A DNA stretch of 64,000 nucleotides from a virus, in the IMG/VR virus record IMGVR_UViG_3300030333_002322; one strand, written 5' to 3'. Position 1 is the stretch's first letter. Each line of letters opens with the position of its first letter. The position numbers and the translations under genes were made by a program. The notes beneath the pieces were generated by a model. That model did not search any database and had not been told where the DNA came from. It saw only the letters and a list, made by a program, of their open reading frames with translations. Of this stretch, positions 1 through 64,000 are shown piece by piece.

Positions 1-612
1 GTCTGATAACATGTTAGGGATACCATCACCTTTATCACCTATAATAATATGTTCCATTAAAACTTGATCTGCAGGTCCTTTTATTTTTACCCAGCGCTTT
101 TGTGCAGGTGCCCATTGCCTTACATTAGGAAACTTCTGTAACTGCTTAAAGTCGTGGTCACCAGATACAATTAGAAAAGGTTCAGGTATAATCTCATCTG
201 CAAATAATGGTCCTGCCTCTCCTATTGTTTGACTATACTCTGCTAATGTTCCTATTACATCATCTGCCTCAGCACCATCTACATCTATAACAGGATAAGG
301 TAAGTACTCTGATATCTCATCTCGTATAAGATTTAATGCTGTAAATATCTCTCCCCAATCCATACCACTAGATTCTCTAGTGGCCTTCCTACCTGCTTTA
401 TAATGAGGATAATACTTACGTCTCCAATAGTGTCTGTTATCACATGCAATAACTATATCACCAAACTCATCACTCCATCTCTTATTGTATGATCTAATAG
501 TATTTAAAACCATATGTCTAAGTAAAGGTAGATTAACCTCAGAATTAGGTTTCCCTTTTATCTCTGCCATAAAAGAACCTATAGCAGTCTGATTGTAATC
601 AACTACTATCAT
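1..612 (-). CDS. rnh: T4-like RNase H / 5'-3' exonuclease (C-terminus runs off the window)
   Basis: Not in the ORF track. Translating from ATG at 612 gives MIVVDYNQTAIGSFMAE...LLRHMVLNTIRSY...IVIACDNRHYWRRKYYPHYKAGRK, typical of the T4 RNase H N-terminus. Confidence 0.9.
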   Translation of the reverse strand, partial: MIVVDYNQTAIGSFMAEIKGKPNSEVNLPLLRHMVLNTIRSYNKRWSDEFGDIVIACDNRHYWRRKYYPHYKAGRKATRESSGMDWGEIFTALNLIRDEISEYLPYPVIDVDGAEADDVIGTLAEYSQTIGEAGPLFADEIIPEPFLIVSGDHDFKQLQKFPNVRQWAPAQKRWVKIKGPADQVLMEHIIIGDKGDGIPNMLSD

Positions 613-1322
613 TGCGGTATCTCTCCTGTATCATGACATAATCTGTCCCAGGTATCTTTCCAATCTGTAACATGATTAACCTGTTCTGGTTTTAATAGTA
701 TAGCAATTGGGTAATCATTACCTAAAGGGTCACATCTATCACCGAAGAATCTTATTTCATCTATCTCATGTTGATAGTCCGCTAATATTTGTGATTTGTC
801 TCCACCTCTTGCAAATATATCTATTCCTGTTTCACCACCAACAAATGCACAAGTTCTATTGTTAAATATTTGGTTAAACTTACCAGCAATTCGTTCTCGT
901 TCTTTATGCTTTTTATCAAACTTAACATAAAGTTGTCGTTCTGCTAGTGTAGCATTCCTGCCTACAATACTAAAATTAACCAGGCCATTTCTGTGTTCAA
1001 AGTGTAGTCCTGTTCGTAATGGAAATTTACTATCCATCAGTTCAATACTCAACCAATTATGTTCTTCCTCAGGTAATGTAAACTTCTTAGATTTTAATTG
1101 TACATTACCTGTATAAACATCATTGCCGCTACAATTATATACTCGTGAACAAGTATTATATAAATCCTCACCTAATTGTTCTATTGTCTTTGCCTTATCA
1201 CTACCTGTGATTAGAACAACATTGTTATTCTTAGCAAAGTCCATAAAGAAGTCTTTAAATGTAGGCTCTATTGTTCCTCTTGATGGGGTCAATGTCCCAT
1301 CCACATCAAATATATAAACCAT
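609..1322 (-). CDS. Eukaryote-type phosphomannomutase-like HAD-IIB hydrolase
   Basis: FDVDGTLT HAD motif I, TGSD, NFSIVGRNA, GGETGIDI and FFGDRCDPLGNDYPI motifs. Confidence 0.8.
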   Translation of the reverse strand: MVYIFDVDGTLTPSRGTIEPTFKDFFMDFAKNNNVVLITGSDKAKTIEQLGEDLYNTCSRVYNCSGNDVYTGNVQLKSKKFTLPEEEHNWLSIELMDSKFPLRTGLHFEHRNGLVNFSIVGRNATLAERQLYVKFDKKHKERERIAGKFNQIFNNRTCAFVGGETGIDIFARGGDKSQILADYQHEIDEIRFFGDRCDPLGNDYPIAILLKPEQVNHVTDWKDTWDRLCHDTGEIPQ

Positions 1323-2425
1323 TACTGTACCTTTAGCAATAACATATTAGGATTAATACGAGTTTTAACTTTCATTTGTTTACCTCGTATCTTACCTACG
1401 ACATCATGTAAAGCGTTCTTAGACTTCTTCATTATAAGTTTAAGTTGCTCATCTGGTTTACGCAATGTCTTTTCGTATGACAAATCAGGTTCGTATCCTG
1501 TAATAGAAGTGCCTTTAACACCTAGTCCACCATCACCCTTAGACTTATATAGCCCTAGTCTACGGCGCTTAGTGTCGTACACCCATACCTCTGAACTACC
1601 TAATATATCTACAGGGTTCACAGACGCTATACCTAAGTCCTTATCAGATTGTAAGTGTCTTAGACGTGCTACTATCTTTCTAGGATCTTGTGCTTTCTTA
1701 CGTCTAACAGGTGTTTTCCTCTGACTGTTTTCCATTAGAGCAAGTAGTATTGCTTCTAACCAATCAATAAGTTTCTTAGTGTTAGGTGTATTAAGATGTG
1801 AATATCCTTCAACAAGTTGGTCGTCCCAATCGTTTCTATCCTTAATTTTACGAACTCTTACAAGTTCTTTAAATTCATCTAATATAACACTAATCTCTTT
1901 ATGTGCTTGTGCAGCTTCTTCCTTGTTTAGTTTAACACTAGCAAGCAGATTATCAGTTACCTTTTTACCTGTAGTTAGTTTATCAATTGCTTCATCAACA
2001 GCACCCATAAAAAGACTTAGTTCTTGTCTAATTGGTACAACCTTTCGTTCTACCGCCTTAGCCTTCTCTGCCTTTTTCTTTTCTGCTGTCTGTAAGAAGT
2101 AATCGTATTTACTGTAAATATACTCTTCCTGTTGTGGAGTCATAAACCCTACTTTACTATGGAAATAGGTATATTCAGATATGGATAAGTAAGCATAGTC
2201 TGGTGCTTCCAGAACTTTCTTCCTTTCCTCTTTAGTCCAAGTAGAATGTGTCTTAGTCCAATGACGGAATGAGTTGTAACATTCTTTAGAACTTATTTCA
2301 TAATGGATAAAATACCAGCAATCTTCCCATGCTTGTTTTTTATCTTCTTCGGACTCTGCAAGAGTGTGCTTAGCCCAATTAGGTTCCTTAATAAGATAAG
2401 GACTTCGTTGTTTCTTTTTAGCCAT
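1322..2425 (-). CDS. Hypothetical phage protein
   Basis: 367-aa ORF behind a sigma70-type promoter; no recognisable motif. Confidence 0.6.
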   Translation of the reverse strand: MAKKKQRSPYLIKEPNWAKHTLAESEEDKKQAWEDCWYFIHYEISSKECYNSFRHWTKTHSTWTKEERKKVLEAPDYAYLSISEYTYFHSKVGFMTPQQEEYIYSKYDYFLQTAEKKKAEKAKAVERKVVPIRQELSLFMGAVDEAIDKLTTGKKVTDNLLASVKLNKEEAAQAHKEISVILDEFKELVRVRKIKDRNDWDDQLVEGYSHLNTPNTKKLIDWLEAILLALMENSQRKTPVRRKKAQDPRKIVARLRHLQSDKDLGIASVNPVDILGSSEVWVYDTKRRRLGLYKSKGDGGLGVKGTSITGYEPDLSYEKTLRKPDEQLKLIMKKSKNALHDVVGKIRGKQMKVKTRINPNMLLLKVQ

Positions 2426-2455
2426 GATAGGTCTTCCTTAAGTTTCATATTACTA

Positions 2456-2484
2456 ATTATAAGACCAAGTGAACTTAAGGTCAA
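2456..2484 (-). promoter_or_regulatory. Sigma70-type promoter with imperfect palindromic spacer
   Basis: TTGACC-N17-TATAAT on the minus strand. Confidence 0.8.
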
Positions 2485-2505
2485 GAAGTTAGAGGACCAT
2501 TTATT

Positions 2506-2835
2506 TTATTCTCTGGCCCAGGTTTGTTCGTTTTCGGGTCTGTCTTTGTTTGGTCCTAACGAAATCCACGATAGAATTTTTTCAAATGTAACAATTCTCC
2601 AACCCTCTACTTCATAATCCCAAACTACAAGTTGCCCTGGTTTAGAGTTACTTTTTAGATTAGATGTTTCAGGTATGTCATCATGTTTCAATGTACATTT
2701 CATTTCTCTAATACTACCATCTGCTTTCTGGAATGTAAACAAACCATAACCAGATTGTAAATGATCTACTACTCTAGATCTCCACTCGTCATTATTTCTG
2801 TTAGGTTCAAAGTCTTTTTCTTCTAAATTAGGCAT
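2506..2835 (-). CDS. DUF2693/WYL_2-like SH3-fold protein
   Basis: FTFQKADGSIREMKCTL...VVWDYEVEGWR pattern. Confidence 0.6.
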   Translation of the reverse strand: MPNLEEKDFEPNRNNDEWRSRVVDHLQSGYGLFTFQKADGSIREMKCTLKHDDIPETSNLKSNSKPGQLVVWDYEVEGWRIVTFEKILSWISLGPNKDRPENEQTWARE

Positions 2836-4261
2836 TATTCTTATCCTTTAATTTTTTATCTATTAACCACTGTAAGTCTACTTCCTTCTTAGGGTCCATA
2901 GCAGACTCACTCCCATACTTATCGCTAACCCAATTCTTTTCAGGTTCAACGTCATGTAATTCATTTAATTCTTTTTGTACTTGTGCATTTTTAGACAAGT
3001 CAGGTTCATAAGCTTCTCCAGCATTAACTGGATCTGAATGTTCAACAGGTTGTACATCAGGTTCTTTTTTGTATTCAACAACATCATCTTCTAAATGTAC
3101 AGGTGTTATTATTTCTCCCTTACGCTCTTTTAAACTTAGGTTAGCAGCAATAACTAATACAATAGCAAGTGGGTCAAATACAAATATAAGCAACAATATT
3201 AATATAAGAACTGCTGAGTCTATACTACTAGCAGAATCATCTCCATATATTAATTGTGCCACATATTTAATAGGACCTACTTCTTTCTCTAAATCTCTAA
3301 CAATAGCTCTCTTATCAAACAATGTAGCATTATACTCTTCTATTTGTGTATAAGCATCGTCTATTGTTGCCTGAATAGAATCTATTTGTGCGTCTTTTGT
3401 ATCCTGTGAAGATGTTTCTTGATCTCGTAATCTGTTTATTTCCTCGTTGGCACTATCTATTGTTGATTGTGTATCTGCTCTGTATTGTGTTATTTGGTTA
3501 CGATATCCTGCTATTTGTTGTTCAGCATATGCTCTTAACTCTTGTATCTGTTCGTTTATTAAAGCTCTTTGTGGTTCTTGTTGTTCCCTTACTTCAATAC
3601 CCTTTGCTACATTATCTGTTCTATTAAATGCTCCACCCGTAGTACCTTGGGTCGTATAAGATGCTACTATAGCGTCTAATTCTGCAAGTTCTTGCTGTTT
3701 TTGAGCTATATCTGTATCCAAACTTGACCTAATAGACTCAATTTGTTCCTCGGCGTATGTTATATCGCCTTGTATTCTTTCCCATGCCGTATCTCGTATT
3801 TCTTCTTGTTGTCTTATGGATTCAGTTACATCTAAATTACCACCTGCCTCTATTCTATCTATTCTTTCCTCGGCAACCTCTATTTTATTTCGCTGTCTAT
3901 CTATTAACTGTTCAATCCTTTGTACTTCTGCAAAAGCATCTCCTGTATTAGCAGACTGCTCTATATGTGCTTTAGATAAGAACCCAAAGATCCCTATAGA
4001 CGTGATTATTGACAATACTATTACTGCTGTAACCATATAAGTTTTCATTAAAAACTTTACTCTGGACCAATACTGATAAATCCAAGAGGCGGTGACGAGT
4101 TTTGCTATCTCCAAAACAATACCCATCCATAGAATTGATAGTGGCAAACCATTAAATATTGCCATTAATCCTACAATAGAAAAGTATGCAGCGACTGCTG
4201 AAACAGCAAGTGCTGAAAATAATAATCCTATTATAAATGTAATACTTCTACTTTCTAACAT
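2828..4261 (-). CDS. Membrane protein with a long coiled coil
   Basis: Three N-terminal TM helices, a ~230-aa Q/E-rich coiled coil, a further TM segment (LILILLLIFVFDPLAIVLVIAA) and an acidic tail. Confidence 0.65.
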   Translation of the reverse strand: MLESRSITFIIGLLFSALAVSAVAAYFSIVGLMAIFNGLPLSILWMGIVLEIAKLVTASWIYQYWSRVKFLMKTYMVTAVIVLSIITSIGIFGFLSKAHIEQSANTGDAFAEVQRIEQLIDRQRNKIEVAEERIDRIEAGGNLDVTESIRQQEEIRDTAWERIQGDITYAEEQIESIRSSLDTDIAQKQQELAELDAIVASYTTQGTTGGAFNRTDNVAKGIEVREQQEPQRALINEQIQELRAYAEQQIAGYRNQITQYRADTQSTIDSANEEINRLRDQETSSQDTKDAQIDSIQATIDDAYTQIEEYNATLFDKRAIVRDLEKEVGPIKYVAQLIYGDDSASSIDSAVLILILLLIFVFDPLAIVLVIAANLSLKERKGEIITPVHLEDDVVEYKKEPDVQPVEHSDPVNAGEAYEPDLSKNAQVQKELNELHDVEPEKNWVSDKYGSESAMDPKKEVDLQWLIDKKLKDKNNA

Positions 4262-4578
4262 TTAGGACTCCATTTAATTTCCTCGAACTCTTTTAAATGG
4301 CTAGCTCGTAATCTTACATGTAGCATATCATTAATACAATTAGGGTCATTTCGTTGTTGCCATTGCAATAAAAATTCTTGTATCTTTGCAGGTGCTCTAC
4401 TTGTATATTCTGCTATAACTTCTTTTTCCAATTCCTCTTTGTGTTCCTTTACAATAGTTGAACTACCAAAATACTTTTCAAACTGTTTATCAGTTTTACA
4501 TGAATACCCTATATAATATCTTCCATCTGGGAAGTAGGTACAATATACTCTATGCTTTTTAGGTTGTTTCTTTGCCAT
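4255..4578 (-). CDS. Small GIY-YIG (Seg-like) endonuclease domain protein
   Basis: RVYCTYFPDGRYYIGYS...YFGSS pattern. Confidence 0.6.
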   Translation of the reverse strand: MAKKQPKKHRVYCTYFPDGRYYIGYSCKTDKQFEKYFGSSTIVKEHKEELEKEVIAEYTSRAPAKIQEFLLQWQQRNDPNCINDMLHVRLRASHLKEFEEIKWSPKC

Positions 4579-4583
4579 AGTAG

Positions 4584-4591
4584 TATTTATA
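4584..4591 (-). promoter_or_regulatory. T4 late (gp55) promoter, probably leaderless transcript
   Basis: TATAAATA lies 5 nt upstream of the ATG at 4578. Confidence 0.7.
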
Positions 4592-5507
4592 ATGCTCTAT
4601 ATGCATCTACAAATAATGGTGTTATTATCTCCCTATGTGTTCTAGGTCCAGGGTGCATCATATCTCTTGCACAGTAAGAGGTATCAGGATTACCCATTTC
4701 ACCTTCACCTGGGTTATGCCAAGTTCCTTGTACAGTTACAGGAATTTTTATCACTCCAAGTTTTGTATCTCTACATACATGTTCCATTGCATCATAATAT
4801 GCTCGTTTGTGCATTATTGTTTCACTTTCATTTTCATTTACCGTTTCCCAATAAGTTTTAATTTTTAAATCCCTTTGCCAATGACTAACTGCTATTGGTG
4901 CTATAGTCTGATCGCTTTTAGGTACTTCACTACCTCGCAGTGCAAATAATTCTCTTCTAGCAGGATCTGGTACAAACCACATTACAACCTTAGGTTTTAT
5001 AATAGGTATCCATTCTCTAGCTACTCTATAACAGGCCTGAATACTACCTCCAGGTTGTCCTAGGTTTATAGGATTCAAACCCAATTCTTTTGAAACATAA
5101 TAAGGCCATGACTGTTCATAGTTTACACCTATACCAAATGTGTTACTACAACCTATAGCAACAAAACTATTTCTATCCTCACGAAATTCCTCATGATGTC
5201 TAAAACCATACTTGTTAACTTTGTATTTTACATTGTGTTCAGTCCAACCTTCTTTTACCGCTGCTTGTCTATTCTTCTCAAAAAGTTCTTTTGTATCAGC
5301 AGGACACCAATCGCTTTCACCATTAGGCCAGTTTCTGTATCCTTCTTGGCCTAAGCCTTTATTTTTTATCTTTTCATCAGGAACAGCTCGGGCTATCGGC
5401 CACCAACCCATAGCATATTTGTATTGATCTGGGTTTTTGATGTATCGCTTATGCGTTACAGGCCTATTCATCTTAATGATTCCTGCCCCCATCAAAAACA
5501 CATACAA
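4587..5507 (-). CDS. SGNH/GDSL-like hypothetical protein (paralog 1)
   Basis: NKYGFR...AIGCSNTFG...NLGQPGGS...RDMMHPG motifs. Confidence 0.55.
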   Translation of the reverse strand: MYVFLMGAGIIKMNRPVTHKRYIKNPDQYKYAMGWWPIARAVPDEKIKNKGLGQEGYRNWPNGESDWCPADTKELFEKNRQAAVKEGWTEHNVKYKVNKYGFRHHEEFREDRNSFVAIGCSNTFGIGVNYEQSWPYYVSKELGLNPINLGQPGGSIQACYRVAREWIPIIKPKVVMWFVPDPARRELFALRGSEVPKSDQTIAPIAVSHWQRDLKIKTYWETVNENESETIMHKRAYYDAMEHVCRDTKLGVIKIPVTVQGTWHNPGEGEMGNPDTSYCARDMMHPGPRTHREIITPLFVDAYRAL

Positions 5508-5847
5508 AAGATAACATTCCTTCTGAATCGTTTATAACTTGATGATACTTGCCATCTTCTATTAAAACTATATCACCTTCATCGACTCTAAAATTTTTGT
5601 TTATTGTAAGTACCTCTGGGTCTCCAGGTATTAGTCCATAGTCACCTAACAACATTCTACCATTGCCACCAGTAAATATATAAACTTCTTCTTGTCCTTT
5701 GTGATTGTGTCCTGATGTTTGCCTACCAGGGTTTAAGTCTGTGCTACTTAACACTAGATTTTTTAAATGTGTATTGTCCTTAACAACATATCGTTCATCA
5801 TTTTTAACAATGAAACCTCCTACGTCTTTAACATTAACCTTAACCAT
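5473..5847 (-). CDS. Cupin-domain protein (mannose-6-phosphate isomerase-like)
   Basis: TSGHNHKGQEEVYIF...GDIVLIEDGKYHQV cupin motifs; the likely start is MVKVNVKD. Confidence 0.7.
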   Translation of the reverse strand: MVKVNVKDVGGFIVKNDERYVVKDNTHLKNLVLSSTDLNPGRQTSGHNHKGQEEVYIFTGGNGRMLLGDYGLIPGDPEVLTINKNFRVDEGDIVLIEDGKYHQVINDSEGMLSFVCVFDGGRNH

Positions 5848-6022
5848 TATTATACTCCTCTTCAAACGGGTCAATATATTCAAAAGTTTCTTCTTCTTCA
5901 ATCTCATGACCACAGAAAGGGCAGTACTCAATAATATAGTATTGAGGGTCTAACTCGTGCGAGACATTAAATACTGCCTCGCAATTTGTGCATTCTTTTC
6001 TCTTCTTTATTCTATCAGCCAC
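5840..6022 (-). CDS. Small zinc-ribbon protein
   Basis: CTNC...CPFCG followed by an acidic tail. Confidence 0.6.
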   Translation of the reverse strand: MADRIKKRKECTNCEAVFNVSHELDPQYYIIEYCPFCGHEIEEEETFEYIDPFEEEYNNG

Positions 6023-6972
6023 TTTTCTCTTATCTCATTTGCTAATTCTAAATGCCAATCTGCCCCAGGGTGCATGCCATCTCTTGCATGTGGTTTTTTA
6101 AAGTCCTTCCATGGTTCACCCTGTGTTAATCTAGCATATACTTGCTCCATATTCCTATCTGCTTCCCAATGATATGGATTTGGTTTACATATAACCTTAT
6201 CAGTATATGTTATAGAGTTGTACAATGGAGAGTCTGGATGTATGTTCTCTCTAACTGTACTATTGTGATCTATCCAATATAATTGAATATCGTATGATCT
6301 ACAAATATTTTTTATGTTTTCAATGGCAATAGCATTTGACCATTTGTCTGCTTCTATCTCTCTTCGACCATCTAGGAAGTGTCCATATGCTGGATTAGTG
6401 TCTAATGCTTTTACCCATGGTCCTAAGTTTCTAACAATATTACTCTCACTCTTTAAAGAGTAATTGTATGTGGTTATTGGTAATGATACTATAACAAATT
6501 CTGGTTTAGGATACTGTCTTAAAAATGCACCTAAGTTATATGCTATAATAGTTGTATCAATACCTGCCAATGCCATATTGTACATTGGAGTCTTTCTAAA
6601 CTTTCTCCACCACAGGTCATTGAAAAACATACCTGAACCTTCTGTAATAGAACTTCCTGTAACTAAACCATATGGTCTAAAGGAAGGTGGATAATCATCT
6701 AAATTCTTCCACATCAATTCATGATTTCTAAAACCTAATTCATCATATTGATATGATAATGTAACGTCTGAATTGTAATAGTACCAATCTTCTCCTATTA
6801 CTTCTTTTATCTTTTCAAACCAGGCTTCACTTTCAATGTTCTGCCATTTAAATGGTTTGTCCATTTCTACATTTCTGCTTATCAGACCGTTTTCATGTAA
6901 CTTTAGTAAATCGTTTGGGTGACGTCTCCACGCTACCTTCGATTCTTCATTCATGCCCATACCTCTTGCCAT
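6007..6972 (-). CDS. SGNH/GDSL-like hypothetical protein (paralog 2)
   Basis: DELGFR...TGSSITEG...NMALAG...ARDGMHPG, the same motif order as 4587..5507. Confidence 0.55.
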   Translation of the reverse strand: MARGMGMNEESKVAWRRHPNDLLKLHENGLISRNVEMDKPFKWQNIESEAWFEKIKEVIGEDWYYYNSDVTLSYQYDELGFRNHELMWKNLDDYPPSFRPYGLVTGSSITEGSGMFFNDLWWRKFRKTPMYNMALAGIDTTIIAYNLGAFLRQYPKPEFVIVSLPITTYNYSLKSESNIVRNLGPWVKALDTNPAYGHFLDGRREIEADKWSNAIAIENIKNICRSYDIQLYWIDHNSTVRENIHPDSPLYNSITYTDKVICKPNPYHWEADRNMEQVYARLTQGEPWKDFKKPHARDGMHPGADWHLELANEIREKWLIE

Positions 6973-7934
6973 TCACCTTGTAGAGCACCCCTGGCATAGT
7001 CAGTAGCTCTATTTTCAAAAAAGTTTGTATGAGTAGGAGCATTAATCATCTCTTCTACCCACAGTAAAGGATTTCTTTTTACTTTAAAGATACCCTTCAT
7101 TCCCATACTTATAAGTCTTCTATCAGCTATATATCTGATATATTTTTTAACCTCGTCTGCTTCTAAACCTTCCATAGGTCCCATAGCAAAACAAGTGTCA
7201 ATAAATTTTTCTTCTAGTTCGACCATCTTCTCTGCGATGTCGTATATATCTTTCTTTAACTTGTCTTTCCACAAGTGTCTGTTCTCTCTTATGTATTGTT
7301 TAAATAATTGTATCATAGATTCTGCGTGCATTGTTTCATCTACAATAGACCAAGTAATAATTTGTCCCATGCCTTTCATCTTGCCATGACGAGGAAAGTT
7401 TAGTAACATAATAAAAGAACTAAATAACTGCATGCCTTCTGTAAATGCTGAGAACGCTGCAATATTAGCTGCTACTGATTCCTCTGTTCCATTTGCACCT
7501 GCAAGTTTCATAAAGTATTCATGTTTTTCTACCATTGTTTGATACTCTAAGAACTCACTATATGTAGACTCAGGCATACCTAAAGTCTCTATTAAATGTG
7601 CATATGCAGCAACATGCAATGCCTCTCTAGCAGCAAATCCTGATAACATCATACGAACTTCTGGTTGTGGGAAATAAGGTAGGTAATTGTTTACATAACC
7701 ACCTGCTACATCTATATCTCCCTGCACAAAAAATCTAAATATATTAGTTAAAAATGCTTTCTCTGGATCATTTAATTTCTCTTTCCAATCCTTTACGTCT
7801 TCTACCATTGGTACTTCTGTATGTAACCAATGTGATTGTTCATGTTTTAACCACGCATCATATGCCCATGGGTAACTGAACGGTTTAAAATAATCTCTTT
7901 CTTCTGTTAATCTCGGTTTCCTTGGTCTTGCCAT
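6951..7934 (-). CDS. nrdB: Ribonucleotide reductase class I beta subunit
   Basis: Di-iron ligands in EALH, FTEG and DETMH; C-terminal HTNFFENRATDY. Confidence 0.97.
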   Translation of the reverse strand: MARPRKPRLTEERDYFKPFSYPWAYDAWLKHEQSHWLHTEVPMVEDVKDWKEKLNDPEKAFLTNIFRFFVQGDIDVAGGYVNNYLPYFPQPEVRMMLSGFAAREALHVAAYAHLIETLGMPESTYSEFLEYQTMVEKHEYFMKLAGANGTEESVAANIAAFSAFTEGMQLFSSFIMLLNFPRHGKMKGMGQIITWSIVDETMHAESMIQLFKQYIRENRHLWKDKLKKDIYDIAEKMVELEEKFIDTCFAMGPMEGLEADEVKKYIRYIADRRLISMGMKGIFKVKRNPLLWVEEMINAPTHTNFFENRATDYARGALQGEWQEVWA

Positions 7935-8605
7935 TATTCTTTCCCTATATCTTTATAACCTGCTTTACTAAACGCCCAATCTCTTTCCTTACACCAAAAA
8001 CACTCTCCACATCTTCCTCTAGGTTGCATAGTACATGTATGCGTTATTTCTGAAAGAGCTTCAAGTCTACCTTCCTCGTATGCTATTCTAACCAACCATT
8101 CTTTAGTTAGTTTCTCGAAAGGCATTTTAATTATATCTTCATAAATTGTTCCTGTGGCAAATACTCTGCCTTTAGGTAATTCATCTGACCATTCTAATAT
8201 GTCATCTGCAAATGGATTTGTACCTAAAAACATAACATCAGCACCTTGTTCTATATAAGCTTCTCTAATTCCTTTATTCAACCAGAATACTAATGTTTCA
8301 TCATCTGGTTCCCTATTACTTTTATCTACTGGACCAACAGGTATTGTATGTATCCTTTTAGTTCCAAAATACTTACAAGATTCTTCTAATACTCTATTTG
8401 CGTAGAGAATAGAACCATCCGGTTTAGGTACAGTAAATGCTTTAATTTTAACTTTGTGTTTTAGGCATTGTTCATAAACCATATGCCATAATACAGCGCT
8501 GTCAAAACCACCTGACATAATGACTCCAATTGTTTTATCGGATTCATGCCAGGGTTTTATATAGTCATAATAAAATCGTGCAAGAGGTGTTAAATCTTGT
8601 TCCAT
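7934..8605 (-). CDS. QueC-like PP-loop ATP pyrophosphatase
   Basis: SGGFDS PP-loop and a C-terminal C-x7-CxxCxxC zinc site. Confidence 0.65.
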   Translation of the reverse strand: MEQDLTPLARFYYDYIKPWHESDKTIGVIMSGGFDSAVLWHMVYEQCLKHKVKIKAFTVPKPDGSILYANRVLEESCKYFGTKRIHTIPVGPVDKSNREPDDETLVFWLNKGIREAYIEQGADVMFLGTNPFADDILEWSDELPKGRVFATGTIYEDIIKMPFEKLTKEWLVRIAYEEGRLEALSEITHTCTMQPRGRCGECFWCKERDWAFSKAGYKDIGKE

Positions 8606-10401
8606 TAGCCTTCACAAGCTACACATTCACCGTCAGCCAAATCAGCCATATCTAATTCTTGTATAATCTCTCTTTCAATTCGTTTAGATACTTTATCTGC
8701 TTTGCCAAGTTTTTCTGAACGACAATAGTATAGCGTTTTTACTCCTGTTTTCCATGCCAAAAAGTGTACAGCATGCAAATAGGCAATATTTACATTTGGC
8801 CTAAAGAATAAATTTAAACTTTGTGCCTGATCTACAAATTCCTGTCTGTCTGCTGCATGTTCTATTATCCATCTCTGGTCTATTTCCATAGATGTTTTAA
8901 ATACTTGTCTTTGTTGGTCACTCAATTGTTTTATATGTTGTACTGAGCCATCATTACTTATTATTGACGACCAAACCTCGTCATAATTTGTTCTCGGGTG
9001 TTGTTCACAGTACTCTTTAATGAGTTTGTCCAAGTACTTATTTTTGTTGAGGTAAGCACCCGATAAGGTATCTTGTCTGTAAGCATTAGCTCTAAACGGT
9101 TCAATAGATGGCGAAGTGTTGCCCATAATAATACTACTGGAAGCGTTAGGAGCAATAGCCATGACATGGCTAAAACGAAGCCCTCGTCCCTTAGCATCTG
9201 GAGCTTCTCCTCTTTCATCTCCAAGTTGTTTATTTGCTTCATCTAATTTAGTCCTAATATGTCTAAATAATCTCAAGTTGGCACCTTTTGCTTCACTGCT
9301 TTCCCATGCAATATTATTCTTTTGCAGGTACGCATGAAAACCTAATGCACCAACACCTATACTCCTTTCTTGTGAGGCAGAAAATTTAGCTCTTGCTACC
9401 TCATCTGGAGCTTTGTCTATAAAATGTTGTAAGACATTATCTAACATCTCAGCAACATCTCTTAAAAATTGTGGATTCTTACTCCATGAATCATAGTGTT
9501 CCAAGTTAACTGATGATAAGCAACATACTGCTGTTCTCTCTTCATTCGTAGGTAAAATAATCTCAGAGCACAAATTACTCTGATGTATTTTTAAACCTAA
9601 ATCCTTTTGGAATTCAGGCATCTCTCTGTTGCTTGTATCAATAAAATGTAAGTAAGGTTCTCCTGTCTCCATTCTCATTTCTAATATTCTTTGCCATAGT
9701 TCTTTGGCAGAAACAGTATCTTTAATTAAACCACTATGAGGATCTGTTAAGTTCCAACCATCATCACAATCAGGATCTGTCATACAGGTTTCAATTATTC
9801 GCATGAAATTATCTGTAACATTAATTCCGTGATGTAAGTTAAGGCATCTCATATTTGGATCGCCTGTTGGTTTCCTCATTTCAAGGAACATTAAAATATC
9901 TGGATGACTAATATCAAGGTAAGTAGCATAGCTACCCCGTCTAGTACGCCCTTGACGGTATGCCAAGCACGAGGCGTCATAAGTCTTAAGATGAGGCAAG
10001 ACGCCAGTAGACTTATCGTCAGAAGATCTAATGCCAAAGCCAATACCAACACCACCACCAAGCATAGAAAGCCAATTTGTTTCTGATAAGTTTTCAACTA
10101 AACCCTCCGCTGTGTCGTTAATATAATTTAAAAAACATGATATAGGCATACCACGTCTACTTCTACCATAAGATAGAATAGGAGTACTGTAGGATAGCCA
10201 ATGCTTACTACTGTACTCATATAATCTTTGTGCGTGTTCTGGATTACTTGCAAAATTAGTACTCACGAATGCAAATCTTTCCTGTGGAGATTTTTCTTCC
10301 TCCATCATATAACTTTCTCGTAATCTTTGTAAACCTAATTGATCAAAGAGTTCATCACGATCATAATCAATTTGTATTCCTAAATATTCTGCTTTTGCCA
10401 T
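8605..10401 (-). CDS. nrdA: Ribonucleotide reductase class I alpha subunit (short, no evident ATP cone)
   Basis: PISCF, SNLCSEI, AIAPNASSS, KTLYYCRS and C-terminal CVACEG. Confidence 0.97.
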   Translation of the reverse strand: MAKAEYLGIQIDYDRDELFDQLGLQRLRESYMMEEEKSPQERFAFVSTNFASNPEHAQRLYEYSSKHWLSYSTPILSYGRSRRGMPISCFLNYINDTAEGLVENLSETNWLSMLGGGVGIGFGIRSSDDKSTGVLPHLKTYDASCLAYRQGRTRRGSYATYLDISHPDILMFLEMRKPTGDPNMRCLNLHHGINVTDNFMRIIETCMTDPDCDDGWNLTDPHSGLIKDTVSAKELWQRILEMRMETGEPYLHFIDTSNREMPEFQKDLGLKIHQSNLCSEIILPTNEERTAVCCLSSVNLEHYDSWSKNPQFLRDVAEMLDNVLQHFIDKAPDEVARAKFSASQERSIGVGALGFHAYLQKNNIAWESSEAKGANLRLFRHIRTKLDEANKQLGDERGEAPDAKGRGLRFSHVMAIAPNASSSIIMGNTSPSIEPFRANAYRQDTLSGAYLNKNKYLDKLIKEYCEQHPRTNYDEVWSSIISNDGSVQHIKQLSDQQRQVFKTSMEIDQRWIIEHAADRQEFVDQAQSLNLFFRPNVNIAYLHAVHFLAWKTGVKTLYYCRSEKLGKADKVSKRIEREIIQELDMADLADGECVACEG

Positions 10402-10407
10402 TTCTTT

Positions 10408-11061
10408 CTACTCTTCAAATGCTTTTATTACATCTGGAAAATGTGTTCCAATTATGTCCCAACAGGTTTTGGCAATATCAGCATGTTCCTTCTGTGTGCC
10501 ATTACCCATCCTCAGTTGACAATAATGTATCCATGATCTTAATGTACCTGCCATATAAAGAGTAGTCTTAGTAAGTCCTTCAGGCAATAAAGCCCTTGCC
10601 TGTTCCTTTGCTATACCTAACTTTAATGCCTTATTATATTTTTTCAAGGCATCATGACCGAGAACATCCTGTAATGTCTTCCACTCTCTATCTAGTGGAA
10701 CATCATCAGTCTCGATAGAGTTCTGTCTATTTTTCTCATCTTGTAGACGTGTCTCCCTATCGTAAATAAGCTCTTCAGCCTCAGCATATCGTTGACTAAA
10801 CTCTTGAAAACTAAAACTACGATGTCTGATAATCTGTCTAGATATATCTCTAGTAGTTGTAATCTCCATTGTAATAGAAACCATCTCGAATGGACTCCAA
10901 TGTTGGTTCTTTATCAAATACCTTAACAGTTTAGGAGCAGTTTCTTTATTGTTTTGATTACTAGGGTTACTAACTCTAGCACAATAAGCTACTAAATCTC
11001 CTGCCGTGTGGCAATCTTCTATTACACTTGGTTTCGTGACTCCGATTAAATTCACGTTCAT
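10408..11061 (-). CDS. thyX: Flavin-dependent thymidylate synthase
   Basis: RHRSFSFQEFSQRY ThyX motif and HWSPFE. Confidence 0.97.
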   Translation of the reverse strand: MNVNLIGVTKPSVIEDCHTAGDLVAYCARVSNPSNQNNKETAPKLLRYLIKNQHWSPFEMVSITMEITTTRDISRQIIRHRSFSFQEFSQRYAEAEELIYDRETRLQDEKNRQNSIETDDVPLDREWKTLQDVLGHDALKKYNKALKLGIAKEQARALLPEGLTKTTLYMAGTLRSWIHYCQLRMGNGTQKEHADIAKTCWDIIGTHFPDVIKAFEE

Positions 11062-11063
11062 TA

Positions 11064-12089
11064 TTATTGTCTCCAGTTGGTGAATCTTAATTCAGCTTCC
11101 AAATCTTTGAAGACATTATTACTTATAATTTCTTCAATGTTGACCCCCGCCAAAACCATATCGTTTATATCTTTTTGTAAGATATCCTGTGGCCATATTA
11201 CAACACTATTTCCATCTCGTATAAGTTCTTCTAAAACTCTACAGACTTCCCTGTTTTTAGGTTGGTTATCCACAATAATGATCTTGTCCTCGGGTAATTG
11301 TAAGCTATGTAATTTGTTAAATGATGTACCTGCAACTGCTATACTGTTCTCTAAAAATAAACTATCTAGAGGTCCTTCTACAACCTTCACAGGCTCATTA
11401 TAATTTATAACATCTAGGCCGAAAATAGAAGGAATATCTTCAACTATTTTCACCATAATGTACTTTAATGGTGAGCTACCATAATCCCTAAGGTTGATTG
11501 AAGTTAGCCTCCCATCCTTATCAAAGAATGGGATAGCTAACCTCGGTTCTTGAGTTTTAATTCTATCTTTATATTTAGGAGCTAACTGATGTATCTTGGA
11601 AATGTCGTCTATATGATATAGTCTGTGCCATTCCTTCCTAGGAATCTTCCTCTTTTTAAGGAAGTCTATTGCTATATGATTAGAATCACTCAACTCAACC
11701 TGCTCATAAATTTTGTCCACCCTATCTAATATATTATCGAGTAGTCTATCTGGATTATTAAATTTAGGTGGTTCAAAATTGAACTCGGGAGTCTTGTTGG
11801 CACGGGGTCCTGCTACACCTTCTGAGTATCGTTCTAGGACATATTCCTTATATAGAAGAGGATCGGTATCTTTTAATAATCCACCAAAAGTCTTACCGGC
11901 ACCACAATTATGGCACTTATAGAACAAATCATTCTTTCGTCGGTAAACATACCCCCGTGCCTTGTTCTTTTTGGTACTGCTGTCGCCACAGATAGGGCAA
12001 CGGAAATTAAACAGATAATCGTCCTTGCGCTTGAAACGGTCAAACCGATGTGAAATCATCATAATATATTTCAAGTCTACATGTAACAT
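11064..12089 (-). CDS. gp61: DNA primase (T4 gp61)
   Basis: CPICGDS...CHNC zinc finger and VEGPLDSLF TOPRIM motif. Start placed at ATG 12089 because the -10 box is at 12097-12102. Confidence 0.95.
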   Translation of the reverse strand: MLHVDLKYIMMISHRFDRFKRKDDYLFNFRCPICGDSSTKKNKARGYVYRRKNDLFYKCHNCGAGKTFGGLLKDTDPLLYKEYVLERYSEGVAGPRANKTPEFNFEPPKFNNPDRLLDNILDRVDKIYEQVELSDSNHIAIDFLKKRKIPRKEWHRLYHIDDISKIHQLAPKYKDRIKTQEPRLAIPFFDKDGRLTSINLRDYGSSPLKYIMVKIVEDIPSIFGLDVINYNEPVKVVEGPLDSLFLENSIAVAGTSFNKLHSLQLPEDKIIIVDNQPKNREVCRVLEELIRDGNSVVIWPQDILQKDINDMVLAGVNIEEIISNNVFKDLEAELRFTNWRQ

Positions 12090-12096
12090 AGTCATA

Positions 12097-12125
12097 ATTA
12101 TACGAAATTCCTAAGTAGGAATCAA
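12097..12125 (-). promoter_or_regulatory. Sigma70-type promoter with a 7-bp inverted repeat
   Basis: TTGATT-N17-TATAAT, containing ATTCCTA-CT-TAGGAAT. Confidence 0.75.
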
Positions 12126-12149
12126 GTATTTATTATACCGTTTGGTGAA

Positions 12150-12614
12150 TTATCCTGTGCCCAACATGGACACGATTCTGCCTATATTTGGGAATAAAGC
12201 GGTTCCTGCAATCAGAATACCCATAAGAATCCATCTCCATTGTTCTAGTTTACGGATTCTATCTTCCATATGCTCCTGCTCTTTATTTACTTCAGTTCGT
12301 AATAATTTAATCTCATTTAGGACCTTAGCTTCTGATGATGATATAGCTGCTTGTTGTTCTCTTGAGGCAGTGGAAATTCTAGAATGCACTTCTTTAACAG
12401 CTGCATCTGATTCTTTTCTCCTTTCCATTCTCTCCCTTTCCTGTGTGTCGAGACGCTCTTCATGAACAGCCAAAATTTGACTTATATTATTACTTGCTTC
12501 TCCTATTTTCTCTATTGCATCATCTAACTTGCCAAACAAATGACCCATCGCTGCTACATCTGCTTTGATTGTAGCAATCTCTCTATCTATTTTGTTATTA
12601 GTGTTTGCTGGCAT
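12150..12614 (-). CDS. Coiled-coil protein with a C-terminal TM helix
   Basis: RIRKLEQWRWILMGILIAGTALF. Confidence 0.55.
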   Translation of the reverse strand: MPANTNNKIDREIATIKADVAAMGHLFGKLDDAIEKIGEASNNISQILAVHEERLDTQERERMERRKESDAAVKEVHSRISTASREQQAAISSSEAKVLNEIKLLRTEVNKEQEHMEDRIRKLEQWRWILMGILIAGTALFPNIGRIVSMLGTG

Positions 12615-13176
12615 TTTTCTTCTTCTTTATTACTGGTTTACGTCTAAATAAACTTTGCATTCCTATTCCAGGAAATGGCCATTTTCTTAGTGTATCAACA
12701 CCAGGTTCTCCTTTAGGTCCAATTCCTATCCCGTGAATACCACCATGTCCAACAGCATTAGCTGCTACTTCTTCTTCCATTGTCATAAAGTTTTTAAATG
12801 AAACAACATTGTATTTTTCTAACAATGCTGCTTGCATTTGTACATCTTCGTCTTCCATGTACATCTCTAATAATGTGTGGACAGCAGTTGTATCATCGGT
12901 GTCTTTATATTCTCTTAACATTGCCATTGCTGCTGCAAATGTTAATAATCGTTTTGATTGCATATTTGGAGATTTAGTTAAAGCATATTGAACTTTAAAT
13001 ACAAATCTCTGTAATAAAGAATAAGCATTCTTTTCTGCTGAATTTGAAGGGTTTTTAATTTTCTTTGCGTTGGCATCTACGATACCTAACTTGTAAGCAT
13101 CAGTATCTTTTATTGGTGTCGATAGCATTTTTAGTATTCTAACTACTACTACTCCGTCTAATAATCTCGATGCCAT
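12598..13176 (-). CDS. Hypothetical phage protein
   Basis: 192 aa with an internal SFKNFMTMEEE (capsid-targeting-like) segment. Confidence 0.55.
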   Translation of the reverse strand: MASRLLDGVVVVRILKMLSTPIKDTDAYKLGIVDANAKKIKNPSNSAEKNAYSLLQRFVFKVQYALTKSPNMQSKRLLTFAAAMAMLREYKDTDDTTAVHTLLEMYMEDEDVQMQAALLEKYNVVSFKNFMTMEEEVAANAVGHGGIHGIGIGPKGEPGVDTLRKWPFPGIGMQSLFRRKPVIKKKKNASKH

Positions 13177-13557
13177 TTAAATTTTCCTTAAGTATTTTAT
13201 TAATTCATCATTTAATGGTATTTCGTCTTGTTTAATTCCCTTTGTAACTACTGTTTCTAAAGGCAATCTATTTAGAAATACTAAATAAGTTTTAAGATTA
13301 GTCCAATACTTATCCTCTAACTTATAAAACAGCATTTTAGTTGCTGCCGGTCCAAATACATTATATAATACAATTAGATGATTTATAACCAGTCTTTCGT
13401 TTGGTACACCTGTTTTCTCATAACGATTTAAAAGTCGTTTAACATACTTAAACCGTTTTAAGTCATCTTCTAAATCTGACATGCCTTCACAACCTGGGTT
13501 GTTATAATTTTTTATGGCATAAATCAGAAAATTATCATCATTTAAATTTTCAAACAT
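13177..13557 (-). CDS. Conserved hypothetical protein of marine T4-like phages
   Basis: MFENLNDDNFLIYAIKNYNNP...DDLKRFKYVKRLL...LVINHLIVLYNVFG pattern. Confidence 0.7.
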   Translation of the reverse strand: MFENLNDDNFLIYAIKNYNNPGCEGMSDLEDDLKRFKYVKRLLNRYEKTGVPNERLVINHLIVLYNVFGPAATKMLFYKLEDKYWTNLKTYLVFLNRLPLETVVTKGIKQDEIPLNDELIKYLRKI

Positions 13558-13562
13558 CTAAT

Positions 13563-14009
13563 TTAACTAACTGAAGCACTACCTCCAATGAAGTACCATT
13601 TGCTAGTTCCTGTATCATATAGTAAAGTTGCACTTTCACCAGTCGCGTCCCATGAAATATCTTGGGCTATGTTTGCTGCGTTAAGTGTAACCGTGTGACT
13701 TCCAGAATTGGAAGACATAATTATAATTTTAATTTGTCCGTCAACACCGGCTGCTAATGTTAAATTACCTGCTGCATCTACATCATTAATAAATGTAACA
13801 TTAGTGTCCAATGATACAGCTCCAACAGTTGTTATTGTATCATGGTCACCAATCGATAGTTTATCATTAAAAACAGTCGGTGTTGCTACGTTTCCGAACA
13901 GAATAGCATTTGTTACTGATTTAGAGGCTGAGCTCTGAACCAAGTACATTTTGTCTGCTGCTGCTACTGCTGTAGCTGCTGTCATATCTGAGACTTTACT
14001 ATCTGCCAT
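13563..14009 (-). CDS. Probable virion structural protein
   Basis: Ala/Thr/Ser-rich beta composition; MADSKVSDMTAAT start typical of fibre or head-decoration proteins; GGAG SD. Confidence 0.55.
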   Translation of the reverse strand: MADSKVSDMTAATAVAAADKMYLVQSSASKSVTNAILFGNVATPTVFNDKLSIGDHDTITTVGAVSLDTNVTFINDVDAAGNLTLAAGVDGQIKIIIMSSNSGSHTVTLNAANIAQDISWDATGESATLLYDTGTSKWYFIGGSASVS

Positions 14010-14019
14010 TTGTTACTCC

Positions 14020-14511
14020 TTAGCTGTCTGCAAATTCAGTATCTTCAGCATCGCCCATTGTACCGGCTGCTGCTGATGAAAGAGCAACTAGAGTTTCGTA
14101 TTGTTTCCTAGCACTTCCGCCTGAACCAATAGTATGAACTGCTACCCAACCTGCGTGTGCTGGTCCGTTAGTAACACCCATTTCAGTTGTGTCAACACCA
14201 TACACTTTCTCAGATGTAAGTCTTGCTCCTGAATCGGCTTTAATTATACCACTTGGCTTCTCGCTAAGCGTATAGTTTTCTCCAGCACTGATAGCTGTAA
14301 TCGTAGCGCCTGGTGTGTCTGCGTCTACTACTGTTGCTGCTGTATTAGAAGCAATAGCAGTAATTCTAAAATCGATAGAATTGGCAGTCAAGATATCTCC
14401 AACAGCTGCTTCAGTTGTGAACGCTGTAGATGTTCCTGTTACTGCACCGGCCGCTGAGATAGCTACTGTGCCTGTAGATGTTTTATCATCTTTATTTCCC
14501 CATCCTGCCAT
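14020..14511 (-). CDS. Probable virion structural protein
   Basis: MAGWGNKD...VTGTSTAFT...HAGWV...ETLVAL pattern; strong AGGAG SD. Confidence 0.6.
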   Translation of the reverse strand: MAGWGNKDDKTSTGTVAISAAGAVTGTSTAFTTEAAVGDILTANSIDFRITAIASNTAATVVDADTPGATITAISAGENYTLSEKPSGIIKADSGARLTSEKVYGVDTTEMGVTNGPAHAGWVAVHTIGSGGSARKQYETLVALSSAAAGTMGDAEDTEFADS

Positions 14512-14522
14512 GTTTTTTCTCC

Positions 14523-16079
14523 TTAGTCTAAATGTTTTTTAAAGTTATCATGTGATGCATGTGCATGACCTTGCATCTTTAATTTATCTGCAGGTTTGCT
14601 TGTAAGATATTTATTTAAAAACTTAGCAGCATGTGTCCTGCTCACTTTATGAGTTTTACCATCTTGGAACTTAACTCCATCATGTTTGTCTCCTAAACTT
14701 ACAGCTTTTCTTAATTGAGAAACTATATGATCAGGACCCTTGTTTTCTGAACCGTCATGTTTTGACTTTCCAGGTTTAGGTTCTTTCTTCGGTTGTGCCA
14801 TACCTTTTGTAGCACCTGCCGATTTCATATCCCTCATCGCATCTTCTCGAGCGCCTTCCTTCATTGCTCTTCTTGTATCAAATATGTTAAGGTTTTCTTT
14901 TACTTTCCTATCGGAAACAAGTTTCTTCTTGTTTGCCTTAACCTTCTTTGATAACCATGCTGCGGAATCTTTAGGAGGATTGTCAAAATCATATCCGTGG
15001 TCCATTGCAAAACTTTTTAACGCTCCTTCTTCTAGAGGGTTTTCTAATTGTTCATTAGCTTGTCTAAGAGCCTTACTTGCTTCTGGAGTATCTCCTAAGC
15101 CTTTCTTGATCTTTTCCATTTTCTTATAAGCGCCGGTCATATCACCGCCCTTATGTCTTTTATCAAAAGCAATACCCTTAGCCATTTTAAGTTGTTTTTT
15201 AGTGTAAGATGCTTCATCAACTTGTTTAAAAATATCTTCTTTGTCTTCTTTGTTGATGTCTCTGATGTTTTCAACACCTACATTAGCTAATGCAGTTTCT
15301 AAATTTTGTTTATAAAGATCATTGAAGTTTTTAAGTTCTTCTGGAAGTCTAGATTCGTCCATCTTTTTCTTCTCTTTTCTAAGAGAAGGTGGAAGACTTT
15401 TTAAAACGTCTTCTTTAGATCGTCTACCTAGTCTTTTAAAACGTCTTGCATCTCTGGATCTTTTACCTTCTGCATCTAAGTCAGCAAGTAAACCTTCTCT
15501 AATGTCTGGTTTGCTCATTTGTTTAGGGCCATCAATAATTTCAGGATTTTGTTCACTTCCACCTTGTGCAGGTTTCTTTTTAACATCTCCTTCATTTGAT
15601 CCTTCGTCTGCAGGTCTAGCTGCAGCTGCATGATTAGCTTCTTTTACTTCCTCTTGCTCTGGATTCTCAGATCCATTTTCAGATTCTTTGGATTTCTTTG
15701 TTTTACCATTCTTTTTGACTTTTTTGTCTCGCTTGGCTTCTTCTTCATCCTTAGAACCATCATAGACCTTTATGTCTTCTTCTTCTTTTGCCACGGTTCT
15801 CTCCTCGGTTTGATATTTTGTCTTTTGAGTGTGTAGTCTGGCTCTGTTATATGTAATATCGTCGCCAAATTGGAATCCCATCATTTTATCTAATAGTTTA
15901 GATAGTGCTTCTCTCTCATAAGGTGTTAAAACTTTTCCCATCTTAACACTAGATAATGCTCTATGCAATATAGGTAACTGCCTAGCGGGTAAAAGACCCT
16001 GTCTTATAAGTGTATCTAACCTTTGAGATTGTGTTTGAACCTCGGTTAAACTGTCTAAAGCTTCTTGTATAGTTTCCAT
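14523..16079 (-). CDS. Charged low-complexity probable internal head protein
   Basis: K/E-rich, with many (L/I/V/M)xE sites; late promoter upstream. Confidence 0.55.
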   Translation of the reverse strand: METIQEALDSLTEVQTQSQRLDTLIRQGLLPARQLPILHRALSSVKMGKVLTPYEREALSKLLDKMMGFQFGDDITYNRARLHTQKTKYQTEERTVAKEEEDIKVYDGSKDEEEAKRDKKVKKNGKTKKSKESENGSENPEQEEVKEANHAAAARPADEGSNEGDVKKKPAQGGSEQNPEIIDGPKQMSKPDIREGLLADLDAEGKRSRDARRFKRLGRRSKEDVLKSLPPSLRKEKKKMDESRLPEELKNFNDLYKQNLETALANVGVENIRDINKEDKEDIFKQVDEASYTKKQLKMAKGIAFDKRHKGGDMTGAYKKMEKIKKGLGDTPEASKALRQANEQLENPLEEGALKSFAMDHGYDFDNPPKDSAAWLSKKVKANKKKLVSDRKVKENLNIFDTRRAMKEGAREDAMRDMKSAGATKGMAQPKKEPKPGKSKHDGSENKGPDHIVSQLRKAVSLGDKHDGVKFQDGKTHKVSRTHAAKFLNKYLTSKPADKLKMQGHAHASHDNFKKHLD

Positions 16080-16107
16080 TTCCTACTCAATATTCTTCTT
16101 ATACTGG

Positions 16108-16115
16108 TATTTATA
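16108..16115 (-). promoter_or_regulatory. T4 late promoter
   Basis: Intergenic TATAAATA. Confidence 0.75.
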
Positions 16116-16154
16116 AGAATTAAGACGTAGATATTAGAATTAGGTTAAAATATT

Positions 16155-17363
16155 TTAACCAACTGAATAAGTAAATGCCTTGTAAGCCTTTGATGCTTTT
16201 TTAAGTGTAGGACCACCAGATTTGGTTCTATGTTTGTATGTAGGTTTCTTAGGTGCTTTGTATTTACCACCAGACTTAATTTTATATCGTTTAGCTTTCT
16301 GAGAAGCTGCTCCTCTAATAGGTTTAGCTGCTCTATACTTTTTAGATGTTTGTGGTTTTTGTCCACCCCTGCTTTTCATTCTGTTAATTTCGTTTCTTCT
16401 CATCTGTGGAAGTAACTTAACAGCAACACGATTAACAAGTGGTTGGAATCTAGTAATCATTTTTTCTAGACGTGCTTTTTCTGCTGGTGGTAAACTAGCT
16501 CTATCCCTGCCTCTAAGTAGTCGTTTATAAACCATGAGCCTTGCACCCCTGGTTGCTCTTCTTTTTAATCTGTCTGGAGTAGAACCACGTCTTAGAGCTA
16601 TACGTCTTGCTACTTTTAATTTTTGTCTGTTTCTTCTAGCAGCAAAACGTCTTTTCATTCTACCCTGTACTGATAATGCTTCATGTATTTGTGTATCATT
16701 ATGAGGATCTTCATCAAAGTCATTTAATGCTAGTTCGTCTTCATCATACAATCCTAAATCTAGAGCATCATCAAAGCTAAAATTTTCTGCATCTTTATCT
16801 AATGCTTTTACATCTTCCCATGTAATCTCTCCACCTTCATATGCTCCTGTAAGTATGCCGTCTAAGTTTGCCTCCCATTCGGCATTAACTGCATTATCTT
16901 TAGGGTATTGGTGTTTACTATGATCTGCTTGTTTATCTTCTATATGACTTAGATCAAAATCTTCTTTAATACCTGCATCCTTTTTCCAATTAAGTTCAGG
17001 TTTCTTTTTAATTCCTAATTTACCTCTAATTTTATTACCCAATCGTCTTTTAGCTTCTGAATACTCAGGCTCAAATTGAGCAATTAGACCTTCTGTTACT
17101 TTAACTGCTTTTTCGTCCTCAGGTTTCCTTGCTTTAATGTCTAAAGGTCTAATAGGATCTTCTTTTGGATTATGTTGTCCAGGTGTAAAGGACTTCATGT
17201 AGTCAGTACCTTTAGGAGTACCCCACTCATGTCCTCCTATAGAGGAATCGTATGTTGTTTCTTCTTTGTTGTGATGTTTCCAAGCAGTAGCGTATGCTAT
17301 AGACTTTTCTCTATCTGTTAGTTTGCCGTCTTTGGAATAAGATTTCTTGATATGTTTTACCAT
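16155..17363 (-). CDS. Probable internal head / prohead-core-like protein (possibly the 3' part of a frameshifted gene)
   Basis: SIAYATAWK motif, an acidic middle, and a very basic C-terminal module (EALSVQGRMKRRFAARRNR). Confidence 0.55.
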   Translation of the reverse strand: MVKHIKKSYSKDGKLTDREKSIAYATAWKHHNKEETTYDSSIGGHEWGTPKGTDYMKSFTPGQHNPKEDPIRPLDIKARKPEDEKAVKVTEGLIAQFEPEYSEAKRRLGNKIRGKLGIKKKPELNWKKDAGIKEDFDLSHIEDKQADHSKHQYPKDNAVNAEWEANLDGILTGAYEGGEITWEDVKALDKDAENFSFDDALDLGLYDEDELALNDFDEDPHNDTQIHEALSVQGRMKRRFAARRNRQKLKVARRIALRRGSTPDRLKRRATRGARLMVYKRLLRGRDRASLPPAEKARLEKMITRFQPLVNRVAVKLLPQMRRNEINRMKSRGGQKPQTSKKYRAAKPIRGAASQKAKRYKIKSGGKYKAPKKPTYKHRTKSGGPTLKKASKAYKAFTYSVG

Positions 17364-17398
17364 CCTTTCTGCCTTAGCAGAAGGTGGTGCAACTTCAT

Positions 17399-18895
17399 CT
17401 ATCTTTTTTTTTGAGGGAGACCTTGTGGTGCTGATGTTTTACCCATAACATCTACCATTTTGCCTGTTTTCTTATCTCTTTTTTGACCTACTCTTACAGT
17501 AGTTTCTTTTCTTTTTGTTCTATTAAAAGAATTGGATTCAGGATCTCTAGCAAAATATCTTGAAGCTAAGGCTTCAACTATTCTTATTTGTTCTTCTTTC
17601 ATAGTATTTTTTCTAACTACTTCTTTTCCGCCAGGTCCAATGTCTGTTACTTTAACTCCAATTTTTTTCTTTGGATTAAGTTTTATCTTAAGTGTTTTAA
17701 GTTTGTCTTCACCTTTAAAATGAACTACAGGCTTCTTTCCTTCTTTAATGCCACCTTTTAGTGGAGCATCTAATTTAGATCTTGCTCTTGCTAAACCCTT
17801 ACGTCGTTTACCTGTAGACTTACTTAATGATTTACCTACGCTAGCAGGTGCTCCTTGTTTGTCTGCTAATTGTGAAGCTCTTTCTTTAGTGTCAATATCT
17901 CTAATAGACTTATGAATATATCTTGTCTTAAGATGATCTGATATTTCATTTAAATCTGGAAATGCCTCTTTTGCTACAACACCATAAGTAGTTTTCTTTT
18001 TTCTTATTTGTTTGGCAGTATCAGATGCTTGGAACTTTTTTACTTCCTTATCTATTGTTTTCTTAACATCTCCTAAAACACCTTCGCCTAATTTGTCTAT
18101 GGCTCTTTTCATTCCTTTTTGTCTATTTTTTTCTTTATTAGGGTTATCTGAAAAACCGCCTTTTTGAACTGTGCCTGAACTTTGGGCTATATGATCTCTA
18201 TGTGTATCTGGTTTGTCTTTTAAATTCTTTTTAATATACTTACCAGCTGTTGTTTTGTCGCCACCTAATTTCTTAATAGCTCGTTTAATACCTTTTTCTG
18301 AGGCTTTAACTCTAGTACCTGTATATTTTCTATCGTCTTTCGGAAATCCACCTTGGACAGCGTCTCTATGTTCCCTAGATTTATCTGTAAATGAACCATG
18401 TTGTCTACTATGAGGATCTGTTGTTTTATGTAAGTAGCTTTTAAGTGTGGATTTTTTCAATTCTTTTAATTCCTCTTCTTTTCTATATAAAGCTTTCGCC
18501 TTCCCATCTTTGTCTGGAAAACGATAAGCAGAAGGTTCTTTTTTCTTTTTGTGTTTACCTGTTGGTGCTTTTTCCTCTTCTGTTCGTAAGCGAGTAGATA
18601 ATGAAGCAGGATTATAACCCTTAGCCTGTTTTAAATTTTTGTCTGCAATCTCTTTATTGGCTTTCTTTTTCTTTGCTAGGAATTCATCTCTTTCAGCTTT
18701 TGTATAAGGTCTAGGCCAGTTGTCATGTCTTGTTTCGTTGAACTTCTTCTTAACATACCCAGGCATCTTCATGAAGCCAGTATCTAATGCCTTCTTATTT
18801 TCTGCTGCTCTTTTCTTAAGTAAGTTACTTGATACAGGTTTCTTAATTGGCCTACCTGATGCTAAGTCTTCTTTAAATTGTTCGAACGATTTCAT
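17399..18895 (-). CDS. Lys-rich probable internal head protein with a capsid-targeting-like N-terminus
   Basis: Starts MKSFEQFKE (compare the T4 IP targeting sequence MKTYQEFIAE); repeated xxE-delimited basic modules. Confidence 0.6.
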   Translation of the reverse strand: MKSFEQFKEDLASGRPIKKPVSSNLLKKRAAENKKALDTGFMKMPGYVKKKFNETRHDNWPRPYTKAERDEFLAKKKKANKEIADKNLKQAKGYNPASLSTRLRTEEEKAPTGKHKKKKEPSAYRFPDKDGKAKALYRKEEELKELKKSTLKSYLHKTTDPHSRQHGSFTDKSREHRDAVQGGFPKDDRKYTGTRVKASEKGIKRAIKKLGGDKTTAGKYIKKNLKDKPDTHRDHIAQSSGTVQKGGFSDNPNKEKNRQKGMKRAIDKLGEGVLGDVKKTIDKEVKKFQASDTAKQIRKKKTTYGVVAKEAFPDLNEISDHLKTRYIHKSIRDIDTKERASQLADKQGAPASVGKSLSKSTGKRRKGLARARSKLDAPLKGGIKEGKKPVVHFKGEDKLKTLKIKLNPKKKIGVKVTDIGPGGKEVVRKNTMKEEQIRIVEALASRYFARDPESNSFNRTKRKETTVRVGQKRDKKTGKMVDVMGKTSAPQGLPQKKR

Positions 18896-19269
18896 TATTC
18901 CTTCTCTACGCCAATTTGTGCTTTATACTCGTTATTTATACTTTTTTCATAATAGACAATGATAGTTTTTTGCTGATCTATATATCTTTTTAGTTCTGAC
19001 ATATTTAGGGATAAATTCTCATAATCAGGTACAGAAATTGCAAAAAATACAAAATCTCCGTACTCTTTCTCAAATTTTGTTTTAAATTCTTCAAAATTTT
19101 CTGCTGTTACTGCATAAAAATTAACAGGATATAATGTTACACCCTTAGGGTGACCCTGTATAGGTATGGATCTTTCTACAAATTTTGTTTGAACTTGTAC
19201 TTCTTTGGGTAATAAACTACACCCGCTAATTATCAGCGGTAGTAGAAGTATCAGCTTCCAATTCTTCAA
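18895..19269 (-). CDS. Lipoprotein, probable o-spanin (Rz1-like)
   Basis: Signal peptide with lipobox LILLLPLIISGC; overlaps the 3' end of the upstream TM/coiled-coil gene; likely TTG start at 19269. Confidence 0.65.
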   Translation of the reverse strand: MKNWKLILLLPLIISGCSLLPKEVQVQTKFVERSIPIQGHPKGVTLYPVNFYAVTAENFEEFKTKFEKEYGDFVFFAISVPDYENLSLNMSELKRYIDQQKTIIVYYEKSINNEYKAQIGVEKE

Positions 19270-19600
19270 ATATCTTCTTTGTTGCACTATTCACTCTCCG
19301 TTCAATTAACCCTGGCTTCTTTAGAGTTAACATTGTTAAATCATGTTTTCTTAACTTCTTAGCAAGTTCATCTCCATATGCCTCTGATGCTTTTAGTTTT
19401 GTATTAAGTTCACTTATTGCTGCTTGTGATGCTTCATTGCTTGCTTTAAGTTGATCTATTGTATCCTGATTTGTTTTGGCTGCAATAGATAATTTAGCAT
19501 TATTTTCTGTTAGTATTGTTAGTCGTTTTTCAGTCAACCAATAGTATGTACCAAAGGCAAGTACCATTGCGACTATAATACCCATTAAAATCTTACTCAT
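19226..19600 (-). CDS. Probable i-spanin (Rz-like)
   Basis: N-terminal TM helix followed by a coiled coil; overlaps the lipoprotein gene. Confidence 0.65.
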   Translation of the reverse strand: MSKILMGIIVAMVLAFGTYYWLTEKRLTILTENNAKLSIAAKTNQDTIDQLKASNEASQAAISELNTKLKASEAYGDELAKKLRKHDLTMLTLKKPGLIERRVNSATKKIFEELEADTSTTADN

Positions 19601-19868
19601 CTAATAAATAAACCTTTTTCCAATCTTCGTAGCCATCTAGTTTAGCTTCGATTTTGTCTATTCTTTTTGCTAACATTGGATAGTCTGCTCTCCATTTAGC
19701 TTCTTTCTTGGCAAGTTCTATATTATATCTGTTTGCCAAAAACTCCATTAAACTATTTACTTTTCTTTGGAACCAACCACCAACCTTTGTATTAAGAAAC
19801 CACTTACTAAATGCGTTTCCAAATACTGCCGTTACACATGCTATGGCCAATCTAGTTAATATTAACAT
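19593..19868 (-). CDS. Small membrane-associated protein
   Basis: Hydrophobic N-terminus; adjacent to the spanin pair. Confidence 0.5.
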   Translation of the reverse strand: MLILTRLAIACVTAVFGNAFSKWFLNTKVGGWFQRKVNSLMEFLANRYNIELAKKEAKWRADYPMLAKRIDKIEAKLDGYEDWKKVYLLDE

Positions 19869-20485
19869 TGTTCTGTTAAGAATGTTTTAAAATCTAACAT
19901 TCCCCTTTCCTCTTTTTGCAAGTTCATTCCTTGCCTTGTTGCTTTATATAATTTCCTGGCATGTTCATCACTATGATTTGCATGGAGTCCTGCCTTAAAT
20001 GATTTATAATCATTAGAACTAGCATGAGCTCTCATCTTTGTTCCACTTATACCTGCTACACCCTCAGCATCAGGATCTCTCTGTCCTGCTGATAATATAT
20101 GTATTTTTTTATAATTATATTCTTTTCCATTATACTTTTTAGCAAGAGCTTTAAACTGTTTTACTCTATCACTACCTACAACCATTGTTGCGTGTGTATG
20201 TCCTTCTTGATTAAACTTTTTAAGTTGTGCTAAAAAATGTGGGTGTTCTTTTGTAGAATGTTCAAAGTTAACTTCAGGATGAATATGTCTTAAATATTCT
20301 TTCTTATGTTCATGATGTAAAGGATCTGTTTTATTATTCTGTGAATGACTAACAATAACTGCGTGATTAGCACCTATTTTTTGTGCATGTGAATGAACTT
20401 TATCCACAACCTTACTATGTCCAGCAGTAGGTGGATTCATTCTTCCGTATGAAAATACTATATGTTTTTCTTGTTCGTCTGCCAT
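19862..20485 (-). CDS. HIGH-family nucleotidyltransferase (phage cytidyltransferase), His-rich
   Basis: FSYGRMNPPTAGH, VVGSDR and ISGTKMR motifs. Confidence 0.8.
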   Translation of the reverse strand: MADEQEKHIVFSYGRMNPPTAGHSKVVDKVHSHAQKIGANHAVIVSHSQNNKTDPLHHEHKKEYLRHIHPEVNFEHSTKEHPHFLAQLKKFNQEGHTHATMVVGSDRVKQFKALAKKYNGKEYNYKKIHILSAGQRDPDAEGVAGISGTKMRAHASSNDYKSFKAGLHANHSDEHARKLYKATRQGMNLQKEERGMLDFKTFLTEQC

Positions 20486-20489
20486 TTAA

Positions 20490-20540
20490 TTATCCGCAAC
20501 AAGTGCAAGAACAGCATTCACAACATTTACATTTACTCAT
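20490..20540 (-). CDS. 16-aa Cys-rich micropeptide MSKCKCCECCSCTCCG
   Basis: AGGAG SD 6 nt upstream; the ATGA start overlaps the upstream stop; fills the intergenic gap exactly; 8 of 16 residues are Cys. Confidence 0.7.
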   Translation of the reverse strand: MSKCKCCECCSCTCCG

Positions 20541-21715
20541 GTCTTTCTCCTCGCGTCGTTTTTATTAAAGTTAAGAGCACTAAACTCTTTCCTATCTACA
20601 AATTTAGAAGGTCTGCCATTTCGTATTGCTACAAAACCTTCTGGTTTAACTTTTTGTCCGTCTACTTCATGTCCCCATTGTGATTTCTGAGACATTGTTT
20701 TAGTAAGGATATCCTTTGCTGCTTGAAGGTGTCTGTGCATGTGCATAGGTCCTTCAAAGTGTTCCTTATTCTTATTTATATGTCCTACGGTGTCATCATG
20801 TGTTTTTTGATGCCTAGCTTTTGCTGCTGGTGTAGATACTCCGTCTATTTTCTTTTGTAGTCTGGTACTTACATGTTTAGCAAAACCTTCATGAGAATAC
20901 TGTTCGCCTGTTCTAACCGTGTGGTTAATATATGTCTTCTTAGCGTCTGCATGTTTTAGAACAGTATCGTGGTGCTCATCTGGTGTATTTTTAAAATGTG
21001 CTACTGCTTGTTTTAGATGATGATCTACCTTAGCCCTATCCTCTAAAGAGTATCTATGAGTACTCATATCGTGATTGGCTGACATCATATGTACGTCTTT
21101 ATGCTTTTTAAAGTTGTTATGATCTATAGCACCATGAGTTGCTTTTAAAGTATCTATTGTCTTACCTTCGTACTTTGTATGTACTGCTAATCCTAATTGT
21201 GCATTAGCAGCTGCCTTGCCGTGTTCTGAATCATGTGGTGCGTGATATGTAATCAACTGTGGTGTAAACTCTACTCTATTACCTTTCTTTTTAACATCTC
21301 CAGGACCGTGCATAATGTCTGCTTGATATACACCATCAGGCTCTATTTTATGTGCGTGATCTAATGCTGCTTTTAATTTGGATACAAGTCCAGGAGCATG
21401 GCCATGATTAGCATCTATGTCTTCGTGTGTATGATTAATCTTAGGATTTTTATTAAATGCTGATTTTGATGCTACAAAAAACTTGCCATTCTCTGGGTGT
21501 TTCCCAAATACAACAGCAGGACTACCATCATATTTTATTGTGGTATCTGTTTGTCCTTGTCCTTTACCTTGTAAATGATTATGAACATCATTTATAGTAT
21601 GAAACGCATGTCCAAAACCTTCTTTACCAGCATGCAGAACATGATCTTCCACATGCTCAAGATGTTTGAGCTTGTCTTCTTCTGCCTGTTCTCTTAAAAA
21701 TTCTCTGAACTTCAT
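20537..21715 (-). CDS. DUF6267-like protein with ligase-type nucleotidyltransferase motifs, His-rich
   Basis: KHLEHVED, TIKYDGSPAVVFG (KxDG), PEGFV, KFVDRKEFS; N-terminal MKFREFLRE. Confidence 0.65.
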   Translation of the reverse strand: MKFREFLREQAEEDKLKHLEHVEDHVLHAGKEGFGHAFHTINDVHNHLQGKGQGQTDTTIKYDGSPAVVFGKHPENGKFFVASKSAFNKNPKINHTHEDIDANHGHAPGLVSKLKAALDHAHKIEPDGVYQADIMHGPGDVKKKGNRVEFTPQLITYHAPHDSEHGKAAANAQLGLAVHTKYEGKTIDTLKATHGAIDHNNFKKHKDVHMMSANHDMSTHRYSLEDRAKVDHHLKQAVAHFKNTPDEHHDTVLKHADAKKTYINHTVRTGEQYSHEGFAKHVSTRLQKKIDGVSTPAAKARHQKTHDDTVGHINKNKEHFEGPMHMHRHLQAAKDILTKTMSQKSQWGHEVDGQKVKPEGFVAIRNGRPSKFVDRKEFSALNFNKNDARRKT

Positions 21716-21720
21716 ATCCG

Positions 21721-21728
21721 TATTTATA
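21721..21728 (-). promoter_or_regulatory. T4 late promoter, probably leaderless
   Basis: TATAAATA lies 5 nt upstream of ATG 21715. Confidence 0.7.
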
Positions 21729-22479
21729 ATAAACGGATAAACGGAAAGTCTAATTTTGTTTTCTTAGTTCCTGTTAACTTATCCATTTCCTCGTAGGTTA
21801 ATGGAGTTATGTAAACATAATTTTTTAACTTTTCATCATATCCGATATATTCCGTCCTCTCTAATCCTGGTATTACTCTACCATGTTTACCTTGTTCTGT
21901 GTTTTCAACTCTACAACCAGACTCTCTAACATTTGTTATAGCATGTAATCTTTTTAAGAACTCTCGATCACCATAATGATATCCTGTAAAAGATTCATCG
22001 TAACCACCTGCTTCCCAGAAGGTTTCTTTATCTATTACAAAGCAGTTCATATGTCCAGTTGATTTCCCCTCGAACTGTTGATTATATCTTTGATAATTTT
22101 GAAAAGTATAAACTGAGCCTTTATTAAACTTTCTTCTCTTCAATGCTGCTACATCAGGCGGATACATTAAAACATCAGAATCAAAAAATGCTATCCAATC
22201 TGTTGTAGCATATTTTGCTATAAGGTTTCTACAACCATGTGAATTGAACCCTAAGTCTCTAGATACTTTCCATACCTGTATAGTAGGTCCATGCTCAGTT
22301 AAATTTAATTCTTGATTTATAATATCTATTGCAGGGTAATCAGGCGAACCATCATCTACTAAAAATATATCAACACCACTAGGCCATTTTTCCCAGAGAC
22401 GACATAACTCTATAAGCCTAGCAGGCTCGTTATAGTAAGTATAACCTGCAGTGAACCTAAGTTGTTTCATCCGAGACAT
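21724..22479 (-). CDS. GT-A glycosyltransferase (GT2/GT7-like)
   Basis: LVDDGS, FFDSD (DxD) and GGYDESFTGYHYGDREF. Confidence 0.8.
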   Translation of the reverse strand: MSRMKQLRFTAGYTYYNEPARLIELCRLWEKWPSGVDIFLVDDGSPDYPAIDIINQELNLTEHGPTIQVWKVSRDLGFNSHGCRNLIAKYATTDWIAFFDSDVLMYPPDVAALKRRKFNKGSVYTFQNYQRYNQQFEGKSTGHMNCFVIDKETFWEAGGYDESFTGYHYGDREFLKRLHAITNVRESGCRVENTEQGKHGRVIPGLERTEYIGYDEKLKNYVYITPLTYEEMDKLTGTKKTKLDFPFIRLL

Positions 22480-22810
22480 CCACCTTTGTGAGGTCTACAG
22501 CAGGAAAGTCTATAGCTCCTCCAGTATTCAATTGAAACTGCTCGTTATGAGTTAAATTATCTTTAAAATAAACTTCATAACCAGTAAATATCTCAACAAC
22601 ATCTGAGGTGATTTGTCCTTCCAACATGTGCATAAACTCGTTCACATGTTTGTTTATTTCCTGTAAGGTTAAACCACCCTCAGGGTCATCTATATGAGCT
22701 ATTACATACTCATTACTAGGACCTGGTCTCCACATAGGGAATTCTTTATCAACCCCATGTGCTCTCCAGACTTTAGTGCACGCTACGATTTTTAATTTCT
22801 GCGACATCAT
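22457..22810 (-). CDS. Hypothetical protein
   Basis: ORF tightly packed in the operon. Confidence 0.5.
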   Translation of the reverse strand: MMSQKLKIVACTKVWRAHGVDKEFPMWRPGPSNEYVIAHIDDPEGGLTLQEINKHVNEFMHMLEGQITSDVVEIFTGYEVYFKDNLTHNEQFQLNTGGAIDFPAVDLTKVDVSDETT

Positions 22811-22973
22811 ACATCTCTATATTGTTTCTTACATCATTTATATCTATATTGTTTTTTGTTGCAAGAGTATTGGCCGTCTGATGCCAATATGCCTTGAACT
22901 CTCCATGTAAGGCTCTTCGTTCTGCTTTAACACAATTAACTATCCTTTGGATTTCTTTGTTTTTCATTTTCAC
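22773..22973 (-). CDS. Hypothetical protein
   Basis: Short ORF overlapping its neighbours. Confidence 0.45.
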   Translation of the reverse strand: MKMKNKEIQRIVNCVKAERRALHGEFKAYWHQTANTLATKNNIDINDVRNNIEMYDVAEIKNRSVH

Positions 22974-23400
22974 TCCTCGCTGTGCGTTTTCTGAGATCAG
23001 TACTACTGAAAGAATGATCTCGTTTATTATAGATTATTTCAATCTTCCTTTTATAGCAAATTCTTTTTGCTGTAAATTCTATGTCCTTATATTCTTCACC
23101 CAATATCCTAACATTAATAGGTAAGGTTAAAAATATATCTTCTAATTCTTTTTCTGTATTATAGACGACTATCTCATCTACATTTTTATTTGATGCTAAT
23201 TGAATTTGTCGTTCAACGACACTTTGTACTGGAGGATTCTTTTCTTTTCTGTCTTGAGTTGGATCGACTTGCAGAGCTGCTATCAGGTAATCACAATGTC
23301 TTTTGGCCTCTTCTAGCATAACACAATGTCCTGCGTGAAGGAGGTCAAAAGTACTGCAGGTTATTCCAATGCGTCCGCAATTTTTGTAATCTAACCTCAT
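22936..23400 (-). CDS. Glycerol-3-phosphate cytidylyltransferase-like (TagD/RfaE family)
   Basis: TCSTFDLLHAGH, SVVERQIQL and RDHSFSSTDLR. Confidence 0.85.
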   Translation of the reverse strand: MRLDYKNCGRIGITCSTFDLLHAGHCVMLEEAKRHCDYLIAALQVDPTQDRKEKNPPVQSVVERQIQLASNKNVDEIVVYNTEKELEDIFLTLPINVRILGEEYKDIEFTAKRICYKRKIEIIYNKRDHSFSSTDLRKRTARSENEKQRNPKDS

Positions 23401-23578
23401 AACTCTATCTCCACTGCCTGTTCACCTTTTGACGATGTAGTTTTTGCTAATTTCAGATCTTCTTCTACTAAATAACATAACAGTAGCAATAAGAGATTGT
23501 AAACTAAATGTTGCCATTTCTTTCACATTACTCATTATATATCTCCGAAACACATAATCAACACAAAATCAACACAAT

Positions 23579-24082
23579 TTAGGTATTCAATAACTCTAAT
23601 CCCCATTTCTGTATAACATCATGTACATAATCTGGGTAATCTCCTGGATTATCTCCATAAGATTCTAGTTTTTTCTTGAACCAAACACCTGTTTGCTCTT
23701 CTCCATTTAAATATTCTTCACTATAAACATATACACCTGCAAAGTTATAGTATTCATCTGTATAGGTCATCATTAGTTTAACACCAGGATCTATACGAAT
23801 CAAATACTCTCCTAATCTTTCAAACCATTTATAGGGTGATGACCATGAAGATGTAATTGTAACATTATCACCTTCAAAACCAGATATGTAAGCAACCTGA
23901 GGACCTATTTCTTCCTCCATGTATTCGTTGTCTATAATTTCTACATCAGATAAGAAATGTGAGAACTCTAATCCTCTTTCGTCATAGTCCTCTCTTATAG
24001 AATCAAATACTTCCTTAAAAGCTTCTCTAGCTTGAAAGTTTCCTTTTATAAGATTTACAGTGCTATAAACATTGTTTGCCAT
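23579..24082 (-). CDS. Hypothetical acidic protein
   Basis: Likely start MANNVYST; SSWSSP motif. Confidence 0.5.
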   Translation of the reverse strand: MANNVYSTVNLIKGNFQAREAFKEVFDSIREDYDERGLEFSHFLSDVEIIDNEYMEEEIGPQVAYISGFEGDNVTITSSWSSPYKWFERLGEYLIRIDPGVKLMMTYTDEYYNFAGVYVYSEEYLNGEEQTGVWFKKKLESYGDNPGDYPDYVHDVIQKWGLELLNT

Positions 24083-24281
24083 TTCTATCACCCATTTGAA
24101 AAACGTAATCCTTAGCCGTCTGCATGGCAATTCTCCTGCCCTCAGACTGATCAATAATATGTTGTGTAAATACTGGTTTGCCTAATTTAAAAAAGGTTAC
24201 CACAAATTGCTTGATAGGAACATCTTGTTGTTCTATCTTAGCGCTAAAAAAACTGTTTCCAAATGATGATATAAATCGCAT
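24063..24281 (-). CDS. Hypothetical protein
   Basis: Short ORF with GGAG SD. Confidence 0.45.
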   Translation of the reverse strand: MRFISSFGNSFFSAKIEQQDVPIKQFVVTFFKLGKPVFTQHIIDQSEGRRIAMQTAKDYVFQMGDRNGKQCL

Positions 24282-24284
24282 ATT

Positions 24285-24527
24285 TTACTCCACTGGGTAT
24301 TTGGTTTGACTAAAGTTATATCTCCTGCTCAGCAATAATTCTAACTTTTCGTGTGCTGAGGCTAATTTTTCTAATTCCATGTCTATTGCTTGTACCACGT
24401 CAGGGTGTTCACCTATACCCGCTGGATTTTCTAAATATACTCTGACGTTTGCTTTAGCAGAGGCAATCTCGCCTCTATACCTTGTCTCGAGAGCTTCTAA
24501 TAATTCTTTGCCTATTTCTGATACCAT
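24285..24527 (-). CDS. Conserved small T4-like phage protein
   Basis: ANVRVYLENPAGIGEHPDVVQAID pattern. Confidence 0.65.
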   Translation of the reverse strand: MVSEIGKELLEALETRYRGEIASAKANVRVYLENPAGIGEHPDVVQAIDMELEKLASAHEKLELLLSRRYNFSQTKYPVE

Positions 24528-24534
24528 CTTTTCC

Positions 24535-24695
24535 CTCTGTTAGTAAGGGGCAGTTTAACGTCGTTACCCCAGGACTCTCCTTTTGTTGTATTGGTTATTT
24601 GGCACTGACACCTAGGTAACCACCCCAAAAAGAGGTTCGTAATTTGTGGTTGTTTATTTGATTTCCGAAAGTGTTGAACAACCAAAACTCACTTA
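24535..24695 (-). ncRNA. Candidate structured RNA or leader
   Basis: ORF-free gap with three hairpins, downstream of a CATAAATA late-promoter variant (24696-24703). Confidence 0.35.
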
Positions 24696-24704
24696 TATTT
24701 ATGC

Positions 24705-24965
24705 CTAGCTAAAAAGTGCTGAACCGTTTTGTGCAAATGCACTAGCGATCATCGCTCTGCTAGGTGTACCAAGACGATAAGTTGGGTTACCAGCTTTATT
24801 CGTATTGGTGTAAATAGCATATCCTTTAGATCTAAGAACATTAATCTTAGCAGGAAGTCTATTTACTCTGAGCTTGTGTGTTGCCACAGCATTGCTCAGT
24901 GCTTTGCCAGTGTTCAAAAAGTTAAGAACTTTTTGCTCTTGACTCACCGTTTTACGAGTTGCCAT
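24705..24965 (-). CDS. Small basic winged-HTH-like DNA-binding protein
   Basis: QEQKVLNFLNTGKALS...LPAKINVLRSKGYAIYTN...YRLGTPSR; GGAGG SD before MATRK. Confidence 0.6.
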   Translation of the reverse strand: MATRKTVSQEQKVLNFLNTGKALSNAVATHKLRVNRLPAKINVLRSKGYAIYTNTNKAGNPTYRLGTPSRAMIASAFAQNGSALFS

Positions 24966-25320
24966 AAGGGCCTCCTTCATTTGTGGCACCTTCATTTACA
25001 ACCACCGTACTAGAAACACTAGGTGCTCCTGTATTCACGGTAGTTTTAGATTTAGGTACCGTTCTAAAAATGACCTTTTGAAGTGCATCTCTCACATCAG
25101 GAGTAAATTCAGAAATTTCTTTCTCCTTATCCTGATCTAACAAAAACTGAGAAGCAGCTTTTTTGGTCATAGCTTCCGGCAATTCTACAAACATTGTGTC
25201 TGTGTTAGATTTTGCCGTAAGTTTCTTAATGCGAGAAACCATATCGTTCCCGAACCTAGCCTTAGTTTGGCCGTGTTCAGTAACAGAATAGCCTGCATAT
25301 TTAAATAGTTGTTCAGTCAT
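24952..25320 (-). CDS. Hypothetical early protein
   Basis: Follows a sigma70 promoter; GGAG SD. Confidence 0.55.
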   Translation of the reverse strand: MTEQLFKYAGYSVTEHGQTKARFGNDMVSRIKKLTAKSNTDTMFVELPEAMTKKAASQFLLDQDKEKEISEFTPDVRDALQKVIFRTVPKSKTTVNTGAPSVSSTVVVNEGATNEGGPYGNS

Positions 25321-25350
25321 AACATCTCCATTTAATTAACTATACTACAC

Positions 25351-25400
25351 ATTATAGACTCTTGTAAACCAAGAGTCAACCTTTTTGTGGACCAAAAGAG
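25351..25400 (-). promoter_or_regulatory. Sigma70 promoter with a perfect 8-bp inverted repeat and a second upstream operator-like copy
   Basis: TTGACT-N17-TATAAT; GACTCTTG-N5-CAAGAGTC at 25357-25377; related CTTTTTG-TGGAC-CAAAAG at 25381-25398. Confidence 0.85.
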
Positions 25401-25403
25401 CAA

Positions 25404-25778
25404 TTATCCTGCTAACCTCTTTAAGGTATGTTGCTTGTTATACTCGAAGCCTTTTTTGTAGCAGTAATAATCAAAATCACCATCTACATCTTCGGCATCC
25501 ATATCCCAAGCAAGAGCTTGTCTAAAGTCTTTTGCTCCAATATTAACTAAATAAGAAAGTTCCTTATGAAAGTCTTTCCAATTGGAGGCCTTCATCTTCT
25601 GCTCTTCCTCATATTGAGCATTAGCAGTTTCAACAAGACTATCCAAAGTGGACCTAAGTTCTTCAACAGAAGAATTATTGAACAAACCTCTTGGCCTAAA
25701 GCCATAAACGTCTTTATAAGCGTCGCTTATATAAGTAAGTAATTGTTCTTTTTCTGTTAAATCTTCCCAAGCTGTCAT
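25404..25778 (-). CDS. Hypothetical early protein
   Basis: YISDAYKDVYGFRPR pattern; directly behind repeat copy A. Confidence 0.6.
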   Translation of the reverse strand: MTAWEDLTEKEQLLTYISDAYKDVYGFRPRGLFNNSSVEELRSTLDSLVETANAQYEEEQKMKASNWKDFHKELSYLVNIGAKDFRQALAWDMDAEDVDGDFDYYCYKKGFEYNKQHTLKRLAG

Positions 25779-25796
25779 CTAATTTCCTTTACTTTT

Positions 25797-25862
25797 TTAT
25801 TTAATATACCGTTATTATGCACTCTTACGGACCATAAGTCAAGCATTTTTTCAAAAGATTTT
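25797..25862 (-). repeat. ~60-bp early promoter repeat, copy A
   Basis: Near-identical to 44251-44315 and 46777-46831; contains TTGACT-N17-CATAAT (25814-25842). Confidence 0.9.
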
Positions 25863-25887
25863 GTGTTGTATATCAATAACTTAGAAT

Positions 25888-26484
25888 TTATTTTTCTGAT
25901 AAATCAAGAGATTCGTTGTTCATTTTGATGAATTTCCCTGGATTTCCGTACCAAAGCTCGCCAGGTGGGACAGATTCCCTTAATACTGTATTAGCACCAA
26001 TAACTGAGCTTTCCCCTATATCTACCCCTGGCATTAGGGTTACATTGATCCCTATAAGTACATTATCGCCTATTGTACCCCCAGGTTCTTTAATGTTGGT
26101 AGCGTACTTCTGTGGCCCTTTGTGGACCTTATTTGTCTGGAAAAAAGATGCTGACATTATTACATTATTACCTATAACTGCATCCTGTGTGATACCACAT
26201 AAGGAACCTATAATACAATCATCACCTATTTTGGCTCGTTCTCTGACATCTCCACCAAACCCTGATATCTGTGTCCTTTGTCCTATAACTACATCTTCTC
26301 TGAGCCAAACATAATGTCCAATTTTAGACCCCCTGCCAATTTCCACACCTCTGTCAATAACACAGAAAGGTCCGATTTCAACATCGACTCCTATATGAGT
26401 TTCTTTGTCTACCCAGGCTGTTGGGTGGATACCTTTTCCAGTACGTCTTCGGTCTTTCCATCTGTGGAATTCATAGTCTTCCAT
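25888..26484 (-). CDS. Left-handed beta-helix (hexapeptide) acyltransferase
   Basis: Repeated [IV]GxxxxIG hexads; WYGNPGK C-terminus. Confidence 0.85.
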   Translation of the reverse strand: MEDYEFHRWKDRRRTGKGIHPTAWVDKETHIGVDVEIGPFCVIDRGVEIGRGSKIGHYVWLREDVVIGQRTQISGFGGDVRERAKIGDDCIIGSLCGITQDAVIGNNVIMSASFFQTNKVHKGPQKYATNIKEPGGTIGDNVLIGINVTLMPGVDIGESSVIGANTVLRESVPPGELWYGNPGKFIKMNNESLDLSEK

Positions 26485-26684
26485 TGTAACTTCACTCCTC
26501 GTCTTACAAGTTCGTTTAAAAATTTTGTACGGTGTTTTTTCTTTCCCTTATTAACCGCTTCTATAATTTCGTCTGTTGGTGTCATTTTAAGATAATAATG
26601 TTTCCACCTCCATCTGTTCGTCGGTCTACCCGTCTTTTCACTCTTAACATATTCTTTAACTGATGGTTTAAACTTTGGTGGCAT
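26409..26684 (-). CDS. Hypothetical basic protein
   Basis: ORF with GGAG SD. Confidence 0.5.
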   Translation of the reverse strand: MPPKFKPSVKEYVKSEKTGRPTNRWRWKHYYLKMTPTDEIIEAVNKGKKKHRTKFLNELVRRGVKLQWKTMNSTDGKTEDVLEKVSTQQPG

Positions 26685-26698
26685 TTTATCTCTCCATT

Positions 26699-27217
26699 TT
26701 ATTTATTAATAATCTTCTCCTTGCATTCATTAAAGGTAATATCAAACATACTAAATTTTAATAATACTCTTTCTTTTGAATGACTTGGCACTCCATGTCT
26801 TTTTTGTGTATCTATTAATGCACAATTATAATTTATAAGACCTAATCCGTCAAATTCTATAGGACCATACTCATCAGATAAAACAATATTTACTGCTGAT
26901 AATGTTCCTGTATCTGCGTGCATTGGAACAGATGTATTTGCTTCTTGTTTGTAATATCTAGGTCTAATATCTTGTGAGCCAAAAAGCTCTCTTAGTTGAT
27001 CCTTTACTTTATCAACTTCCGATCCTTGTTCTACAACATGTCCTAATAACCATGTGGGTGGATTATGAAACCAATGACCCTCAGGTATTTTGCTGACACC
27101 TTGTTGTTCAGGACCTAGGTCATTAAATGGGTGGAAATTCACAGACTCCATTTCACTAATTAATTTATCTTTGTCGTAAGTTAAATTAATATCATATAAA
27201 CAATCACTTCTTTCCAT
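26699..27217 (-). CDS. Putative 2OG-Fe(II)/cupin-fold oxygenase
   Basis: VPMHADTG...RHGV...RVLLKFS (HxD...H...R pattern). Confidence 0.5.
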   Translation of the reverse strand: MERSDCLYDINLTYDKDKLISEMESVNFHPFNDLGPEQQGVSKIPEGHWFHNPPTWLLGHVVEQGSEVDKVKDQLRELFGSQDIRPRYYKQEANTSVPMHADTGTLSAVNIVLSDEYGPIEFDGLGLINYNCALIDTQKRHGVPSHSKERVLLKFSMFDITFNECKEKIINK

Positions 27218-27617
27218 TCTTTAGTTTTTCAATCTCATTACCATTCTTTTCAATATTAGCATCTTGCATAGCATCAATTAATTTTTGTGCTCTTTCTTGA
27301 TCTGTATCTTTATGTAAATCTGGATCAACAATTTTCTCTAGTTTTAAAAATTCTATCCTTGTATTTGGAACATACCTCCATGTATATCCATCATCTCCAT
27401 ATACTCCAAAAACTGTTTCTGATAAACCTATCTTAACTATTAATGCTGGTTGTCCATCAAGTATAACTTTATCACCTTCCTGGAAGGCAGGATTAAATCT
27501 AAACTTTGCTCCTTTAACAAAAGAGCCAGCCCAATCTCTAATTGCAAGACCTGCCATTAGAGTGAGTAAAAACCCTATGAACTCTACATAGTATGCTGAT
27601 AATTCTATCGTTGGCAT
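27204..27617 (-). CDS. Membrane protein resembling the MscS beta-domain
   Basis: TM helix, then FQEGDKVILDGQPALIVKIGLSETVF...YVPN. Confidence 0.5.
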   Translation of the reverse strand: MPTIELSAYYVEFIGFLLTLMAGLAIRDWAGSFVKGAKFRFNPAFQEGDKVILDGQPALIVKIGLSETVFGVYGDDGYTWRYVPNTRIEFLKLEKIVDPDLHKDTDQERAQKLIDAMQDANIEKNGNEIEKLKNGKK

Positions 27618-27620
27618 TTC

Positions 27621-27974
27621 TTACTCTTTCTTGTGATCTGTTGATGTACTGTTTACATATAAACCAAACCAGGCTGCTCCGGCACCTACTATTACTGAAA
27701 CAAGTCCTGCTTGTTCTGCATTTGGTGTAGGTAATTCCATAAACCAAGTTACGACTTTAAATAACAAGTAGATATACATGCTAATAAATGCACGAGGGAA
27801 TAATCTCCATCTACTAAAATATTCAGGGGCAACCCAAATCCAACCTCTGTCATCAGGTGCATGCCACCAAGGTTTGCCGTCTCCTGCTGGAGCCTCTTCT
27901 TCTGCTGGTGCTGCTGCTGCTTTTAATGCTTCGTATTCTGCTAAACTTAAATTAACATTGCTGTCTTCTGGCAT
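27621..27974 (-). CDS. Two-TM membrane protein (holin-like?)
   Basis: WRLFPRAF-TM-PNAEQAGLVSVIVGAGAAWFGLYV; late promoter upstream. Confidence 0.5.
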   Translation of the reverse strand: MPEDSNVNLSLAEYEALKAAAAPAEEEAPAGDGKPWWHAPDDRGWIWVAPEYFSRWRLFPRAFISMYIYLLFKVVTWFMELPTPNAEQAGLVSVIVGAGAAWFGLYVNSTSTDHKKE

Positions 27975-28001
27975 AATATTCTCCTATAATATAAGCACTT
28001 A

Positions 28002-28009
28002 TATTTATA
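28002..28009 (-). promoter_or_regulatory. T4 late promoter
   Basis: Intergenic TATAAATA. Confidence 0.7.
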
Positions 28010-28014
28010 TAGGA

Positions 28015-29391
28015 TTAGAACTTAAAATCAGAGAACTTGTCTTCTTCTTTTCCTCTGTCAAATACAGGAATATCTATGTTAGCATCTGTTAAATTTTGTT
28101 GTGCTGAGTCTTCTAAATCAAACAATTTCATTTTAGCTCTATCAACACCTATCATAAATCTTTTGTTTCTTGTAGGATCTGAATATCTGTTTTTCAACTG
28201 TTTAATCATAAACTGACCTAATTGTTCTAATTCTTCTGTACTAATAATAGCAAACATTAAGTCTGCTGTAGCAGGCAAACCAAAACTTTCTGAGGTGTCT
28301 GTTAAATCTATATCACTACTATTAAAACCACTCCTAGTTGTTTGTGTTGCACTAACAATAGGAACATCTTGTTCTACTGCTAACCCTCTAAGTTCTTCTG
28401 CAATACTCTTAATAACTGTATAAGAGTTAGCACTACTACCTGGCCTAAACCTAGAACTTGTACATATATTTAAATAATCTATGAATATAATATCTGGGAA
28501 GAAACTTCTTTTAAGTTTCAATTCATTTATTAATGCCTTAAAATGTCCTGCATGTGCAGATGCTGTAGGATATTCTTTAACAATTAATCTACCTTCAATC
28601 TTATCATTAATTTTCTTTACCCTATCTTCAAACATAGGTTTAGATAAGTCTTTTAAATCCATTATAGGAATATTCATTAGGTTAGCATCTACTCTCTCTG
28701 CTATTCTTTCTTCTGACATTTCTAGGGTAATATATAACACATTTTTACCCTTAGCGATGCAAGCAGACGCCATATGACACATAAACAGGGATTTACCTAC
28801 ACCAGTACCCGCTAATGCTATATTTAATGTTTTATTAGATAAACCACCCTCTGTTATCTTATTAAACATATCCAAATCAAACTCTACTTTTTCTTCTAAC
28901 CTATGATAGAAGTCATATCGTTTATCAGCATCTTCAATAAAATCATGACCAACATTAGTATCAAATCCTACACTCAATGCCTCAGATAAAATACTAGGTA
29001 AAGCATCTGTAGACATATCTTTCTTTTTGCCATCTATAATTTGGATACTTTCCATAACACCCAAATACAATGCTTTATCTTTACAGAACTTTTCTGTTTC
29101 GTCTACTAGCCAATTCTTATCTACTTCATCACCATTTAATGTATTAATAACTTCCATACATTTAGCATGACTATCTTCATTTAAAGATTTGTCCTCATTA
29201 ATTGCTAATAGGATTGCCTGTTTACTTGGAGGATTATTATATTTTTCTACAAAGTCATATATAACTTTAAAGACAGTCTTATCTTCAAAGGCCATAAAAT
29301 AATCAGGCTTTAGGAAAGGAATTACTTTCCTAACATAGTCGTCATCTTTAATCAGATTCTCTAATATTACTTGTTCTATTCTGTTCTTCAT
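28015..29391 (-). CDS. gp41: Replicative DNA helicase (T4 gp41)
   Basis: AGTGVGKS, TLEMSE, IDYLNI, SATQTTR, SESFGLPATAD and QLKNRY. Confidence 0.97.
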   Translation of the reverse strand: MKNRIEQVILENLIKDDDYVRKVIPFLKPDYFMAFEDKTVFKVIYDFVEKYNNPPSKQAILLAINEDKSLNEDSHAKCMEVINTLNGDEVDKNWLVDETEKFCKDKALYLGVMESIQIIDGKKKDMSTDALPSILSEALSVGFDTNVGHDFIEDADKRYDFYHRLEEKVEFDLDMFNKITEGGLSNKTLNIALAGTGVGKSLFMCHMASACIAKGKNVLYITLEMSEERIAERVDANLMNIPIMDLKDLSKPMFEDRVKKINDKIEGRLIVKEYPTASAHAGHFKALINELKLKRSFFPDIIFIDYLNICTSSRFRPGSSANSYTVIKSIAEELRGLAVEQDVPIVSATQTTRSGFNSSDIDLTDTSESFGLPATADLMFAIISTEELEQLGQFMIKQLKNRYSDPTRNKRFMIGVDRAKMKLFDLEDSAQQNLTDANIDIPVFDRGKEEDKFSDFKF

Positions 29392-29560
29392 CTAAAAATT
29401 CTTTATAAACATCCTTGACACAGGACATACAAATATATACCTCCTGTTCTTCGCTGTGGAAACAATACGCTTTGTCTTTATCTAAGTTGAGAGACTTCTC
29501 ACACCTATCACACTTTTTCGTATTCTTCTTGAATATCTTCATCGGATACTTCTTCTCCAA
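29348..29560 (-). CDS. Small zinc-finger protein
   Basis: CDRC...CMSC. Confidence 0.45.
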   Translation of the reverse strand: MEKKYPMKIFKKNTKKCDRCEKSLNLDKDKAYCFHSEEQEVYICMSCVKDVYKEFLDEEQNRTSNIRESD

Positions 29561-30584
29561 CCATATCTACTGACCCTATAGTATATCTTTTCTGTATCCA
29601 GTCAGTAAATGATTTCTGTTGTAAAATAGGCAACCAAAAGTCTTTAGACTCTGTATCCTTTAATCTAACTTTAGGCTCAGGAAGTATCTCACCTGTTTCA
29701 GGATCTGCCTTCTGATACCAACCATTACTAGGTTTAATTACATGTCCAGACTCTAATGCCATTTCTAACAAACCAGACCATTTATGTATGCCTTTCTCCC
29801 AAGACACTTCAACAGGTATCTTAGACTTCTCTCTAACAAACCTAGACTTTTCTACATTAATTACAAATTCATAACCTGTAACTTCTGTTCCTGTCTTTTG
29901 TTGCCTTCTGCCAATAATATAAATGTTATCTGCAGAATAATAAACACCTGTTCCACCACTAACAACATCTTTAGGAAACAATCCTATCTCTTTATATGTG
30001 TGGTTAACTACAACAGCAGGTATATCTTTAATTGTTAAGTGAGGAGTAATCATTCTAAACAAGGATTTCATTTGTTTAGCTCTTGTCATGTCTGCTACAC
30101 TTTTACCATCAAGAGCATCTTCAACTTCTTTTTTACTTGCCAAGTTACCTACACTATCAACAATAATCATAACATGATCGCCTCTTTCAATACCATTTAA
30201 CTGTTGCATGGAATCATGTTTTAATTGTTCAACATCTGTAATAGGTGTATGTACTACTCTATCAGTATCTATTTCAAATGTTTCAAAATAAGACTGAGGA
30301 GCACCAAACTCACTATCATAGAATAAAATAACACCATCATCATACTTGTCTAAATAAGACTTTGCCAACAACATAGCAAACGCTGTCTTAAAGTGTTTAC
30401 TAGGTCCTGCAAATACAGTAAGTCCTGGTGTAAGTCCACCATCTAATTTCCCACTCAGTGCAACATTAACTGCTGGTACTGAAGTTTGAATTAGATCTTT
30501 AGAATTAAAAAACTTAGATTCAGTTATAATATCTGTTTCTCTAATCGTGGAATTTTTCTTAATCCTGTCTATTAGATTTGCCAT
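29508..30584 (-). CDS. uvsX: RecA-like recombinase UvsX
   Basis: AGPSKHFKT, FYDSEFG, DSVGNLASKKE and VSGGTG; GGAG SD before MANLIDRI. Confidence 0.97.
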   Translation of the reverse strand: MANLIDRIKKNSTIRETDIITESKFFNSKDLIQTSVPAVNVALSGKLDGGLTPGLTVFAGPSKHFKTAFAMLLAKSYLDKYDDGVILFYDSEFGAPQSYFETFEIDTDRVVHTPITDVEQLKHDSMQQLNGIERGDHVMIIVDSVGNLASKKEVEDALDGKSVADMTRAKQMKSLFRMITPHLTIKDIPAVVVNHTYKEIGLFPKDVVSGGTGVYYSADNIYIIGRRQQKTGTEVTGYEFVINVEKSRFVREKSKIPVEVSWEKGIHKWSGLLEMALESGHVIKPSNGWYQKADPETGEILPEPKVRLKDTESKDFWLPILQQKSFTDWIQKRYTIGSVDMVGEEVSDEDIQEEYEKV

Positions 30585-31359
30585 CTTTTCTCCTAATTTT
30601 ATTAGCTGCAAGTGCAGCTTCCATAATGTTACTACTATAGCACAGACTTGAACTATGTGTCAAGTCTTTTGGTAAACAAGTTCCACCAAATCCATATTGT
30701 CCATCAGGACCTGGAACTTGCCAATGTGTACCTAATGTTTCATCTTCCATAAAGAACTCTCTAATGTCTGGATAATGTAAATCATATACATCACAAATTT
30801 CTTTAAACTCATTTGCCAAACCTACATTAACTGCTAGTGTAGCATTTCTAAACATTTTAATTGCTGAGGCCTCTCCTGGATTAACAACCCATACTCTTTT
30901 ATCAAATATGTTGGATAACCACATAACAAAATCATGATGATTACCTGGTGTAGCACCAACAAGAATAGGAAGATTTGTGTCTAATACATCTTCTTCCCAA
31001 TGTTTTTCTCTAAGAAACTCTGGCATAATAACTGCGCCATATTTTTTAGTTAACATTAATGCCTGATCAGGACCAACAGTACTTCTTATAACAGGTATAA
31101 CAGTACTAGCACATGATCTTGTAGATAAATCGTTCAGGACTTTTTCAACAATACTTATGTCTAAAGTCTTCCACCCACCTAAGTCTGTAGGAACACAAAC
31201 AAAAGCATATTGAATACCTGACCAATTTTCTATCTCATATCCTTTATCAGGATCATGGATTTGTATATCAGTTCCTTCGTAGAATGTATCTAATAAAAGC
31301 TCAGTAGCTTTACCTACGAATCCGTGTCCGATGATAGCAATTTGTTTATCTGTTCCCAT
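30559..31359 (-). CDS. UDP-glucose/GDP-mannose dehydrogenase family (short form)
   Basis: IIGHGFVG, FVCVPT, IRSTV, MPEFLRE and GFGGTCLPKD. Confidence 0.85.
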   Translation of the reverse strand: MGTDKQIAIIGHGFVGKATELLLDTFYEGTDIQIHDPDKGYEIENWSGIQYAFVCVPTDLGGWKTLDISIVEKVLNDLSTRSCASTVIPVIRSTVGPDQALMLTKKYGAVIMPEFLREKHWEEDVLDTNLPILVGATPGNHHDFVMWLSNIFDKRVWVVNPGEASAIKMFRNATLAVNVGLANEFKEICDVYDLHYPDIREFFMEDETLGTHWQVPGPDGQYGFGGTCLPKDLTHSSSLCYSSNIMEAALAANKIRRKDGKSNRQD

Positions 31360-31407
31360 TGTTCGTCAATTATTCTCTTTTGGTTCTTAATTTTTTTATC
31401 CTGAAAC

Positions 31408-31608
31408 TTAACTCGATGCCCCTCTAATTCTGGATTCAAGTGTTTCGATTGCCTTTTCTTTCTTCTTTGTCCAGTTCTTTTCACTGCGCTCCTTGCCGTT
31501 TAGGACTTTCTTTGTGAATTTACTTTTAACAAGACGTTCTAAAGCTCTTTCACGTCTTGCCTTTCTGCCACCAGTGGCTGAATATGGTCTATTTTTCCCG
31601 TGTCTCAT
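31408..31608 (-). CDS. Small basic hypothetical protein
   Basis: R/K-rich; likely start MRHGKNR. Confidence 0.5.
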   Translation of the reverse strand: MRHGKNRPYSATGGRKARRERALERLVKSKFTKKVLNGKERSEKNWTKKKEKAIETLESRIRGASS

Positions 31609-31708
31609 CTTCTCTCCAAAAATTATTTTCAAAACCTAAATCTATTGCCCAAAAGACAACCCAATTTACTAAAATACATACTCCAAATATTACCCAACCT
31701 GTCATCAT
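31589..31708 (-). CDS. 39-aa single-TM peptide
   Basis: MMTGWVIFGVCILVNWVVFWAIDLG...; AGGAG SD; below the ORF-track cutoff. Confidence 0.45.
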   Translation of the reverse strand: MMTGWVIFGVCILVNWVVFWAIDLGFENNFWREDETREK

Positions 31709-32040
31709 TATTGTTCTCCTATAATGCCATCGTAACCTTTGAATCTATAATAAACAGTAAGTTCTTCTCCTGCTTTTATAGGTTTAACTGCATATAATGT
31801 TCTATCACCTGCTTCTGTGGTAATAAAACAATTAGGATCATTACTGTGATTAATGAATCCTCCTAAGGGCGTCCTTATCCATTCATGTCTATCTCTACTA
31901 TGTACCAAGACATGTGTTTCTCCAAATACTGTTCCAGCATCAAATGCTTGTGCTGCATGTAATCCTAATCCATCTATTTTACTAGACTTTATTGTTAGTC
32001 CATCTGGTAATGGTCTATATGTGTCCATATCCCACGTCAT
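31708..32040 (-). CDS. SET-domain protein (putative lysine methyltransferase)
   Basis: SKIDGLGLHA, GGFINHSNDPNC and IKAGEELTVYY. Confidence 0.85.
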   Translation of the reverse strand: MTWDMDTYRPLPDGLTIKSSKIDGLGLHAAQAFDAGTVFGETHVLVHSRDRHEWIRTPLGGFINHSNDPNCFITTEAGDRTLYAVKPIKAGEELTVYYRFKGYDGIIGEQ

Positions 32041-32045
32041 CTATC

Positions 32046-32195
32046 CTAAACTACTTCTTCGATTATACCAAGGAACTCTGCTAATATTAGTAAAATCCCT
32101 GCCCAATATATCTCTCCTAAAATTAATGCCATACCAGCAAAAATTCTAAGAACACTTTTATACATACTGACTTTAAAATGTCCGTCTACTTTCAT
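32046..32195 (-). CDS. Small membrane protein
   Basis: MKVDGHFKVSMYKSVLRIFAG...AEFLGIIEEVV; ATGA overlap with the gp43 stop. Confidence 0.55.
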   Translation of the reverse strand: MKVDGHFKVSMYKSVLRIFAGMALILGEIYWAGILLILAEFLGIIEEVV

Positions 32196-34690
32196 CCGAA
32201 TAAATCCTCCAATGTTGCTTGTGGTTCTGTATGCCAACCAATAGGTTTTAAAATATTGTCCAACGGATCTACAAATGCCTTCTGCCATATTGTATCATAG
32301 TCAACATACTTTTCTAATTCAAATTCCGTTGGTAACTTTCCTACAAATGCAATAGTATTTTCTCCTATTGCATTTGGCTCTTTCAAATAAACAAATTTAA
32401 TCTTATCACCTTCTTGTATTTTCTCATACTTCATTTTAAGATTAAGTTTATCTACATAATAATTATATAACAAACCACCCCTAACATGGATAGGGCAACC
32501 TTTAGTGTAAATATCTGCTCCACTTTTATATTTAAACATATTATTACACCCTCGAGGAAATGCTATTTCCTCTACTGCTTTGTCATTAAACTCTTTTCTA
32601 GTGTTCTCTATAAACGAATGTAAAGTGTCCTCATCACTTGTTAATATTAATCTAACCGCCTCCTTTAGAGAGTCTCTAATAGGGCCAGGAGTACTACTTC
32701 TTACAATTTCTAAACCCATAACCTTTAGTTTAGGTTCTTTAAGTCTTAGTCCTTCGTCATCATGTACATTTAAGGCATATCGTTTTTTAGCAACAAACAC
32801 ACCTTTGTCTGCTATAATTTCTCGTTTAAAAACTAATTTATGAGCAAACGCATTTGTGTAATTGGCAAGTTTTGTCATTGCCTGTTCAATTGCTGGTTCT
32901 ATCTTTTCTGTTGCAATCTTGTCAATTAGATCAATTGTTTTTTCCTTACCTTTGTCAGGGAAGAAGTTTTCAACCATATCCTTCAATGTAACATAACAAG
33001 AATCAGTATCAGAATAAAAAGAATAAATTTTATCTTCCGTGCCACATACTTTGTTAACATAATTATCTAATGCCTTTGCTGTGTCTCGAATAACCAATTG
33101 CCCTGTCATTGTAATACCTTCAGCAATCCTATCATCATAGAATCTAAAGTACTGATTCGCTAGGGCACCATATAAACTGTTTAATTGAATCTTTCTTGCC
33201 ATCTGGAAATTATTATATTTACTAATTTCATTCTGATAAACTTTAGCACCTGTTTCCTGGAACTTCCTTTGTGATTCCTGCATTAGTTTTTTGTATCTCA
33301 ATCTATCATCAAAAAACTTCTGTACTATCTCAGGAAATAAACCTTGTTTCTCTCTTGTGTAGCAAGTGCCATTAGCTGCCATGGCATAGTTCTTTTCTTT
33401 TAACTTGTCTAACTTATACCTTTCTAACAAGTCGTCAACTTTAACATCATAAGTATAACCACTTACAATAGTTTCAGGACTCATATTGTACTGCATAAGA
33501 ATAGAAGGATACAGACTTGTAGCATCAAAACTAGCAACCCAGTCATAACCACCAGGTTCAGGTTCTTGTACATATGCCCCTTCGATTTGTCTATCCTTTC
33601 TTCCACCACCTTGATGAATAACAATTTTCTTCTCCCATAGGTGATTATATAATAAACTATCCCAGGTTCTAACTGCTGAGAATACATCATTATAATTACA
33701 CTTAGCGTCGTATGTCATTGTAATAGCAAGTTCAATAAGTTTCATTTTATCTTCTAACTCATCAACAAGAACTGTGTCAACAATGTTATACTCTACAAAC
33801 CTATTCCAATCTTTCTCATAAAACTCTTTAAATGTTTCAAAACCAGATTCTAGTTTTTTATGACCTAGTTCTGTTTGTGCAATAAAGTCTAATTTATAAC
33901 TCTCTCTTGTAACATAAGTAAACTTCTTATATAAGTCTAAATAATCTAATTGTGCAACACCTACTATCTCATAGGCAGTCATTTCCCTTTGTTGGAATTT
34001 AACATTACGTCTTTGGACAATGCCAAATGGAGAATATTTTTTGTGTTCATTCTCTCCTAGGACTGCTTCTGTTCTTGCTAACAAATAGGGTATATCAAAT
34101 AACTGACTGTTCCAACCTGTAATAATATCAGGAGTATTATCTCTCCACCAACCTAGGAAATTTGTAAGTAGTTCTTTCTCATCTTTACAATCAATATATT
34201 CTATATCTAAATGTTTTGTATCTTCACCTGGAGTAAACTCCCCGAGTCCGAAGGTTGTTATCTTTTTGGTGTTGTTATTTTGAAGTGTGATAACTAACAT
34301 CTTCTCGCTCGGGGAGTCTACATTCGGAAAACCATGTTCCGAAGTCGTCTCTATATCAATAGAGTAAACCTGAATTTGTTTAGCATCCCATTGTATTTCA
34401 CCGGGATAGTTTTCTGTTATGTATTGATAGCCATAATAGTTTTGGCCATATATTGGAAAATTGTCTACGTCTTTGTATCTATCAAAAAAGGCGGTTGCCT
34501 CTTTGTTTGTCTCGAATTGGATAGGCGACACAGAGTCACCATAAATTGATTTATAGTCTGAGGGTTCATTTGATTTTACAAACAGGGTTGGGCGGAAATC
34601 ACGTCTTGCGGTAAAACGATGTCCGTGTTTGTCAACTCCACGAACCAAAATCTTGTCACCATAATGTCTTGCATAAGTATAAAAAGTCAT
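32192..34690 (-). CDS. gp43: Family B DNA polymerase (T4 gp43)
   Basis: DIET, GWNSQLFD, SFDATSLYPSI, KIQLNSLYG, YSDTDS and KKRYAL. Confidence 0.98.
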   Translation of the reverse strand: MTFYTYARHYGDKILVRGVDKHGHRFTARRDFRPTLFVKSNEPSDYKSIYGDSVSPIQFETNKEATAFFDRYKDVDNFPIYGQNYYGYQYITENYPGEIQWDAKQIQVYSIDIETTSEHGFPNVDSPSEKMLVITLQNNNTKKITTFGLGEFTPGEDTKHLDIEYIDCKDEKELLTNFLGWWRDNTPDIITGWNSQLFDIPYLLARTEAVLGENEHKKYSPFGIVQRRNVKFQQREMTAYEIVGVAQLDYLDLYKKFTYVTRESYKLDFIAQTELGHKKLESGFETFKEFYEKDWNRFVEYNIVDTVLVDELEDKMKLIELAITMTYDAKCNYNDVFSAVRTWDSLLYNHLWEKKIVIHQGGGRKDRQIEGAYVQEPEPGGYDWVASFDATSLYPSILMQYNMSPETIVSGYTYDVKVDDLLERYKLDKLKEKNYAMAANGTCYTREKQGLFPEIVQKFFDDRLRYKKLMQESQRKFQETGAKVYQNEISKYNNFQMARKIQLNSLYGALANQYFRFYDDRIAEGITMTGQLVIRDTAKALDNYVNKVCGTEDKIYSFYSDTDSCYVTLKDMVENFFPDKGKEKTIDLIDKIATEKIEPAIEQAMTKLANYTNAFAHKLVFKREIIADKGVFVAKKRYALNVHDDEGLRLKEPKLKVMGLEIVRSSTPGPIRDSLKEAVRLILTSDEDTLHSFIENTRKEFNDKAVEEIAFPRGCNNMFKYKSGADIYTKGCPIHVRGGLLYNYYVDKLNLKMKYEKIQEGDKIKFVYLKEPNAIGENTIAFVGKLPTEFELEKYVDYDTIWQKAFVDPLDNILKPIGWHTEPQATLEDLFG

Positions 34691-34716
34691 AACAACACCA
34701 ATTTATTCATACTGTA

Positions 34717-34745
34717 ATTATAGGCTCTTACGAACCTAGAGTCAA
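34717..34745 (-). promoter_or_regulatory. Sigma70 promoter for gp43 carrying the shared spacer motif
   Basis: TTGACT-CTAGGTTCGTAAGAGCC-TATAAT. Confidence 0.8.
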
Positions 34746-35147
34746 TTATAATTCTTTAACTCTGGTCCTATTGCGCAAGTGGCCTTCTGCTATTTCTGCT
34801 TTACTTGCACCATGGTATGAAACTGCATGATGTTTTAATATCATAAGTTCATTTATATTTGTTTTGTCATCTAGACTAAGAAATTCACCGAGGATTCTTC
34901 CGTATTTACCTTTTGAGTCAAGCCTCGTTTTGAGTATAGCTCCATCTTTAAGTTGTTCTGTGATGAACGCCTTTGCCATAAGTCCATACTTCTTTTCTTC
35001 GAGGTCACGGGTTCTACTTTCCGGGGTGTCAATTCCGTATAACCTAATTCTTTGTTTCTTGAGCCATACACCGAAGCCCAGGTCGATATCCACATCTACT
35101 GTATCTCCGTCTATAATTTTGACTACATTAATTCTATATTCATACAT
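34746..35147 (-). CDS. Thermonuclease (SNase-like) protein
   Basis: IIDGDTV, IRLYGIDTPE and KGKYGRILG. Confidence 0.9.
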   Translation of the reverse strand: MYEYRINVVKIIDGDTVDVDIDLGFGVWLKKQRIRLYGIDTPESRTRDLEEKKYGLMAKAFITEQLKDGAILKTRLDSKGKYGRILGEFLSLDDKTNINELMILKHHAVSYHGASKAEIAEGHLRNRTRVKEL

Positions 35148-35480
35148 TTACTTTCCTTCGTTTAATATTTTTTTATTTATAAGTTCAGGCTGTATGATAC
35201 CTGAGCCATATCTTTTGTTATACTCGTTCTTCATTTGAACTTCTGGCTCGTATAACGAAACAACATGGGTAGGGAAAATAGGAACTTTATGTTCCTTTGC
35301 GAAGGGTGCATAAGGAGCAAGTCCCACGCCAAATTCTGTTTCAGAATCTCCCTTAGGTTGCATGAATATAATTGCAGGTTTTGTTAATATCAAAAACTGT
35401 TTATCTTCAATATCAGCCTCTGATACATCTGCTATTAATTCTTCTCCTGTGGTTAATTTTACTATCTGAACGTTTGACAT
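35148..35480 (-). CDS. Conserved Sm-like-fold T4 hypothetical protein
   Basis: VKLTTGEELIA...YNKRYGSGII pattern. Confidence 0.6.
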   Translation of the reverse strand: MSNVQIVKLTTGEELIADVSEADIEDKQFLILTKPAIIFMQPKGDSETEFGVGLAPYAPFAKEHKVPIFPTHVVSLYEPEVQMKNEYNKRYGSGIIQPELINKKILNEGK

Positions 35481-35498
35481 GCTCCTTATCTCCTATAA

Positions 35499-35954
35499 TT
35501 ATTTAATTTCTATCACTTGTGGTTTCTGAGATTCTGGAATAACATTTTCTAATGCTATTGATAGAATACCATCAACATATTCTGCAGATCTAATTTCAAT
35601 AGTATCTGCAAGGTTCCAAGCTCTTTTAAAGTTTCTGCCACCTATACCTTTGTGTATATAGTCTGCTTCTTCTTTTTCAGTTTGGATTCCTTCTACGAGT
35701 AGAAGCGAACCTTTTGTATCGGTTGATTCTTTTCGTATAGTTATCTCATCTTTCTTAAAACCTGATACGGCAATTTCAATAAGATAATTTTCTTCGTCCA
35801 CCTTTTTAACATTGTATGGAGGATAAGAACTTTGGACACCAGGATTAGATGCTGTGATAGCATCAAACACTTTGTTAAATCCAATAAATTCTCTCTCTAT
35901 TTGTGGAAATGTCGAGACAAAATTGTCCCAATTTGTAGTTTTTACTCTAACCAT
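35499..35954 (-). CDS. hsp20: Small heat-shock protein Hsp20 (IbpA-like)
   Basis: SYPPYNV, IEIAVSGF, YIHKGIGGRNFKR and DGILSIAL. Confidence 0.95.
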   Translation of the reverse strand: MVRVKTTNWDNFVSTFPQIEREFIGFNKVFDAITASNPGVQSSYPPYNVKKVDEENYLIEIAVSGFKKDEITIRKESTDTKGSLLLVEGIQTEKEEADYIHKGIGGRNFKRAWNLADTIEIRSAEYVDGILSIALENVIPESQKPQVIEIK

Positions 35955-36010
35955 TTTTTTCTCCTTTATTAAGCGAGTTATTAAACTGCAGACCCATAAT
36001 TGGCATCTGC
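35955..36010 (-). promoter_or_regulatory. ROSE-like RNA thermometer
   Basis: CTCGCTT-AATA-AAGGAG pairs over the SD with a bulged G; an upstream hairpin GCAGATGCC...GGGTCTGC is present. Confidence 0.65.
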
Positions 36011-36066
36011 TATAATATATATAATACTTTTATTCAAAATTACAAGTTCTTTTGGTATAATTTACC

Positions 36067-37326
36067 CTAAAATTTTACATCAAAGGTTTTGTTAAAATCT
36101 GTGCCTCTTCTTATATCATGTTCTTTTACAAAGTTCCAAAAATCTTTTCTATGTTTTTCTAGTTCTTCACCTTCGAATCTATTTGCCTTTATCCACTCTA
36201 CAGACTTCTGAAATTTTACAACCTCTCCTTCTGTAAACTGAGGATAGGTTTTCATTGATTTTAATCCTTCTTCCATAATACTTATATGAGTATCGTCGGC
36301 AATTTGTGCTGAGAGGTGTTTTGGATCTACCATATAAGGCATGTCTATTGTTAGATGAGGAAAGGTTTGTTTCATCTCTGCCATTTTAAAAATGAATTCT
36401 TGTATATTGAATATAGATAAGAAATTAAATGTACACATGATACCTACTTCTATTCCATTAGCTAATATTCTAAGTAGGTTTTCTTCAAATTGATCTACTT
36501 TTAATCCATGTCTAATATACTCTGCTTGTTTCCCCCATGAATCTATACTGGCATATATTCTAGTATTAGGTATATCTTTTGCTTGGTTAATATATTTTTG
36601 TACTCTTTCTTTCGTAACCATAAGATTAGAATTACAATGGAATGTCAATCCTTCTCTAGGATTTGCCTTAACATATTTTAGAAGTTTATATGTATTCTTA
36701 TCTAATAAAGGCTCTCCTCCTGTTACTCTAAGAACAAATAAATGTTCATATGCCTGTGGAAACCATTTCCAAAACTTATCTACATAGGGAGAGTTTTCTA
36801 TTTGAGGATTATCTATAACATTATAGTCCTCAGATAGTTTATAAGGACCATGCTCTTGTATTTCTTTTTCCCATGAAGTACTAAACACAGGACCACAATA
36901 ACTACATGACATTTGACATTTATTTGTGAAAGATATTTCTAAATATTTAGGATACACATAATCTAGTCCTGCGTCTGTTGCTTCTTTGACTATATGTCTA
37001 TTATGTTTAAAAAATTGAGCTGCAAGTGTTTGCCTATCTGATATCTCACCAAGATCCTCTACTTCCCAACAATAAGAGCACTCTGAAGGTCTGCTACCTT
37101 GCAACATCTCTGCTCTTTTTTCTATTTTTTGAGGTGTGTTATGTAAGTCAGAGTCTAAAGGAATTTTCTGTGTAGGACAATGATAACAGGAATGACTTTG
37201 CCCTGTTCCTAAGTGCATTTCTAAATGATACCATTTTAGTACACAGAAACCAGGCCCTACTTTATCCTGTTCGTCTTTGATAAGTTGGAGGGCTTCTATT
37301 TGATTTTTATTTAGCTTTCTTTCCAA
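36067..37326 (-). CDS. Radical SAM protein with an N-terminal Cys-rich (twitch-like) region
   Basis: CQMSCSYC, TGGEPLL and an N-terminal C...CYHC...CSYCW. Confidence 0.85.
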   Translation of the reverse strand: MERKLNKNQIEALQLIKDEQDKVGPGFCVLKWYHLEMHLGTGQSHSCYHCPTQKIPLDSDLHNTPQKIEKRAEMLQGSRPSECSYCWEVEDLGEISDRQTLAAQFFKHNRHIVKEATDAGLDYVYPKYLEISFTNKCQMSCSYCGPVFSTSWEKEIQEHGPYKLSEDYNVIDNPQIENSPYVDKFWKWFPQAYEHLFVLRVTGGEPLLDKNTYKLLKYVKANPREGLTFHCNSNLMVTKERVQKYINQAKDIPNTRIYASIDSWGKQAEYIRHGLKVDQFEENLLRILANGIEVGIMCTFNFLSIFNIQEFIFKMAEMKQTFPHLTIDMPYMVDPKHLSAQIADDTHISIMEEGLKSMKTYPQFTEGEVVKFQKSVEWIKANRFEGEELEKHRKDFWNFVKEHDIRRGTDFNKTFDVKF

Positions 37327-37729
37327 TATTGTACTTGGGGATTAATTCCCATTCACCCTTCTCTTTAAACGATATAATTTTTATTTGGCTTAAAGGTGCG
37401 TAGTCTAGTTCTTGTTCTGTAACTATGTCTACAAGACCCCAATCGGATAATAGTTTGCCTATAGTATTTCTTCGTTCTAAATCATTGTCTTGGAAGTCAG
37501 CTTCCTTGCCATCTAAAGCAAAAAGTTCTTTGAAGTGTGTTATAAAGTATCTACCTTTCTTATGTAAGATGTGGCAGGACTGATAAAGCACTTTGTCCTT
37601 TTTTGAAGCTACTCCAATTCTTGACAATGTTTCACGAACTTTAAGAAAATCCTCTGGATCTTTTAGTGAAACTTCTAAGGGTGTGTACCCTGGATAGTCA
37701 ATATTAAAGTAATTCTCTTGATCACTCAT
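37307..37729 (-). CDS. regA: Translational repressor RegA
   Basis: DFLKVRETLSRIGVAS...LYQSCHILHKKGRYFITHFKELFALDG. Confidence 0.97.
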   Translation of the reverse strand: MSDQENYFNIDYPGYTPLEVSLKDPEDFLKVRETLSRIGVASKKDKVLYQSCHILHKKGRYFITHFKELFALDGKEADFQDNDLERRNTIGKLLSDWGLVDIVTEQELDYAPLSQIKIISFKEKGEWELIPKYNIGKKAK

Positions 37730-37775
37730 TTCAATACGTCTCGTTTATTCTATATAAATTTTGGTTATAATACCT

Positions 37776-37783
37776 TATTTATA
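37776..37783 (-). promoter_or_regulatory. T4 late promoter upstream of regA
   Basis: TATAAATA overlapping the gp62 stop. Confidence 0.55.
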
Positions 37784-38240
37784 TTTTGCCACCTTTAGAC
37801 GTACTCAAATGTAGCTTAATTAAGTCTATATCTGTCTGAGAAAGCAGATTTAATGCTTCTTTTGCCTTAAAAAAGCTATATCCGAAGAATTTTTGTATTG
37901 TTTCTATATTCTCTTCTTCAGACTTTAACCATTTGTTATATCGTTTGGCTTTTCTTACCACACTCTTAAGAAAGTCATATTGTAACTTTTTATCCAAGTG
38001 AGGTCTTGCATTCATTTCATTTCCTGCAATAATAGTGTCTTTTCCAAAACCCATTGCTCTATTAACGATGAAAGCATTGTATTCATTTTCTGTTCTTTCA
38101 TCTACAATTAAGTTTTCTTTAGTATAATTGATGCTATTAGCAAAATCGAAGGGAGATATCTTTTTCAGTTTTTCCTGAAACTCTTCCTCATTGATTTCTT
38201 CTACAGGATCGCCAAATCCTTCTAATATACTATCGCTCAT
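37779..38240 (-). CDS. gp62: Clamp loader small subunit (gp62)
   Basis: SPFDFANSIN, YNAFIVNR, LQYDFL; located before regA. Confidence 0.92.
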   Translation of the reverse strand: MSDSILEGFGDPVEEINEEEFQEKLKKISPFDFANSINYTKENLIVDERTENEYNAFIVNRAMGFGKDTIIAGNEMNARPHLDKKLQYDFLKSVVRKAKRYNKWLKSEEENIETIQKFFGYSFFKAKEALNLLSQTDIDLIKLHLSTSKGGKI

Positions 38241-38313
38241 ATTGAACTAATTATTAACATTATTATAATAAAAAATACTGCTACTATTTTTATGTCTAAA
38301 TCGTTGTGGTCCA

Positions 38314-38478
38314 TTAAAAATGCCTTAAAACACCTGCTATAATAAAAAAGCAGGTTATGAAATTTACACCTACGACTATTGTTCTAAGGATAGCCACCAT
38401 ATCAGCTTCCTTTGAATCATCGCTAGCTTTTTCTCCTAAAGATAAACACCACAATCTCCATAATTTACTTAAAGTCAA
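38314..38478 (-). CDS. 54-aa small membrane protein
   Basis: MTLSKLWRLWCLSLGEKASDDSKEADMVAILRT...NFITCFFIIAGVLRHF (TTG start). Confidence 0.55.
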   Translation of the reverse strand: MTLSKLWRLWCLSLGEKASDDSKEADMVAILRTIVVGVNFITCFFIIAGVLRHF

Positions 38479-38629
38479 TGTATTGTCCTTCTTTTAAAAT
38501 ACTGTAACCTTTTAATAATAGTTCAGTTACAGTGGTTTCCCTTATTTTTGCTTCTTCCTTGATTTCTTCCTTCAATGAGGAAGGTAGACGAATTATGATA
38601 TTTGCGTCTTTTGACTCTTTCTGTGCCAT
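38465..38629 (-). CDS. 54-aa ribbon-helix-helix (Arc/CopG-like) DNA-binding protein
   Basis: MAQKESKDANIIIRLPSSLKEEIKEEAKIRETTVTELLLKG has the beta strand IxIRL, then helix, turn, helix; ATG abuts the gp44 stop. Confidence 0.65.
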   Translation of the reverse strand: MAQKESKDANIIIRLPSSLKEEIKEEAKIRETTVTELLLKGYSILKEGQYIDFK

Positions 38630-39568
38630 TTACTTAAATTCCACATTCGCCATAATTTCTGTCAAACATGCCGTCAAGTTAATTTCCTGATCTGCAACGA
38701 ATGCTGCTTTATACTGATAATCTGCAATTAACAAGACTAACTGAGGAATACTCTTAATTTCAGGAAGTAGAGTATCGTATATCTGTCTAAATATACCCTG
38801 AGGGTCAGTATCTACATTATTTACGACCCACTGTCTCATCTTTTTCCAATCCTTTTCCCTTAGACTCTCTATAAGGGCCTTAGCATTGATTTCCTGAAAG
38901 TTACTTAATATACCCTCATCAATATTATTCCCTGCACTGTAACGCTGCAGTTCATTTATAACCCTTCTATAATCGGGAAAATACTTGTTTAGGAGCTCCG
39001 CTAGTACCCTCTGGTTATACTCTACACCCTCGGTATCTAGTATGTACTCCATCCTTTTTAGGAACTTAGAGGCTAATGTAGGGCGATCTGAGGGTGCTAA
39101 CTTAAAGTCTATAACAGTAGTCCTGCTATGTAGAGGGTCTATTAACCTATTAGCATAGTTACATGTAAATATAAATCTACAGTTCTCAGAGAACGTCTCT
39201 ATGAACCCTCTAAGGGCTGGTTGTACACTATCCCTATTCATATAGTCTGCCTCATCTAGGATAACAACCTTAGTCTTACCCTCAAAAGAAACAGCACTAG
39301 CAAAGTTTCGTATCTTAGTTCTGAGGGTATCTATTTGTCTACCTTCATCACTACCATTAATAATAATGTAATCACAACCTAGCTCATTACATAATGCGCG
39401 TGCAATAGTTGTCTTACCTGTTCCTGCACTACCACTTAATAATAGATTAGGAACCTCTCCCTTTAATATAAATTGCTTAAACTGTTCTTTTACCTCATCA
39501 GGTATAATACAGTCATCTATTGTTGTGGGTCTATATTTCTCGACCCATAAGAATTGTCCAGGTTCCAT
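38630..39568 (-). CDS. gp44: Clamp loader large subunit (gp44)
   Basis: LWVEKYRP, GSAGTGKT, ILDEAD, CRFIFTCN and LHSR. Confidence 0.97.
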   Translation of the reverse strand: MEPGQFLWVEKYRPTTIDDCIIPDEVKEQFKQFILKGEVPNLLLSGSAGTGKTTIARALCNELGCDYIIINGSDEGRQIDTLRTKIRNFASAVSFEGKTKVVILDEADYMNRDSVQPALRGFIETFSENCRFIFTCNYANRLIDPLHSRTTVIDFKLAPSDRPTLASKFLKRMEYILDTEGVEYNQRVLAELLNKYFPDYRRVINELQRYSAGNNIDEGILSNFQEINAKALIESLREKDWKKMRQWVVNNVDTDPQGIFRQIYDTLLPEIKSIPQLVLLIADYQYKAAFVADQEINLTACLTEIMANVEFK

Positions 39569-39641
39569 AATCTACATTCTCCAAACTAGCGAACTTTTTT
39601 TGCTCCAAAATTCTGGCCTTTTTTTCCTCGACATTTTTGAA

Positions 39642-40316
39642 TTATCTGATTTTCTCCTTAACAGAAGTCGAATCTGAAAGTTCAAGATCTATATGCTTAC
39701 CTTCTGCCTCAGCGATAGCATCGTCTAAGTCACCAAAGGTTTCAAGTTTATTACTAACAGGCTCATCATTAAGGCTAGTAGTAACAGCTGGCCAACCAAA
39801 GGCTTTAACATTGTCCAGAACATTTTCTGGTTTACTTTTTTCATAAGGATCTCCTTCAATGTCGTCTCCAAATCCTTCTTCAACACCTGACCAGACAAGT
39901 TCTTTGTCATCATATATGCCAGCATATCTCCATGACCTTACACCAAAACCTAGGTTGTCTTTTCTAACATCCATACCTAATTTAATAGTAAAGTCTGCAC
40001 TACCATCTGGTAATAGTTTAACATTAACAAGGTTCTGATCTATTGCCCACTCGTTCATAACGAATGTATCATTAACACTAACGCAATAAATATCATCTAT
40101 TCCTGCTAGTCTAAACTCATGATATAAAGCTTCAAAACCTGGTAACTGTTGACCAGAACATGTAGGGGTAAACGCTCCAGGCAATCCAAATACAACAATC
40201 CTTTTTCCTTCGAATAAATCTATAGAATTAAGATCAATCCACTTGCTTACGCCGTCAATTGTCTTAACATGTTTCTTAAAAATTGCTGGAGGTATTTGTG
40301 GGTTTAATTCACTCAT
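39642..40316 (-). CDS. Peroxiredoxin (Prx5-like)
   Basis: GLPGAFTPTCS, SVNDTFVM, LPDGSADFT and GFGVRSWRY. Confidence 0.9.
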   Translation of the reverse strand: MSELNPQIPPAIFKKHVKTIDGVSKWIDLNSIDLFEGKRIVVFGLPGAFTPTCSGQQLPGFEALYHEFRLAGIDDIYCVSVNDTFVMNEWAIDQNLVNVKLLPDGSADFTIKLGMDVRKDNLGFGVRSWRYAGIYDDKELVWSGVEEGFGDDIEGDPYEKSKPENVLDNVKAFGWPAVTTSLNDEPVSNKLETFGDLDDAIAEAEGKHIDLELSDSTSVKEKIR

Positions 40317-40491
40317 CTGTTTCCTCCTGAGAAAATACATCTAACTCACCCTTCATTACTTTTCTAACGAGTGAGATAGCTGGGTTAGGGCGAGTAAATA
40401 TATACTCAACTGTCTCACCAAATTTGTTGAATTCAACAATCCAACCGTTTGTCGCCTCTCTTAAAGAGACCTCTAACTTTTCTTCATCCAT
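40309..40491 (-). CDS. Hypothetical protein
   Basis: 60 aa with GGAG SD. Confidence 0.55.
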   Translation of the reverse strand: MDEEKLEVSLREATNGWIVEFNKFGETVEYIFTRPNPAISLVRKVMKGELDVFSQEETDE

Positions 40492-40500
40492 TGTGTCTCC

Positions 40501-41157
40501 TTATATATCTGATGAACGCTCAAGCGCCAACCAGTATTTCAAATCACCTTTACTGCTTTCTAAGAACATAAACTTCTTCTGAGAAAGAGTAACACTATAA
40601 CTACCAGGGATAACCTTAAAGTTTTCCATTGCTAGTTTAGCATCAAAGGTTTTATCGGTATTACCTATTACTTGTCTAAAACTATTAGACTTAGGTGTGC
40701 TAGGGTCACCAACACTAACTACAACCTCTCCATTATCACCTACCACACTTAACATAGGACCTGCTGTAATAGCAGCTGCCTTAAGTATCATGTCTACATC
40801 TTCTTTAGTTAAGTCAAACTGGAAGAAGTTGTCTACGTCAATACTCTTGTCAGGTGCACTAACAATAATATTAGGATCTGCATAGAAATATTCAAACCTT
40901 GAGTTGCCTTTCGTAACCACAAGTGATTCGTCTCCAAACTCAACGTCTGTGTCTTCCATTAATGTAAGTAATGAAAGCAAACTATTTAGATCATAGATTG
41001 CAAATTCTTTAGGGAAGGATTCTTTAACCTCAGCTTTGGCAAATATGTTTTTACCTGTGCTGATAGTTGAAAGAGTATTACCTTCTCGGACAAGAATGTT
41101 TGTATTGATTGTAGCAAAGTTCTTGAGGACTTCAAGAGTTTGTTTACTAATTTTCAT
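40501..41157 (-). CDS. gp45: Sliding clamp (gp45)
   Basis: MKISKQTLEVLKNFATIN, FAIYDLNSLL and YWLALE. Confidence 0.96.
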   Translation of the reverse strand: MKISKQTLEVLKNFATINTNILVREGNTLSTISTGKNIFAKAEVKESFPKEFAIYDLNSLLSLLTLMEDTDVEFGDESLVVTKGNSRFEYFYADPNIIVSAPDKSIDVDNFFQFDLTKEDVDMILKAAAITAGPMLSVVGDNGEVVVSVGDPSTPKSNSFRQVIGNTDKTFDAKLAMENFKVIPGSYSVTLSQKKFMFLESSKGDLKYWLALERSSDI

Positions 41158-41187
41158 AATATACTCCAAATTTAAATCTATAAACAC

Positions 41188-41216
41188 ATTATAGATTCTT
41201 TCATACTAAAAGTCAA
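41188..41216 (-). promoter_or_regulatory. Sigma70 promoter for gp45
   Basis: TTGACT-N17-TATAAT. Confidence 0.8.
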
Positions 41217-41233
41217 TATAGTAGGGTACCGTT

Positions 41234-41608
41234 TTAGGTATTATGTTCTACTAATACTCCAGCGGAACCATCATCAATTGATTGGATGGTGTATGAGATA
41301 CCATTAGCAGTGCAATAACTTTTAATTGAGTTTTGAACTGCTGTCCAATTAGAACTTTTCAATGCACTACCATTACCTGTAGAATCCTCTACCAATGCCT
41401 TGTGTGCATCCCAATCTGCCTTGGTGGGTGATGTTATCTCTGCTGTAAATGTCAATTCATCTTCTGAAAGATCATAACTTGCTACAATACCTCTATCAGT
41501 ATAATCTGCTAATCTTTCAGTGTGCAAATCTGCATCATAATCAGATATCTTAGGCCAAGCTACTCCTGTATTTGGTCTAGTATAAATTTGCCTTACGACG
41601 TATGCCAT
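41234..41608 (-). CDS. Hypothetical late protein
   Basis: Late promoter TATAAATA at 41637-41644; GGAG SD before MAYVVRQ. Confidence 0.55.
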   Translation of the reverse strand: MAYVVRQIYTRPNTGVAWPKISDYDADLHTERLADYTDRGIVASYDLSEDELTFTAEITSPTKADWDAHKALVEDSTGNGSALKSSNWTAVQNSIKSYCTANGISYTIQSIDDGSAGVLVEHNT

Positions 41609-41664
41609 TTTAGTCTCCAATAATTGTTTATACTCTTATTTATAAGAGTTTTAATGTTAATTTA

Positions 41665-42729
41665 TTATAAAAGGTAACTTTCCATGTCATCTGGTAAGTC
41701 CTCAAACTCTAATAATCCTAACCCTTCATATCCTGGTCTAACTTCATCAGTCAACAATCCTATTCTTTTAATATTAGGAATGACTCTTTTTAAGAGATGC
41801 TTTCTCACAATTTTATATTGCTTACCTATTTCGTCTTCTTCAAATTGGCATGCGTAATCATGTGCATCCTGTGGATCAAATCCAAACTGTTTATAAAACC
41901 CTGGTCCAAAACCAATTCTATTAAGTAATGTTGTGCAACATTCTAAAGCATACCCTGCTCTATAATTTATCTCATCTTCAGTTAGAGTCTTGAGATAATC
42001 ACCTAAATAATTAATACCAAAAGTTATATGCCTTGCTTCATCTTGTAATATGTAATCCATTATCTGTGCTAAGAGAGGGTCATTGGTATTGTTTCTACAT
42101 ATTTGAAATGTACTTACTGCTAATCCTTCCACCACTATCTGTACAATAATAAACTTTAAATCCCACTCTTTAGATGATAATGCAATATCAAATATGTTTT
42201 TTACACCTTCTCCAATAGGGTAGACACAACCATATCTTTCTGCAATATATCTGCTCATAGTTTCTGCATGTCTTGCTTCGTCAGCAGCTTGTTGTGCTGC
42301 AAATAATTTTGCTTGGTATGTTGGTGCACAGCTTACAAGTTGACCACAACATATTGCACCCATTTGTTCTCCATGCAAGATAGATGATAACTGCCACAGG
42401 TTTTTATGTTTTTGAAATTCTCTCTTATCTTCATCAGAAAGCTCTCTATATGGTCTATAATTAAACCAAAAAGGATCGTCTCCCTCAGGCCATTGTCCTA
42501 ATACAACAATGTCTCCTGGATGTTCTGTATCCCACTCAATATCCTTACTAGGATTCCAGGCTCTCTCCTTACCCAACTCATATATTTTTCTAATACGAGT
42601 ATCCTCATTTCTATAATCCCAATTATAAAAAGAGTCCAAAGGTGTACTAAAAGATTCTGCTAAATCTGAATCGTTCTGAGATGGAAACTCCTGAAAACTA
42701 TCAGGAGTATTGACTTGGGTTATTTTCAT
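41665..42729 (-). CDS. Ferritin-like di-iron oxygenase (AurF-like)
   Basis: LHGE, DEARH, VEG and a second DEARH di-iron pattern. Confidence 0.75.
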   Translation of the reverse strand: MKITQVNTPDSFQEFPSQNDSDLAESFSTPLDSFYNWDYRNEDTRIRKIYELGKERAWNPSKDIEWDTEHPGDIVVLGQWPEGDDPFWFNYRPYRELSDEDKREFQKHKNLWQLSSILHGEQMGAICCGQLVSCAPTYQAKLFAAQQAADEARHAETMSRYIAERYGCVYPIGEGVKNIFDIALSSKEWDLKFIIVQIVVEGLAVSTFQICRNNTNDPLLAQIMDYILQDEARHITFGINYLGDYLKTLTEDEINYRAGYALECCTTLLNRIGFGPGFYKQFGFDPQDAHDYACQFEEDEIGKQYKIVRKHLLKRVIPNIKRIGLLTDEVRPGYEGLGLLEFEDLPDDMESYLL

Positions 42730-42734
42730 ATCAC

Positions 42735-42742
42735 TATTTATA
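42735..42742 (-). promoter_or_regulatory. T4 late promoter, probably leaderless
   Basis: TATAAATA lies 5 nt upstream of ATG 42729. Confidence 0.7.
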
Positions 42743-42744
42743 CA

Positions 42745-43104
42745 TCAATCATCTAAGTAGTGCTTAACTGCTTGCAAATCATGTTCATTGAGTGCAATTA
42801 TAGCATAATGTAATACTTTCATTAGATCCCTTCTGTGGTCATCTAAGTTACCCTTTTTGCCATAGCGTTGTGCATACTTTAGAATATTACCTATGGCAAA
42901 TCCAATTCCGTGTCCACAATCACTGATAAATTCCGTTGATTGGAATTTGTTTTTACTGTAATGACCATTATAAGTTTCATCGATATACGATTGGAGCTCC
43001 CTTATGAGAGCTCCCTCGTTGAACTTATAGGGTACATCGCCTTTCTTATTCTGAGGCATCTTCATGTATCTCCTGTTCTGTTTGACTTTCAAAATCTGCT
43101 TCAA
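42745..43104 (-). CDS. DUF3310-family (T7 gp1.7-like nucleotide kinase) protein
   Basis: HYS...GFAIGNILKYAQRYGKKG...DLMKVLHYA. Confidence 0.75.
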   Translation of the reverse strand: MKQILKVKQNRRYMKMPQNKKGDVPYKFNEGALIRELQSYIDETYNGHYSKNKFQSTEFISDCGHGIGFAIGNILKYAQRYGKKGNLDDHRRDLMKVLHYAIIALNEHDLQAVKHYLDD

Positions 43105-44230
43105 GTTCTACTGTAGGATCTACCTTAGTGTACAGATCTATAAAAGCCTGTTTGGTGTCATCATCAAATCTGTTAACACAAAGTTGAACAGCCTTCTGCT
43201 TATCACCAAATACTGCAAACGCATTAACAATATGTTCCAACCTTCTAGTTGAAATCAACTCGTCAATTGCTCCATCGTAATAAGTTCTTCTTATTACATC
43301 ACTCCAAGTTACCAAGTGAGTTGCAAACTCATCGTCTGAGATATTAGCCTTAGCCATTTTCTTAACAACGATCTTTTTCTCGGTAGCCATTGTAGGATAC
43401 TCCTGCTCCACGGTTATAGCAAACCTTTCTAGGAATGCCTCGTCGAGTATGTTGGCTGATATGAATTTGCCATCATCTGAACCTCGACCTTTTGTGTTGG
43501 CTGTTGCAACAATGTTAAAGCCGGGAGCAGGAGTTACGGTTTCGCCTGTCTTCTTGTTAAAATAGGGCTTGCCTTCTAATATTGCTTGTAAGCACATCAG
43601 CTTGTTTGAGCCTCTATCTATCTCATCAAGAACTAGGACTGCCCCGCGTTTCATCGCGGTGAGGACTGGGCCTTCCCTATAAACGACGTTACCGTCAACT
43701 AGAGTATTGCCACCGATTAAATCATCCTCATCAGTTTCAATACTAATATTCACTCTTATTGCCTCTCTTTTAAGATTAGCACATACTTGTTCAACCATTG
43801 TAGTCTTACCATTACCTGATAATCCTGAAATGAATATTGGGTAAAACATATTGCCTTGCAATACTGCTTTCAGGTCTTTGTAAAAACCAAATGGAACAAA
43901 AGTTTCGTCCTTACTTGGAATCAAGTCTTGAACATCAACTCTTAATTTAGCTTGAACAAGCTCTACTGGTTGGGTTTCAACTACTGCTAGTGGTACTCTA
44001 GCTGCTGGAGCTACTGGAGCTGTTTTAGCTACTGTCTGTCCACTGAACATAGTTGTAAGATTATAGACACCTCTGTCTACTTTATAGTCTGGTTTGTTCA
44101 CCAACCAAGCTGGGAAACCAAGTCCTATTTCAGTAGCAGTTTCTATAATCTGCTTTCTAGTAAAAACACCTGTACCGTTGTCCTTAGACTCCAGGGTGTT
44201 AATTAAGTTTTCTCTATCTATTGCTTTCAT
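43046..44230 (-). CDS. CobS-like AAA+ ATPase (MoxR family)
   Basis: GLSGNGKT, VLDEID, TANTKGRG and LDEAFLERF; start placed after the GAGGA SD. Confidence 0.9.
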   Translation of the reverse strand: MKAIDRENLINTLESKDNGTGVFTRKQIIETATEIGLGFPAWLVNKPDYKVDRGVYNLTTMFSGQTVAKTAPVAPAARVPLAVVETQPVELVQAKLRVDVQDLIPSKDETFVPFGFYKDLKAVLQGNMFYPIFISGLSGNGKTTMVEQVCANLKREAIRVNISIETDEDDLIGGNTLVDGNVVYREGPVLTAMKRGAVLVLDEIDRGSNKLMCLQAILEGKPYFNKKTGETVTPAPGFNIVATANTKGRGSDDGKFISANILDEAFLERFAITVEQEYPTMATEKKIVVKKMAKANISDDEFATHLVTWSDVIRRTYYDGAIDELISTRRLEHIVNAFAVFGDKQKAVQLCVNRFDDDTKQAFIDLYTKVDPTVELEADFESQTEQEIHEDASE

Positions 44231-44250
44231 ATCTAATGTCCTCACATTTA

Positions 44251-44315
44251 TTATTTAATATACCGTTATTATGCACTCTTGTGAACCAAAGGTCAAGCAT
44301 TTTTTCAAAAGATTT
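44251..44315 (-). repeat. ~60-bp early promoter repeat, copy B
   Basis: TTGACC-N17-CATAAT (44268-44296); near-identical to copies A and C. Confidence 0.9.
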
Positions 44316-44323
44316 GCACATTT

Positions 44324-46753
44324 TTACGCTACTAACTCTATGATTTGATTAAGGAAAACTCTTTGGGTTGATTTTCCCTTCTGAAATTTCCTAAATCCTC
44401 GAAGTAAATCGCCTTTTTTATTGGATTTTACCTCTAATTCTTCGTCTTTTATCTCTAGTTCTCCCTTACCTTTAATAAGGAACCTAGCAGTGTATCCAAA
44501 GTCGTCTTCAACTCTCATAAACTTACGAGCCAATGTTTCTTTCCAAACATCTTCATCAATGTAATGTCTGGAAACTTTATTACAGAAATTATTCTTACTA
44601 ACTTCCTGTTCAAATCCTCTTCTAGAATTGTCATCTAATAAGTGGAAGTTGATTAGAACAGATTGTGTGATTTTCTTATAGTATTCTAAAAGTAATATCA
44701 CATTCTCTTTTCTATTATTATAATAACTATCATTAGTTGGAATTGAGTATGTTGTTGCTCCATCTTTGATTACAAATTTCTTATCACTATATCTAGCCCA
44801 GTGCTGATCTGAATCTGGGTCATCAACAAAAGTAAGATCATCAGTTGGGTCACCATCTGTTAGAATTATTGTAGTCAATTTTTCTACATTGTAATTCTTT
44901 TGGAATCTTTTTGCTAACTCAGGAGCCAATGTAAGTGCTGCTACAAGTGGTGTACCACCTAGTCTAAAGAATCTGTTATCAAGGTAAACATAATGTCCGT
45001 CAGTTAAATCTGAGTAATACCTAGAACGCTCATAACCTTTTTTCATTACTTGTAGGTAAGCCATTGCGTCGTTCCATTGAACATTGTTCCACTTAGAGCT
45101 AAGTAAGTGTGCAAAACTAAAGTTACCTCTACCACCTTCTGCTGTAAGTTCGTCTACCAATTGTTGTTTGGTATGACTTGATGTTCTTTTTCCTGAATCA
45201 CTAAATCCATAAACATCAAAAGGAATGTTAACTCTTCTGCAAAACATTGCCATCGTTTCCATTTGTTCTAATGTACCCTTCATCTGTCTGTTCATGCTAC
45301 CTGACATGTCTACGAACATTAGGATACCATGATTCTTACCTTGTGGTACGATTTGAGTTTGGTGGAAAAGATCTTCAGTAATTTTGTATGCCCAAAGCTT
45401 GTCCTCATTCAACTTACCTGTTTTAGAAATTCTAGATTTCTTAAATGATGTTGCTGCTTTTTTAAGTTCAAAAGTTTGAGCCATTGAGTTAATTATAGAT
45501 CTTTGTTTTGGTTCATACTCTTTCCAAAGTTTCTGACCATAACCTTTGACATCTGTAATCTCTTCTTCTTTCCAAGATCCATAACTGTCGTCTTCTCTAT
45601 ATGTCTTAGTAACTCTAGCACATTCGTTCCAATCATATACCTCTTCCATTGGAACAACATAATCAGCTACTTCACCTTTAAAAGGTTTGACATGTTTTAA
45701 ATCTTTTGAATCTTGATCAACTAAACCAGCCTCATTTTTTCTAAACTGTGAGTCTGTAATTGAATGTCCATCTTCATCTAAGTAGTCTTGAATCTCATCA
45801 AGAAGATCTTTTTCCTTTTGTGCTTCAGCAACACTATTTAGATCTTCTTTTTCTTCTTCTTCAAGTTTTCTCTCACGATCTTCTAAAGCTTGTCTTTCAT
45901 CCCAAGTCAATCCGTCGTATGATGATCTGCTTGCATGTTCATCTCTACCATTTTCATCTTTGAATTGGTCTTCATCAAGTTCTTGATCATTGTCCCATGC
46001 TTCGTTTTGAAGATCACGTCTACGATTCTCTTCTTTTTCGTATGCTTCTTCAGCTGCATCTCTTTCTTCTTGGATTTGTTCCTTAGCAGCTTCCCTTTGT
46101 TGCTGTCTTTCTTGTAACTCTTCCTGTCCTTCTTCTGTGAAAGGGTAAGGCATATTCTTTTCAATAAAGTTCGAGAGGTCTTCTTGTCTTTCCTGTTGTT
46201 CTTTTTTATGATTGCCATAAAGTTCTTCAGCAAGTGCAATAACCTGGTCCCAAGTTTTAACTTGGCCAATTCTTTCTACTAAATCTTTTTCGTGTTCTGC
46301 GAATGTAACACCAAGTAAATGACCCACTTTATAATGTAGGTTTACTCTGTCAATAAGTGGTAGTTGGTTAACGTCTAAGTTACCAATACCAAAAAAGTCT
46401 TTGTCAAATAATTCTTTGTAACCTTTGTAGAAGGACTTAACTAAACCAGGATATCTTGCTTTAACTTTCTTTTCAATACGAACATCTTCAACAACATTAA
46501 GGAATGCTTTTTTGTTCATGTCTTCAACTACGAAATCATGCCATCCTTCTTCAGGAGTTTCATGTGCGTGTCCAACTTCATGGCCAATAAACAGATCATA
46601 TAAGTCTGTAGACATTTCCTTCCAAACTGGAAGAAGTAATTTTCTGTTCTTAACATCAAATGCCGCTGTAGGCATGTTTTTATCATGAATGACTTCGATG
46701 TTTTCCGTTGCCAAACATTTTGCTAATATTGATTTTGTTTCTATCTGGTTCAT
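44324..46753 (-). CDS. CobT-like protein with an N-terminal HExxH peptidase-like domain, an acidic linker and a VWA domain
   Basis: HEVGH, NVVEDVRIE, MIDAS motif DMSGS, GGTPL and LTDG. Confidence 0.85.
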   Translation of the reverse strand: MNQIETKSILAKCLATENIEVIHDKNMPTAAFDVKNRKLLLPVWKEMSTDLYDLFIGHEVGHAHETPEEGWHDFVVEDMNKKAFLNVVEDVRIEKKVKARYPGLVKSFYKGYKELFDKDFFGIGNLDVNQLPLIDRVNLHYKVGHLLGVTFAEHEKDLVERIGQVKTWDQVIALAEELYGNHKKEQQERQEDLSNFIEKNMPYPFTEEGQEELQERQQQREAAKEQIQEERDAAEEAYEKEENRRRDLQNEAWDNDQELDEDQFKDENGRDEHASRSSYDGLTWDERQALEDRERKLEEEEKEDLNSVAEAQKEKDLLDEIQDYLDEDGHSITDSQFRKNEAGLVDQDSKDLKHVKPFKGEVADYVVPMEEVYDWNECARVTKTYREDDSYGSWKEEEITDVKGYGQKLWKEYEPKQRSIINSMAQTFELKKAATSFKKSRISKTGKLNEDKLWAYKITEDLFHQTQIVPQGKNHGILMFVDMSGSMNRQMKGTLEQMETMAMFCRRVNIPFDVYGFSDSGKRTSSHTKQQLVDELTAEGGRGNFSFAHLLSSKWNNVQWNDAMAYLQVMKKGYERSRYYSDLTDGHYVYLDNRFFRLGGTPLVAALTLAPELAKRFQKNYNVEKLTTIILTDGDPTDDLTFVDDPDSDQHWARYSDKKFVIKDGATTYSIPTNDSYYNNRKENVILLLEYYKKITQSVLINFHLLDDNSRRGFEQEVSKNNFCNKVSRHYIDEDVWKETLARKFMRVEDDFGYTARFLIKGKGELEIKDEELEVKSNKKGDLLRGFRKFQKGKSTQRVFLNQIIELVA

Positions 46754-46776
46754 ATTCTATAAAAGTCCTTACATTT

Positions 46777-46831
46777 TTATTTAATATACCGTTATTATGC
46801 ACTCTTGTGAACCAAGAGTCAAGCATTTTTT
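46777..46831 (-). repeat. ~55-bp early promoter repeat, copy C
   Basis: TTGACT-N17-CATAAT (46794-46822) containing ACTCTTG-GTTCA-CAAGAGT. Confidence 0.9.
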
Positions 46832-46852
46832 AAAATCTTTTTATACCGAAAA

Positions 46853-48301
46853 TCAAAGACTTAGGAGTCTGGACTTATAAAAATCGAATTTTTCTTGTTC
46901 TCGACCCACTATTTCTGAGTCCAAAACGTCATTTGGATACCCTAGGGACGTTTTTTTGAACTGTTCTGCAGTAAACCCTAAGTTCTGGAACCTATTAAAG
47001 AAGGTCCAGGCACCACGTTTTAAGGGTTCTCCTTTGGCGAAATCTAACTGTAATTCTTGTGCCAATCCTACACAATCTTGCCTTGTAATACCATCATCTC
47101 TTGTCCAACCACCCTGTCCGTCTAACTCATATCCATATTGTCCAGGGTTCTTAGCCATTAGACTACCATCATGTGGGTGTATGTATAGTGGGTGATAAGA
47201 AACTACATCTACGGGGCAGTCTGGCTGCTTTAACCACTCATTATTAGCTCGTAATGTATCAGGTGTATCATGTGGTAACCCTACAATTAGTCCTGTAAGT
47301 ATAATCATGTCAGGACATTCCTCTCGTAATCTCATCAACCCATCTTTAAGTTTTTCACCTGGCATACCTTTACCTATTGCTTTACCTGATAATGTATTAA
47401 AGGATTCAACACCAAAAAAGACACTTCTAAGACCACTTTCATATAATTGTTTTGCTGTCTCCCAATGAGATACTATTAGATCTAATCTAGCAAAACTACT
47501 GAACTCAATATTGAAATCCATTTTCATAAATTCCTCATGGAACCTTGCTACTTTTTCTGGACTATCATTATAGGTATCATCACAGAACATAAACCCTGTA
47601 CTTCCAAATCTATTCTTTGCATCTTCTATTTCTTTTCTAACTAATTCAGGAACTCTATTAAACTCCCATATCTTTTTACCATTAAGATCATAACTACAAT
47701 AGCTACATTTAAATATGCAACCCCTAGCAATTTCTATTGGTAAATGTTCGTTAGGAAATATTAAATCATCATCGTCCCATAATATAGAACAGGTTGAAAA
47801 TCTTTCAAACCCTAAGTTCAATGTTCTTTTTGATGGTCTTTTTTCTTCTATTTCTTTTGTAATTTGTAGGACACTTTCCTCACCTTGTCCTTGTATAATA
47901 ATATCAAATGTTTTATCATCAGGTCTTATATGTCCTACCTTTGTGCCTCCTGCTACAATCTTACAATCAGGATTAATTGATCTTATTTCATCTACTAATT
48001 CTGCCCAATCATCTCTTCCTGTAACAGTCATTTGTGCAGTAAAAACATTCGTTCTGTTTTTACCTGTTTGGAGCATGCGTTCATACTCTAAAAATGTAGT
48101 ACTAAGTCCAACCCATAATGTATTCTTACCAACAAATTTTTTAATTATGTTTATAAGTTCTTCTGTTGACCACTTAGTAAAATATTCTATAACCTGTACT
48201 TTATATCCATGAGCTCTTAGTTCAGATGCAATACGATATGTCCCAGCATATCTTCCAAAACCGGGGCTACATACATCTGTGAATAGAATTATATCAGGCA
48301 T
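46853..48301 (-). CDS. Cobalamin-binding (class B) radical SAM enzyme
   Basis: N-terminal B12-binding-like Rossmann (VGLSTTF, KIVAGG, GQGEE), then EIARGCIFKCSYC, FCDDTYN, FFGVES and IVGLP. Confidence 0.85.
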   Translation of the reverse strand: MPDIILFTDVCSPGFGRYAGTYRIASELRAHGYKVQVIEYFTKWSTEELINIIKKFVGKNTLWVGLSTTFLEYERMLQTGKNRTNVFTAQMTVTGRDDWAELVDEIRSINPDCKIVAGGTKVGHIRPDDKTFDIIIQGQGEESVLQITKEIEEKRPSKRTLNLGFERFSTCSILWDDDDLIFPNEHLPIEIARGCIFKCSYCSYDLNGKKIWEFNRVPELVRKEIEDAKNRFGSTGFMFCDDTYNDSPEKVARFHEEFMKMDFNIEFSSFARLDLIVSHWETAKQLYESGLRSVFFGVESFNTLSGKAIGKGMPGEKLKDGLMRLREECPDMIILTGLIVGLPHDTPDTLRANNEWLKQPDCPVDVVSYHPLYIHPHDGSLMAKNPGQYGYELDGQGGWTRDDGITRQDCVGLAQELQLDFAKGEPLKRGAWTFFNRFQNLGFTAEQFKKTSLGYPNDVLDSEIVGREQEKFDFYKSRLLSL

Positions 48302-48309
48302 CTCATCAG

Positions 48310-48317
48310 TATTTATA
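48310..48317 (-). promoter_or_regulatory. T4 late promoter
   Basis: TATAAATA lies 8 nt upstream of ATG 48301. Confidence 0.6.
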
Positions 48318-49857
48318 TACTGACGTCGAGACTAAGAGTTAGCTCTCTACCACCTGCGCTATACCCTGGTAAAATTTCAAAGTGTCTGTTCATAATATCT
48401 TTGATCTGTAAACCTAAACGATATTTCCTATCGAAATAATATCCTAAATTAAAATTAAATGTTGACATATCATCTATAGGTCTGCCATCAAACTCTAATC
48501 CTTTATCGTATGCTCCTACATATTCAATCATATAATCAAAGTCACCCCAACCATTATAGTAAGATATCTTTGTTTGATATTTAGGAACCCTAAGTTTGTC
48601 TGTGTCTGTGTATTGTGCCAATACATACCAACTTCCGTTCTCAGTTATTATATGATTAGCATACTTAATACCTGTAGATGTGTACTCTCCAGAGTTTATA
48701 TATTGATATTGCATAAAATCAAAATCAATACCCTCATCAAATTCATATCTCCATGCAGTAAATTTTCTATAACTTATTTCAGCACCTTTACCTTCTTCAG
48801 GTTTTAAACTAGGGTTTGCACCCACCCAGTCATCCCCAAATCGTTCATATAAATTAGGAGATCTAAAACTGTTACCTAAGGAAAACTTAATACCTTTTAA
48901 ATCTAATCCAAATCTAAATATGTTTGTTGACTCTTCACGACGATAACCAACTCCAAAATGTGTATTTTGCCAATTCACATATACTGCTGGTCTCTCATCT
49001 TCTAGATCATTATATTTTTCTTTCTGATATGTTGCACCCAATAAAAAGTCACCTATACTTTCCTTAGCGTCAATGTAATATCTATCATTATCTGCTTGCC
49101 AAGTTTTATCTCCTGCACTAAGATGTTCAGTATCATTTCTACTGTAACCTAGTGTTAACCAATCATTTCGTATTGATGATGTTAACTTTGTGCCATTTTG
49201 TTTACATTCATCTGTATTACTCCAGTCAACAGCATAACAATTATCATACTCATATTCATAATCTGTAACTGTAGAAAGAAACTGAAATCCTTGCCACTCC
49301 ATTTTAGATCTTAATGTTGTATTTTTAAACCAATCGTCTTCACTATTGTCTGTCATTACAGAACCGCTAGTACCATGGTATCTTGATACAAGTAAATGCT
49401 TATTACCAAACATCACATAGCTTTGGTCTTCACCACCTTTACTATATAATACGTCTTGCCAATATTCATCTTCTATCAATACTGTTCCTGCCATACTTGA
49501 ACTTCCAAATAATACAGAGTTAGGTCCTGATATTACTTTATAAGATTGATATGAAGGAATGTCTACACCAAAGTCATACCAACCAGAGCCAGGATCGTTT
49601 ACAGGAATTCCATTTCTAAAAACTGCTGTATTTTTTACGTCAGTTCCATTTAATGTTGCTCCAATAAAACCACCCCTACCTCCAGGTGCATATATTTTAA
49701 TGGGTTCTATTGCTTCTATTGCTAGGTTATCTGTTTCAGGATCTGAAAACCCGTTTTTGATTGTTGATCCAACAATTACGATTTCTTCTATATCACTTTG
49801 TTGCGCATAGACAGACGTGGCCAAAAAGGCCACGACTAATACTACCAAATTTTTCAT
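48313..49857 (-). CDS. TonB-dependent outer-membrane receptor, BtuB-like
   Basis: Signal peptide, TonB box EEIVIVGS, plug (NGIPVND...VISGPNSVLFGSSSMAGTVLI), FRSPNLYE...NPSLKPEEG, and C-terminal GYSAGGRELTLSLDVSI. Confidence 0.85.
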   Translation of the reverse strand: MKNLVVLVVAFLATSVYAQQSDIEEIVIVGSTIKNGFSDPETDNLAIEAIEPIKIYAPGGRGGFIGATLNGTDVKNTAVFRNGIPVNDPGSGWYDFGVDIPSYQSYKVISGPNSVLFGSSSMAGTVLIEDEYWQDVLYSKGGEDQSYVMFGNKHLLVSRYHGTSGSVMTDNSEDDWFKNTTLRSKMEWQGFQFLSTVTDYEYEYDNCYAVDWSNTDECKQNGTKLTSSIRNDWLTLGYSRNDTEHLSAGDKTWQADNDRYYIDAKESIGDFLLGATYQKEKYNDLEDERPAVYVNWQNTHFGVGYRREESTNIFRFGLDLKGIKFSLGNSFRSPNLYERFGDDWVGANPSLKPEEGKGAEISYRKFTAWRYEFDEGIDFDFMQYQYINSGEYTSTGIKYANHIITENGSWYVLAQYTDTDKLRVPKYQTKISYYNGWGDFDYMIEYVGAYDKGLEFDGRPIDDMSTFNFNLGYYFDRKYRLGLQIKDIMNRHFEILPGYSAGGRELTLSLDVSI

Positions 49858-49871
49858 AATGTACTTAAAAT

Positions 49872-50465
49872 TTATTTGCTATAATATTCTGCTACTTCCG
49901 TGCAGCCCCTAATACCCATTGGAACATAACCTGCATGTCCACATGGATAAGAATAGCGTTCCACCAAGTCTCGGTGTTCACTACTTCTCCTTTTACCATA
50001 AGTTCTATTTACATATGACTGTGCGTATGAACCTAAGTTTAACATACGATCAATCTCCATGTAATTGAACCCAGAGTCTTTCATGTATCCAATATCAATA
50101 TCCCTACATCTAGGAAGTGTTGCATCTGGATTTACATACCAACAGAAGTCTTCCCTAACTCTAGGTAAACTTACTCTTGGTTCTATAATAGTTCCGTCAG
50201 GTAGAATTAAGATACTAGGTTGATAATAATGTCTGTAATTACCATGCCTACGTCTTTGTTCATACCCACCATAACTATTATATCTGTCATTGTAATATGG
50301 GTGAGGATAGTCGTCCCTATACTCTCTATTCTTTTGTATCTCTGATCCCAATAGTCCGCCAAAGATAATACCAGCAATTACATCTGATGTATCTGCTGCT
50401 TTAACAGGTGTTGCCATAAATATGGCTGCTAATACTGCCCCTACTATTATTATTCTTTTACGCAT
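49872..50465 (-). CDS. Exported hypothetical protein
   Basis: Signal peptide (VKA/A) and a glycine-zipper-like AGIIFGGLLG. Confidence 0.55.
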   Translation of the reverse strand: MRKRIIIVGAVLAAIFMATPVKAADTSDVIAGIIFGGLLGSEIQKNREYRDDYPHPYYNDRYNSYGGYEQRRRHGNYRHYYQPSILILPDGTIIEPRVSLPRVREDFCWYVNPDATLPRCRDIDIGYMKDSGFNYMEIDRMLNLGSYAQSYVNRTYGKRRSSEHRDLVERYSYPCGHAGYVPMGIRGCTEVAEYYSK

Positions 50466-50510
50466 ATATCTATACCTCCATTACTATATATACAATAATT
50501 TAAGCACAAA

Positions 50511-51119
50511 TTAAGCCTTTTGTAAAGCATTTTGTTTCGCTTTTGGTCCTCTAGTTCTTTTGATTTTTTTATTCCTTGTTTCTAATCTTTTAGTAACTTC
50601 TGAAGGAGTCATCCAAAAGTCTTTGCCATCTACCATTTGTTTAAGTTCTTGTGGTGTTAAAAAGTCCTTATATACAGACTGGAATAAATGTCTTGCCCAC
50701 TTATCATCTGCTTGTACATTAGCTATCTGTTCGTTACCTTTACCCCAATTACCTGAACTATATGTATGGAACATGAAATGACTATGTTCAGATATTTCAC
50801 ATATCTCAGCACTTAAAAATATTAATGTTGCTGCTGACATACACATACCTTCTACCGAGGCAATTACTGTTGCAGGACTTTCTGCCATTGCTTTCATTAA
50901 TTGTATTGCAGTAAACATAGCACCGCCCTCAGAATTAATGTGAATTATAACAGCATCATGTTCACTAGACATCCGTAGTATCTGATTCCAATCTTGATAC
51001 TCTTTTGGTTCTCCTATTATGCCTGTTAAATATAAATCAAAGACACGGGCAACAGGTCTTTCGTAAGCGTTGCCCGTGGGTTGTATGTTTATTGGTTTTG
51101 CTGGACTAGATTCGCTCAT
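50511..51119 (-). CDS. ClpP-like serine protease
   Basis: HINSEGG, EGMCMSAATLI, FMFH and DFWMT. Confidence 0.85.
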   Translation of the reverse strand: MSESSPAKPINIQPTGNAYERPVARVFDLYLTGIIGEPKEYQDWNQILRMSSEHDAVIIHINSEGGAMFTAIQLMKAMAESPATVIASVEGMCMSAATLIFLSAEICEISEHSHFMFHTYSSGNWGKGNEQIANVQADDKWARHLFQSVYKDFLTPQELKQMVDGKDFWMTPSEVTKRLETRNKKIKRTRGPKAKQNALQKA

Positions 51120-51456
51120 AATATCTCGTTACCGCCTTTATTTTTTCAATTTGTTTATCAATTATTGCCGTTCTATTGGGCCAATGTATATATTCCTTCT
51201 CAGGATTTTTCTGCAAATTAAACAGTAAAGGTAGTATGAGATCTTCTACATCACGAAGTTTAGTTGCCACATCAGATTCAATAAGAGCTCTATGCTCATT
51301 TATCATTCCGGAGTTATCAGCTGTCAGTATCTTGGCTTCTAGCTGCTGTAATTTGTCCATTATTTTATCTTCATCTACGGACGGAGCTACTGGTTGTTGA
51401 GCCGGTTGGTCCGGTTCATCAACTGCCGTAAAACCAAAATCAAATTCTTCTGCCAT
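51106..51456 (-). CDS. Conserved hypothetical protein
   Basis: FDFGFTAVDE...ILPLLFNLQKNPEKEYIHWPNR; CATAAATA upstream at 51475-51482. Confidence 0.65.
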   Translation of the reverse strand: MAEEFDFGFTAVDEPDQPAQQPVAPSVDEDKIMDKLQQLEAKILTADNSGMINEHRALIESDVATKLRDVEDLILPLLFNLQKNPEKEYIHWPNRTAIIDKQIEKIKAVTRYYERI

Positions 51457-51477
51457 AGTTTTCCTCCTTACTACTAT

Positions 51478-52011
51478 TTATGCCTGTTTTAGTTGTTTGG
51501 ATTGTCTTTGGTACTTCTTTATTTTCTTTTCTAGAGCTTTGAAAGCACGCTCTAGTTTGAACTTTGAAACTCTTTGTGTAAAGTTTTGTCCTACCATATG
51601 ATCGTATTCGTGTAGTATAACTCTAGCACCTATCCCTTCATATGTTTCTTGTTTTTCTTCACCGTCAGAATTATGATATAATATTGTACATTGTTTAGGT
51701 CTATTTACCATTAACCACAAACCAGGGAATGATAAACAACCTTCTCTCATAACTTCTTCATCATCACTAACTGCTATTAATAGTGGATTGAAAAATGCTT
51801 TTTGCATGCCTTCAGGTTTGCCATCTCCAATAACAAAGTATGCCTTATCAATACCTACTTGATTAGCAGATAAACCTACACCACCAAACTTTTGCATTGC
51901 TTGTAGTAATTCAAATTTAAGTGCTTTTAAATCTTCCTTTTCTATATCCAACTGTTTTGGAGGTTCCTTCAGTTGAGGAGATGTAAAAGGAATTAATTCT
52001 AAATCGCTCAT
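51478..52011 (-). CDS. def: Peptide deformylase
   Basis: GVGLSANQ, EGCLS and HEYDH. Confidence 0.95.
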   Translation of the reverse strand: MSDLELIPFTSPQLKEPPKQLDIEKEDLKALKFELLQAMQKFGGVGLSANQVGIDKAYFVIGDGKPEGMQKAFFNPLLIAVSDDEEVMREGCLSFPGLWLMVNRPKQCTILYHNSDGEEKQETYEGIGARVILHEYDHMVGQNFTQRVSKFKLERAFKALEKKIKKYQRQSKQLKQA

Positions 52012-52241
52012 TTTGTTCCTAAATTAAGTATCTGTTGGAACTCTTGGAATCCACCAACAGGGTTATCATCAATAAAAATTTGTGGAAATGTTCTTGCATT
52101 GGGTACTTTTTCAAACAGTTCTTCTGCTTTATAGTCTGCATCTAGTAACAAGTATTCATAATCTAAACCCTTTTGTTCACAAAGTTGTTTTGCTGATGTG
52201 CAAAATGTACATCGTGTTTTTCCATATATTGTAACCTTCAT
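52008..52241 (-). CDS. Glutaredoxin
   Basis: CTFC, TFPQIF and GG. Confidence 0.92.
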   Translation of the reverse strand: MKVTIYGKTRCTFCTSAKQLCEQKGLDYEYLLLDADYKAEELFEKVPNARTFPQIFIDDNPVGGFQEFQQILNLGTK

Positions 52242-52265
52242 TTGTTTTCCTTTTAAATATTAACT

Positions 52266-52922
52266 TTACGATACTCTTTTTACTATGTAAAGATTATCAT
52301 CCTTGGCTTTCATTTTTAGTTCACCATGCTTTTTCATTTCTTCTTCTGCATACTTTTCTCTTCCAGGCTTTACATTATTAAAGTATTCTGGACCTATATA
52401 GGTAGCAATATCATAAGTTATCCAATTATTGCCATTACGAACTAAATCTTCTTTTATTAATTCTACTCTCTCATCAAATAATTTGAATGAATTTTCTGGC
52501 CACTCTACATCTTCAATAATAAAAAGGCCTCCTGGTAGTAACTTCTCTAAATATAAATCAATAGCTTTGCATTGATCATCTATATTATGTGAACCATCAT
52601 CAATAATAATATCCATTTCTGGTTCAAACATATTTGCTACTTTTTGTTGATAAGCATCAGCACATAAACTAACTATTCTTTCTGAATCTCTAATTCGTCT
52701 ATTAGGTACAAGTCTATCTATTGTCCAAATAGTAGCCCTAGGAAAATAATCTCTAGCTAATAAACAAGAACCTCCATATGCAGAGCCTATCTCTAAATAA
52801 TTTCTAACAGAATGTTGTATAGGCTCAAACAATTCATCATAGACTTTAGGTCCATATGAATGTGGCCAACATTTATCTGTTAAATATTCTGGTCCTGAAT
52901 TAAATTGTTCTGTGTATTTCAT
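52266..52922 (-). CDS. Class I SAM-dependent methyltransferase
   Basis: YLEIGSAYGGS, DIIIDDGSH and PGGLFIIED. Confidence 0.85.
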   Translation of the reverse strand: MKYTEQFNSGPEYLTDKCWPHSYGPKVYDELFEPIQHSVRNYLEIGSAYGGSCLLARDYFPRATIWTIDRLVPNRRIRDSERIVSLCADAYQQKVANMFEPEMDIIIDDGSHNIDDQCKAIDLYLEKLLPGGLFIIEDVEWPENSFKLFDERVELIKEDLVRNGNNWITYDIATYIGPEYFNNVKPGREKYAEEEMKKHGELKMKAKDDNLYIVKRVS

Positions 52923-54592
52923 TTTGCTATTACAGAATAATTCTGCCTCTTCTCAAATTTAATAACTGATCTAAACTTATCAAAAAGTTGATCTCCCTTA
53001 TGAGATATTACGAAGACATTCGTATCTTCTCCTATTGTATCTAATAGTTGCATAACATATTGTGTTCCATCATTATCTAAACTACTATCAAACACTTCAT
53101 CTAATAAAAGTATATTAGTACTAGCGCTGTTTTTCATCTTGGCAATAGTTCTCCAAGTAAACACCAATGCTAAATCTATTCTTTGTTTTTCACCTTCACT
53201 AAAAGATGCATAACTAAATTTATCTCTAAACCTAGACTTAATTGTTTCTTTGAATGTTTCATCCATTTCAAACTGAACAAAAAAGTCCATTGCTGCAAGG
53301 TATTTATTAACTAATTTGTTTATTATAGGAACATATTGTCTAATTATCTTAGTTTTAATACCAGAATCTTTTAATAAGGAAGTACATAGACTATAATAAT
53401 GATTTGTTTCATTTAAGTCTGTTTTTTCTGTGGACTTTTTAATAACATCTTTGGCAAGTTTCTTTAACTTGTCTTTCTCTGCTGTTATATCTCCTACTTT
53501 ATTTTGAGTCTCACTCATCTCTAATGTAAGTCGTTGTATTATTCTTTGTTGTGCAATAACTTCATTATTAGAATCCATTATTTGTTTGTCTAATTCATTT
53601 ACTTGTTCAACAAGTTGTTCTACTTCTTCGTACTTCGTATTCAGTTCTTCTAGAGCACCTTCCAGTTCAGAGACTTTCTCTTCATCTCTTTGTGTCATTA
53701 TCTCTTTATGATCATGCTCAATACCTTGTTGACAAACAGGACACTCCTCATTATTATGGAAGAACTCTATTTGTTTTCTGTGGTCGTTAATTTGTCCTGT
53801 GAATTTGTCTCTGTATCTTTCGAGCTCCCGTTTCTTCTTGTCAACGTCGCCCAAATTGCTCTTCTTCTCTGTTGCTGCATGTGTACTTTCTTCATAAACC
53901 TTAATCGCGTGTTCTGCTTCATTAATTGATTCCTGTAGTGAGGTTACTTTGGACTCTTTATCGTCCTCCAATGTCTTTATATATTGTTCTTGAAGAGTTG
54001 CTTTCTGCTTTGCTACATCTACTTCACCTGTTATAAGTCTTACTTTGTTTTCTAAATCATTTACCTTTGTCTTTAACACACCGTTCATGGCAGTAAAGAT
54101 TGTAATGTCTAATATGTCTTCAATTATCTCTCTTCTTGCTCCTAAATGTAACTGCATAAAAGGAGTAAAAGAAGCACTACCTAACATCACTATCTGTGTA
54201 AATGATTTGTAATTAAGTTTAAGAATATTTTCTTCTAAATACTTTTGGAAGTCTCTAATGTTAGCATTCTTATCTAATAACTCTCCATCAATTTCTATAT
54301 CAAATACTCTTGGTTGTAATCCTCTTCTTATAAGATAATTTTTACTGCCTATCCTAAAGTTAATTTCAACCAAACAATGTTTGTTGTTAATAGAATTAAT
54401 TAGTTGTGGTTTACTTACATTTCTAAATGGTTTATTAAATAATGCAAATGTTAAAGCATCTAATAATGTAGATTTGCCACTGCCGTTTTCACCTACAATC
54501 AATGTGCTGGGACTATGTTGAAAATCAATCTCGGTCCACGCATTGCCTGTAGATAGAAAATTTTTCCATCTAATATTTGTAAATTTAATCAT
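52919..54592 (-). CDS. gp46: Recombination endonuclease ATPase subunit (gp46, Rad50-like)
   Basis: GENGSGKS, CPVC zinc hook, FSEGEKQRID and LLDEVFD. Confidence 0.97.
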   Translation of the reverse strand: MIKFTNIRWKNFLSTGNAWTEIDFQHSPSTLIVGENGSGKSTLLDALTFALFNKPFRNVSKPQLINSINNKHCLVEINFRIGSKNYLIRRGLQPRVFDIEIDGELLDKNANIRDFQKYLEENILKLNYKSFTQIVMLGSASFTPFMQLHLGARREIIEDILDITIFTAMNGVLKTKVNDLENKVRLITGEVDVAKQKATLQEQYIKTLEDDKESKVTSLQESINEAEHAIKVYEESTHAATEKKSNLGDVDKKKRELERYRDKFTGQINDHRKQIEFFHNNEECPVCQQGIEHDHKEIMTQRDEEKVSELEGALEELNTKYEEVEQLVEQVNELDKQIMDSNNEVIAQQRIIQRLTLEMSETQNKVGDITAEKDKLKKLAKDVIKKSTEKTDLNETNHYYSLCTSLLKDSGIKTKIIRQYVPIINKLVNKYLAAMDFFVQFEMDETFKETIKSRFRDKFSYASFSEGEKQRIDLALVFTWRTIAKMKNSASTNILLLDEVFDSSLDNDGTQYVMQLLDTIGEDTNVFVISHKGDQLFDKFRSVIKFEKRQNYSVIAK

Positions 54593-55650
54593 CCTATATC
54601 TTGTGCTTCCACATATAAACTTTGTAACAGATTCTTAATTCTTTGTTTATCTAAATCTGTTTCAACTGAATTGACATAATCTTTTAATAAAGTCATTGTG
54701 TCTTCTAAATCTATATCTTCACCCAATGCTTCATCTTCGAACTCTGAGAAATCTTCTATAATTTTTAAATCAATTAAATTACATTGATATAATTTATCTA
54801 CAAAGTGGTCAAACCTTGTAAAGTCTGTCTTATTGCTTACAATTAGTTTTACACAACCACCAGTAATACTACCGAAATCAAAATGGCTGATACTATTAAC
54901 ACCTTCAAAGGTGGAGTCATCATAATAGATTTTATGGAAGAGTCTATAAGGGTTGTTATGGTATTCCAATGCTCTTTTGTTAGTATCAAAGATCGCAAAT
55001 CCTCTAGGGTCTTCGTAATCACTCCAGGTGATTTCATAAGGGTTGCCCATATATGTAATATTGCCTCTAGAATGGCGATGGTGAAAGTGGCCACTAACAA
55101 CGAGCTCAAAATCACTAAAAATAGAAGAATCCATGCCGTGGAGATTAGGCATTCCAGGAAGAAGGTCGTAACCTGCGAATTCGAAATGTCCGAAGCAAGT
55201 CTTTGCGTCTGTCTCTTTAATTTTGGCCATAGTCCTGTCATAATTTTCTCCGCATATCCAGGGTAGGTAAAGAACCTTTTCCCTATCTAACATTATCTCT
55301 TCTGGCTCTTCGTATAATGTTATGTTATTGTATTCACCAAGTAATAAGTTAGGACTGTTTACTTCATTTGTATTTTTAAAGTATGTATCATGATTACCTG
55401 GCACCATATGTATTTCGATACCCAACTCTGCTGCTTTGCCAAAGAAGTATCTTTTACAAGACTTCAATGTATTGAAATTAATATACTTCCTCCTATCAAA
55501 TATATCACCTAAATGACATATTGTTTTTATGCCTTCCTTTTCTAAGTAAGGAAAGAAAAAATCAGTATAAAATTTTTCAAAATAAGCATCAAATGCTAAA
55601 TGATCTGAACGAGCACCAAAGTGCGTATCTGTAACTAGAGCAACTTTCAT
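54589..55650 (-). CDS. gp47: Recombination endonuclease subunit (gp47, Mre11-like)
   Basis: TDTHFG, LGDIFD, GNHD and SGHFH. Confidence 0.97.
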   Translation of the reverse strand: MKVALVTDTHFGARSDHLAFDAYFEKFYTDFFFPYLEKEGIKTICHLGDIFDRRKYINFNTLKSCKRYFFGKAAELGIEIHMVPGNHDTYFKNTNEVNSPNLLLGEYNNITLYEEPEEIMLDREKVLYLPWICGENYDRTMAKIKETDAKTCFGHFEFAGYDLLPGMPNLHGMDSSIFSDFELVVSGHFHHRHSRGNITYMGNPYEITWSDYEDPRGFAIFDTNKRALEYHNNPYRLFHKIYYDDSTFEGVNSISHFDFGSITGGCVKLIVSNKTDFTRFDHFVDKLYQCNLIDLKIIEDFSEFEDEALGEDIDLEDTMTLLKDYVNSVETDLDKQRIKNLLQSLYVEAQDIG

Positions 55651-55652
55651 TG

Positions 55653-56127
55653 TTAACCTTCGTATATTGCTGAATTAGCTCCATGTTCTCTCACTTCACA
55701 GGATACTGCATAACACCTGTTGTTTGTTTTCTTTTTTACCAAGTCATTAGCAAAGTGGAATGCTTGTTCTGCAAACTTCTCACATCCTACTCCGTTCATA
55801 ACTCGTACTTCTGACAATCCTTTCTGTTCTATTAATAGAAACTCTTGTAGTTCAGGATCGTCTTTTGCTACTGCATGTTTGTGGTCGAAATTATCTTTTA
55901 ACCACGCTTTTAAATCTTTTAAATCACCAAAGTCTACCACCCAATTTTTATCATCAAGTTGGTCACATCCAAATTTAAAACTAAAAGACAAAGCGTAACC
56001 ATGTAGTAAACTACAATGACTATGAGTTGCCAAAGGTTGTCTAAACATACATGAAAGCCCTTGTTCATGTCCATAAGTTTTTGTAGAGTAATACTTGTAA
56101 TCTCTATAAGGTTCCGGTTGGTTCATT
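55653..56127 (-). CDS. queD: 6-carboxy-5,6,7,8-tetrahydropterin synthase
   Basis: CSLLHGY, WVVDFG, FDH, CEKFAE and VREHGANSA; GGAG SD before MNQPEP. Confidence 0.88.
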
Positions 56128-57222
56128 ATTATATATCTCCTTGTATAAGTTAGCTGCTCCAAAATACTCTAGTTGCAACCTCTGCTTATTTGTTTCAATG
56201 TCAGCTAAGACTTCATTAGTATTATAACTATCCATCAAAGTAACAATCTTTTCTTTTAATTCTTCTTTATGCTGCTGATAAAATTTCCAATTCTGTGTCC
56301 ACTTAGAAGGATACATAAATCTATCTTCATACATTTCTTTATAACTTAATCTTTCAGGTACTAAAGGCATTCCTTTTGTACACAATGCTTCATAACAAGA
56401 TATGCCTAATGTTTCTTGTAAGTTAGCACTAAATACCATCTTTGCCTCACCTAACAATTTATGATATTCAGGTTTTGTTAATTCTTTTTCTTGGCATACA
56501 ATAAATTCATATTGAGGTAATTCTTTTTCTAAGTCTTTAAATATATCTACTTGTTTCTCAGGAGCAATTCTATGTGGGAATAAAATTATATCTTTTTTAT
56601 TTGTGTATTCTTTATCTTCAACATCTTCTCGTATCATTAATTCTAGATACTCCATAGGCCAACCTGATCTAACCATTTTATTTGATAAATATTCTACCTT
56701 TTTAGGTTTTTGCCAATCAGGATCATGGAAAAAACAATTAGCAAATAATTCCATATGAAATTTAGATGCAAAATAATTTTTATCTACTGCATGGAATATA
56801 GCTTCTTCTGTATGCCTTACCCAAGGTTTATCTCCTATAAGTCTACCTAAGAAATCATGTTTATCATAACTACCAGCATGCCATAAAGCATGTATTGTTA
56901 TATCTTTTTGTAATAGTTCTGCCATATATTTTAACTGTAAGATACCTGTATGCCAAGCATCTGCAAATACAAATTGGTCACCATCTTGTATTAAATCCTC
57001 AGTAAATCTTCTAGAAATCTCTATAACCTGTGCTGACTTGTAAATATTGGTACCACCAAAGTTTAAAAAAGCACCTGGAGATGTAGAAGGTGGTATGGAA
57101 TCTGGGCCTTCAATTGAAACGATATCTTGTCGTAACGCATTTGCTAACATCTGAGGAAATGCGTCTTTCCATTGGGCAGTATATCTGGATTCTACATATT
57201 CTAGATCAACTAAATAAATCAT
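56104..57222 (-). CDS. GT-B glycosyltransferase-like protein in the deazaguanine cluster
   Basis: FPHRIAPEKQ...QETLGISCYEA (E-x7-E) GT-B C-terminal signature. Confidence 0.7.
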   Translation of the reverse strand: MIYLVDLEYVESRYTAQWKDAFPQMLANALRQDIVSIEGPDSIPPSTSPGAFLNFGGTNIYKSAQVIEISRRFTEDLIQDGDQFVFADAWHTGILQLKYMAELLQKDITIHALWHAGSYDKHDFLGRLIGDKPWVRHTEEAIFHAVDKNYFASKFHMELFANCFFHDPDWQKPKKVEYLSNKMVRSGWPMEYLELMIREDVEDKEYTNKKDIILFPHRIAPEKQVDIFKDLEKELPQYEFIVCQEKELTKPEYHKLLGEAKMVFSANLQETLGISCYEALCTKGMPLVPERLSYKEMYEDRFMYPSKWTQNWKFYQQHKEELKEKIVTLMDSYNTNEVLADIETNKQRLQLEYFGAANLYKEIYNNEPTGTL

Positions 57223-57592
57223 TTTCTAATATTGCTCCGTTTTCATCATCTTCATATACTTCCACTCGGACTGCACGGTTAGGATACTTTTCCTCTATAT
57301 AATTTATAAGAGATTCTGCTATCATTTCACATGATTGGTGGTCTAATTGTAGTACTTCATTACTATAAAGTCTTTCCAATTCTCTTTTAAACTGTATGAA
57401 CTCCACATCTCTATCATTATGTGAAACACCTAGGGTTACATAAAAATGGAAGATGTGTCTATGAGGATAACCTAAAAAACTAACATCTCTCCAATCACCT
57501 GTTGCATAATCTGGATTTGTATCTGCTCCAGGGAACATGTGGACACCTTCTCTCTGGAAGGATACTTTTATCATTCTATTAGAAACTGACAT
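57206..57592 (-). CDS. QueD-paralog T-fold protein (DpdL-like)
   Basis: LGYPHRHIF (LxxxHRHxF), SCEMIA and VEVYEDDENGA. Confidence 0.65.
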   Translation of the reverse strand: MSVSNRMIKVSFQREGVHMFPGADTNPDYATGDWRDVSFLGYPHRHIFHFYVTLGVSHNDRDVEFIQFKRELERLYSNEVLQLDHQSCEMIAESLINYIEEKYPNRAVRVEVYEDDENGAILENDLFS

Positions 57593-57662
57593 ATAAAAAC
57601 ATCTCCGTAATAATATAACCTAACATCATTAGACCAACTAACCAACTTAAACTTTCCATATC

Positions 57663-59003
57663 TTAACCAAACAGTTCATCTAAACTGCCTGTCTCCTTTT
57701 TAAAATTACTTTTCTTAAACTCTTTTAAAGCATCTGCATCTGTTTCGGGAAGTTCTAATTCTAGTTCTCCTTCATCTCCAGTACCAATTGCTTGACTTTT
57801 CAACTCTTTAACTGTTCTTGTTTCTTGTATCCAACGTTCAAAGCCATCTCTGTCTTGTACATTGTATAAAGCATTAAATACAGTTTCAAGTTTCATACGA
57901 CTTGCAAACTTTAACAAAGGTTCCTTCTCAGTCATTTGTTCTAAGTGTTGCATGAAGTTTCTAATAGACATTAGAATAAATGCTGTTCTAACATACAACC
58001 ACTTATTCAAATCTCCATATTGTTCCTTTGCCTTTAGACTAGGTGTGTTTAAAAGAGTGTGAAATTCGTCTATTTCTACACCCAAATTAATAGTTTTCAT
58101 GCAGTTTTGATACATTTCTGTATAGAAATTGGACATCTCTCTGCTAAACTTAGTTGTGCCTTGTCCCATGTAAAACAAACCCGTCTCAACCGCCCTACTA
58201 TGAGTTGTAGAGTCATATGATATATTAATATCCTTATAAAGACCGTTGTTTTGGAATACCAAGTAAGGCAACATTCGTCTAATGGAACCAATACCTAAGA
58301 CGTGTAAGTGCATATTATCCATTGGCCATAACTTTTCTATTTCAGATGCTATGAAACCTCTTTTAATATCTTCTAATGCTCCAGTTCCAAGAGCAGCTGC
58401 ACCTAATGCTATTCCTCCCAAACGATTGTGCCATTCATTAGGGATTTCGTCCATAACATAGTGATACCAACTCAGGTATGTATCAATATCGTTCCCTTGG
58501 ATAATAACAAATGGTTTACAGCTGCTCTCTTTACTGTCAAAGACTTCTAGTTGACGTTTAACATTTTGTCCTGTCTTCCTAGCATAGTCTTCAAAATTTT
58601 CTCTATCAAAAGATCTGCCTTTTGTGTCATTTCTTTCTGACCTTCCGTCTCGAACTTTAACAGGTATCTCATCAAAACACATACCTACATCTGCATACTC
58701 TGCCTGGTTTTCATAAACCTTATCTTTTAGTTCATCTGTAATATCTAAACCTAATGTAATCATCTGTAGACCACCTGAGTCAGCATGTATGCTATGAACA
58801 TGGTCCTTATAAGGTTTAAATCTTTCTCCAAATGCACTCTCGGTATGAGCATTATATAATAGGGATATGTTGTGTGAATAGTCTTTACATAATTTGTCTA
58901 TTAACATATTCACAATACCAGTATTTGTCTCGTCTAAAGCAATGCCTGGATTACTTAAACGCATATATGACGTTCCTGATATTACATATTCTAATTTATT
59001 CAT
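57663..59003 (-). CDS. dpdA: DpdA-like DNA 7-deazaguanine transglycosylase (TGT fold)
   Basis: HADSGGLQ, CFDEIP, IIQG, LHVLGIG and YDSTTH; located within the folE/queD/queE cluster. Confidence 0.75.
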   Translation of the reverse strand: MNKLEYVISGTSYMRLSNPGIALDETNTGIVNMLIDKLCKDYSHNISLLYNAHTESAFGERFKPYKDHVHSIHADSGGLQMITLGLDITDELKDKVYENQAEYADVGMCFDEIPVKVRDGRSERNDTKGRSFDRENFEDYARKTGQNVKRQLEVFDSKESSCKPFVIIQGNDIDTYLSWYHYVMDEIPNEWHNRLGGIALGAAALGTGALEDIKRGFIASEIEKLWPMDNMHLHVLGIGSIRRMLPYLVFQNNGLYKDINISYDSTTHSRAVETGLFYMGQGTTKFSREMSNFYTEMYQNCMKTINLGVEIDEFHTLLNTPSLKAKEQYGDLNKWLYVRTAFILMSIRNFMQHLEQMTEKEPLLKFASRMKLETVFNALYNVQDRDGFERWIQETRTVKELKSQAIGTGDEGELELELPETDADALKEFKKSNFKKETGSLDELFG

Positions 59004-59539
59004 GATTCCAATATTTCAATTAAAAGGTTAGCCTCCGCCTTAGCGTCGTCTAACGCATTGTGATTATTCTTCTTAGGTAGTCTTTTGTCTAATACATTAG
59101 ATAATGTTCTTAAACAATTAATGTCCCAGAACTTCCATGGTATTGTAATGCCTTCTGCATGTAAGGCACTCTCTATAATTACAACATCAAAGTTAGCACC
59201 AAATCCCCAAATAGGAACCGACTCATTACCATACCAACTAATAAATTTGTCTAGTGCCTCTTGTAATGTAACAGGATTAATTTGTAGGGCTTCCCTTACT
59301 TCTCTATCTTGTTCTGCCCACCACTCAATAGTCAAAGGGTCTATGTGTAGACCTGATTCTTTACAAGTTTTAGGATCTACATTAATATAAAACTCGTCAA
59401 CTATCTCAAGACCTTCTATTGCTACTGCTCCTATTGAAACAATAGCTGCATTGGATCTAGTTGATAATGTTTCTAAGTCTAAGACTATGTGCCTTCCATC
59501 AATATTCATAATATAATCTCTGTTGTTATTTTCTAGCAA
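59000..59539 (-). CDS. DEDD 3'-5' exonuclease
   Basis: LDLETL, WGFGANFD and HNALDDA. Confidence 0.85.
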   Translation of the reverse strand: MLENNNRDYIMNIDGRHIVLDLETLSTRSNAAIVSIGAVAIEGLEIVDEFYINVDPKTCKESGLHIDPLTIEWWAEQDREVREALQINPVTLQEALDKFISWYGNESVPIWGFGANFDVVIIESALHAEGITIPWKFWDINCLRTLSNVLDKRLPKKNNHNALDDAKAEANLLIEILES

Positions 59540-60200
59540 TCATATTCATAAATTCATGCCTTAGTGCTGGGTCATCTTTAAACCCACCACCTAGTTTGCT
59601 AGTAATAGTAGACGAGCCTACATCTTCTACACCTCTACTCTTTACGCAATAATGCTGAGCATCAATAACTACTGCAATATTGTCTGTATCGAGAATGTAT
59701 TGTAGTGCATAATATACTTGTTCTGTTAAACGCTCTTGTATCTGAGGTCTTTTAGCAAAGTATTCTACTATTCTGTTCAGTTTACTTAATCCTAATACTT
59801 TTTTATTAGGAATGTATGCCACAGTTCCAACACCATCAATTACAACAAAGTGGTGTTCACAGTTAGATTGAACATTAATGTTCCTTTCTATAACCATGCT
59901 TTCATATTCCATTTTGTTTTCAACTGCTGTGCATTTTGGAAATGCCTCATAGTCTAAACCCCAAAAGATTTCATTCACATACATCTTTGCCACACGCTTA
60001 GGTGTGTCCATAAGACTATCATCATTAAGATCAAGTCCTAATGCGTTCATAATATCTGTAAACCGAGATTCAATTATATCTATCTTCTCAGTACGATTAA
60101 GTGAATTATCTATTACGGGTGTTTCTACTCCACACTTGACTAAGTGCTTGTGAATTTCTAACCCAAGTTCTGGGTCAGTTTTTGTCTTATTAAAAGCCAT
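59526..60200 (-). CDS. folE: GTP cyclohydrolase I
   Basis: DTPKRVAKMY, SNCEHHF, GLSKLNR, RPQIQERLT and HYCVKSRG. Confidence 0.97.
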   Translation of the reverse strand: MAFNKTKTDPELGLEIHKHLVKCGVETPVIDNSLNRTEKIDIIESRFTDIMNALGLDLNDDSLMDTPKRVAKMYVNEIFWGLDYEAFPKCTAVENKMEYESMVIERNINVQSNCEHHFVVIDGVGTVAYIPNKKVLGLSKLNRIVEYFAKRPQIQERLTEQVYYALQYILDTDNIAVVIDAQHYCVKSRGVEDVGSSTITSKLGGGFKDDPALRHEFMNMIARK

Positions 60201-60262
60201 TTTTTACTCCTTCCTTACACGGATATTTGTTTATTATACTTGCAACCTTTGTGTTGCCTATA

Positions 60263-60270
60263 TATTTATA
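60263..60270 (-). promoter_or_regulatory. T4 late promoter upstream of folE
   Basis: Intergenic TATAAATA. Confidence 0.65.
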
Positions 60271-60275
60271 CATCT

Positions 60276-60782
60276 TTAACTGTTCTCCCAAGGGTAAACT
60301 ACCCATCTTTGGTCTGATTGTCCATCATAATAAAGCCTTTTGCCTTCAAAGTCAATATCCATGTCACCCAATTTGTTATGAAGTACTGCCCATTGACTGT
60401 CTGGTATTAAAGATCTTATTTGTTTTATTGTAGTACCACTATCACATATATCATCTACAAAAATGGTATCCTTTAATATATCACTATTATTTAATTCAAT
60501 AGCCTTTATTGTATCTGTTTCACCACCGTCTCTTGTTTGCCAAACTAATGGTTCAAATTCTGCATCAAACATATGACTTAACATGACACCAGGTACAAGT
60601 CCTCCTCGACTCACACCTACAATTTTTTTAACAGGTCGTTGATGATGAACAGATAAGTGTTCATTGTAATACCACCTTGCTATTTTTATTTGTTCGTAAA
60701 GTTCATAGACTAAACCTTTATGGTCGTCCCATGTAACATAAATTTTTTCTTCTGTTGTTCTTGGATCAATTGCTGTTTTCAT
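60276..60782 (-). CDS. Type I phosphoribosyltransferase (Gpt-like)
   Basis: GVSRGGLVPG, IFVDDICDSGTT and WVVYPWE. Confidence 0.88.
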   Translation of the reverse strand: MKTAIDPRTTEEKIYVTWDDHKGLVYELYEQIKIARWYYNEHLSVHHQRPVKKIVGVSRGGLVPGVMLSHMFDAEFEPLVWQTRDGGETDTIKAIELNNSDILKDTIFVDDICDSGTTIKQIRSLIPDSQWAVLHNKLGDMDIDFEGKRLYYDGQSDQRWVVYPWENS

Positions 60783-60979
60783 AATTTTATCGCTAACAAT
60801 AATAAAATAGCAAGTTGTATTATAATAACTAACAAGAGTTCAACTGCTAATATAGTATGATACCAAATCCATCTTGTCTTATAAGCATTATCTATATTTA
60901 AATCTGCTGGATCTGGATCTTTCCAAGTATCAATATCCGTTTCAGGATTTTGTTTCCATAATATATCCCACCATTTCAT
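60779..60979 (-). CDS. Small membrane protein
   Basis: NAYKTRWIWYHTILAVELLLVII. Confidence 0.55.
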   Translation of the reverse strand: MKWWDILWKQNPETDIDTWKDPDPADLNIDNAYKTRWIWYHTILAVELLLVIIIQLAILLLLAIKL

Positions 60980-60982
60980 TGT

Positions 60983-61858
60983 TTATGTTCCCCAGGCATT
61001 GCCAAATAAATCTATATGTAATCTAGGACTGAACTTATAACCTGTTTCCATACATGCTTCTGCAACACCTTTTGCAGTTAGAGTTTGTTGTTCTAGGGTT
61101 GCACCTTCTGGCATACAATATACAGCATCTAATTTTACACCTGCCTCTTTATATGCCTTAACAAAAATATCTACCTCTTCAAAATCATCCATATCTCTAA
61201 CTACAAATTTATTATATAAATGACTGTTCCATACCCCATTCATTGTGTTCAGTGCCTCGGGGTTCAAGGCTTCTTCTCTCTTTTCTCCACTTAAACTTAA
61301 CTTAGGAGATGTACTCCATGTTACATGTAAGTCAGGAAGGTTATTAAAGAATGAACATAAGTCACCGCTAACAAGTTGTGTGCCATTAGTTTCAAATGTA
61401 ACATTCTTTAATCCCTTCTTCCAACATAGTTGGAGTAGAGTTGGCCAACACCTTTGCCAACCCAATAGCGGTTCACCGCCTGTTATGACTAAATGGATAT
61501 CTTCTTTTTCATCAAACCTACCATTAGGTAATAAACTTATTACATGTTCAAAGACTTCATCTATTGTCTTAGTCATTTGTAAATGTTTATATTTCATAGC
61601 CCAAGATGCTGAACTATCACAACCTATTGGTGTAACAGGTAAATCGTCTATAGACTTATAAGCTTCTGGGTGATTTTTATCTGCCTTTGGATCTGTGTAG
61701 TAAGGCATTTCTTCTACAGGAATCATATTATCTCTTTCCTGTCCAAATCCTCTACACTCAAAGTTGCAACCAAACACCCTAAGGAATACGCTAGGGACAC
61801 CAACGAATCTACCTTCGCCTTGAATACTATAAAATGCTTCTGAGTACCTGAGTTTCAT
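60983..61858 (-). CDS. queE: 7-carboxy-7-deazaguanine synthase
   Basis: FYSIQGEG, FLRVFGCNFEC...GCDS (long insertion before the third Cys), TGGEPL, ETNGT and SPRLH. Confidence 0.92.
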   Translation of the reverse strand: MKLRYSEAFYSIQGEGRFVGVPSVFLRVFGCNFECRGFGQERDNMIPVEEMPYYTDPKADKNHPEAYKSIDDLPVTPIGCDSSASWAMKYKHLQMTKTIDEVFEHVISLLPNGRFDEKEDIHLVITGGEPLLGWQRCWPTLLQLCWKKGLKNVTFETNGTQLVSGDLCSFFNNLPDLHVTWSTSPKLSLSGEKREEALNPEALNTMNGVWNSHLYNKFVVRDMDDFEEVDIFVKAYKEAGVKLDAVYCMPEGATLEQQTLTAKGVAEACMETGYKFSPRLHIDLFGNAWGT

Positions 61859-61866
61859 AATGTGAT

Positions 61867-61895
61867 ATTATATATAAGGGCTAACCTATAATCAA
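61867..61895 (-). promoter_or_regulatory. Sigma70 promoter for queE, near-leaderless
   Basis: TTGATT-N17-TATAAT ending 8 nt before ATG 61858. Confidence 0.7.
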
Positions 61896-62491
61896 GAGTC
61901 TTGTTTACCTTTTTTAGCCTCTTCTTCTTTTTTAATTTTCTCATCTAAATATTTGGGTCTACGCTTAGGCATTTTCTTACCAGTGTTTTGTTTATCTGCT
62001 GCCTCTTTATCTGCGTCTGACTGTTCAATAATTTGTTTCATGTAATTCAAATATTCATTTGAATGTGTATCACCATCTGCACCTTGTTCTAACATCTCTT
62101 CAAGGTCCAAACTTTTAATATATTTCATTTTGGTTTCTTGTTGACGTTTCTCTTTTTGGATACGTCTAATGAAAGCGTAATATGTGATTTGTGTAAAGTA
62201 TGCAAAAGGATTATTAGATTTTTCTGGATTAAAATTGTCTATATATGTTAAACAGTTTTCAATACCATCTAAAATCATCTCATCTCTGAATGTATAGTTT
62301 ACGAAATTTGATTTGTATGCTAAGTGGTTTGCTATTTTAACAAAGCACTCTCCTAAGTAATTAGTTACTTGTGGTTTAGGGTCTCCACATTCTTCTGCTT
62401 CAATCCTACTATTCCTATAATCAGTAATCTTAGCAAGGAACTCCTTGTTATCTATGTAATGTGCTGAATTAGGATCACGTCTTTTTGCCAT
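61892..62491 (-). CDS. gp55: Late-transcription sigma factor (gp55)
   Basis: HYIDNKEF, IANHLAYKSNFVNY and NPFAYFTQITYYAFIRRIQKEK. Confidence 0.97.
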   Translation of the reverse strand: MAKRRDPNSAHYIDNKEFLAKITDYRNSRIEAEECGDPKPQVTNYLGECFVKIANHLAYKSNFVNYTFRDEMILDGIENCLTYIDNFNPEKSNNPFAYFTQITYYAFIRRIQKEKRQQETKMKYIKSLDLEEMLEQGADGDTHSNEYLNYMKQIIEQSDADKEAADKQNTGKKMPKRRPKYLDEKIKKEEEAKKGKQDS

Positions 62492-62501
62492 TATATACTC
62501 C

Positions 62502-62936
62502 TTAATGAATCTTTTTATTTAACTTAGCATCTGCTAATTCAGTTGATAGACTTGCTTCATCTTCCATGTCTTCTACTCTTTTCCTTAAATCTTCTCTAAG
62601 TTCTTCTAGTAGTTCATGCTCGTTAATAAATGAGCCAGCCCATTCAGGGTCTTTCATGTATATAGATTCAACCATATCATGATAACCTTTCTGAAATGCT
62701 GTCTGTAATGATGCTATTGTTATAACATTATATCTTTCAATTGTGAAAGTTTGTTCTTCTGCTAATGCTATCCAAGGTCGTAAACTTATATGTTCACCAA
62801 TTATACCTTGTGTAAGCATCCCTTGTGTTGGGACTACTTCTATTGGGTGTTCTATATCTACCATTTCTCCATCAGAGGTAACCTTACCAACTAAAGTTGT
62901 TCCGTCTCTTAATTTTAATATGCTAACTTCCGACAT
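62502..62936 (-). CDS. Conserved hypothetical (Sm-like) protein between uvsW and gp55
   Basis: ILKLRDGTTLVG...LRPWI pattern. Confidence 0.6.
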   Translation of the reverse strand: MSEVSILKLRDGTTLVGKVTSDGEMVDIEHPIEVVPTQGMLTQGIIGEHISLRPWIALAEEQTFTIERYNVITIASLQTAFQKGYHDMVESIYMKDPEWAGSFINEHELLEELREDLRKRVEDMEDEASLSTELADAKLNKKIH

Positions 62937-64000
62937 CTATTTTAACTAACTTATAATCGAAGCCTTCTTCGTTATAAATTTTAACCCTTTCTATTAGGTG
63001 GTTTAAAGTGTAATTCTTGTGAGACTTCCATGATAAATCGTCTCCAATATCAAACAAGTTACATACAACCTTCTTGTCTCCTTTTCTAAGTCCTCTACCT
63101 ATACTCTGTAAGTTTCTTATTCTACTCTTACTAGGGGAGGCGAACACAATATTATGAAGGTTCCTTATATTTATACCCGTTGAAAATGTTCCGTAAGAAG
63201 CAATTATAATAGCATTGTTTTCTTTTTCTGTAATAGCTCTAATCTCTTCTCTTGTTTCTGTATCTGTGCCTCCAAATACAAAAAATACTTTTCTATCTTT
63301 ATCTACTGCCTTCTGTACCATCTCATGTAGTACTGTTCCATGCTTTTCTACAAATTGAAATAGAACTAATGTATTACCATCTTGTGCTACTGTTAAATCT
63401 CTTATTATTTTATTACGCTCTGGGTTCTTAACTATCCAATCTATCTCTTCTTGATAGTTAAATGTTTTATTTTCCTTTTTAGTTTTGTCATCATAGTTCA
63501 ATGCCATACAAACAATTTTTAGATTAGCAAGTTGTTTGTCGTCCATTAATTTTTTAGTAGTTGTAACCTTATGTACTTGTCCAAATACACCTTCTAACAC
63601 CAACCTATGTGTTTTTGTTCCGTCTAATGTTCCTGTTGTTCCTATTCTATAAGGTGTGTTTGTACACTTGTTCATTAATGTTGTTAATGACTTTGCTTTA
63701 AATAAATGTGCTTCATCACCATAAAAAACATCAAAGTCTTTGAACCATGTTTTAGGATACTTGTATATTGATTGCCATGTACTTATTATAACAGGGTAAT
63801 CATTACTCTTAACCTTGCCCCCATATATCCTATGGCAGTTCTCTGCAACACTCCAACTATCTGCACTAGCATAATCTTGGAAGTCGCCATACATCTGTTC
63901 TACCAAGGACGTAGTAGGAACGACAATAAGCTGTTTACGCCCACGAGCGTTGTGATACCTAATAAGACTATAGATAATAAGAGACTTACCACTAGCAGTC
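62923..64000 (-). CDS. uvsW: UvsW RNA-DNA/DNA helicase (N-terminus outside the window)
   Basis: TASGKS at the window edge, DEAH, TGT, FSTGINI and LQSIGRGLR. Confidence 0.96.
   Translation of the reverse strand, partial: TASGKSLIIYSLIRYHNARGRKQLIVVPTTSLVEQMYGDFQDYASADSWSVAENCHRIYGGKVKSNDYPVIISTWQSIYKYPKTWFKDFDVFYGDEAHLFKAKSLTTLMNKCTNTPYRIGTTGTLDGTKTHRLVLEGVFGQVHKVTTTKKLMDDKQLANLKIVCMALNYDDKTKKENKTFNYQEEIDWIVKNPERNKIIRDLTVAQDGNTLVLFQFVEKHGTVLHEMVQKAVDKDRKVFFVFGGTDTETREEIRAITEKENNAIIIASYGTFSTGINIRNLHNIVFASPSKSRIRNLQSIGRGLRKGDKKVVCNLFDIGDDLSWKSHKNYTLNHLIERVKIYNEEGFDYKLVKIDVGS

What the first reader, a model, noticed from the sequence alone, without database searches (positions are those of the whole stretch)
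19862..21728. Late three-gene module: His-rich ligase-like protein, Cys micropeptide and His-rich HIGH nucleotidyltransferase, with capsid-targeting-like tags
Seen: by my hand count, about 43/392 and 21/207 residues are His (10-11%, versus ~2% typical). The first protein has KxDG and EGxV motifs of covalent nucleotidyltransferases (ligase/capping fold) and starts MKFREFLRE. The second ends with MLDFKTFLTE. Known: T4 internal proteins use MKTYQEFIAE-type tags for encapsidation. Inference: this is a virion-packaged, injected enzyme pair, possibly for RNA repair or NAD/nucleotide counter-defence. The His and Cys enrichment may carry metal inside the capsid or give pH-dependent DNA binding.
Basis: partly seen in the sequence, partly recalled or inferred. 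Interest (0 to 1): 0.8.

Follow-up and report, generated by a model that had tools for sequence, protein, structure and literature searches.

The report
Capsid-tagged, histidine-rich phage enzyme pair
A marine T4-like phage encodes an RNA-ligase-like enzyme and an NAD/CoA-type adenylyltransferase that carry the short tag phage T4 uses to load proteins into its head, so they are probably injected with the DNA; both are about 10% histidine for reasons still unknown.

Summary
On the minus strand lie a 392-aa protein (20537-21715; 43 His, 11.0%), a 16-aa ORF with 8 Cys (20490-20540) and a 207-aa protein (19862-20485; 21 His, 10.1%). The window mean for His is 2.5% (SD 1.7%).

Protein B is a HIGH-motif adenylyltransferase with a NadD/NMNAT/PPAT fold.

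A and B are fused in 23 of 150 family representatives and in S-PM2.

A's N-terminus, MKFREFLRE, matches the functional positions of the T4 capsid-targeting sequence. The same tag sits on unrelated small basic proteins and on a head-cluster protein of a related phage. Tagged B homologs were found by mass spectrometry in virions of two cyanophages.

The best reading is that these are packaged, injected enzymes. Their role is unknown.

The micropeptide is real but is a separate, mobile small gene. The His excess is shared across the clade, is not clustered and remains unexplained.

This scan has noted the same module before on other DNA.

The parts
21721..21728 (-). TATAAATA, a box like the T4 late promoter. 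It ends 5 nt before A's ATG and overlaps the stop codon of the upstream glycosyltransferase gene.
   Evidence: TATAAATAC followed by 4-5 nt and ATG is present in 22 of the 78 related loci with an upstream stretch, all of which carry the window clade's upstream context. All 13 boxes in the window lie on the coding strand.
21689..21715 (-). N-terminal tag MKFREFLRE of protein A. It resembles the T4 capsid-targeting sequence and ends in an L-x-E site of the kind the prohead protease cleaves.
   Evidence: The tag lies outside the Pfam domain, which begins at residue 17. Residues 1-9 have pLDDT below 50. In 181 tagged family sequences the consensus is F-[KTR]-x-[FY]-[LI]-x-E. T4 ipII and ipIII start MKTYQEFIAE. 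In T4, targeting depends on residues 4 and 7 and processing on residues 8 and 10 (PMC9026906).
20537..21715 (-). Protein A, 392 aa, DUF6267. A divergent RNA-ligase-like covalent nucleotidyltransferase with a helical insertion of about 120 aa (residues about 224-341). 11% His.
20490..20540 (-). Micropeptide gene MSKCKCCECCSCTCCG, 16 aa with 8 Cys, metallothionein-like in composition.
   Evidence: It is conserved with amino-acid variation and has its own Shine-Dalgarno sequence in different contexts. The family CKCC[KE]CC.CTCC occurs in 27 viral contigs, 11 of them directly upstream of B.
19862..20485 (-). Protein B, 207 aa. A HIGH-motif (TAGH ... ISGTKMR) adenylyltransferase with a NadD/NMNAT/PPAT-like fold. 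10% His. This is the short form.
   Evidence: PF01467, 25.9 bits against a cut-off of 21. phrog_3041 cytidyltransferase, E = 7.7e-60. AF2 pLDDT 92.2. Foldseek: NadD 8aih E = 6.7e-6, PPAT 1o6b E = 1.8e-5.
19865..19900 (-). C-terminal tag-like peptide MLDFKTFLTEQC of protein B. It corresponds to the internal tag that, in the long form of B, precedes a DUF6321 basic domain.
   Evidence: In other clades, free-standing DUF6321 proteins start MIGFKEFITE or MKSFKEFLEE. No DUF6321 domain is found in this window.

Best explanation
A and B are a functionally coupled pair of nucleotidyl-transfer enzymes. They are made late in infection, recruited to the prohead scaffold by a T4-type capsid-targeting peptide, freed by the gp21-type prohead protease after the L-x-E site, kept in the DNA-filled head and ejected into the next host.

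A is a divergent RNA-ligase-like enzyme. By inference, Lys61 of KYDG is adenylylated and the AMP is passed to a 5' phosphate.

B is an NMNAT/NadD/PPAT-like adenylyltransferase. By inference it joins ATP and a phosphorylated small molecule to give an AMP-linked product and pyrophosphate.

What is shown: the motifs, the folds, the recurrent A-B fusions, the portability and conservation of the tag, and a gp21 homolog plus a tagged head-cluster protein in a close relative.

What comes from the literature: tagged B homologs are present in purified cyanophage virions.

What is inferred: that this phage packages A and B, that the tag is cleaved, what the substrates are, and that the role is an early one such as RNA-end repair or nucleotide-cofactor supply against host defences.

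The 10-11% His is a trait of the clade with no established cause. The Cys micropeptide is an independent mobile gene that happens to sit between A and B here.
For: Tag:
- A starts MKFREFLRE, and the motif is kept across DUF6267 down to about 30% identity.
- It matches T4 MKTYQEFIAE and MKTFKEF... at the functional positions.
- It is disordered and lies outside the domain.
- The same tag heads other, dissimilar proteins in related loci: DUF6321 basic proteins, 198-243-aa CW.GYK proteins that end in a DUF6321 domain, 328-331-aa proteins and short 79-88-aa proteins. It also heads a 97-aa protein that lies between the portal gene and gp21 in relative G002. G002 encodes the gp21 protease, PF03420, E = 1.6e-41.
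- In G002 the strict tag occurs at the N-terminus of A only, and internally in B and one other ORF.

Virion evidence:
- S-SZBM1_140 starts MRFRQFIIE and S-SCSM1 ORF91 starts MKSFLQFLKE. Both are B homologs, and both were detected in virions by mass spectrometry (PMC9146016, PMC9602691). A cytidylyltransferase was also detected in S-CREM2 virions (PMC10665884).
- The untagged A homolog S-SZBM1_141 does not appear in the parts of that virion table read here.

Folds.

Coupling: 23 of 150 representatives are A-B fusions, plus S-PM2.

Late expression: a conserved TATAAATAC box.
Against: - No virion data exist for this phage or its clade.
- B's tag is C-terminal here, and T4 experiments tested only N-terminal tags.
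- The S-PM2 A-B fusion has no tag and is annotated only as hypothetical, while neighbouring genes are labelled virion structural.
- The genes sit in the replication and nucleotide-metabolism region, next to a glycosyltransferase, not among head genes.
- Substrates are unknown.
Confidence: 0.62

Rival explanations
1. A and B are ordinary cytoplasmic enzymes and are not packaged. They could serve nucleotide-sugar, cell-envelope or cofactor metabolism together with the neighbouring glycosyltransferase and the second cytidylyltransferase. Under this reading the N-terminal motif is a folding, regulatory or interaction helix, and the virion detections of homologs are carry-over of abundant proteins.
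For: - A GT2 glycosyltransferase lies directly upstream in the relatives of the window's clade whose gene order was read (L006, L014, L019, L042), and an RfaE-II/TagD-like enzyme lies at 22936-23400.
- The region is otherwise replication and nucleotide metabolism.
- The authors of the proteomics papers themselves raise contamination as a possibility (PMC10665884, PMC9602691).
- The S-PM2 and HTVC008M A homologs lack the tag.
Against: - The motif is portable across unrelated proteins, including small basic ones and a head-cluster protein.
- It matches the experimentally mapped T4 positions.
- In S-SZBM1 the tagged protein is the one listed in the virion proteome; its untagged neighbour did not appear in the parts of the table read.
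- In S-SCSM1 five consecutive genes at this position are virion proteins.
Confidence: 0.2
2. The module is a metal-handling system. The His-rich enzymes and the Cys micropeptide bind and carry Zn, Ni, Cu or Fe, into the capsid or within the infected cell. Metal loading is the selected function of the His excess.
For: - A and B have about five times the normal His content in both enzymes, and this holds across clades.
- The micropeptide has metallothionein-like composition.
- Metal genes recur nearby in relatives: NfuA-like between A and the micropeptide, Dps/ferritin next to the tagged DUF6321 gene, and the micropeptide directly upstream of a gene whose N-terminus resembles the IscU-like ORF of G002 (L103; by eye, not scanned).
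Against: - His residues are no more clustered than in shuffled sequences.
- They replace hydrophobic and aromatic residues rather than forming sites.
- The micropeptide is absent from many relatives with equally His-rich A and B and occurs in unrelated contexts.
- No metal-binding domain was detected.
Confidence: 0.12
3. The His excess adapts the proteins to life inside the capsid. Replacing hydrophobic residues with titratable His, together with Lys, would give marginally stable basic proteins. Such proteins could sit among packed DNA and unfold to pass through the portal and tail.
For: - His-rich members have fewer I, L, F, Y and W residues and a higher net positive charge: +11.6 against +7.3.
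- Both proteins are also about 12% Lys, like the T4 internal proteins.
- An 88-aa tagged protein with 14% His exists in relative L044.
Against: - Tag presence and His content are uncorrelated across 77 family representatives (p = 0.6).
- The tagged C48C1 and S-SCSM1 homologs have only 0.7-1.5% His.
- AF2 predicts a well-packed fold.
Confidence: 0.15

Closest known systems
T4 internal proteins IPI, IPII, IPIII and the packaged enzyme Alt, which are encapsidated through a capsid-targeting sequence (CTS)
   Same: An N-terminal peptide of about 10 aa has an aromatic residue at position 4, Phe at 7, Leu or Ile at 8 and Glu at 10, ending in the gp21 cleavage motif L/I-x-E. The tag is found on diverse, otherwise unrelated, mostly basic proteins. 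The phage lineage encodes a gp21 homolog. As with Alt, an enzyme is the cargo.
   Different: The cargo here is a ligase-like enzyme plus a HIGH adenylyltransferase. One tag is C-terminal or internal. The proteins are 10-11% His. The genes lie in the replication region. Packaging and cleavage have not been shown for this phage.
ATP-dependent RNA ligases: Rnl5 (Naegleria NgrRnl), Rnl2 (T4 Rnl2, trypanosome REL1), Trl1-LIG and T4 Rnl1
   Different: There is no detectable sequence or profile similarity. A helical domain of about 120 aa is inserted between the early and late motifs. None of the N- or C-terminal domains that define Rnl1 to Rnl5 is present. Activity is untested.
NadD/NMNAT and PPAT (CoaD) adenylyltransferases, including the 'cytidylyltransferase/NMNAT-like' proteins reported in cyanophage virion proteomes
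   Same: B passes the PF01467 cut-off and has TxGH and ISxTxxR motifs. Foldseek gives E of about 1e-5 and probability 1.0. B is 36-42% identical to the virion-detected S-SCSM1 ORF91 and S-SZBM1_140.
   Different: No equivalog model matches, so the substrate is undetermined. B is His-rich, its tag is at the C-terminus, and the DUF6321 domain of the common long form is missing.
Metallothioneins (comparison for the micropeptide only)
   Same: 50% Cys in C-x-C and CC motifs, no aromatic residues, and very small size.
   Different: At 16 aa it is shorter than the metallothioneins I recall (my own knowledge; not checked here). No homology has been shown, metal binding is untested, and it behaves as a mobile phage gene.

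Membership tests
T4-type capsid-targeted (CTS) internal proteins | N-terminal decapeptide with an aromatic residue at position 4, Phe at 7, Leu or Ile at 8 and Glu at 10 | tested here: met
   A starts MKFREFLRE, with the same spacing but one residue shorter. Most homologs have the 10-residue form, for example MTTFKDFLSE and MKTFVEFITE. The T4 sequences were read, and the functional positions come from PMC9026906.
T4-type capsid-targeted (CTS) internal proteins | The phage encodes a gp21-type prohead protease and a scaffold core | tested here: inconclusive
   The window holds no head genes. Relative G002, whose A is 83% identical, has PF03420 at E = 1.6e-41 within a portal, gp21, gp22, gp23 cluster. 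The window's own genome is not held.
T4-type capsid-targeted (CTS) internal proteins | The tag is portable: the same tag heads unrelated cargo proteins | tested here: met
   Apart from A, the tag heads DUF6321 proteins, longer CW.GYK proteins ending in DUF6321, 328-331-aa proteins and short 79-88-aa proteins. It also heads B homologs in cyanophages and a head-cluster protein.
T4-type capsid-targeted (CTS) internal proteins | The protein is physically present in the head, with the tag cleaved off | not testable with these tools
   The only evidence is published mass spectrometry of tagged B homologs in S-SZBM1 and S-SCSM1 virions (PMC9146016, PMC9602691). Cleavage was not examined in those studies.
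Covalent nucleotidyltransferases (ATP-dependent RNA and DNA ligases) | Adenylyltransferase-domain fold | tested here: met
Covalent nucleotidyltransferases (ATP-dependent RNA and DNA ligases) | Motif I KxDG with the catalytic lysine, plus motifs IV (EGxV) and V (a basic pair) | tested here: met
   K61, D63 and G64, then E359, G360 and V362, then K371 and R375 are each at least 90% conserved in 81 sequences. Motifs III and IIIa were not assigned. Residue-level superposition on a ligase lysine was not available.
Covalent nucleotidyltransferases (ATP-dependent RNA and DNA ligases) | Sequence or profile similarity to a ligase family | tested here: not met
   Pfam gives DUF6267 only. No PDB hit was found by sequence or by profile. 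hhalign against T4 Rnl2 gave probability 0.2. NCBIfam gave nothing.
Covalent nucleotidyltransferases (ATP-dependent RNA and DNA ligases) | Self-nucleotidylation and strand joining | not testable with these tools
   A biochemical assay is needed.
HIGH-motif nucleotidyltransferases (PF01467; NadD/NMNAT/PPAT) | Pfam match above the cut-off, with (H/T)xGH and ISxTxxR motifs | tested here: met
   25.9 bits against a cut-off of 21. The motifs T20-A-G-H23 and I-S147-G-T-K-M-R152 are present, with the key residues at least 90% conserved.
HIGH-motif nucleotidyltransferases (PF01467; NadD/NMNAT/PPAT) | Rossmann-like fold of the family | tested here: met
   AF2 pLDDT 92.2. 98 PDB matches at E <= 1e-3; those listed are NadD/NMNAT, PPAT and a few FAD synthetases, at probability 1.00.
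HIGH-motif nucleotidyltransferases (PF01467; NadD/NMNAT/PPAT) | Defined substrate (NMN, NaMN, phosphopantetheine or other) | tested here: inconclusive
   No NCBIfam equivalog matched. Only the generic domain TIGR00125 was found, and it scored below its cut-off. NadD and PPAT structures score equally well.
Metallothionein (micropeptide) | High Cys content in C-x-C and CC motifs, and metal-thiolate clusters | tested here: inconclusive
   The composition fits, with 8 Cys in 16 residues. Metal binding and homology cannot be tested here.

The most novel reading that the evidence does not exclude
A widespread clade of uncultured marine T4-like phages uses the T4 capsid-targeting system to load its heads with a coupled RNA-ligase-like and NMNAT-like enzyme pair and inject them. 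The pair would act in the first seconds of infection against host RNA-cleaving or NAD-depleting defences. The extreme His content of both enzymes would be a selected adaptation for capsid residence or metal carriage in the trace-metal-poor ocean.
Probability: 0.12. Interest if true: 0.8.

Novelty: new variant of a known kind. Interest (0 to 1): 0.6.

Why it matters
If A and B are packaged and injected, the T4 internal-protein system, so far studied almost only in coliphages, would extend to abundant ocean phages. It would also show that the system can carry a two-enzyme nucleic-acid or cofactor toolkit, not only small anti-restriction proteins and Alt.

It would give a mechanism, an N-terminal targeting tag, for repeated but unexplained reports of 'cytidylyltransferase/NMNAT-like' proteins in cyanophage virions.

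It assigns a ligase-like fold to DUF6267, a family with about 2,000 representatives at 50% identity.

It also flags two compositional oddities that can be tested: the 10% His enzymes and a mobile 8-Cys micropeptide family.

Tried and rejected
- Clustering of His into HxH, HxxH or similar motifs was tested by shuffling and rejected for A. For B there is only a marginal HxH excess, p = 0.036.
- A link between tag presence and His content was tested and rejected (p = 0.6).
- I looked for the DUF6321 domain elsewhere in the window with tblastn and found only the tag remnant.
- TATAAATA is not enriched in the window overall: 13 observed against 11.2 expected. Only its strand, its position and its conservation upstream of A are informative.
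- The sigma-70 promoter scan was at chance level.
- Fusion partners of A other than B gave little: one Pol-beta-type nucleotidyltransferase and one LysM domain. These do not settle function.
- The window's own genome is not held, and the nearest held record is a 22-kb fragment without the genes.
Full report
**What is there**

All genes in the window run on the minus strand.
- Protein A is encoded at 20537-21715 (392 aa).
- A 16-codon ORF, MSKCKCCECCSCTCCG, lies at 20490-20540. Its ATG overlaps A's TGA stop, and GAGGAG lies 6 nt upstream.
- Protein B is encoded at 19862-20485 (207 aa).

His counts are 43 of 392 for A and 21 of 207 for B. These are the two highest of 82 ORFs in the window (mean 2.5%, SD 1.7%). 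The peptide has 8 Cys.

**Context**

The window is the replication and nucleotide-metabolism arm of a marine T4-like myovirus. It holds the gp43 polymerase, gp41 helicase, primase, NrdA and gp46. The nearest named relatives are Kyanoviridae cyanophages and Pelagibacter phage HTVC008M.

Directly upstream of A lies a GT2 glycosyltransferase, and further upstream an RfaE-II/TagD-like cytidylyltransferase. Downstream of B come a small membrane protein, an Rz/Rz1-like spanin pair and a 498-aa protein with 20% Lys.

The order DNA polymerase ... gp41, MazG ... A, B ... primase, NrdA is the same in S-SZBM1; S-SCSM1 keeps this order around its B homolog, but I found no A homolog among the ORFs I compared there.

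**Protein A**

A is DUF6267 (PF19782, E = 3.5e-93). The family has about 1,957 representatives at 50% identity with E <= 1e-3. The searchable literature holds no paper that names DUF6267.

An AlphaFold2 model built on 81 diverse sequences is confident (pLDDT 95.2, pTM 0.92). Only residues 1-9 are disordered.

Sequence methods see no known family, and Foldseek finds nothing significant.

|---|---|---|
| NgrRnl 5cot | 8.9 | 184 |
| REL1 | 8.3 | 195 |
| Trl1-LIG | 8.2 | 207 |
| T4 Rnl2 | 7.6 | 178 |
| T4 Rnl1 | 7.4 | 169 |

K61-x-D63-G64 sits between two strands. E359-G-x-V362 and K371...R375 are each at least 90% conserved.

A six-helix insertion of about 120 aa (residues 224-341) separates the early and late motifs. 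I did not see this arrangement in the matched ligases.

**Protein B**

B passes the Pfam cut-off for CTP_transf_like. It carries T-A-G-H and I-S-G-T-K-M-R motifs, whose key residues are conserved.

Its model (pLDDT 92.2) matches NadD/NMNAT and PPAT structures about equally well (E of about 1e-5, probability 1.0). The substrate is open.

**Coupling of A and B**

In S-PM2 the two domains form one 591-aa protein. 23 of 150 family representatives are A-B fusions, and one has the order B...A. BFVD lists several more. A and B are also adjacent in the His-rich sister clade. This argues that the two act together.

**The tags**

Tags of A's type occur at the N-terminus of DUF6267 proteins down to about 30% identity. 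In 181 tagged sequences the core is F-[KTR]-x-[FY]-[LI]-x-E.

T4 ipII and ipIII begin MKTYQEFIAE, and ipI begins MKTFKEFTS...ITE. In T4 the first 10 residues are enough for encapsidation. Residues 4 and 7 govern targeting, residues 8 and 10 govern processing, and gp21 cuts after L/I-x-E (PMC9026906). The marine tags match at exactly those positions.

The tag is portable. In the fetched loci it heads several kinds of protein:
- free-standing DUF6321 basic proteins of about 97 aa;
- 198-243-aa proteins with a CW.GYK motif that end in a DUF6321 domain;
- 328-331-aa proteins;
- an 88-aa protein with 14% His;
- a 79-aa Lys-rich protein.

In the 170-kb relative G002, a 97-aa protein that lies between the portal gene and the gp21 homolog starts MAKTFKNFRAGIITE. 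In that whole genome the strict tag occurs at an N-terminus only in A; it occurs internally in B and in one other ORF.

**B's C-terminal MLDFKTFLTEQC**

The commonest form of B is 285-288 aa. It consists of the enzyme, then GMLDFxxFLxE, then a DUF6321 basic domain. In other clades, DUF6321 is a separate gene that starts with the tag.

So the internal tag of long B looks like the N-terminal tag of a gene that became fused to B. The window carries a short form that stops just after the tag. No DUF6321 domain is found elsewhere in the window.

Whether a C-terminal tag works is unknown. Two facts bear on it. S-SCSM1 ORF93, a virion protein, ends ...TFKEFLEYIE. T4 Alt is processed at both ends (PMC9026906).

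**Published virion data**

- S-SZBM1_140, a cytidylyltransferase, was detected in purified virions (PMC9146016). I found that it starts MRFRQFIIE and is 42% identical to B. Its untagged DUF6267 neighbour, S-SZBM1_141, does not appear in the parts of that virion table that I read.
- S-SCSM1 ORF91, annotated NMNAT, is a virion protein (PMC9602691). It starts MKSFLQFLKE and is 36% identical to B. It sits in a run of five virion proteins.
- S-CREM2 virions also contain a cytidylyltransferase (PMC10665884).

Those authors could not exclude contamination, and none mentions a targeting sequence. The one held paper that contains both 'capsid targeting sequence' and 'cyanophage' is the T4 head-assembly review, which concerns T4.

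**Late expression**

TATAAATA ends 5 nt before A's ATG. TATAAATAC followed by 4-5 nt and ATG occurs in 22 of the 78 related loci examined. All 22 carry the window clade's upstream context, and the codons upstream of the box differ among them. All 13 boxes in the window are on the coding strand, and most lie just upstream of gene starts. No Shine-Dalgarno sequence fits in the gap, so a leaderless or coupled start is possible. That is untested.

**The His excess**

The excess is shared across the clade: 10-13% in the window's clade and 7-9% in a sister clade. B is also about 11% His there. Across the family the range is 1.3-14%. The cyanophage and HTVC008M homologs have 1-1.5%.

The His residues are not clustered. 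In His-poor homologs the same columns hold mainly Y, F, W, L and I. His-rich members are depleted in hydrophobic residues and are more basic. Tag presence does not predict His content. I could not explain the excess. Metal carriage and capsid adaptation remain weak hypotheses.

**The micropeptide**

It is a real gene. Variants such as MQSKCKCCKCCTCTCCG, MTKCNCCKCCSCTCCG and MCKCESCKCDPCTCSN each keep a Shine-Dalgarno sequence in different surroundings.

It is not part of a fixed module, for three reasons:
- It is absent from relatives with equally His-rich A and B, including L003, whose A is 99% identical.
- In L016 and L017 a Lys-rich 36-aa ORF takes its place.
- A pattern scan found the family in 27 viral contigs. 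11 of these are directly upstream of B. The others precede unrelated genes, one of which begins like the IscU-like ORF of G002.

In four relatives an NfuA-like gene precedes it.

**Verdict**

The fold assignments and the capsid-targeting reading are supported. The three-gene unit and the metal idea are not established.

The thing is a new variant of the T4 internal-protein system with an enzyme-pair cargo. This scan had already noted it on other genomes, and a follow-up there reached a similar reading. I re-derived each point here independently.

Noticed in passing
window 18895-19868 (-): A lysis cassette lies directly after B. It holds a 91-aa membrane protein (19593-19868, holin-like by position only), an Rz-like i-spanin (19226-19600, phrog_739, E = 1.5e-13) and an overlapping lipobox o-spanin (18895-19287, phrog_812, E = 8.3e-16).
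   Followed up: partly
window 17399-18895 (-): A 498-aa protein with 20% Lys and no family match starts MKSFEQFKED. It is tag-like at positions 4 and 7 but has no L-x-E site, and it has Asp at position 10; in T4, Asp there blocks processing but not targeting. A TATAAATA box lies 38 nt upstream. It is a candidate uncleaved internal DNA-binding protein. The virion-detected S-SZBM1_139 sits at the same position but is not detectably similar.
   Followed up: partly
window 21716-21728 (-); L003-L022: The conserved late-promoter box TATAAATAC lies only 4-5 nt before A's ATG, with no room for a Shine-Dalgarno sequence. This suggests a leaderless late mRNA, or re-initiation after the upstream TAA stop that lies inside the box.
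   Followed up: partly
L004, L011, L013, L014 (about 7158-7793): Some close relatives carry an NfuA-like Fe-S carrier gene (Fe-S_biosyn plus NifU domains) inserted between A and the micropeptide.
   Followed up: partly
L030 10691-11436; L076 10926-11653: In the sister clade, a free-standing tagged DUF6321 basic protein (MIGFKEFITE..., about 97 aa) is followed directly by a Dps/ferritin-like gene (PF00210, E = 4e-19).
   Followed up: partly
L092 5078-5371 (G002 85078-85371): A 97-aa protein lying between the portal gene and the gp21 protease starts MAKTFKNFRAGIITE, much like the T4 IPI propeptide. The gp21 homolog itself starts MRLIKEFNESINYLTE.
   Followed up: partly
L044 (88-aa ORF): Another tagged, His-rich small protein (MKSFKNYIAE..., 14% His) occurs in a related contig.
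   Followed up: no
L030 5390-5995; L076 5390-5995: In the sister clade, the gene overlapping A's start encodes a 201-aa protein with an FDIDETLF motif, which resembles the DxDxT motif of HAD phosphatases. It has no Pfam hit. If it is a phosphatase, it would fit an RNA-end-healing role beside a ligase.
   Followed up: partly
window 21724-23400 (-): A GT2 glycosyltransferase (21724-22479) and a second, ordinary RfaE-II/TagD-like cytidylyltransferase (22936-23400, 2-3% His) lie just upstream. The GT2 gene also sits directly upstream of A in the four relatives of the window's clade that I checked (L006, L014, L019, L042).
   Followed up: partly
L102-L124 (several): The 13-17-aa CKCC[KE]CC.CTCC micropeptide also sits upstream of unrelated genes. 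Two of those genes have tag-like starts (MRNFKEFRED, MISFRDFQEG), and one begins like the IscU-like ORF of G002.
   Followed up: partly

Follow-up and report, generated by a model that had tools for sequence, protein, structure and literature searches.

What is the role of a 16-residue open reading frame with eight cysteines that fills the narrow gap between two genes of a virus? The window, i.e. the whole stretch of 64,000 nucleotides that was analysed, is gene-dense and minus-strand, with about 35% G+C, and its distant relatives are T4-like marine myoviruses, e.g. the pelagiphage HTVC008M and the Kyanoviridae cyanophages.

Position and signals of the micro-gene

The micro-gene is located on the minus strand at 20490-20540. 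It consists of an ATG at 20540-20538, 15 further sense codons and a TAA stop at 20492-20490, and translation of this strand gives MSKCKCCECCSCTCCG, 16 amino acids with eight cysteines, including three CC pairs. A Shine-Dalgarno sequence, GAGGAG (20547-20552, minus strand), is separated from the ATG by the 6-nt spacer AAAGAC. The upstream gene codes for a DUF6267 protein of 392 amino acids (20537-21715, minus strand; Pfam E-value 3.5e-93), and the ATG of the micro-gene shares bases with the TGA stop of this gene (20539-20537), forming an ATGA overlap. Downstream, four nucleotides, TTAA, lie between the micro-gene stop and the ATG (20485) of a gene for a cytidylyltransferase-like nucleotidyltransferase of 207 amino acids (CTP_transf_like; 19862-20485, minus strand), whose own Shine-Dalgarno sequence is not clear. 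An earlier note on this DNA had described the 16-residue ORF, its eight cysteines, its Shine-Dalgarno sequence, the ATGA overlap and the filling of the gap, and all these details are correct; the strand (minus) was left unstated there.

The peptide contains a 12-codon core, C-K-C-C-x-C-C-x-C-x-C-C, at 20496-20531 (minus strand). This cysteine skeleton occurs once in the 64-kb window, even when two mismatches are allowed, and in none of 100 dinucleotide-preserving shuffles. Because the skeleton is unique in the window and absent from the shuffles, the micro-ORF is real, far beyond what would be obtained by chance.

A T4 late-promoter-like sequence, TATAAATA, is present in 13 copies in the window, all 13 on the coding (minus) strand, and the total is not above chance (11.2 expected). 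One copy, at 21721-21728 (minus strand), ends 5 nt ahead of the DUF6267 ATG, so that DUF6267, the micro-ORF and the cytidylyltransferase gene would form a late unit. The DUF6267 protein also has a KYDG motif, reminiscent of the KxDG motif in nucleotidyl-transferring ligases. The two proteins flanking the micro-ORF are the most histidine-rich in the window, 10.1% (cytidylyltransferase-like) and 11.0% (DUF6267) compared with 2.6% for all ORFs of at least 100 amino acids. The idea that histidine-rich neighbours are tied to the micro-ORF was dropped: DUF6267 homologues contain 7-12% histidine with or without the micro-ORF, and in other lineages the neighbours of the micro-ORF are not histidine-rich.

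Conservation between DUF6267 and the cytidylyltransferase gene

Related loci were fetched via the flanking proteins, by homology to DUF6267 or to the cytidylyltransferase, and the presence of the micro-ORF was no selection criterion. The samples comprise 80 IMG/VR loci with a DUF6267 homologue and 44 loci found via the cytidylyltransferase. Among the former, the micro-ORF lies directly behind the DUF6267 stop in L004, L005 and L006, and in several other loci it is found one gene further, after an inserted NfuA-like gene. L003, with a DUF6267 protein 99% identical to that of the window, has no micro-ORF, and the start of its cytidylyltransferase overlaps the end of DUF6267. Among the latter, the Cys8 micro-ORF is immediately upstream of the cytidylyltransferase in 14 of the 44 loci.

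The two samples contain eight distinct DNA sequences of the core. Both TGT and TGC occur at six of the eight Cys positions, and at the homologous place in these loci we found no replaced Cys, no non-synonymous Cys change and no decayed copy. The length variants at the junction, of 15, 16 and 17 amino acids, differ in whole codons. A conserved frame with synonymous variation of the Cys codons in this gap was what the earlier note had proposed to look for, and this is what the relatives contain. The pattern indicates that the peptide is under purifying selection on all eight Cys in this frame, and the scatter of presence and absence indicates that the micro-gene as a whole is often gained and lost.

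Public marine metagenome reads contain at least three forms of the junction, with the micro-ORF present, with the micro-ORF replaced, and with an insertion. In one variant the micro-ORF segment, 20486-20561, is replaced by 17 bases; another carries a 781-base insertion between DUF6267 and the micro-ORF, which is probably the NfuA-like gene, judging from related loci. Contigs from RNA libraries span the micro-ORF region as well, and such contigs are no proof of transcription.

The slot can also be occupied by other small ORFs. In three of the 44 cytidylyltransferase loci it holds a different micro-ORF with six cysteines, MCKCESCKCDPCTCSN, which has an AGGAGG site and a CxC pattern and is located after a 66-aa ORF and upstream of the cytidylyltransferase gene (L019-L021, 4372-4422, plus strand; also L465-L467). 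The presence of this Cys6 ORF in the same slot suggests that thiol richness, and not one exact sequence, is selected. A basic small ORF is found there in four of the 44 loci, and most of the remainder have no ORF in this place. A very basic ORF of about 36 amino acids, starting MSKGQNRDRGNKNKKKP, lies just after the DUF6267 stop in L016 and L017 and is also present in L468 and L470-L472; it runs into the cytidylyltransferase start.

The Cys8 family and its gene neighbours

Further members were searched for with a degenerate DNA pattern for the 12-codon core, with the three spacer positions free and Lys at position 2 fixed. The scan of IMG/VR gave 66 loci: 53 tiny stand-alone ORFs, and (TGC)n-like repeats in the remainder. 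Genuine copies of the core are also found in bacterial and archaeal genomes, and a metagenome scan adds at least about 24 copies. When pooled, the family has at least 104 loci, in marine phages and a few marine bacteria, which represent 69 different DNA sequences and 55 different peptides; the peptides have 13-26 residues (13-17 in phages).

The family can be written as M-x(0-5)-C-[K, rarely N]-C-C-x-C-C-x-C-x-C-C, followed by a tail of 0-2 residues, up to eight in Porticoccaceae. The ATG is 0-5 codons ahead of the core in all members but one, the minimal peptide is MCKCCKCCSCTCC, and the window peptide has the same sequence as the commonest member (7 loci). Cysteine makes up 50-62% of the peptides, with CC and CxC motifs. 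The residues at the three spacers of the 69 distinct members are K/E/S/D/R/P, N/S/T/K/D/E and similar, and T/E/D/S/K/A; there is one hydrophobic residue (Ile), no aromatic residue and no stop, and a spacer is never Cys. The near-invariance of Lys at position 2 is partly an artefact, since the search pattern fixed it and CNCC variants exist. When the Lys codon was left out of the pattern, (TGC)n-type repeats dominated the output, with one extra member (CNCC) among the matches listed.

The abundance of such repeats raises the question whether the micro-ORF is a functional gene at all, or whether it arose by chance in low-complexity, TG-rich DNA or is an element of RNA or DNA. The sequence is TGY-rich, and many of the loose-pattern database matches are repeats of this type. 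However, the true members have no Cys at the spacers, an ATG close before the core, a stop mostly 0-2 codons after it and Shine-Dalgarno sites, with an SD-like 4-mer ahead of 54 of the 69 distinct members and TAA as the usual stop, and their Cys codons vary synonymously only. At the RNA level, the stability of the fold at 20470-20570 is not above that of shuffles (z = +0.55; window sequence only), and Rfam has no match in the window or upstream of the bacterial copies. We therefore consider it extremely improbable that the micro-ORF is not a gene.

The pattern is absent from HTVC008M and P-SSM2. Among 50,697 GenBank phage records, no relevant match to the region or to a 21-aa member was obtained by BLASTN or TBLASTN, and here the low-complexity filter probably hides the family. 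The 21-aa and 25-aa members have no match in Pfam or NCBIfam at E-values up to 10, metallothionein families included, and the longer members (21-25 aa) are absent from a collection of 15 billion proteins, in line with the claim of the earlier note that gene callers miss this ORF. In the literature we found no paper with the motif or with a phage metallothionein of such a kind. The family is new to the literature: it is metallothionein-like, far shorter than the known examples, phage-borne and without sequence relationship to them.

Three further observations were made among these loci. An antisense Cys-rich stretch in L013 and L014 falls within another gene and was regarded as a chance occurrence. 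In L330 and L414 a variant, MNNINNCKCCPCCSCKCCN, is followed just after the micro-ORF by a sequence resembling the 5' end of a tmRNA, which ARAGORN did not confirm. L434 has another variant, followed by a convergent tRNA-Arg at 6194-6266.

The family occurs in about 30 combinations of neighbours, packed between genes on the same strand; the median gap is 8 nt to the preceding gene and 7 nt to the following one. This diversity indicates that the micro-gene is independent of any one neighbour. The cytidylyltransferase-like gene is a direct neighbour in 17 of the 54 phage loci, either before or after the micro-gene, and in about half of all loci DUF6267 and the cytidylyltransferase gene are found as a pair no more than about 2.5 kb away. 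As the pair is nearby even where DUF6267 is 28-32% identical to that of the window, the micro-gene is an old resident of this region. Other phage neighbours include a PD-(D/E)XK nuclease, PhoH, DUF3721 and many genes without assigned function; for most of the neighbour families Pfam and PHROGs gave nothing informative.

Two of the phage neighbours are related to Fe-S assembly. An NfuA-like gene (Fe-S_biosyn and NifU domains) adjoins the micro-gene in two gene orders, DUF6267-NfuA-micro-gene-cytidylyltransferase and DUF6267-micro-gene-NfuA-cytidylyltransferase, in all cases in one phage lineage. In L091 an IscU-like gene (NifU_N, E-value 1e-37) directly follows, with the stop of the micro-ORF inside the Shine-Dalgarno sequence of IscU, and an IscU-like gene is found within 4-10 kb in L108, L136 and L141. 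Neither NfuA nor IscU is encoded in the window, where genes for two radical SAM enzymes lie at 36067-37218 and, with a B12-binding domain, at 46853-48301 (minus strand), together with those for an AurF-like di-iron oxygenase (41665-42729) and a ribonucleotide reductase. Beside the B12-binding radical SAM gene is a 514-aa ORF (48313-49857, minus strand) with a TonB-dependent receptor plug domain (E-value 4.5e-6).

The adjacent NfuA and IscU genes, and the two radical SAM enzymes of the window, would fit a peptide that, together with proteins of the NfuA or IscU type, is a minimal carrier of iron, sulfide or Fe-S clusters, or a minimal scaffold for them, serving the Fe-S enzymes of the phage and not acting as a general soft-metal sponge. 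We consider such an accessory role unlikely. Fe-S assembly genes are missing from the surroundings of the micro-gene in the window and in most of the roughly 30 neighbour combinations, the NfuA cases share their single lineage, and the bacterial copies described below are found by MerC or HMA genes or alone, not by isc or suf genes. Adjacent CC pairs, moreover, are typical of metallothionein clusters and not of the known ligand motifs for Fe-S clusters.

The radical SAM enzymes could alternatively be maturases, with the micropeptide as a ribosomal precursor whose cysteines they modify or cross-link. Cys-rich precursors such as SCIFF exist, and the window has the two radical SAM genes, one of them B12-binding. 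The SCIFF/ranthipeptide precursors have six cysteines in about 45 residues and a radical SAM maturase gene adjacent. The Cys8 family shares with them a ribosomal Cys-rich peptide in a genome with radical SAM enzymes, but it has a third of the length and no leader: apart from one member, the N-terminal extension comprises 0-5 residues, which leaves nothing for recognition by a maturase. The radical SAM genes of the window are 15.5 and 26 kb away, relatives of them are present in only six of the 104 family loci and adjacent in none, and many members have no enzyme gene alongside. A precursor role is thus very improbable.

Among bacteria, three of 266 genomes of the SAR86 order carry the micro-gene, which is thus rare there, although the incomplete genomes limit the meaning of this count. 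The three copies sit in a common island that also has a cupin gene. One of the SAR86 genomes is complete; in it the micro-gene is directly before a MerC-family gene, and nearby are genes for an HMA-domain protein, a weakly MerT-like protein, a plastocyanin-like copper protein and an alternative oxidase. In a second SAR86 genome MerC is 2.2 kb downstream, and a glyoxalase II-like gene adjoins the micro-gene. Taken together, the informative neighbours in phages and bacteria (MerC, HMA, MerT-like, NfuA, IscU) point to thiophilic-metal, Fe-S or thiol chemistry.

Four genomes of Porticoccaceae/Cellvibrionales carry a 22-26-aa form, e.g. MVNLKCKCCDCCTCTCCSKQISQAL. In Porticoccaceae a strong intrinsic terminator begins about 22-25 nt past the micro-gene stop; its stem is kept via a compensatory change and the sequence beyond it diverges. 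In one of these genomes (L169) the gene that follows is convergent. A stretch of about 100 nt ahead of the micro-gene is highly conserved in the four genomes (L169, about 2190-2296; L162, L176, L182) and may be a promoter/operator or a regulatory RNA without a match in Rfam. The copies in L154 (Oligoflexia) and L417 also end at a terminator. With terminators of their own, the Porticoccaceae, L154 and L417 copies are monocistronic small genes and not leaders of another gene.

This organisation bears on the possibility that the micro-ORF is a cysteine-sensing upstream ORF, in which scarce Cys-tRNA would slow ribosomes on the eight Cys codons and thereby alter the translation of the coupled downstream gene. 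The 4-nt distance to a cytidylyltransferase-like gene with no clear Shine-Dalgarno sequence agrees with it, as does the use of the same slot by two unrelated Cys-rich micro-ORFs in sister phages. There is also a precedent, the polycysteine sORFs that regulate mycobacterial operons (Canestrari et al., bioRxiv 10.1101/834739); these attenuators are the first ORF of a leaderless transcript ahead of cysteine-metabolism operons, and they work via an RNA duplex over the next ribosome-binding site. Like them, the micro-ORF is an unannotated short ORF with consecutive Cys codons upstream of other genes. Unlike them, it has a Shine-Dalgarno sequence and is located mid-operon in phages (in the window behind DUF6267) or is monocistronic (Porticoccaceae). 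In the window sequence, the one that was folded, no RNA structure that would sequester the next start was detected (z = +0.55). Its downstream genes are many and unrelated (cytidylyltransferase, PD-(D/E)XK nuclease, DUF3721, IscU and others), and none is for cysteine metabolism. In several lineages the micro-ORF is behind the cytidylyltransferase gene and not ahead of it, and the Porticoccaceae, L154 and L417 copies stand alone with a terminator of their own, the next gene in L169 being convergent. Finally, the exact Cys spacing and the polar spacers are kept from phage to bacteria, which a stalling tract would not need. We find cysteine sensing quite unlikely as the function of the family. 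Since the window ORF is part of a translationally coupled chain of genes, it may still have a regulatory side effect on the downstream gene.

The micropeptide as a proposed metal binder

The reading that we prefer is that the product of the micro-gene is a miniature metallothionein-like thiolate metal binder, to which we assign a probability of about 0.5 on the basis of its composition and gene neighbourhood. Metal-thiolate clusters are usually built from CC and CxC motifs. The peptide has the features by which metallothioneins are operationally recognised, i.e. a low mass, a very high Cys content (8 in 16 residues; 8 in 13-26 in the family), motifs of the CC/CxC/CxxC type and few or no aromatic residues.

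According to this proposal, the peptide would act alone in the cytoplasm, and the selected property would be the cysteine skeleton with its polar or charged spacers. As a single molecule or a small oligomer, it would wrap thiophilic ions, Cu(I), Zn(II), Cd(II), Hg(II) and possibly Fe, and in the infected cell it would serve to buffer these metals or sequester them. The phage could plausibly benefit in that its metal- and Fe-S-dependent enzymes would be protected or supplied; the radical SAM enzymes, the ribonucleotide reductase and the di-iron oxygenase encoded in the window offer a possible rationale. The step that could unify these observations is a cytosolic thiolate sponge that would shield exposed [4Fe-4S] clusters from soft metals, above all from Cu(I), which damages the [4Fe-4S] clusters of radical SAM enzymes (PMC9576991). 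Translation, metal binding, the identity of the metal and the benefit to the phage are all parts of the proposal that we infer.

Several points count against the metallothionein-like reading. The 21-aa and 25-aa members lack similarity to the metallothionein families, and the micro-gene is rare in the SAR86 order. Most neighbours have no assigned function, so the metal-related contexts are a minority, and they come partly from one phage lineage; the window has neither of the Fe-S assembly genes. A free peptide of 13-16 residues, finally, may be short-lived in cells, and the coupling to the downstream gene leaves room for the regulatory side effect named above.

The closest comparison in size is with the fungal Cu-thioneins, of which the shortest is the 26-residue metallothionein of Neurospora crassa (PMC4755600). 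The micropeptides resemble these in being very small and Cys-rich, with CC and CxC motifs, polar spacers and no aromatic residues, and a metal-thiolate cluster is expected. They differ from the Neurospora crassa protein in having about half its length (13-17 aa in phages) and a higher Cys fraction (50-62%), and in being phage-borne; their metal binding is predicted. The bacterial metallothioneins SmtA/BmtA and MymT are cytosolic Cys-rich metal buffers of about 53-56 amino acids. Here the likeness is a prokaryotic, Cys-rich peptide, with a SAR86 copy of the micro-gene among metal-handling genes, but these proteins are three to four times longer, are folded with His ligands (SmtA) and have no sequence similarity to the micropeptide.

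Phytochelatins, (gamma-Glu-Cys)n-Gly, are made enzymatically from glutathione and are not gene-encoded. They are short and thiol-rich like the micropeptides, for which chelation is predicted, and some family members end in Gly; the micropeptides, in contrast, are gene-encoded, and the terminal Gly is not conserved. The earlier note had likened the peptide to a minimal metallothionein or a phytochelatin mimic. The first comparison holds for composition, while the second is a loose analogy because phytochelatins are made without ribosomes. It had also proposed either a metal chelator or donor or a precursor peptide for the radical SAM enzymes; the chelator or donor is the better supported of the two, by composition and by the NfuA, IscU, MerC and HMA neighbours, and the distance, the lack of adjacent enzymes and the near absence of a leader speak against the precursor.

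A broader proposal, which we regard as tentative and rather doubtful, is that no gene-encoded metal-thiolate peptides smaller than these, with 13-17 residues and 8 Cys, are known, and that they are encoded by a widespread accessory gene of abundant ocean phages that is also present in SAR86 and SAR92. They would shield Fe-S and radical SAM enzymes from thiophilic metals, or act as a minimal Fe-S or metal carrier with the NfuA and IscU of the phage.

The family clearly illustrates how a conserved group of genes can escape gene callers. A peptide of 13-16 residues is cheap to make, so the hypothesis is directly testable. Should the peptide prove to bind metal, it would be roughly half the size of the smallest metallothionein-type molecule known so far, and trace-metal handling would join the functions that ocean phages bring to their hosts, a matter of importance in waters where Fe, Zn, Cu and Cd influence the growth of microbes.

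Follow-up and report, generated by a model that had tools for sequence, protein, structure and literature searches.

The marine virosphere encodes a phage-specific family of compact outer-membrane receptors whose nearest known relative, by HMM, profile-profile and predicted-structure comparison, is the cobalamin transporter BtuB. The member analysed here, P0001, lies in a 64,000-nucleotide stretch of DNA (IMG/VR record IMGVR_UViG_3300030333_002322; hereafter the window), the source of which is an uncultured marine T4-like phage, and several such lineages carry the receptor. P0001 is probably a real TonB-dependent importer. Our best explanation as a whole, which we put forward tentatively, is that it belongs to a miniaturised BtuB-like family powered by host TonB, with a corrinoid as its most likely ligand. 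The corrinoid itself is a leading guess, with iron or heme as the main rival. The adjacent radical SAM gene is a recent, lineage-specific insertion between the receptor and an ancestral 'peptidase'-CobS pair, and is not a fixed partner.

Results

All features described below are encoded on the minus strand. The receptor gene occupies positions 48313..49857 (514 aa ORF; the range includes the stop codon) and is separated by exactly 11 nt (48302-48312) from the radical SAM gene P0002 (46853..48301; 482 aa ORF). Both genes are intact, and the first-pass annotation was correct in placing a complete 514-aa TonB-dependent receptor 11 bp from a radical SAM gene. A 4070-nt contig from another sample spans the junction with 4 differences, and the same arrangement is found on three IMG/VR contigs, so the gene pair is not an assembly artefact; 19 DNA runs, drawn from at least 10 studies, also contain this region in near-identical form. 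Neither gene is decaying, as both are under purifying selection, with dN/dS values of 0.20 for the receptor (versus 0.15 for ClpP) and 0.07 for P0002.

The spacer and an overlapping T4-late-promoter-like motif, TATAAATA, together span 48302..48317, with the motif itself at 48310-48317, where it overlaps the receptor stop codon. The window contains 13 copies of TATAAATA, all of them on the coding strand, and the junction is kept as CATAAATA or CATAAATACTGATG in relatives whose receptors are 67% identical. The previously proposed late promoter of the radical SAM gene is only partly borne out: the motif is present, strand-biased and conserved, but it ends 8 nt before the ATG, leaving almost no leader. 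No promoter of its own was found for the receptor gene. A sigma-70-like consensus match, TTGACT-17-CATAAT, is located at 46794..46822 between P0002 and the downstream pair, and such matches are not enriched in the region as a whole versus shuffles. This downstream pair (43046..46753), assigned by PHROG and Pfam, consists of a phrog_459 'peptidase' of 809 aa and a CobS-like AAA+ protein of 399 aa, the latter scoring 74 bits with the NCBIfam CobS model against a cut-off of 558.

Upstream of the receptor is a gene for a small exported protein, P0390 (49872..50465; 197 aa from translation), whose sequence shows a signal peptide, conserved cysteines and a segment resembling a glycine zipper, and to which Pfam, PHROG and NCBIfam assign no family. 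P0390 and the receptor are probably on one transcript. Homologues of P0390 are located upstream of the receptor in 15 fetched loci, all from the main lineage, and are absent in other lineages. The window as a whole encodes several iron-dependent enzymes: a peptide deformylase, an AurF-like di-iron oxygenase, a class-I-like ribonucleotide reductase, and two or possibly three radical SAM proteins. The reductase looks class I, with its small subunit seen in a relative (L007), and dNTP synthesis would therefore not need B12. In keeping with dependence on host machinery, no TonB_C or ExbB domain was detected in a 99%-complete relative genome. With regard to cobalamin riboswitches, the window has no Rfam match at the gathering score, and none is found upstream at E values up to 1.

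Examination of P0001 reveals the parts expected of a TonB-dependent transporter. On a reading of the sequence, its hydrophobic leader ends in VYA and is followed by QQ, and residues 1-18 (49804..49857) form a predicted signal peptide with cleavage after VYA. Hydrophobic N-terminal leaders are present in 57/57 family members. A TonB-box-like motif, IEEIVIVG (residues 23-30; 49768..49791), was recognised by conservation and profile alignment. It follows the signal peptide in most members, conservation at E24 and V28 is 90% or higher, and in a global profile alignment IEEIVIV is matched with DTLVVTA, the TonB box of BtuB. The plug, or hatch, domain (residues ~33-130; 49468..49761) was delimited by Pfam PF07715 and by alignment to the BtuB plug; the Pfam match covers residues 57-125 and scores 27.6 bits against a gathering score of 23.9. 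Plug is the sole Pfam family found for P0001 at E <=0.01, and there is no match to the Pfam barrel family (TonB_dep_Rec_b-barrel, PF00593), such that the barrel is recognised solely by profile-profile and structural comparison.

The barrel (residues ~136-514; 48316..49452) was defined by the DSSP strands of an AF2 (AlphaFold) model with a pLDDT of 90 and a pTM of 0.88. DSSP reports 23 strand segments, which fits 22 strands when a single kinked strand is not counted twice, and the whole model superposes on 22-strand BtuB, with 489 residues matched to BtuB residues 13-594. Structure prediction, suggested earlier as a check, therefore yields a plug and a barrel that match BtuB end to end. In the model, nearly all extracellular loops are reduced to 2-4 residues. 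The loop between strands 3 and 4 (residues 167-175; 49333..49359) carries the motif D170 N171 x E173 x D175, in which N171, E173 and D175 are invariant and D170 is an aspartate in 48/57 members. The loop between strands 5 and 6 (residues 203-218; 49204..49251) carries an invariant D205 and the cysteines C207 and C218, which are also invariant and may form a disulfide.

These two loops can be compared with those of BtuB, in which the calcium-site aspartates are D179, D193, D195 and D230 and the loops concerned are 178-195 and 229-240 (PMC5424791). The strand 3-4 loop of P0001 aligns with D193-N194-D195 of the BtuB calcium site. By profile alignment only, D193 corresponds to D170 (aspartate in 48/57 members), N194 to N171 (57/57), Y229 to Y204 (55/57) and D230 to D205 (57/57), while D179 aligns with glutamine or leucine, the D195 position is variable and D241 is unaligned. 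Approximately 97 BtuB residues, many of them in loops, have no counterpart in P0001, and a pocket for a ligand the size of B12 would consequently be shallow.

The resemblance to BtuB is consistent among methods. With VIA-align, P0001 matches E. coli BtuB with Z scores of 36-38 (best 37.7; rmsd 2.4 A over 489 residues, 20% identity), ahead of Bacteroides BtuB1-3 (33-34), the heme receptors ChuA and ShuA (31) and receptors for siderophores, copper and zinc (28-30), although BtuB is also the smallest solved transporter of its kind, and size may account for part of its structural lead. Foldseek ranks these receptors in the same way. In profile comparisons, the family matches E. coli BtuB with an hhalign probability of 99.1, a score of 146 and 93 HMM bits, compared with scores and bits of 49 and 18.6 for CirA, 36 and 11.8 for FepA, and 34 and 8 for FhuA. 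TIGR01779 (TonB-B12) is matched by 47/57 members, the most of any NCBIfam model, followed by TonB-hemlactrns (25/57) and TonB-hemin (14/57), and TonB-B12 is likewise the best match of the ten nearest cellular proteins tested. Nevertheless, P0001 scores far lower than the curated BtuB models require (46.6 bits versus 599.7 for TIGR01779; 41.1 versus 836 for NF007926), and the best E-value of the family to BtuB models, 2.4e-20, is still far short of the cut-off.

The view that the receptor is BtuB-like is therefore borne out, and there is no grouping with siderophore or sugar receptors. Phylogeny, which had also been proposed as a check against BtuB, gives a partial answer: the family is monophyletic, but in a maximum-likelihood tree it is placed on a long stem with no cellular sister resolved. 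The C-terminal isoleucine of P0001, in place of an aromatic beta-signal end, had been called atypical. The residue is real but ordinary for the family, whose C-termini (L 17, W 12, Y 11, K 8, I 3 and F 2 among 57) are mostly hydrophobic or aromatic, but not canonical.

P0002 has the class B radical SAM fold according to its AF2 model (pLDDT 90.5), which agrees with the class given to it earlier, and its use of cobalamin is putative. The CxxxCxxC cluster motif of the radical SAM core (residues 195-202; 47696..47719) has cysteines C195, C199 and C202 that are invariant in 48 homologues, and Pfam Radical_SAM (PF04055) scores 60.3 bits. An N-terminal B12-binding-like domain (PF02310) scores 25.3 bits, under its gathering score of 32.1. 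NCBIfam matches are to the B12-rSAM families PhpK, ladderane-type, HpnJ and BchE. The top Foldseek matches are the class B enzymes TsrM, OxsB, TokK, CysS and MgmA (E 1e-15 to 1e-11), led by TsrM and OxsB. These five enzymes share with P0002 an N-terminal Rossmann-like domain and a radical SAM core with CxxxCxxC, at 12-18% identity and a TM of ~0.55. However, AprD4 and MiaB, which have the same two-domain fold without cobalamin use, also match P0002, and these and RimO, likewise a non-cobalamin enzyme, score nearly as high as the class B enzymes.

Relatives of the receptor are present in at least 333 IMG/VR viral contigs, and 10/10 metagenome loci examined are phage-like. None was detected by tblastn in 50,697 phage records, which are mostly of cultured isolates, and a scan with a family-specific pattern gave no match in one genome for each of 185,579 prokaryote species. 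Within these searches the family is found solely in phage DNA. Its members are generally ~490-570 aa in length, with some variants of 650-690 aa. The radical SAM family gave one weak match in the same 50,697 phage records, to an uncultured gut-phage record.

Conservation of the adjacency had been named beforehand as a test of the idea that the two genes work together, and this test failed. A radical SAM orthologue adjoins the receptor in just 5 loci, those with receptors at least 67% identical, whereas in 27 syntenic loci (receptor 42-55% identical) the receptor is directly followed by the 'peptidase'-CobS pair with no radical SAM gene between. In other phage lineages the receptor adjoins a UvsW-like helicase or stands near RNase H. 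Adjacency is not conserved in the other direction either, as the receptor is found within 10 kb in 3/80 of the best radical SAM loci and in 0/5 large radical-SAM-bearing records, and the carriers of the radical SAM gene that lack the receptor include two genomes that are at least 93% complete. On a broader scale, class-B-like radical SAM paralogues are present somewhere in 6/10 receptor-bearing viral records of at least three genome architectures. The receptor is thus far more widespread than its adjacency to a B12-type enzyme. The suggestion that the phage imports B12 to feed its own methylase is left with the weaker support of these paralogues, but not with that of the adjacency, which is confined to the sublineage of the window.

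Discussion

The mechanism that we infer for P0001 would draw on the host for nearly every step. The receptor would be made during infection, apparently on the same transcript as the replication and repair block, given that no separate promoter was detected for it. Its signal peptide would direct it to host Sec for export, and the BAM machinery of the host would place it in the outer membrane. Host TonB-ExbBD would then energise it via the TonB-box-like motif, with the phage supplying just the outer-membrane gate. The ligand site would be atop the plug, framed by the only two untrimmed extracellular loops, which are the presumed homologues of the BtuB calcium and substrate loops. A corrinoid, either cobalamin or a precursor, would be of use to enzymes that depend on cobalamin, among them the class-B-like radical SAM enzymes of many such phages. 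In the window, the radical SAM gene might be read by translational coupling or from the late-promoter-like junction motif. It is possible, if somewhat doubtful, that marine T4-like phage lineages install a stripped-down BtuB to capture corrinoids in infection, feeding their radical SAM enzymes and possibly host MetH. Several observations were counted against our best explanation, namely the sub-threshold scores, the lack of a Pfam barrel match, the tree without a resolved cellular sister, the incomplete calcium site, the expected shallowness of the pocket and the possible size bias in the structural ranking, as well as the missing riboswitch, the class-I-like reductase, the non-conserved adjacency and the existence of same-fold enzymes that do not use cobalamin.

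The same importer could instead carry iron, bound to a siderophore or in heme, or a different metal complex, and uptake would then supply the many iron enzymes of the phage in iron-poor seawater. Several iron-dependent enzymes are indeed encoded in the window, the heme/hemoglobin receptor families are next after BtuB among the HMMs, and ChuA and ShuA are the next structural matches at Z 31. Moreover, the receptor is much commoner than its placement beside a B12-type enzyme, and BtuB-like models assign no substrate to matches under their cut-offs. We nevertheless consider this reading unlikely, since BtuB is ahead on every measure used (Z 37.7 versus 31 and 28-30; 93 HMM bits versus 8-19) and the conserved acidic and tyrosine positions align with the calcium loops of BtuB. 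Alternatively, the two genes could form a dedicated cobalamin module that couples uptake to a B12-dependent methylase. This would explain the 11-nt gap, the junction conserved in the sublineage, the pairing of a BtuB-like receptor with an enzyme of class B fold and the co-occurrence in 6/10 records at the level of genomes. Such a module is the least probable of the alternatives, because adjacency is limited to one sublineage, with 5 loci, and in 27 syntenic relatives the receptor is followed immediately by the 'peptidase' gene. Moreover, a receptor is located within 10 kb in just 3/80 of the best radical SAM loci, and two nearly complete genomes (at least 93%) carry the radical SAM gene without it.

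A further alternative is that P0001 is not an importer at all, but a device for surface remodelling or exclusion. It might compete with host receptors for TonB or BAM, replace the host receptor that rival phages use, or act as a loop-less stand-in on which phages and colicins cannot dock. Such strategies have precedents, as Llp of T5 and Cor block FhuA and prophage PA-2 swaps a porin. This alternative fits with the almost complete trimming of the extracellular loops, the usual binding place of phages and colicins, with the detection of the family solely in phage DNA and with the presence of P0390 beside the receptor in the main lineage. However, the most conserved parts are the ligand-site loops, the plug and the TonB-box-like motif, as expected of a transporter selected for ligand binding and energy coupling, and the exported neighbour is absent in other receptor-bearing lineages. 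We therefore regard exclusion as improbable, and corrinoid import by a miniaturised BtuB-like protein remains the preferred reading.

In the sea, cobalamin is a micronutrient that is both scarce and traded. If phages carry a widespread gene that raises cobalamin or iron uptake, then outer-membrane transport would be added to the processes rewired by viruses, and the modelling of vitamin or metal fluxes through infected cells would change. Should the ligand prove to be a corrinoid, viruses would possess a gene family for vitamin acquisition that has no counterpart in cells. The receptor family may also represent the smallest natural design of a 22-strand TonB-dependent transporter, with just the two ligand/calcium loops kept, and such a natural minimal transporter is useful for asking what a TonB-dependent gate needs. 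The locus also provides a caution for annotation, in that function should not be read from a single gene adjacency when the neighbouring B12-type enzyme is a recent insertion.

Comparison with characterised systems places P0001 more precisely. Like E. coli BtuB (PDB 1NQE-1NQH, 2GSK; TIGR01779, NF007926), it combines a signal peptide, a TonB-box-like motif and a plug with a barrel predicted to have 22 strands, and the two have in common a C-terminal GxxAGGRE, an NLxPE region and part of the calcium-site motif, with a profile match of probability 99 and ~25% identity over ~455 columns. Unlike E. coli BtuB, P0001 belongs to a family found solely in phages, has no detected cobalamin riboswitch, is ~80 residues shorter than the mature protein with almost all extracellular loops gone, and has an invariant cysteine pair that the alignment leaves unmatched. 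The second-best structural match is to BtuB1-3 of Bacteroides thetaiotaomicron (PDB 8BLW, 8BMX, 8P97; 14% identity), which transport B12 together with additional exported proteins, the BtuG lipoproteins. P0390, by contrast, is no lipoprotein and shows no detectable resemblance to BtuG, and the other phage lineages with the receptor do not carry it. Among phages, homologues of TonB-dependent receptors include a SusC-like gene of the marine megaphage Mar_Mega_1, proposed to be an auxiliary metabolic gene (PMC9723777), and PHROG phrog_5687, which P0001 matches weakly (E 9e-10). These receptors are either SusC-like or of full size, with 760 positions in the phrog_5687 profile, whereas the P0001 family is compact and BtuB-like.

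A miniaturised receptor nearest to BtuB

The receptor gene (P0001; 48313..49857, minus strand; 514 aa) and the radical SAM gene (P0002; 46853..48301, minus strand; 482 aa) are both present exactly as the first-pass annotation had given them, 11 nt apart. The receptor carries a signal peptide, with a TonB-box-like motif (IEEIVIV) right behind the predicted cleavage site, and a Pfam Plug domain scores 27.6 bits, over threshold. Nothing significant was returned by phmmer when the receptor was compared with PDB sequences, and BtuB is seen only by profile and structural methods. In the AlphaFold model, built on a 57-sequence family alignment (A1; pLDDT 90, pTM 0.88), a predicted plug is followed by a barrel whose 23 DSSP strand segments are compatible with 22 strands if a kinked strand is counted once, in agreement with the receptor assignment initially made from the sequence.

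Among known structures, the model comes closest to E. coli BtuB (VIA-align Z 36-38; rmsd 2.4 Å over 489 residues at 20% identity, model 19-514 on BtuB 13-594), followed by Bacteroides BtuB1-3 (Z 33-34), the heme receptors ChuA and ShuA (Z 31), and siderophore, copper and zinc receptors (Z 28-30); Foldseek ranks the matches in the same order. As a control against default BtuB-likeness, the family profile was scored on four E. coli receptors. BtuB received an hhalign score of 146 (probability 99.1) and 93 HMM bits, versus 49 and 18.6 for CirA, 36 and 11.8 for FepA, and 34 and 8 for FhuA. The TonB-B12 model is matched by 47 of the 57 family members, more than any other NCBIfam model (the heme/lactoferrin model is matched by 25), and is also the best match of the ten nearest cellular proteins tested, all of them under its cut-off. 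The receptor itself matches the two BtuB NCBIfam models weakly: it reaches 46.6 bits where the cut-off is 600, and 41.1 bits where it is 836. BtuB, which leads the structural and profile rankings, is thus the nearest known family, although membership by curated threshold fails. The original description of the receptor as BtuB-like is thus upheld by the HMM control, the NCBIfam tally, Foldseek and VIA-align, each of which puts BtuB first.

About 97 BtuB residues have no counterpart in the phage protein, and nearly all of its extracellular loops, by strand order of the predicted model, are 2-4 residues long. Substantial loops are left at residues 167-175 and 203-218, which align to BtuB 178-195 and 229-240, the loops that become ordered on calcium binding and help build the B12 site (PMC5424791). 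Across the 57 members, BtuB N194 and D230 (phage N171 and D205) are invariant, as are E173, D175 and the cysteine pair C207/C218; Y229 (Y204) is Y in 55 and D193 (D170) is D in 48. The position of D195 (S172) is variable, and D179 (L156, mostly Q across the family) is not kept. In the TonB-box-like motif, which aligns with BtuB DTLVVTA, E24 and V28 are conserved at 90% or more. The receptor has a dN/dS of 0.20 against a 91%-identical relative, comparable to the 0.15 of ClpP. Because energy-coupling and ligand-site features are conserved under purifying selection, these patterns argue for what would be a working transporter, not a relic or a passive decoy. The C-terminal isoleucine, earlier considered atypical, falls inside the variation of the family (L in 17, W in 12, Y in 11, K in 8, I in 3, F in 2).

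A phage-restricted receptor lineage

The window belongs to an uncultured marine T4-like myophage, with a GC content of about 35% and nearly all genes on the minus strand. Among its products are gp46- and gp47-like nucleases, gp43 polymerase, gp44, gp45 and UvsX, together with a class-I-like ribonucleotide reductase, a CobS-like AAA+ protein and a phrog_459 'peptidase'. This phage has no close cultured relative, because its core proteins share just 46-49% identity with their counterparts in cyanomyophages and in OM43 and SAR11 myophages. No tRNA genes were found, and hence tRNAs give no clue to the host.

Relatives of the receptor are abundant in viral sequence. A word-indexed search of marine metagenomes returned over 100 clusters of 488-570 aa, along with variants of 650-690 aa, and in IMG/VR a relative is present on at least 333 viral contigs. 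An exhaustive HMMER search gave 24 representatives at E <1e-30; beyond them the E-values drop abruptly to about 1e-13, the level of ordinary receptors of 590-700 aa. The genomic context was phage-like in all ten places examined, nine of them with DNA fetched. No relative appeared in a pattern scan of one genome per species across 185,579 prokaryote species, the patterns being family-specific and distant cellular cousins outside their reach, and blastn and tblastn found no receptor match among 50,697 deposited phage genomes. The phylogeny proposed earlier as a check against BtuB was informative in part: a quick maximum-likelihood tree gathers the 30 phage sequences into a single clade (SH-aLRT 100), set on a long stem, but resolved no cellular sister group.

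What was already known in this receptor is the fold and the concept of an auxiliary metabolic gene; what is new is a distinct, phage-restricted, strongly miniaturised lineage of BtuB-like receptors. In the literature on phage-encoded BtuB-like or TonB-dependent receptors we found no phage BtuB-like family described. The only related item is a SusC-like receptor gene in a marine megaphage (PMC9723777); a podophage note that also came up is unrelated to the receptor family.

The 650-690-aa variants (L006 7001-9019; P0093, P0133, P0084) are nested inside the compact clade and sit where sister phages have 524-aa versions; therefore, the family both shrinks and regrows a segment. One IMG/VR 'provirus' (G006, locus L088) was considered as a cellular copy and rejected, its gene order being the phage arrangement of locus L003. 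The order around its receptor (UvsX-like, 345-aa gene, receptor, DEAD helicase) is that of a lytic T4-like phage, and the provirus label looks doubtful.

The radical SAM gene and its pairing with the receptor

P0002 has an invariant CxxxCxxC motif and a Radical_SAM domain of 60 bits; its N-terminal B12-binding-like domain scores 25.3 bits, under the Pfam threshold. Its NCBIfam matches are B12-radical SAM families, among them PhpK, ladderane-type, HpnJ and BchE. The best matches of its predicted structure (pLDDT 90.5) are the cobalamin-dependent TsrM, OxsB, MgmA, TokK and CysS, and MiaB, RimO and AprD4, which have the same two-domain fold and do not use cobalamin, match as well. For this reason the model supports a class B architecture, with cobalamin use as a candidate property only. 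The gene has a dN/dS of 0.07, and members of its family are found on at least 544 viral contigs, some of them jumbo-phage-sized genomes of 200-365 kb (L113 on record G007, 364,576 bases with terminal repeats; L127, L133, L151, L161 and L171). Among 50,697 deposited phage genomes there is one weak match, an uncultured gut-phage record. At locus L012 the family member adjoins PMM and mannose-1-phosphate guanylyltransferase, both sugar-nucleotide genes, a hint that its substrate is a sugar or a nucleotide-sugar.

Other iron-enzyme genes of the window, all on the minus strand, encode a second radical SAM protein (36067-37326; 419 aa), which on comparison was rejected as a paralogue of P0002, an AurF-like di-iron oxygenase (41665-42729; 354 aa) and a possible third 4Fe-4S protein (60983-61858; weak Fer4_12 match).

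The arrangement of receptor and radical SAM gene is real. It recurs in three IMG/VR contigs, 19 DNA runs belonging to at least 10 studies contain the stretch in near-identical form, and an assembly artefact is ruled out by a 4070-nt contig of a different sample that crosses the junction with four differences. It is not a conserved adjacency. The main-lineage order is gp46, (methyltransferase), deformylase, orf116, ClpP-like, (exported protein), receptor, 'peptidase', CobS, and a P0002 orthologue stands between receptor and 'peptidase' only in the five loci, of one sublineage, with a receptor that shares at least 67% identity with that of the window; it is absent from 27 syntenic loci with receptors 42-55% identical. 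Elsewhere the receptor is flanked by a UvsX-region gene and a UvsW-like helicase, in the neighbourhood of MetK, or, in a third placement, by a membrane protein and RNase H. Conversely, the receptor is found within 10 kb in 3 of the 80 best radical SAM loci, all from the window's own sublineage, and in none of five large radical-SAM-bearing records, two of them at least 93% complete. The adjacency is broken both ways, and is thus the product of a recent insertion of the radical SAM gene into a variable spot. With the pairing not conserved, a dedicated two-gene B12 module is, as such, not supported.

The co-occurrence expected in viral metagenomes holds in part: it is visible at genome level, but neither in adjacency nor in the five large records. 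Statements on whole genomes rest here on relatives' records. Eight other loci have distant class-B-like paralogues (27-30% identity) at 4-6 kb from the receptor, and 6 of 10 receptor-bearing records, across at least three genome architectures, contain such a paralogue at some place; the sample, these 10 and the five radical-SAM-bearing records, is small and its counts ignore shared ancestry. The only near-complete record with the receptor has three class-B-like copies. There is, then, a weaker link, at genome level, between the receptor and class-B-like radical SAM enzymes.

Possible functions of the receptor

The receptor is probably a functional TonB-dependent importer that would be placed in the host outer membrane during infection. 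Since a 99%-complete relative genome (G002) contains no TonB_C or ExbB domain, the phage would bring the outer-membrane part only and rely on host TonB-ExbBD. A role other than transport, such as exclusion or surface remodelling, fits poorly with the conservation pattern, and we regard it as improbable.

As to the ligand, a corrinoid is the best single guess, held tentatively, because BtuB is nearest by three independent measures, because the two loops that were kept are those which in BtuB serve calcium and substrate, and partly retain the motif, and because of the partial co-occurrence with class-B-like enzymes. The main rival, that the ligand is iron, heme or another metal, draws on heme receptors being the second-best match and on the many iron enzymes encoded by the phage; moreover, BtuB-model matches below threshold assign no substrate. 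We consider this metal reading rather unlikely, and keep the corrinoid as the working guess.

Gene junction and neighbouring genes

The motif TATAAATA at 48310-48317 overlaps the receptor stop codon and ends 8 nt ahead of the radical SAM ATG; relatives with a 67%-identical receptor keep the junction as CATAAATACTGATG. The window has 13 copies of the motif, every one on the coding (minus) strand (4584, 16108, 18933, 20773, 21721, 28002, 35174, 37776, 41637, 42735, 48310, 60263 and 63168), and four of them (4584, 21721, 42735 and 48310) end, by our reading, 6-9 nt before a start codon. This proximity suggests late messages with hardly any leader, or else a motif that also acts as a stop/restart signal. 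The late promoter ascribed to the radical SAM gene is upheld in part: the motif is present and conserved, but it would leave almost no leader. Judged from sequence, the junction copy may be a late promoter whose message lacks nearly all of a leader, with translational coupling of the radical SAM gene as the alternative. Directly upstream of the receptor we saw no convincing promoter, and a sigma-70-like element (TTGACT-17-CATAAT) lies downstream of the radical SAM gene, ahead of the 'peptidase' gene. An Rfam search matched no family, cobalamin riboswitch included. Two 151-nt contigs from a marine metatranscriptome (run X20) lie inside the receptor gene (49292-49566) at 99-100% identity, a hint of transcription that is not counted as expression because DNA carry-over is possible.

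Directly upstream of the receptor lies the gene for P0390, a 197-aa exported protein (49872-50465, minus strand). Besides a signal peptide and conserved cysteines, it has a glycine-zipper-like segment (VIAGIIFGGLLGSEIQK) that is conserved and a stretch rich in Tyr and Arg; a family search recognised none, all scores being under 0.9. Relatives of the main lineage, and no others, have shorter homologues (132-142 aa) at this position, and an obligate exported partner in the manner of BtuG or SusD was rejected, such a neighbour being confined to that lineage. The space from gp46 to the 'peptidase' and CobS genes seems, from its gene content, to be a hotspot of inserted accessory genes (deformylase, ClpP-like, receptor, radical SAM). 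The 809-aa 'peptidase' (phrog_459, no Pfam domain) and the CobS-like AAA+ protein (43046-46753, minus strand) form a conserved pair that is common to cyanomyophages and pelagimyophages, the CobS match scoring 74 bits against an equivalog cut-off of 558.
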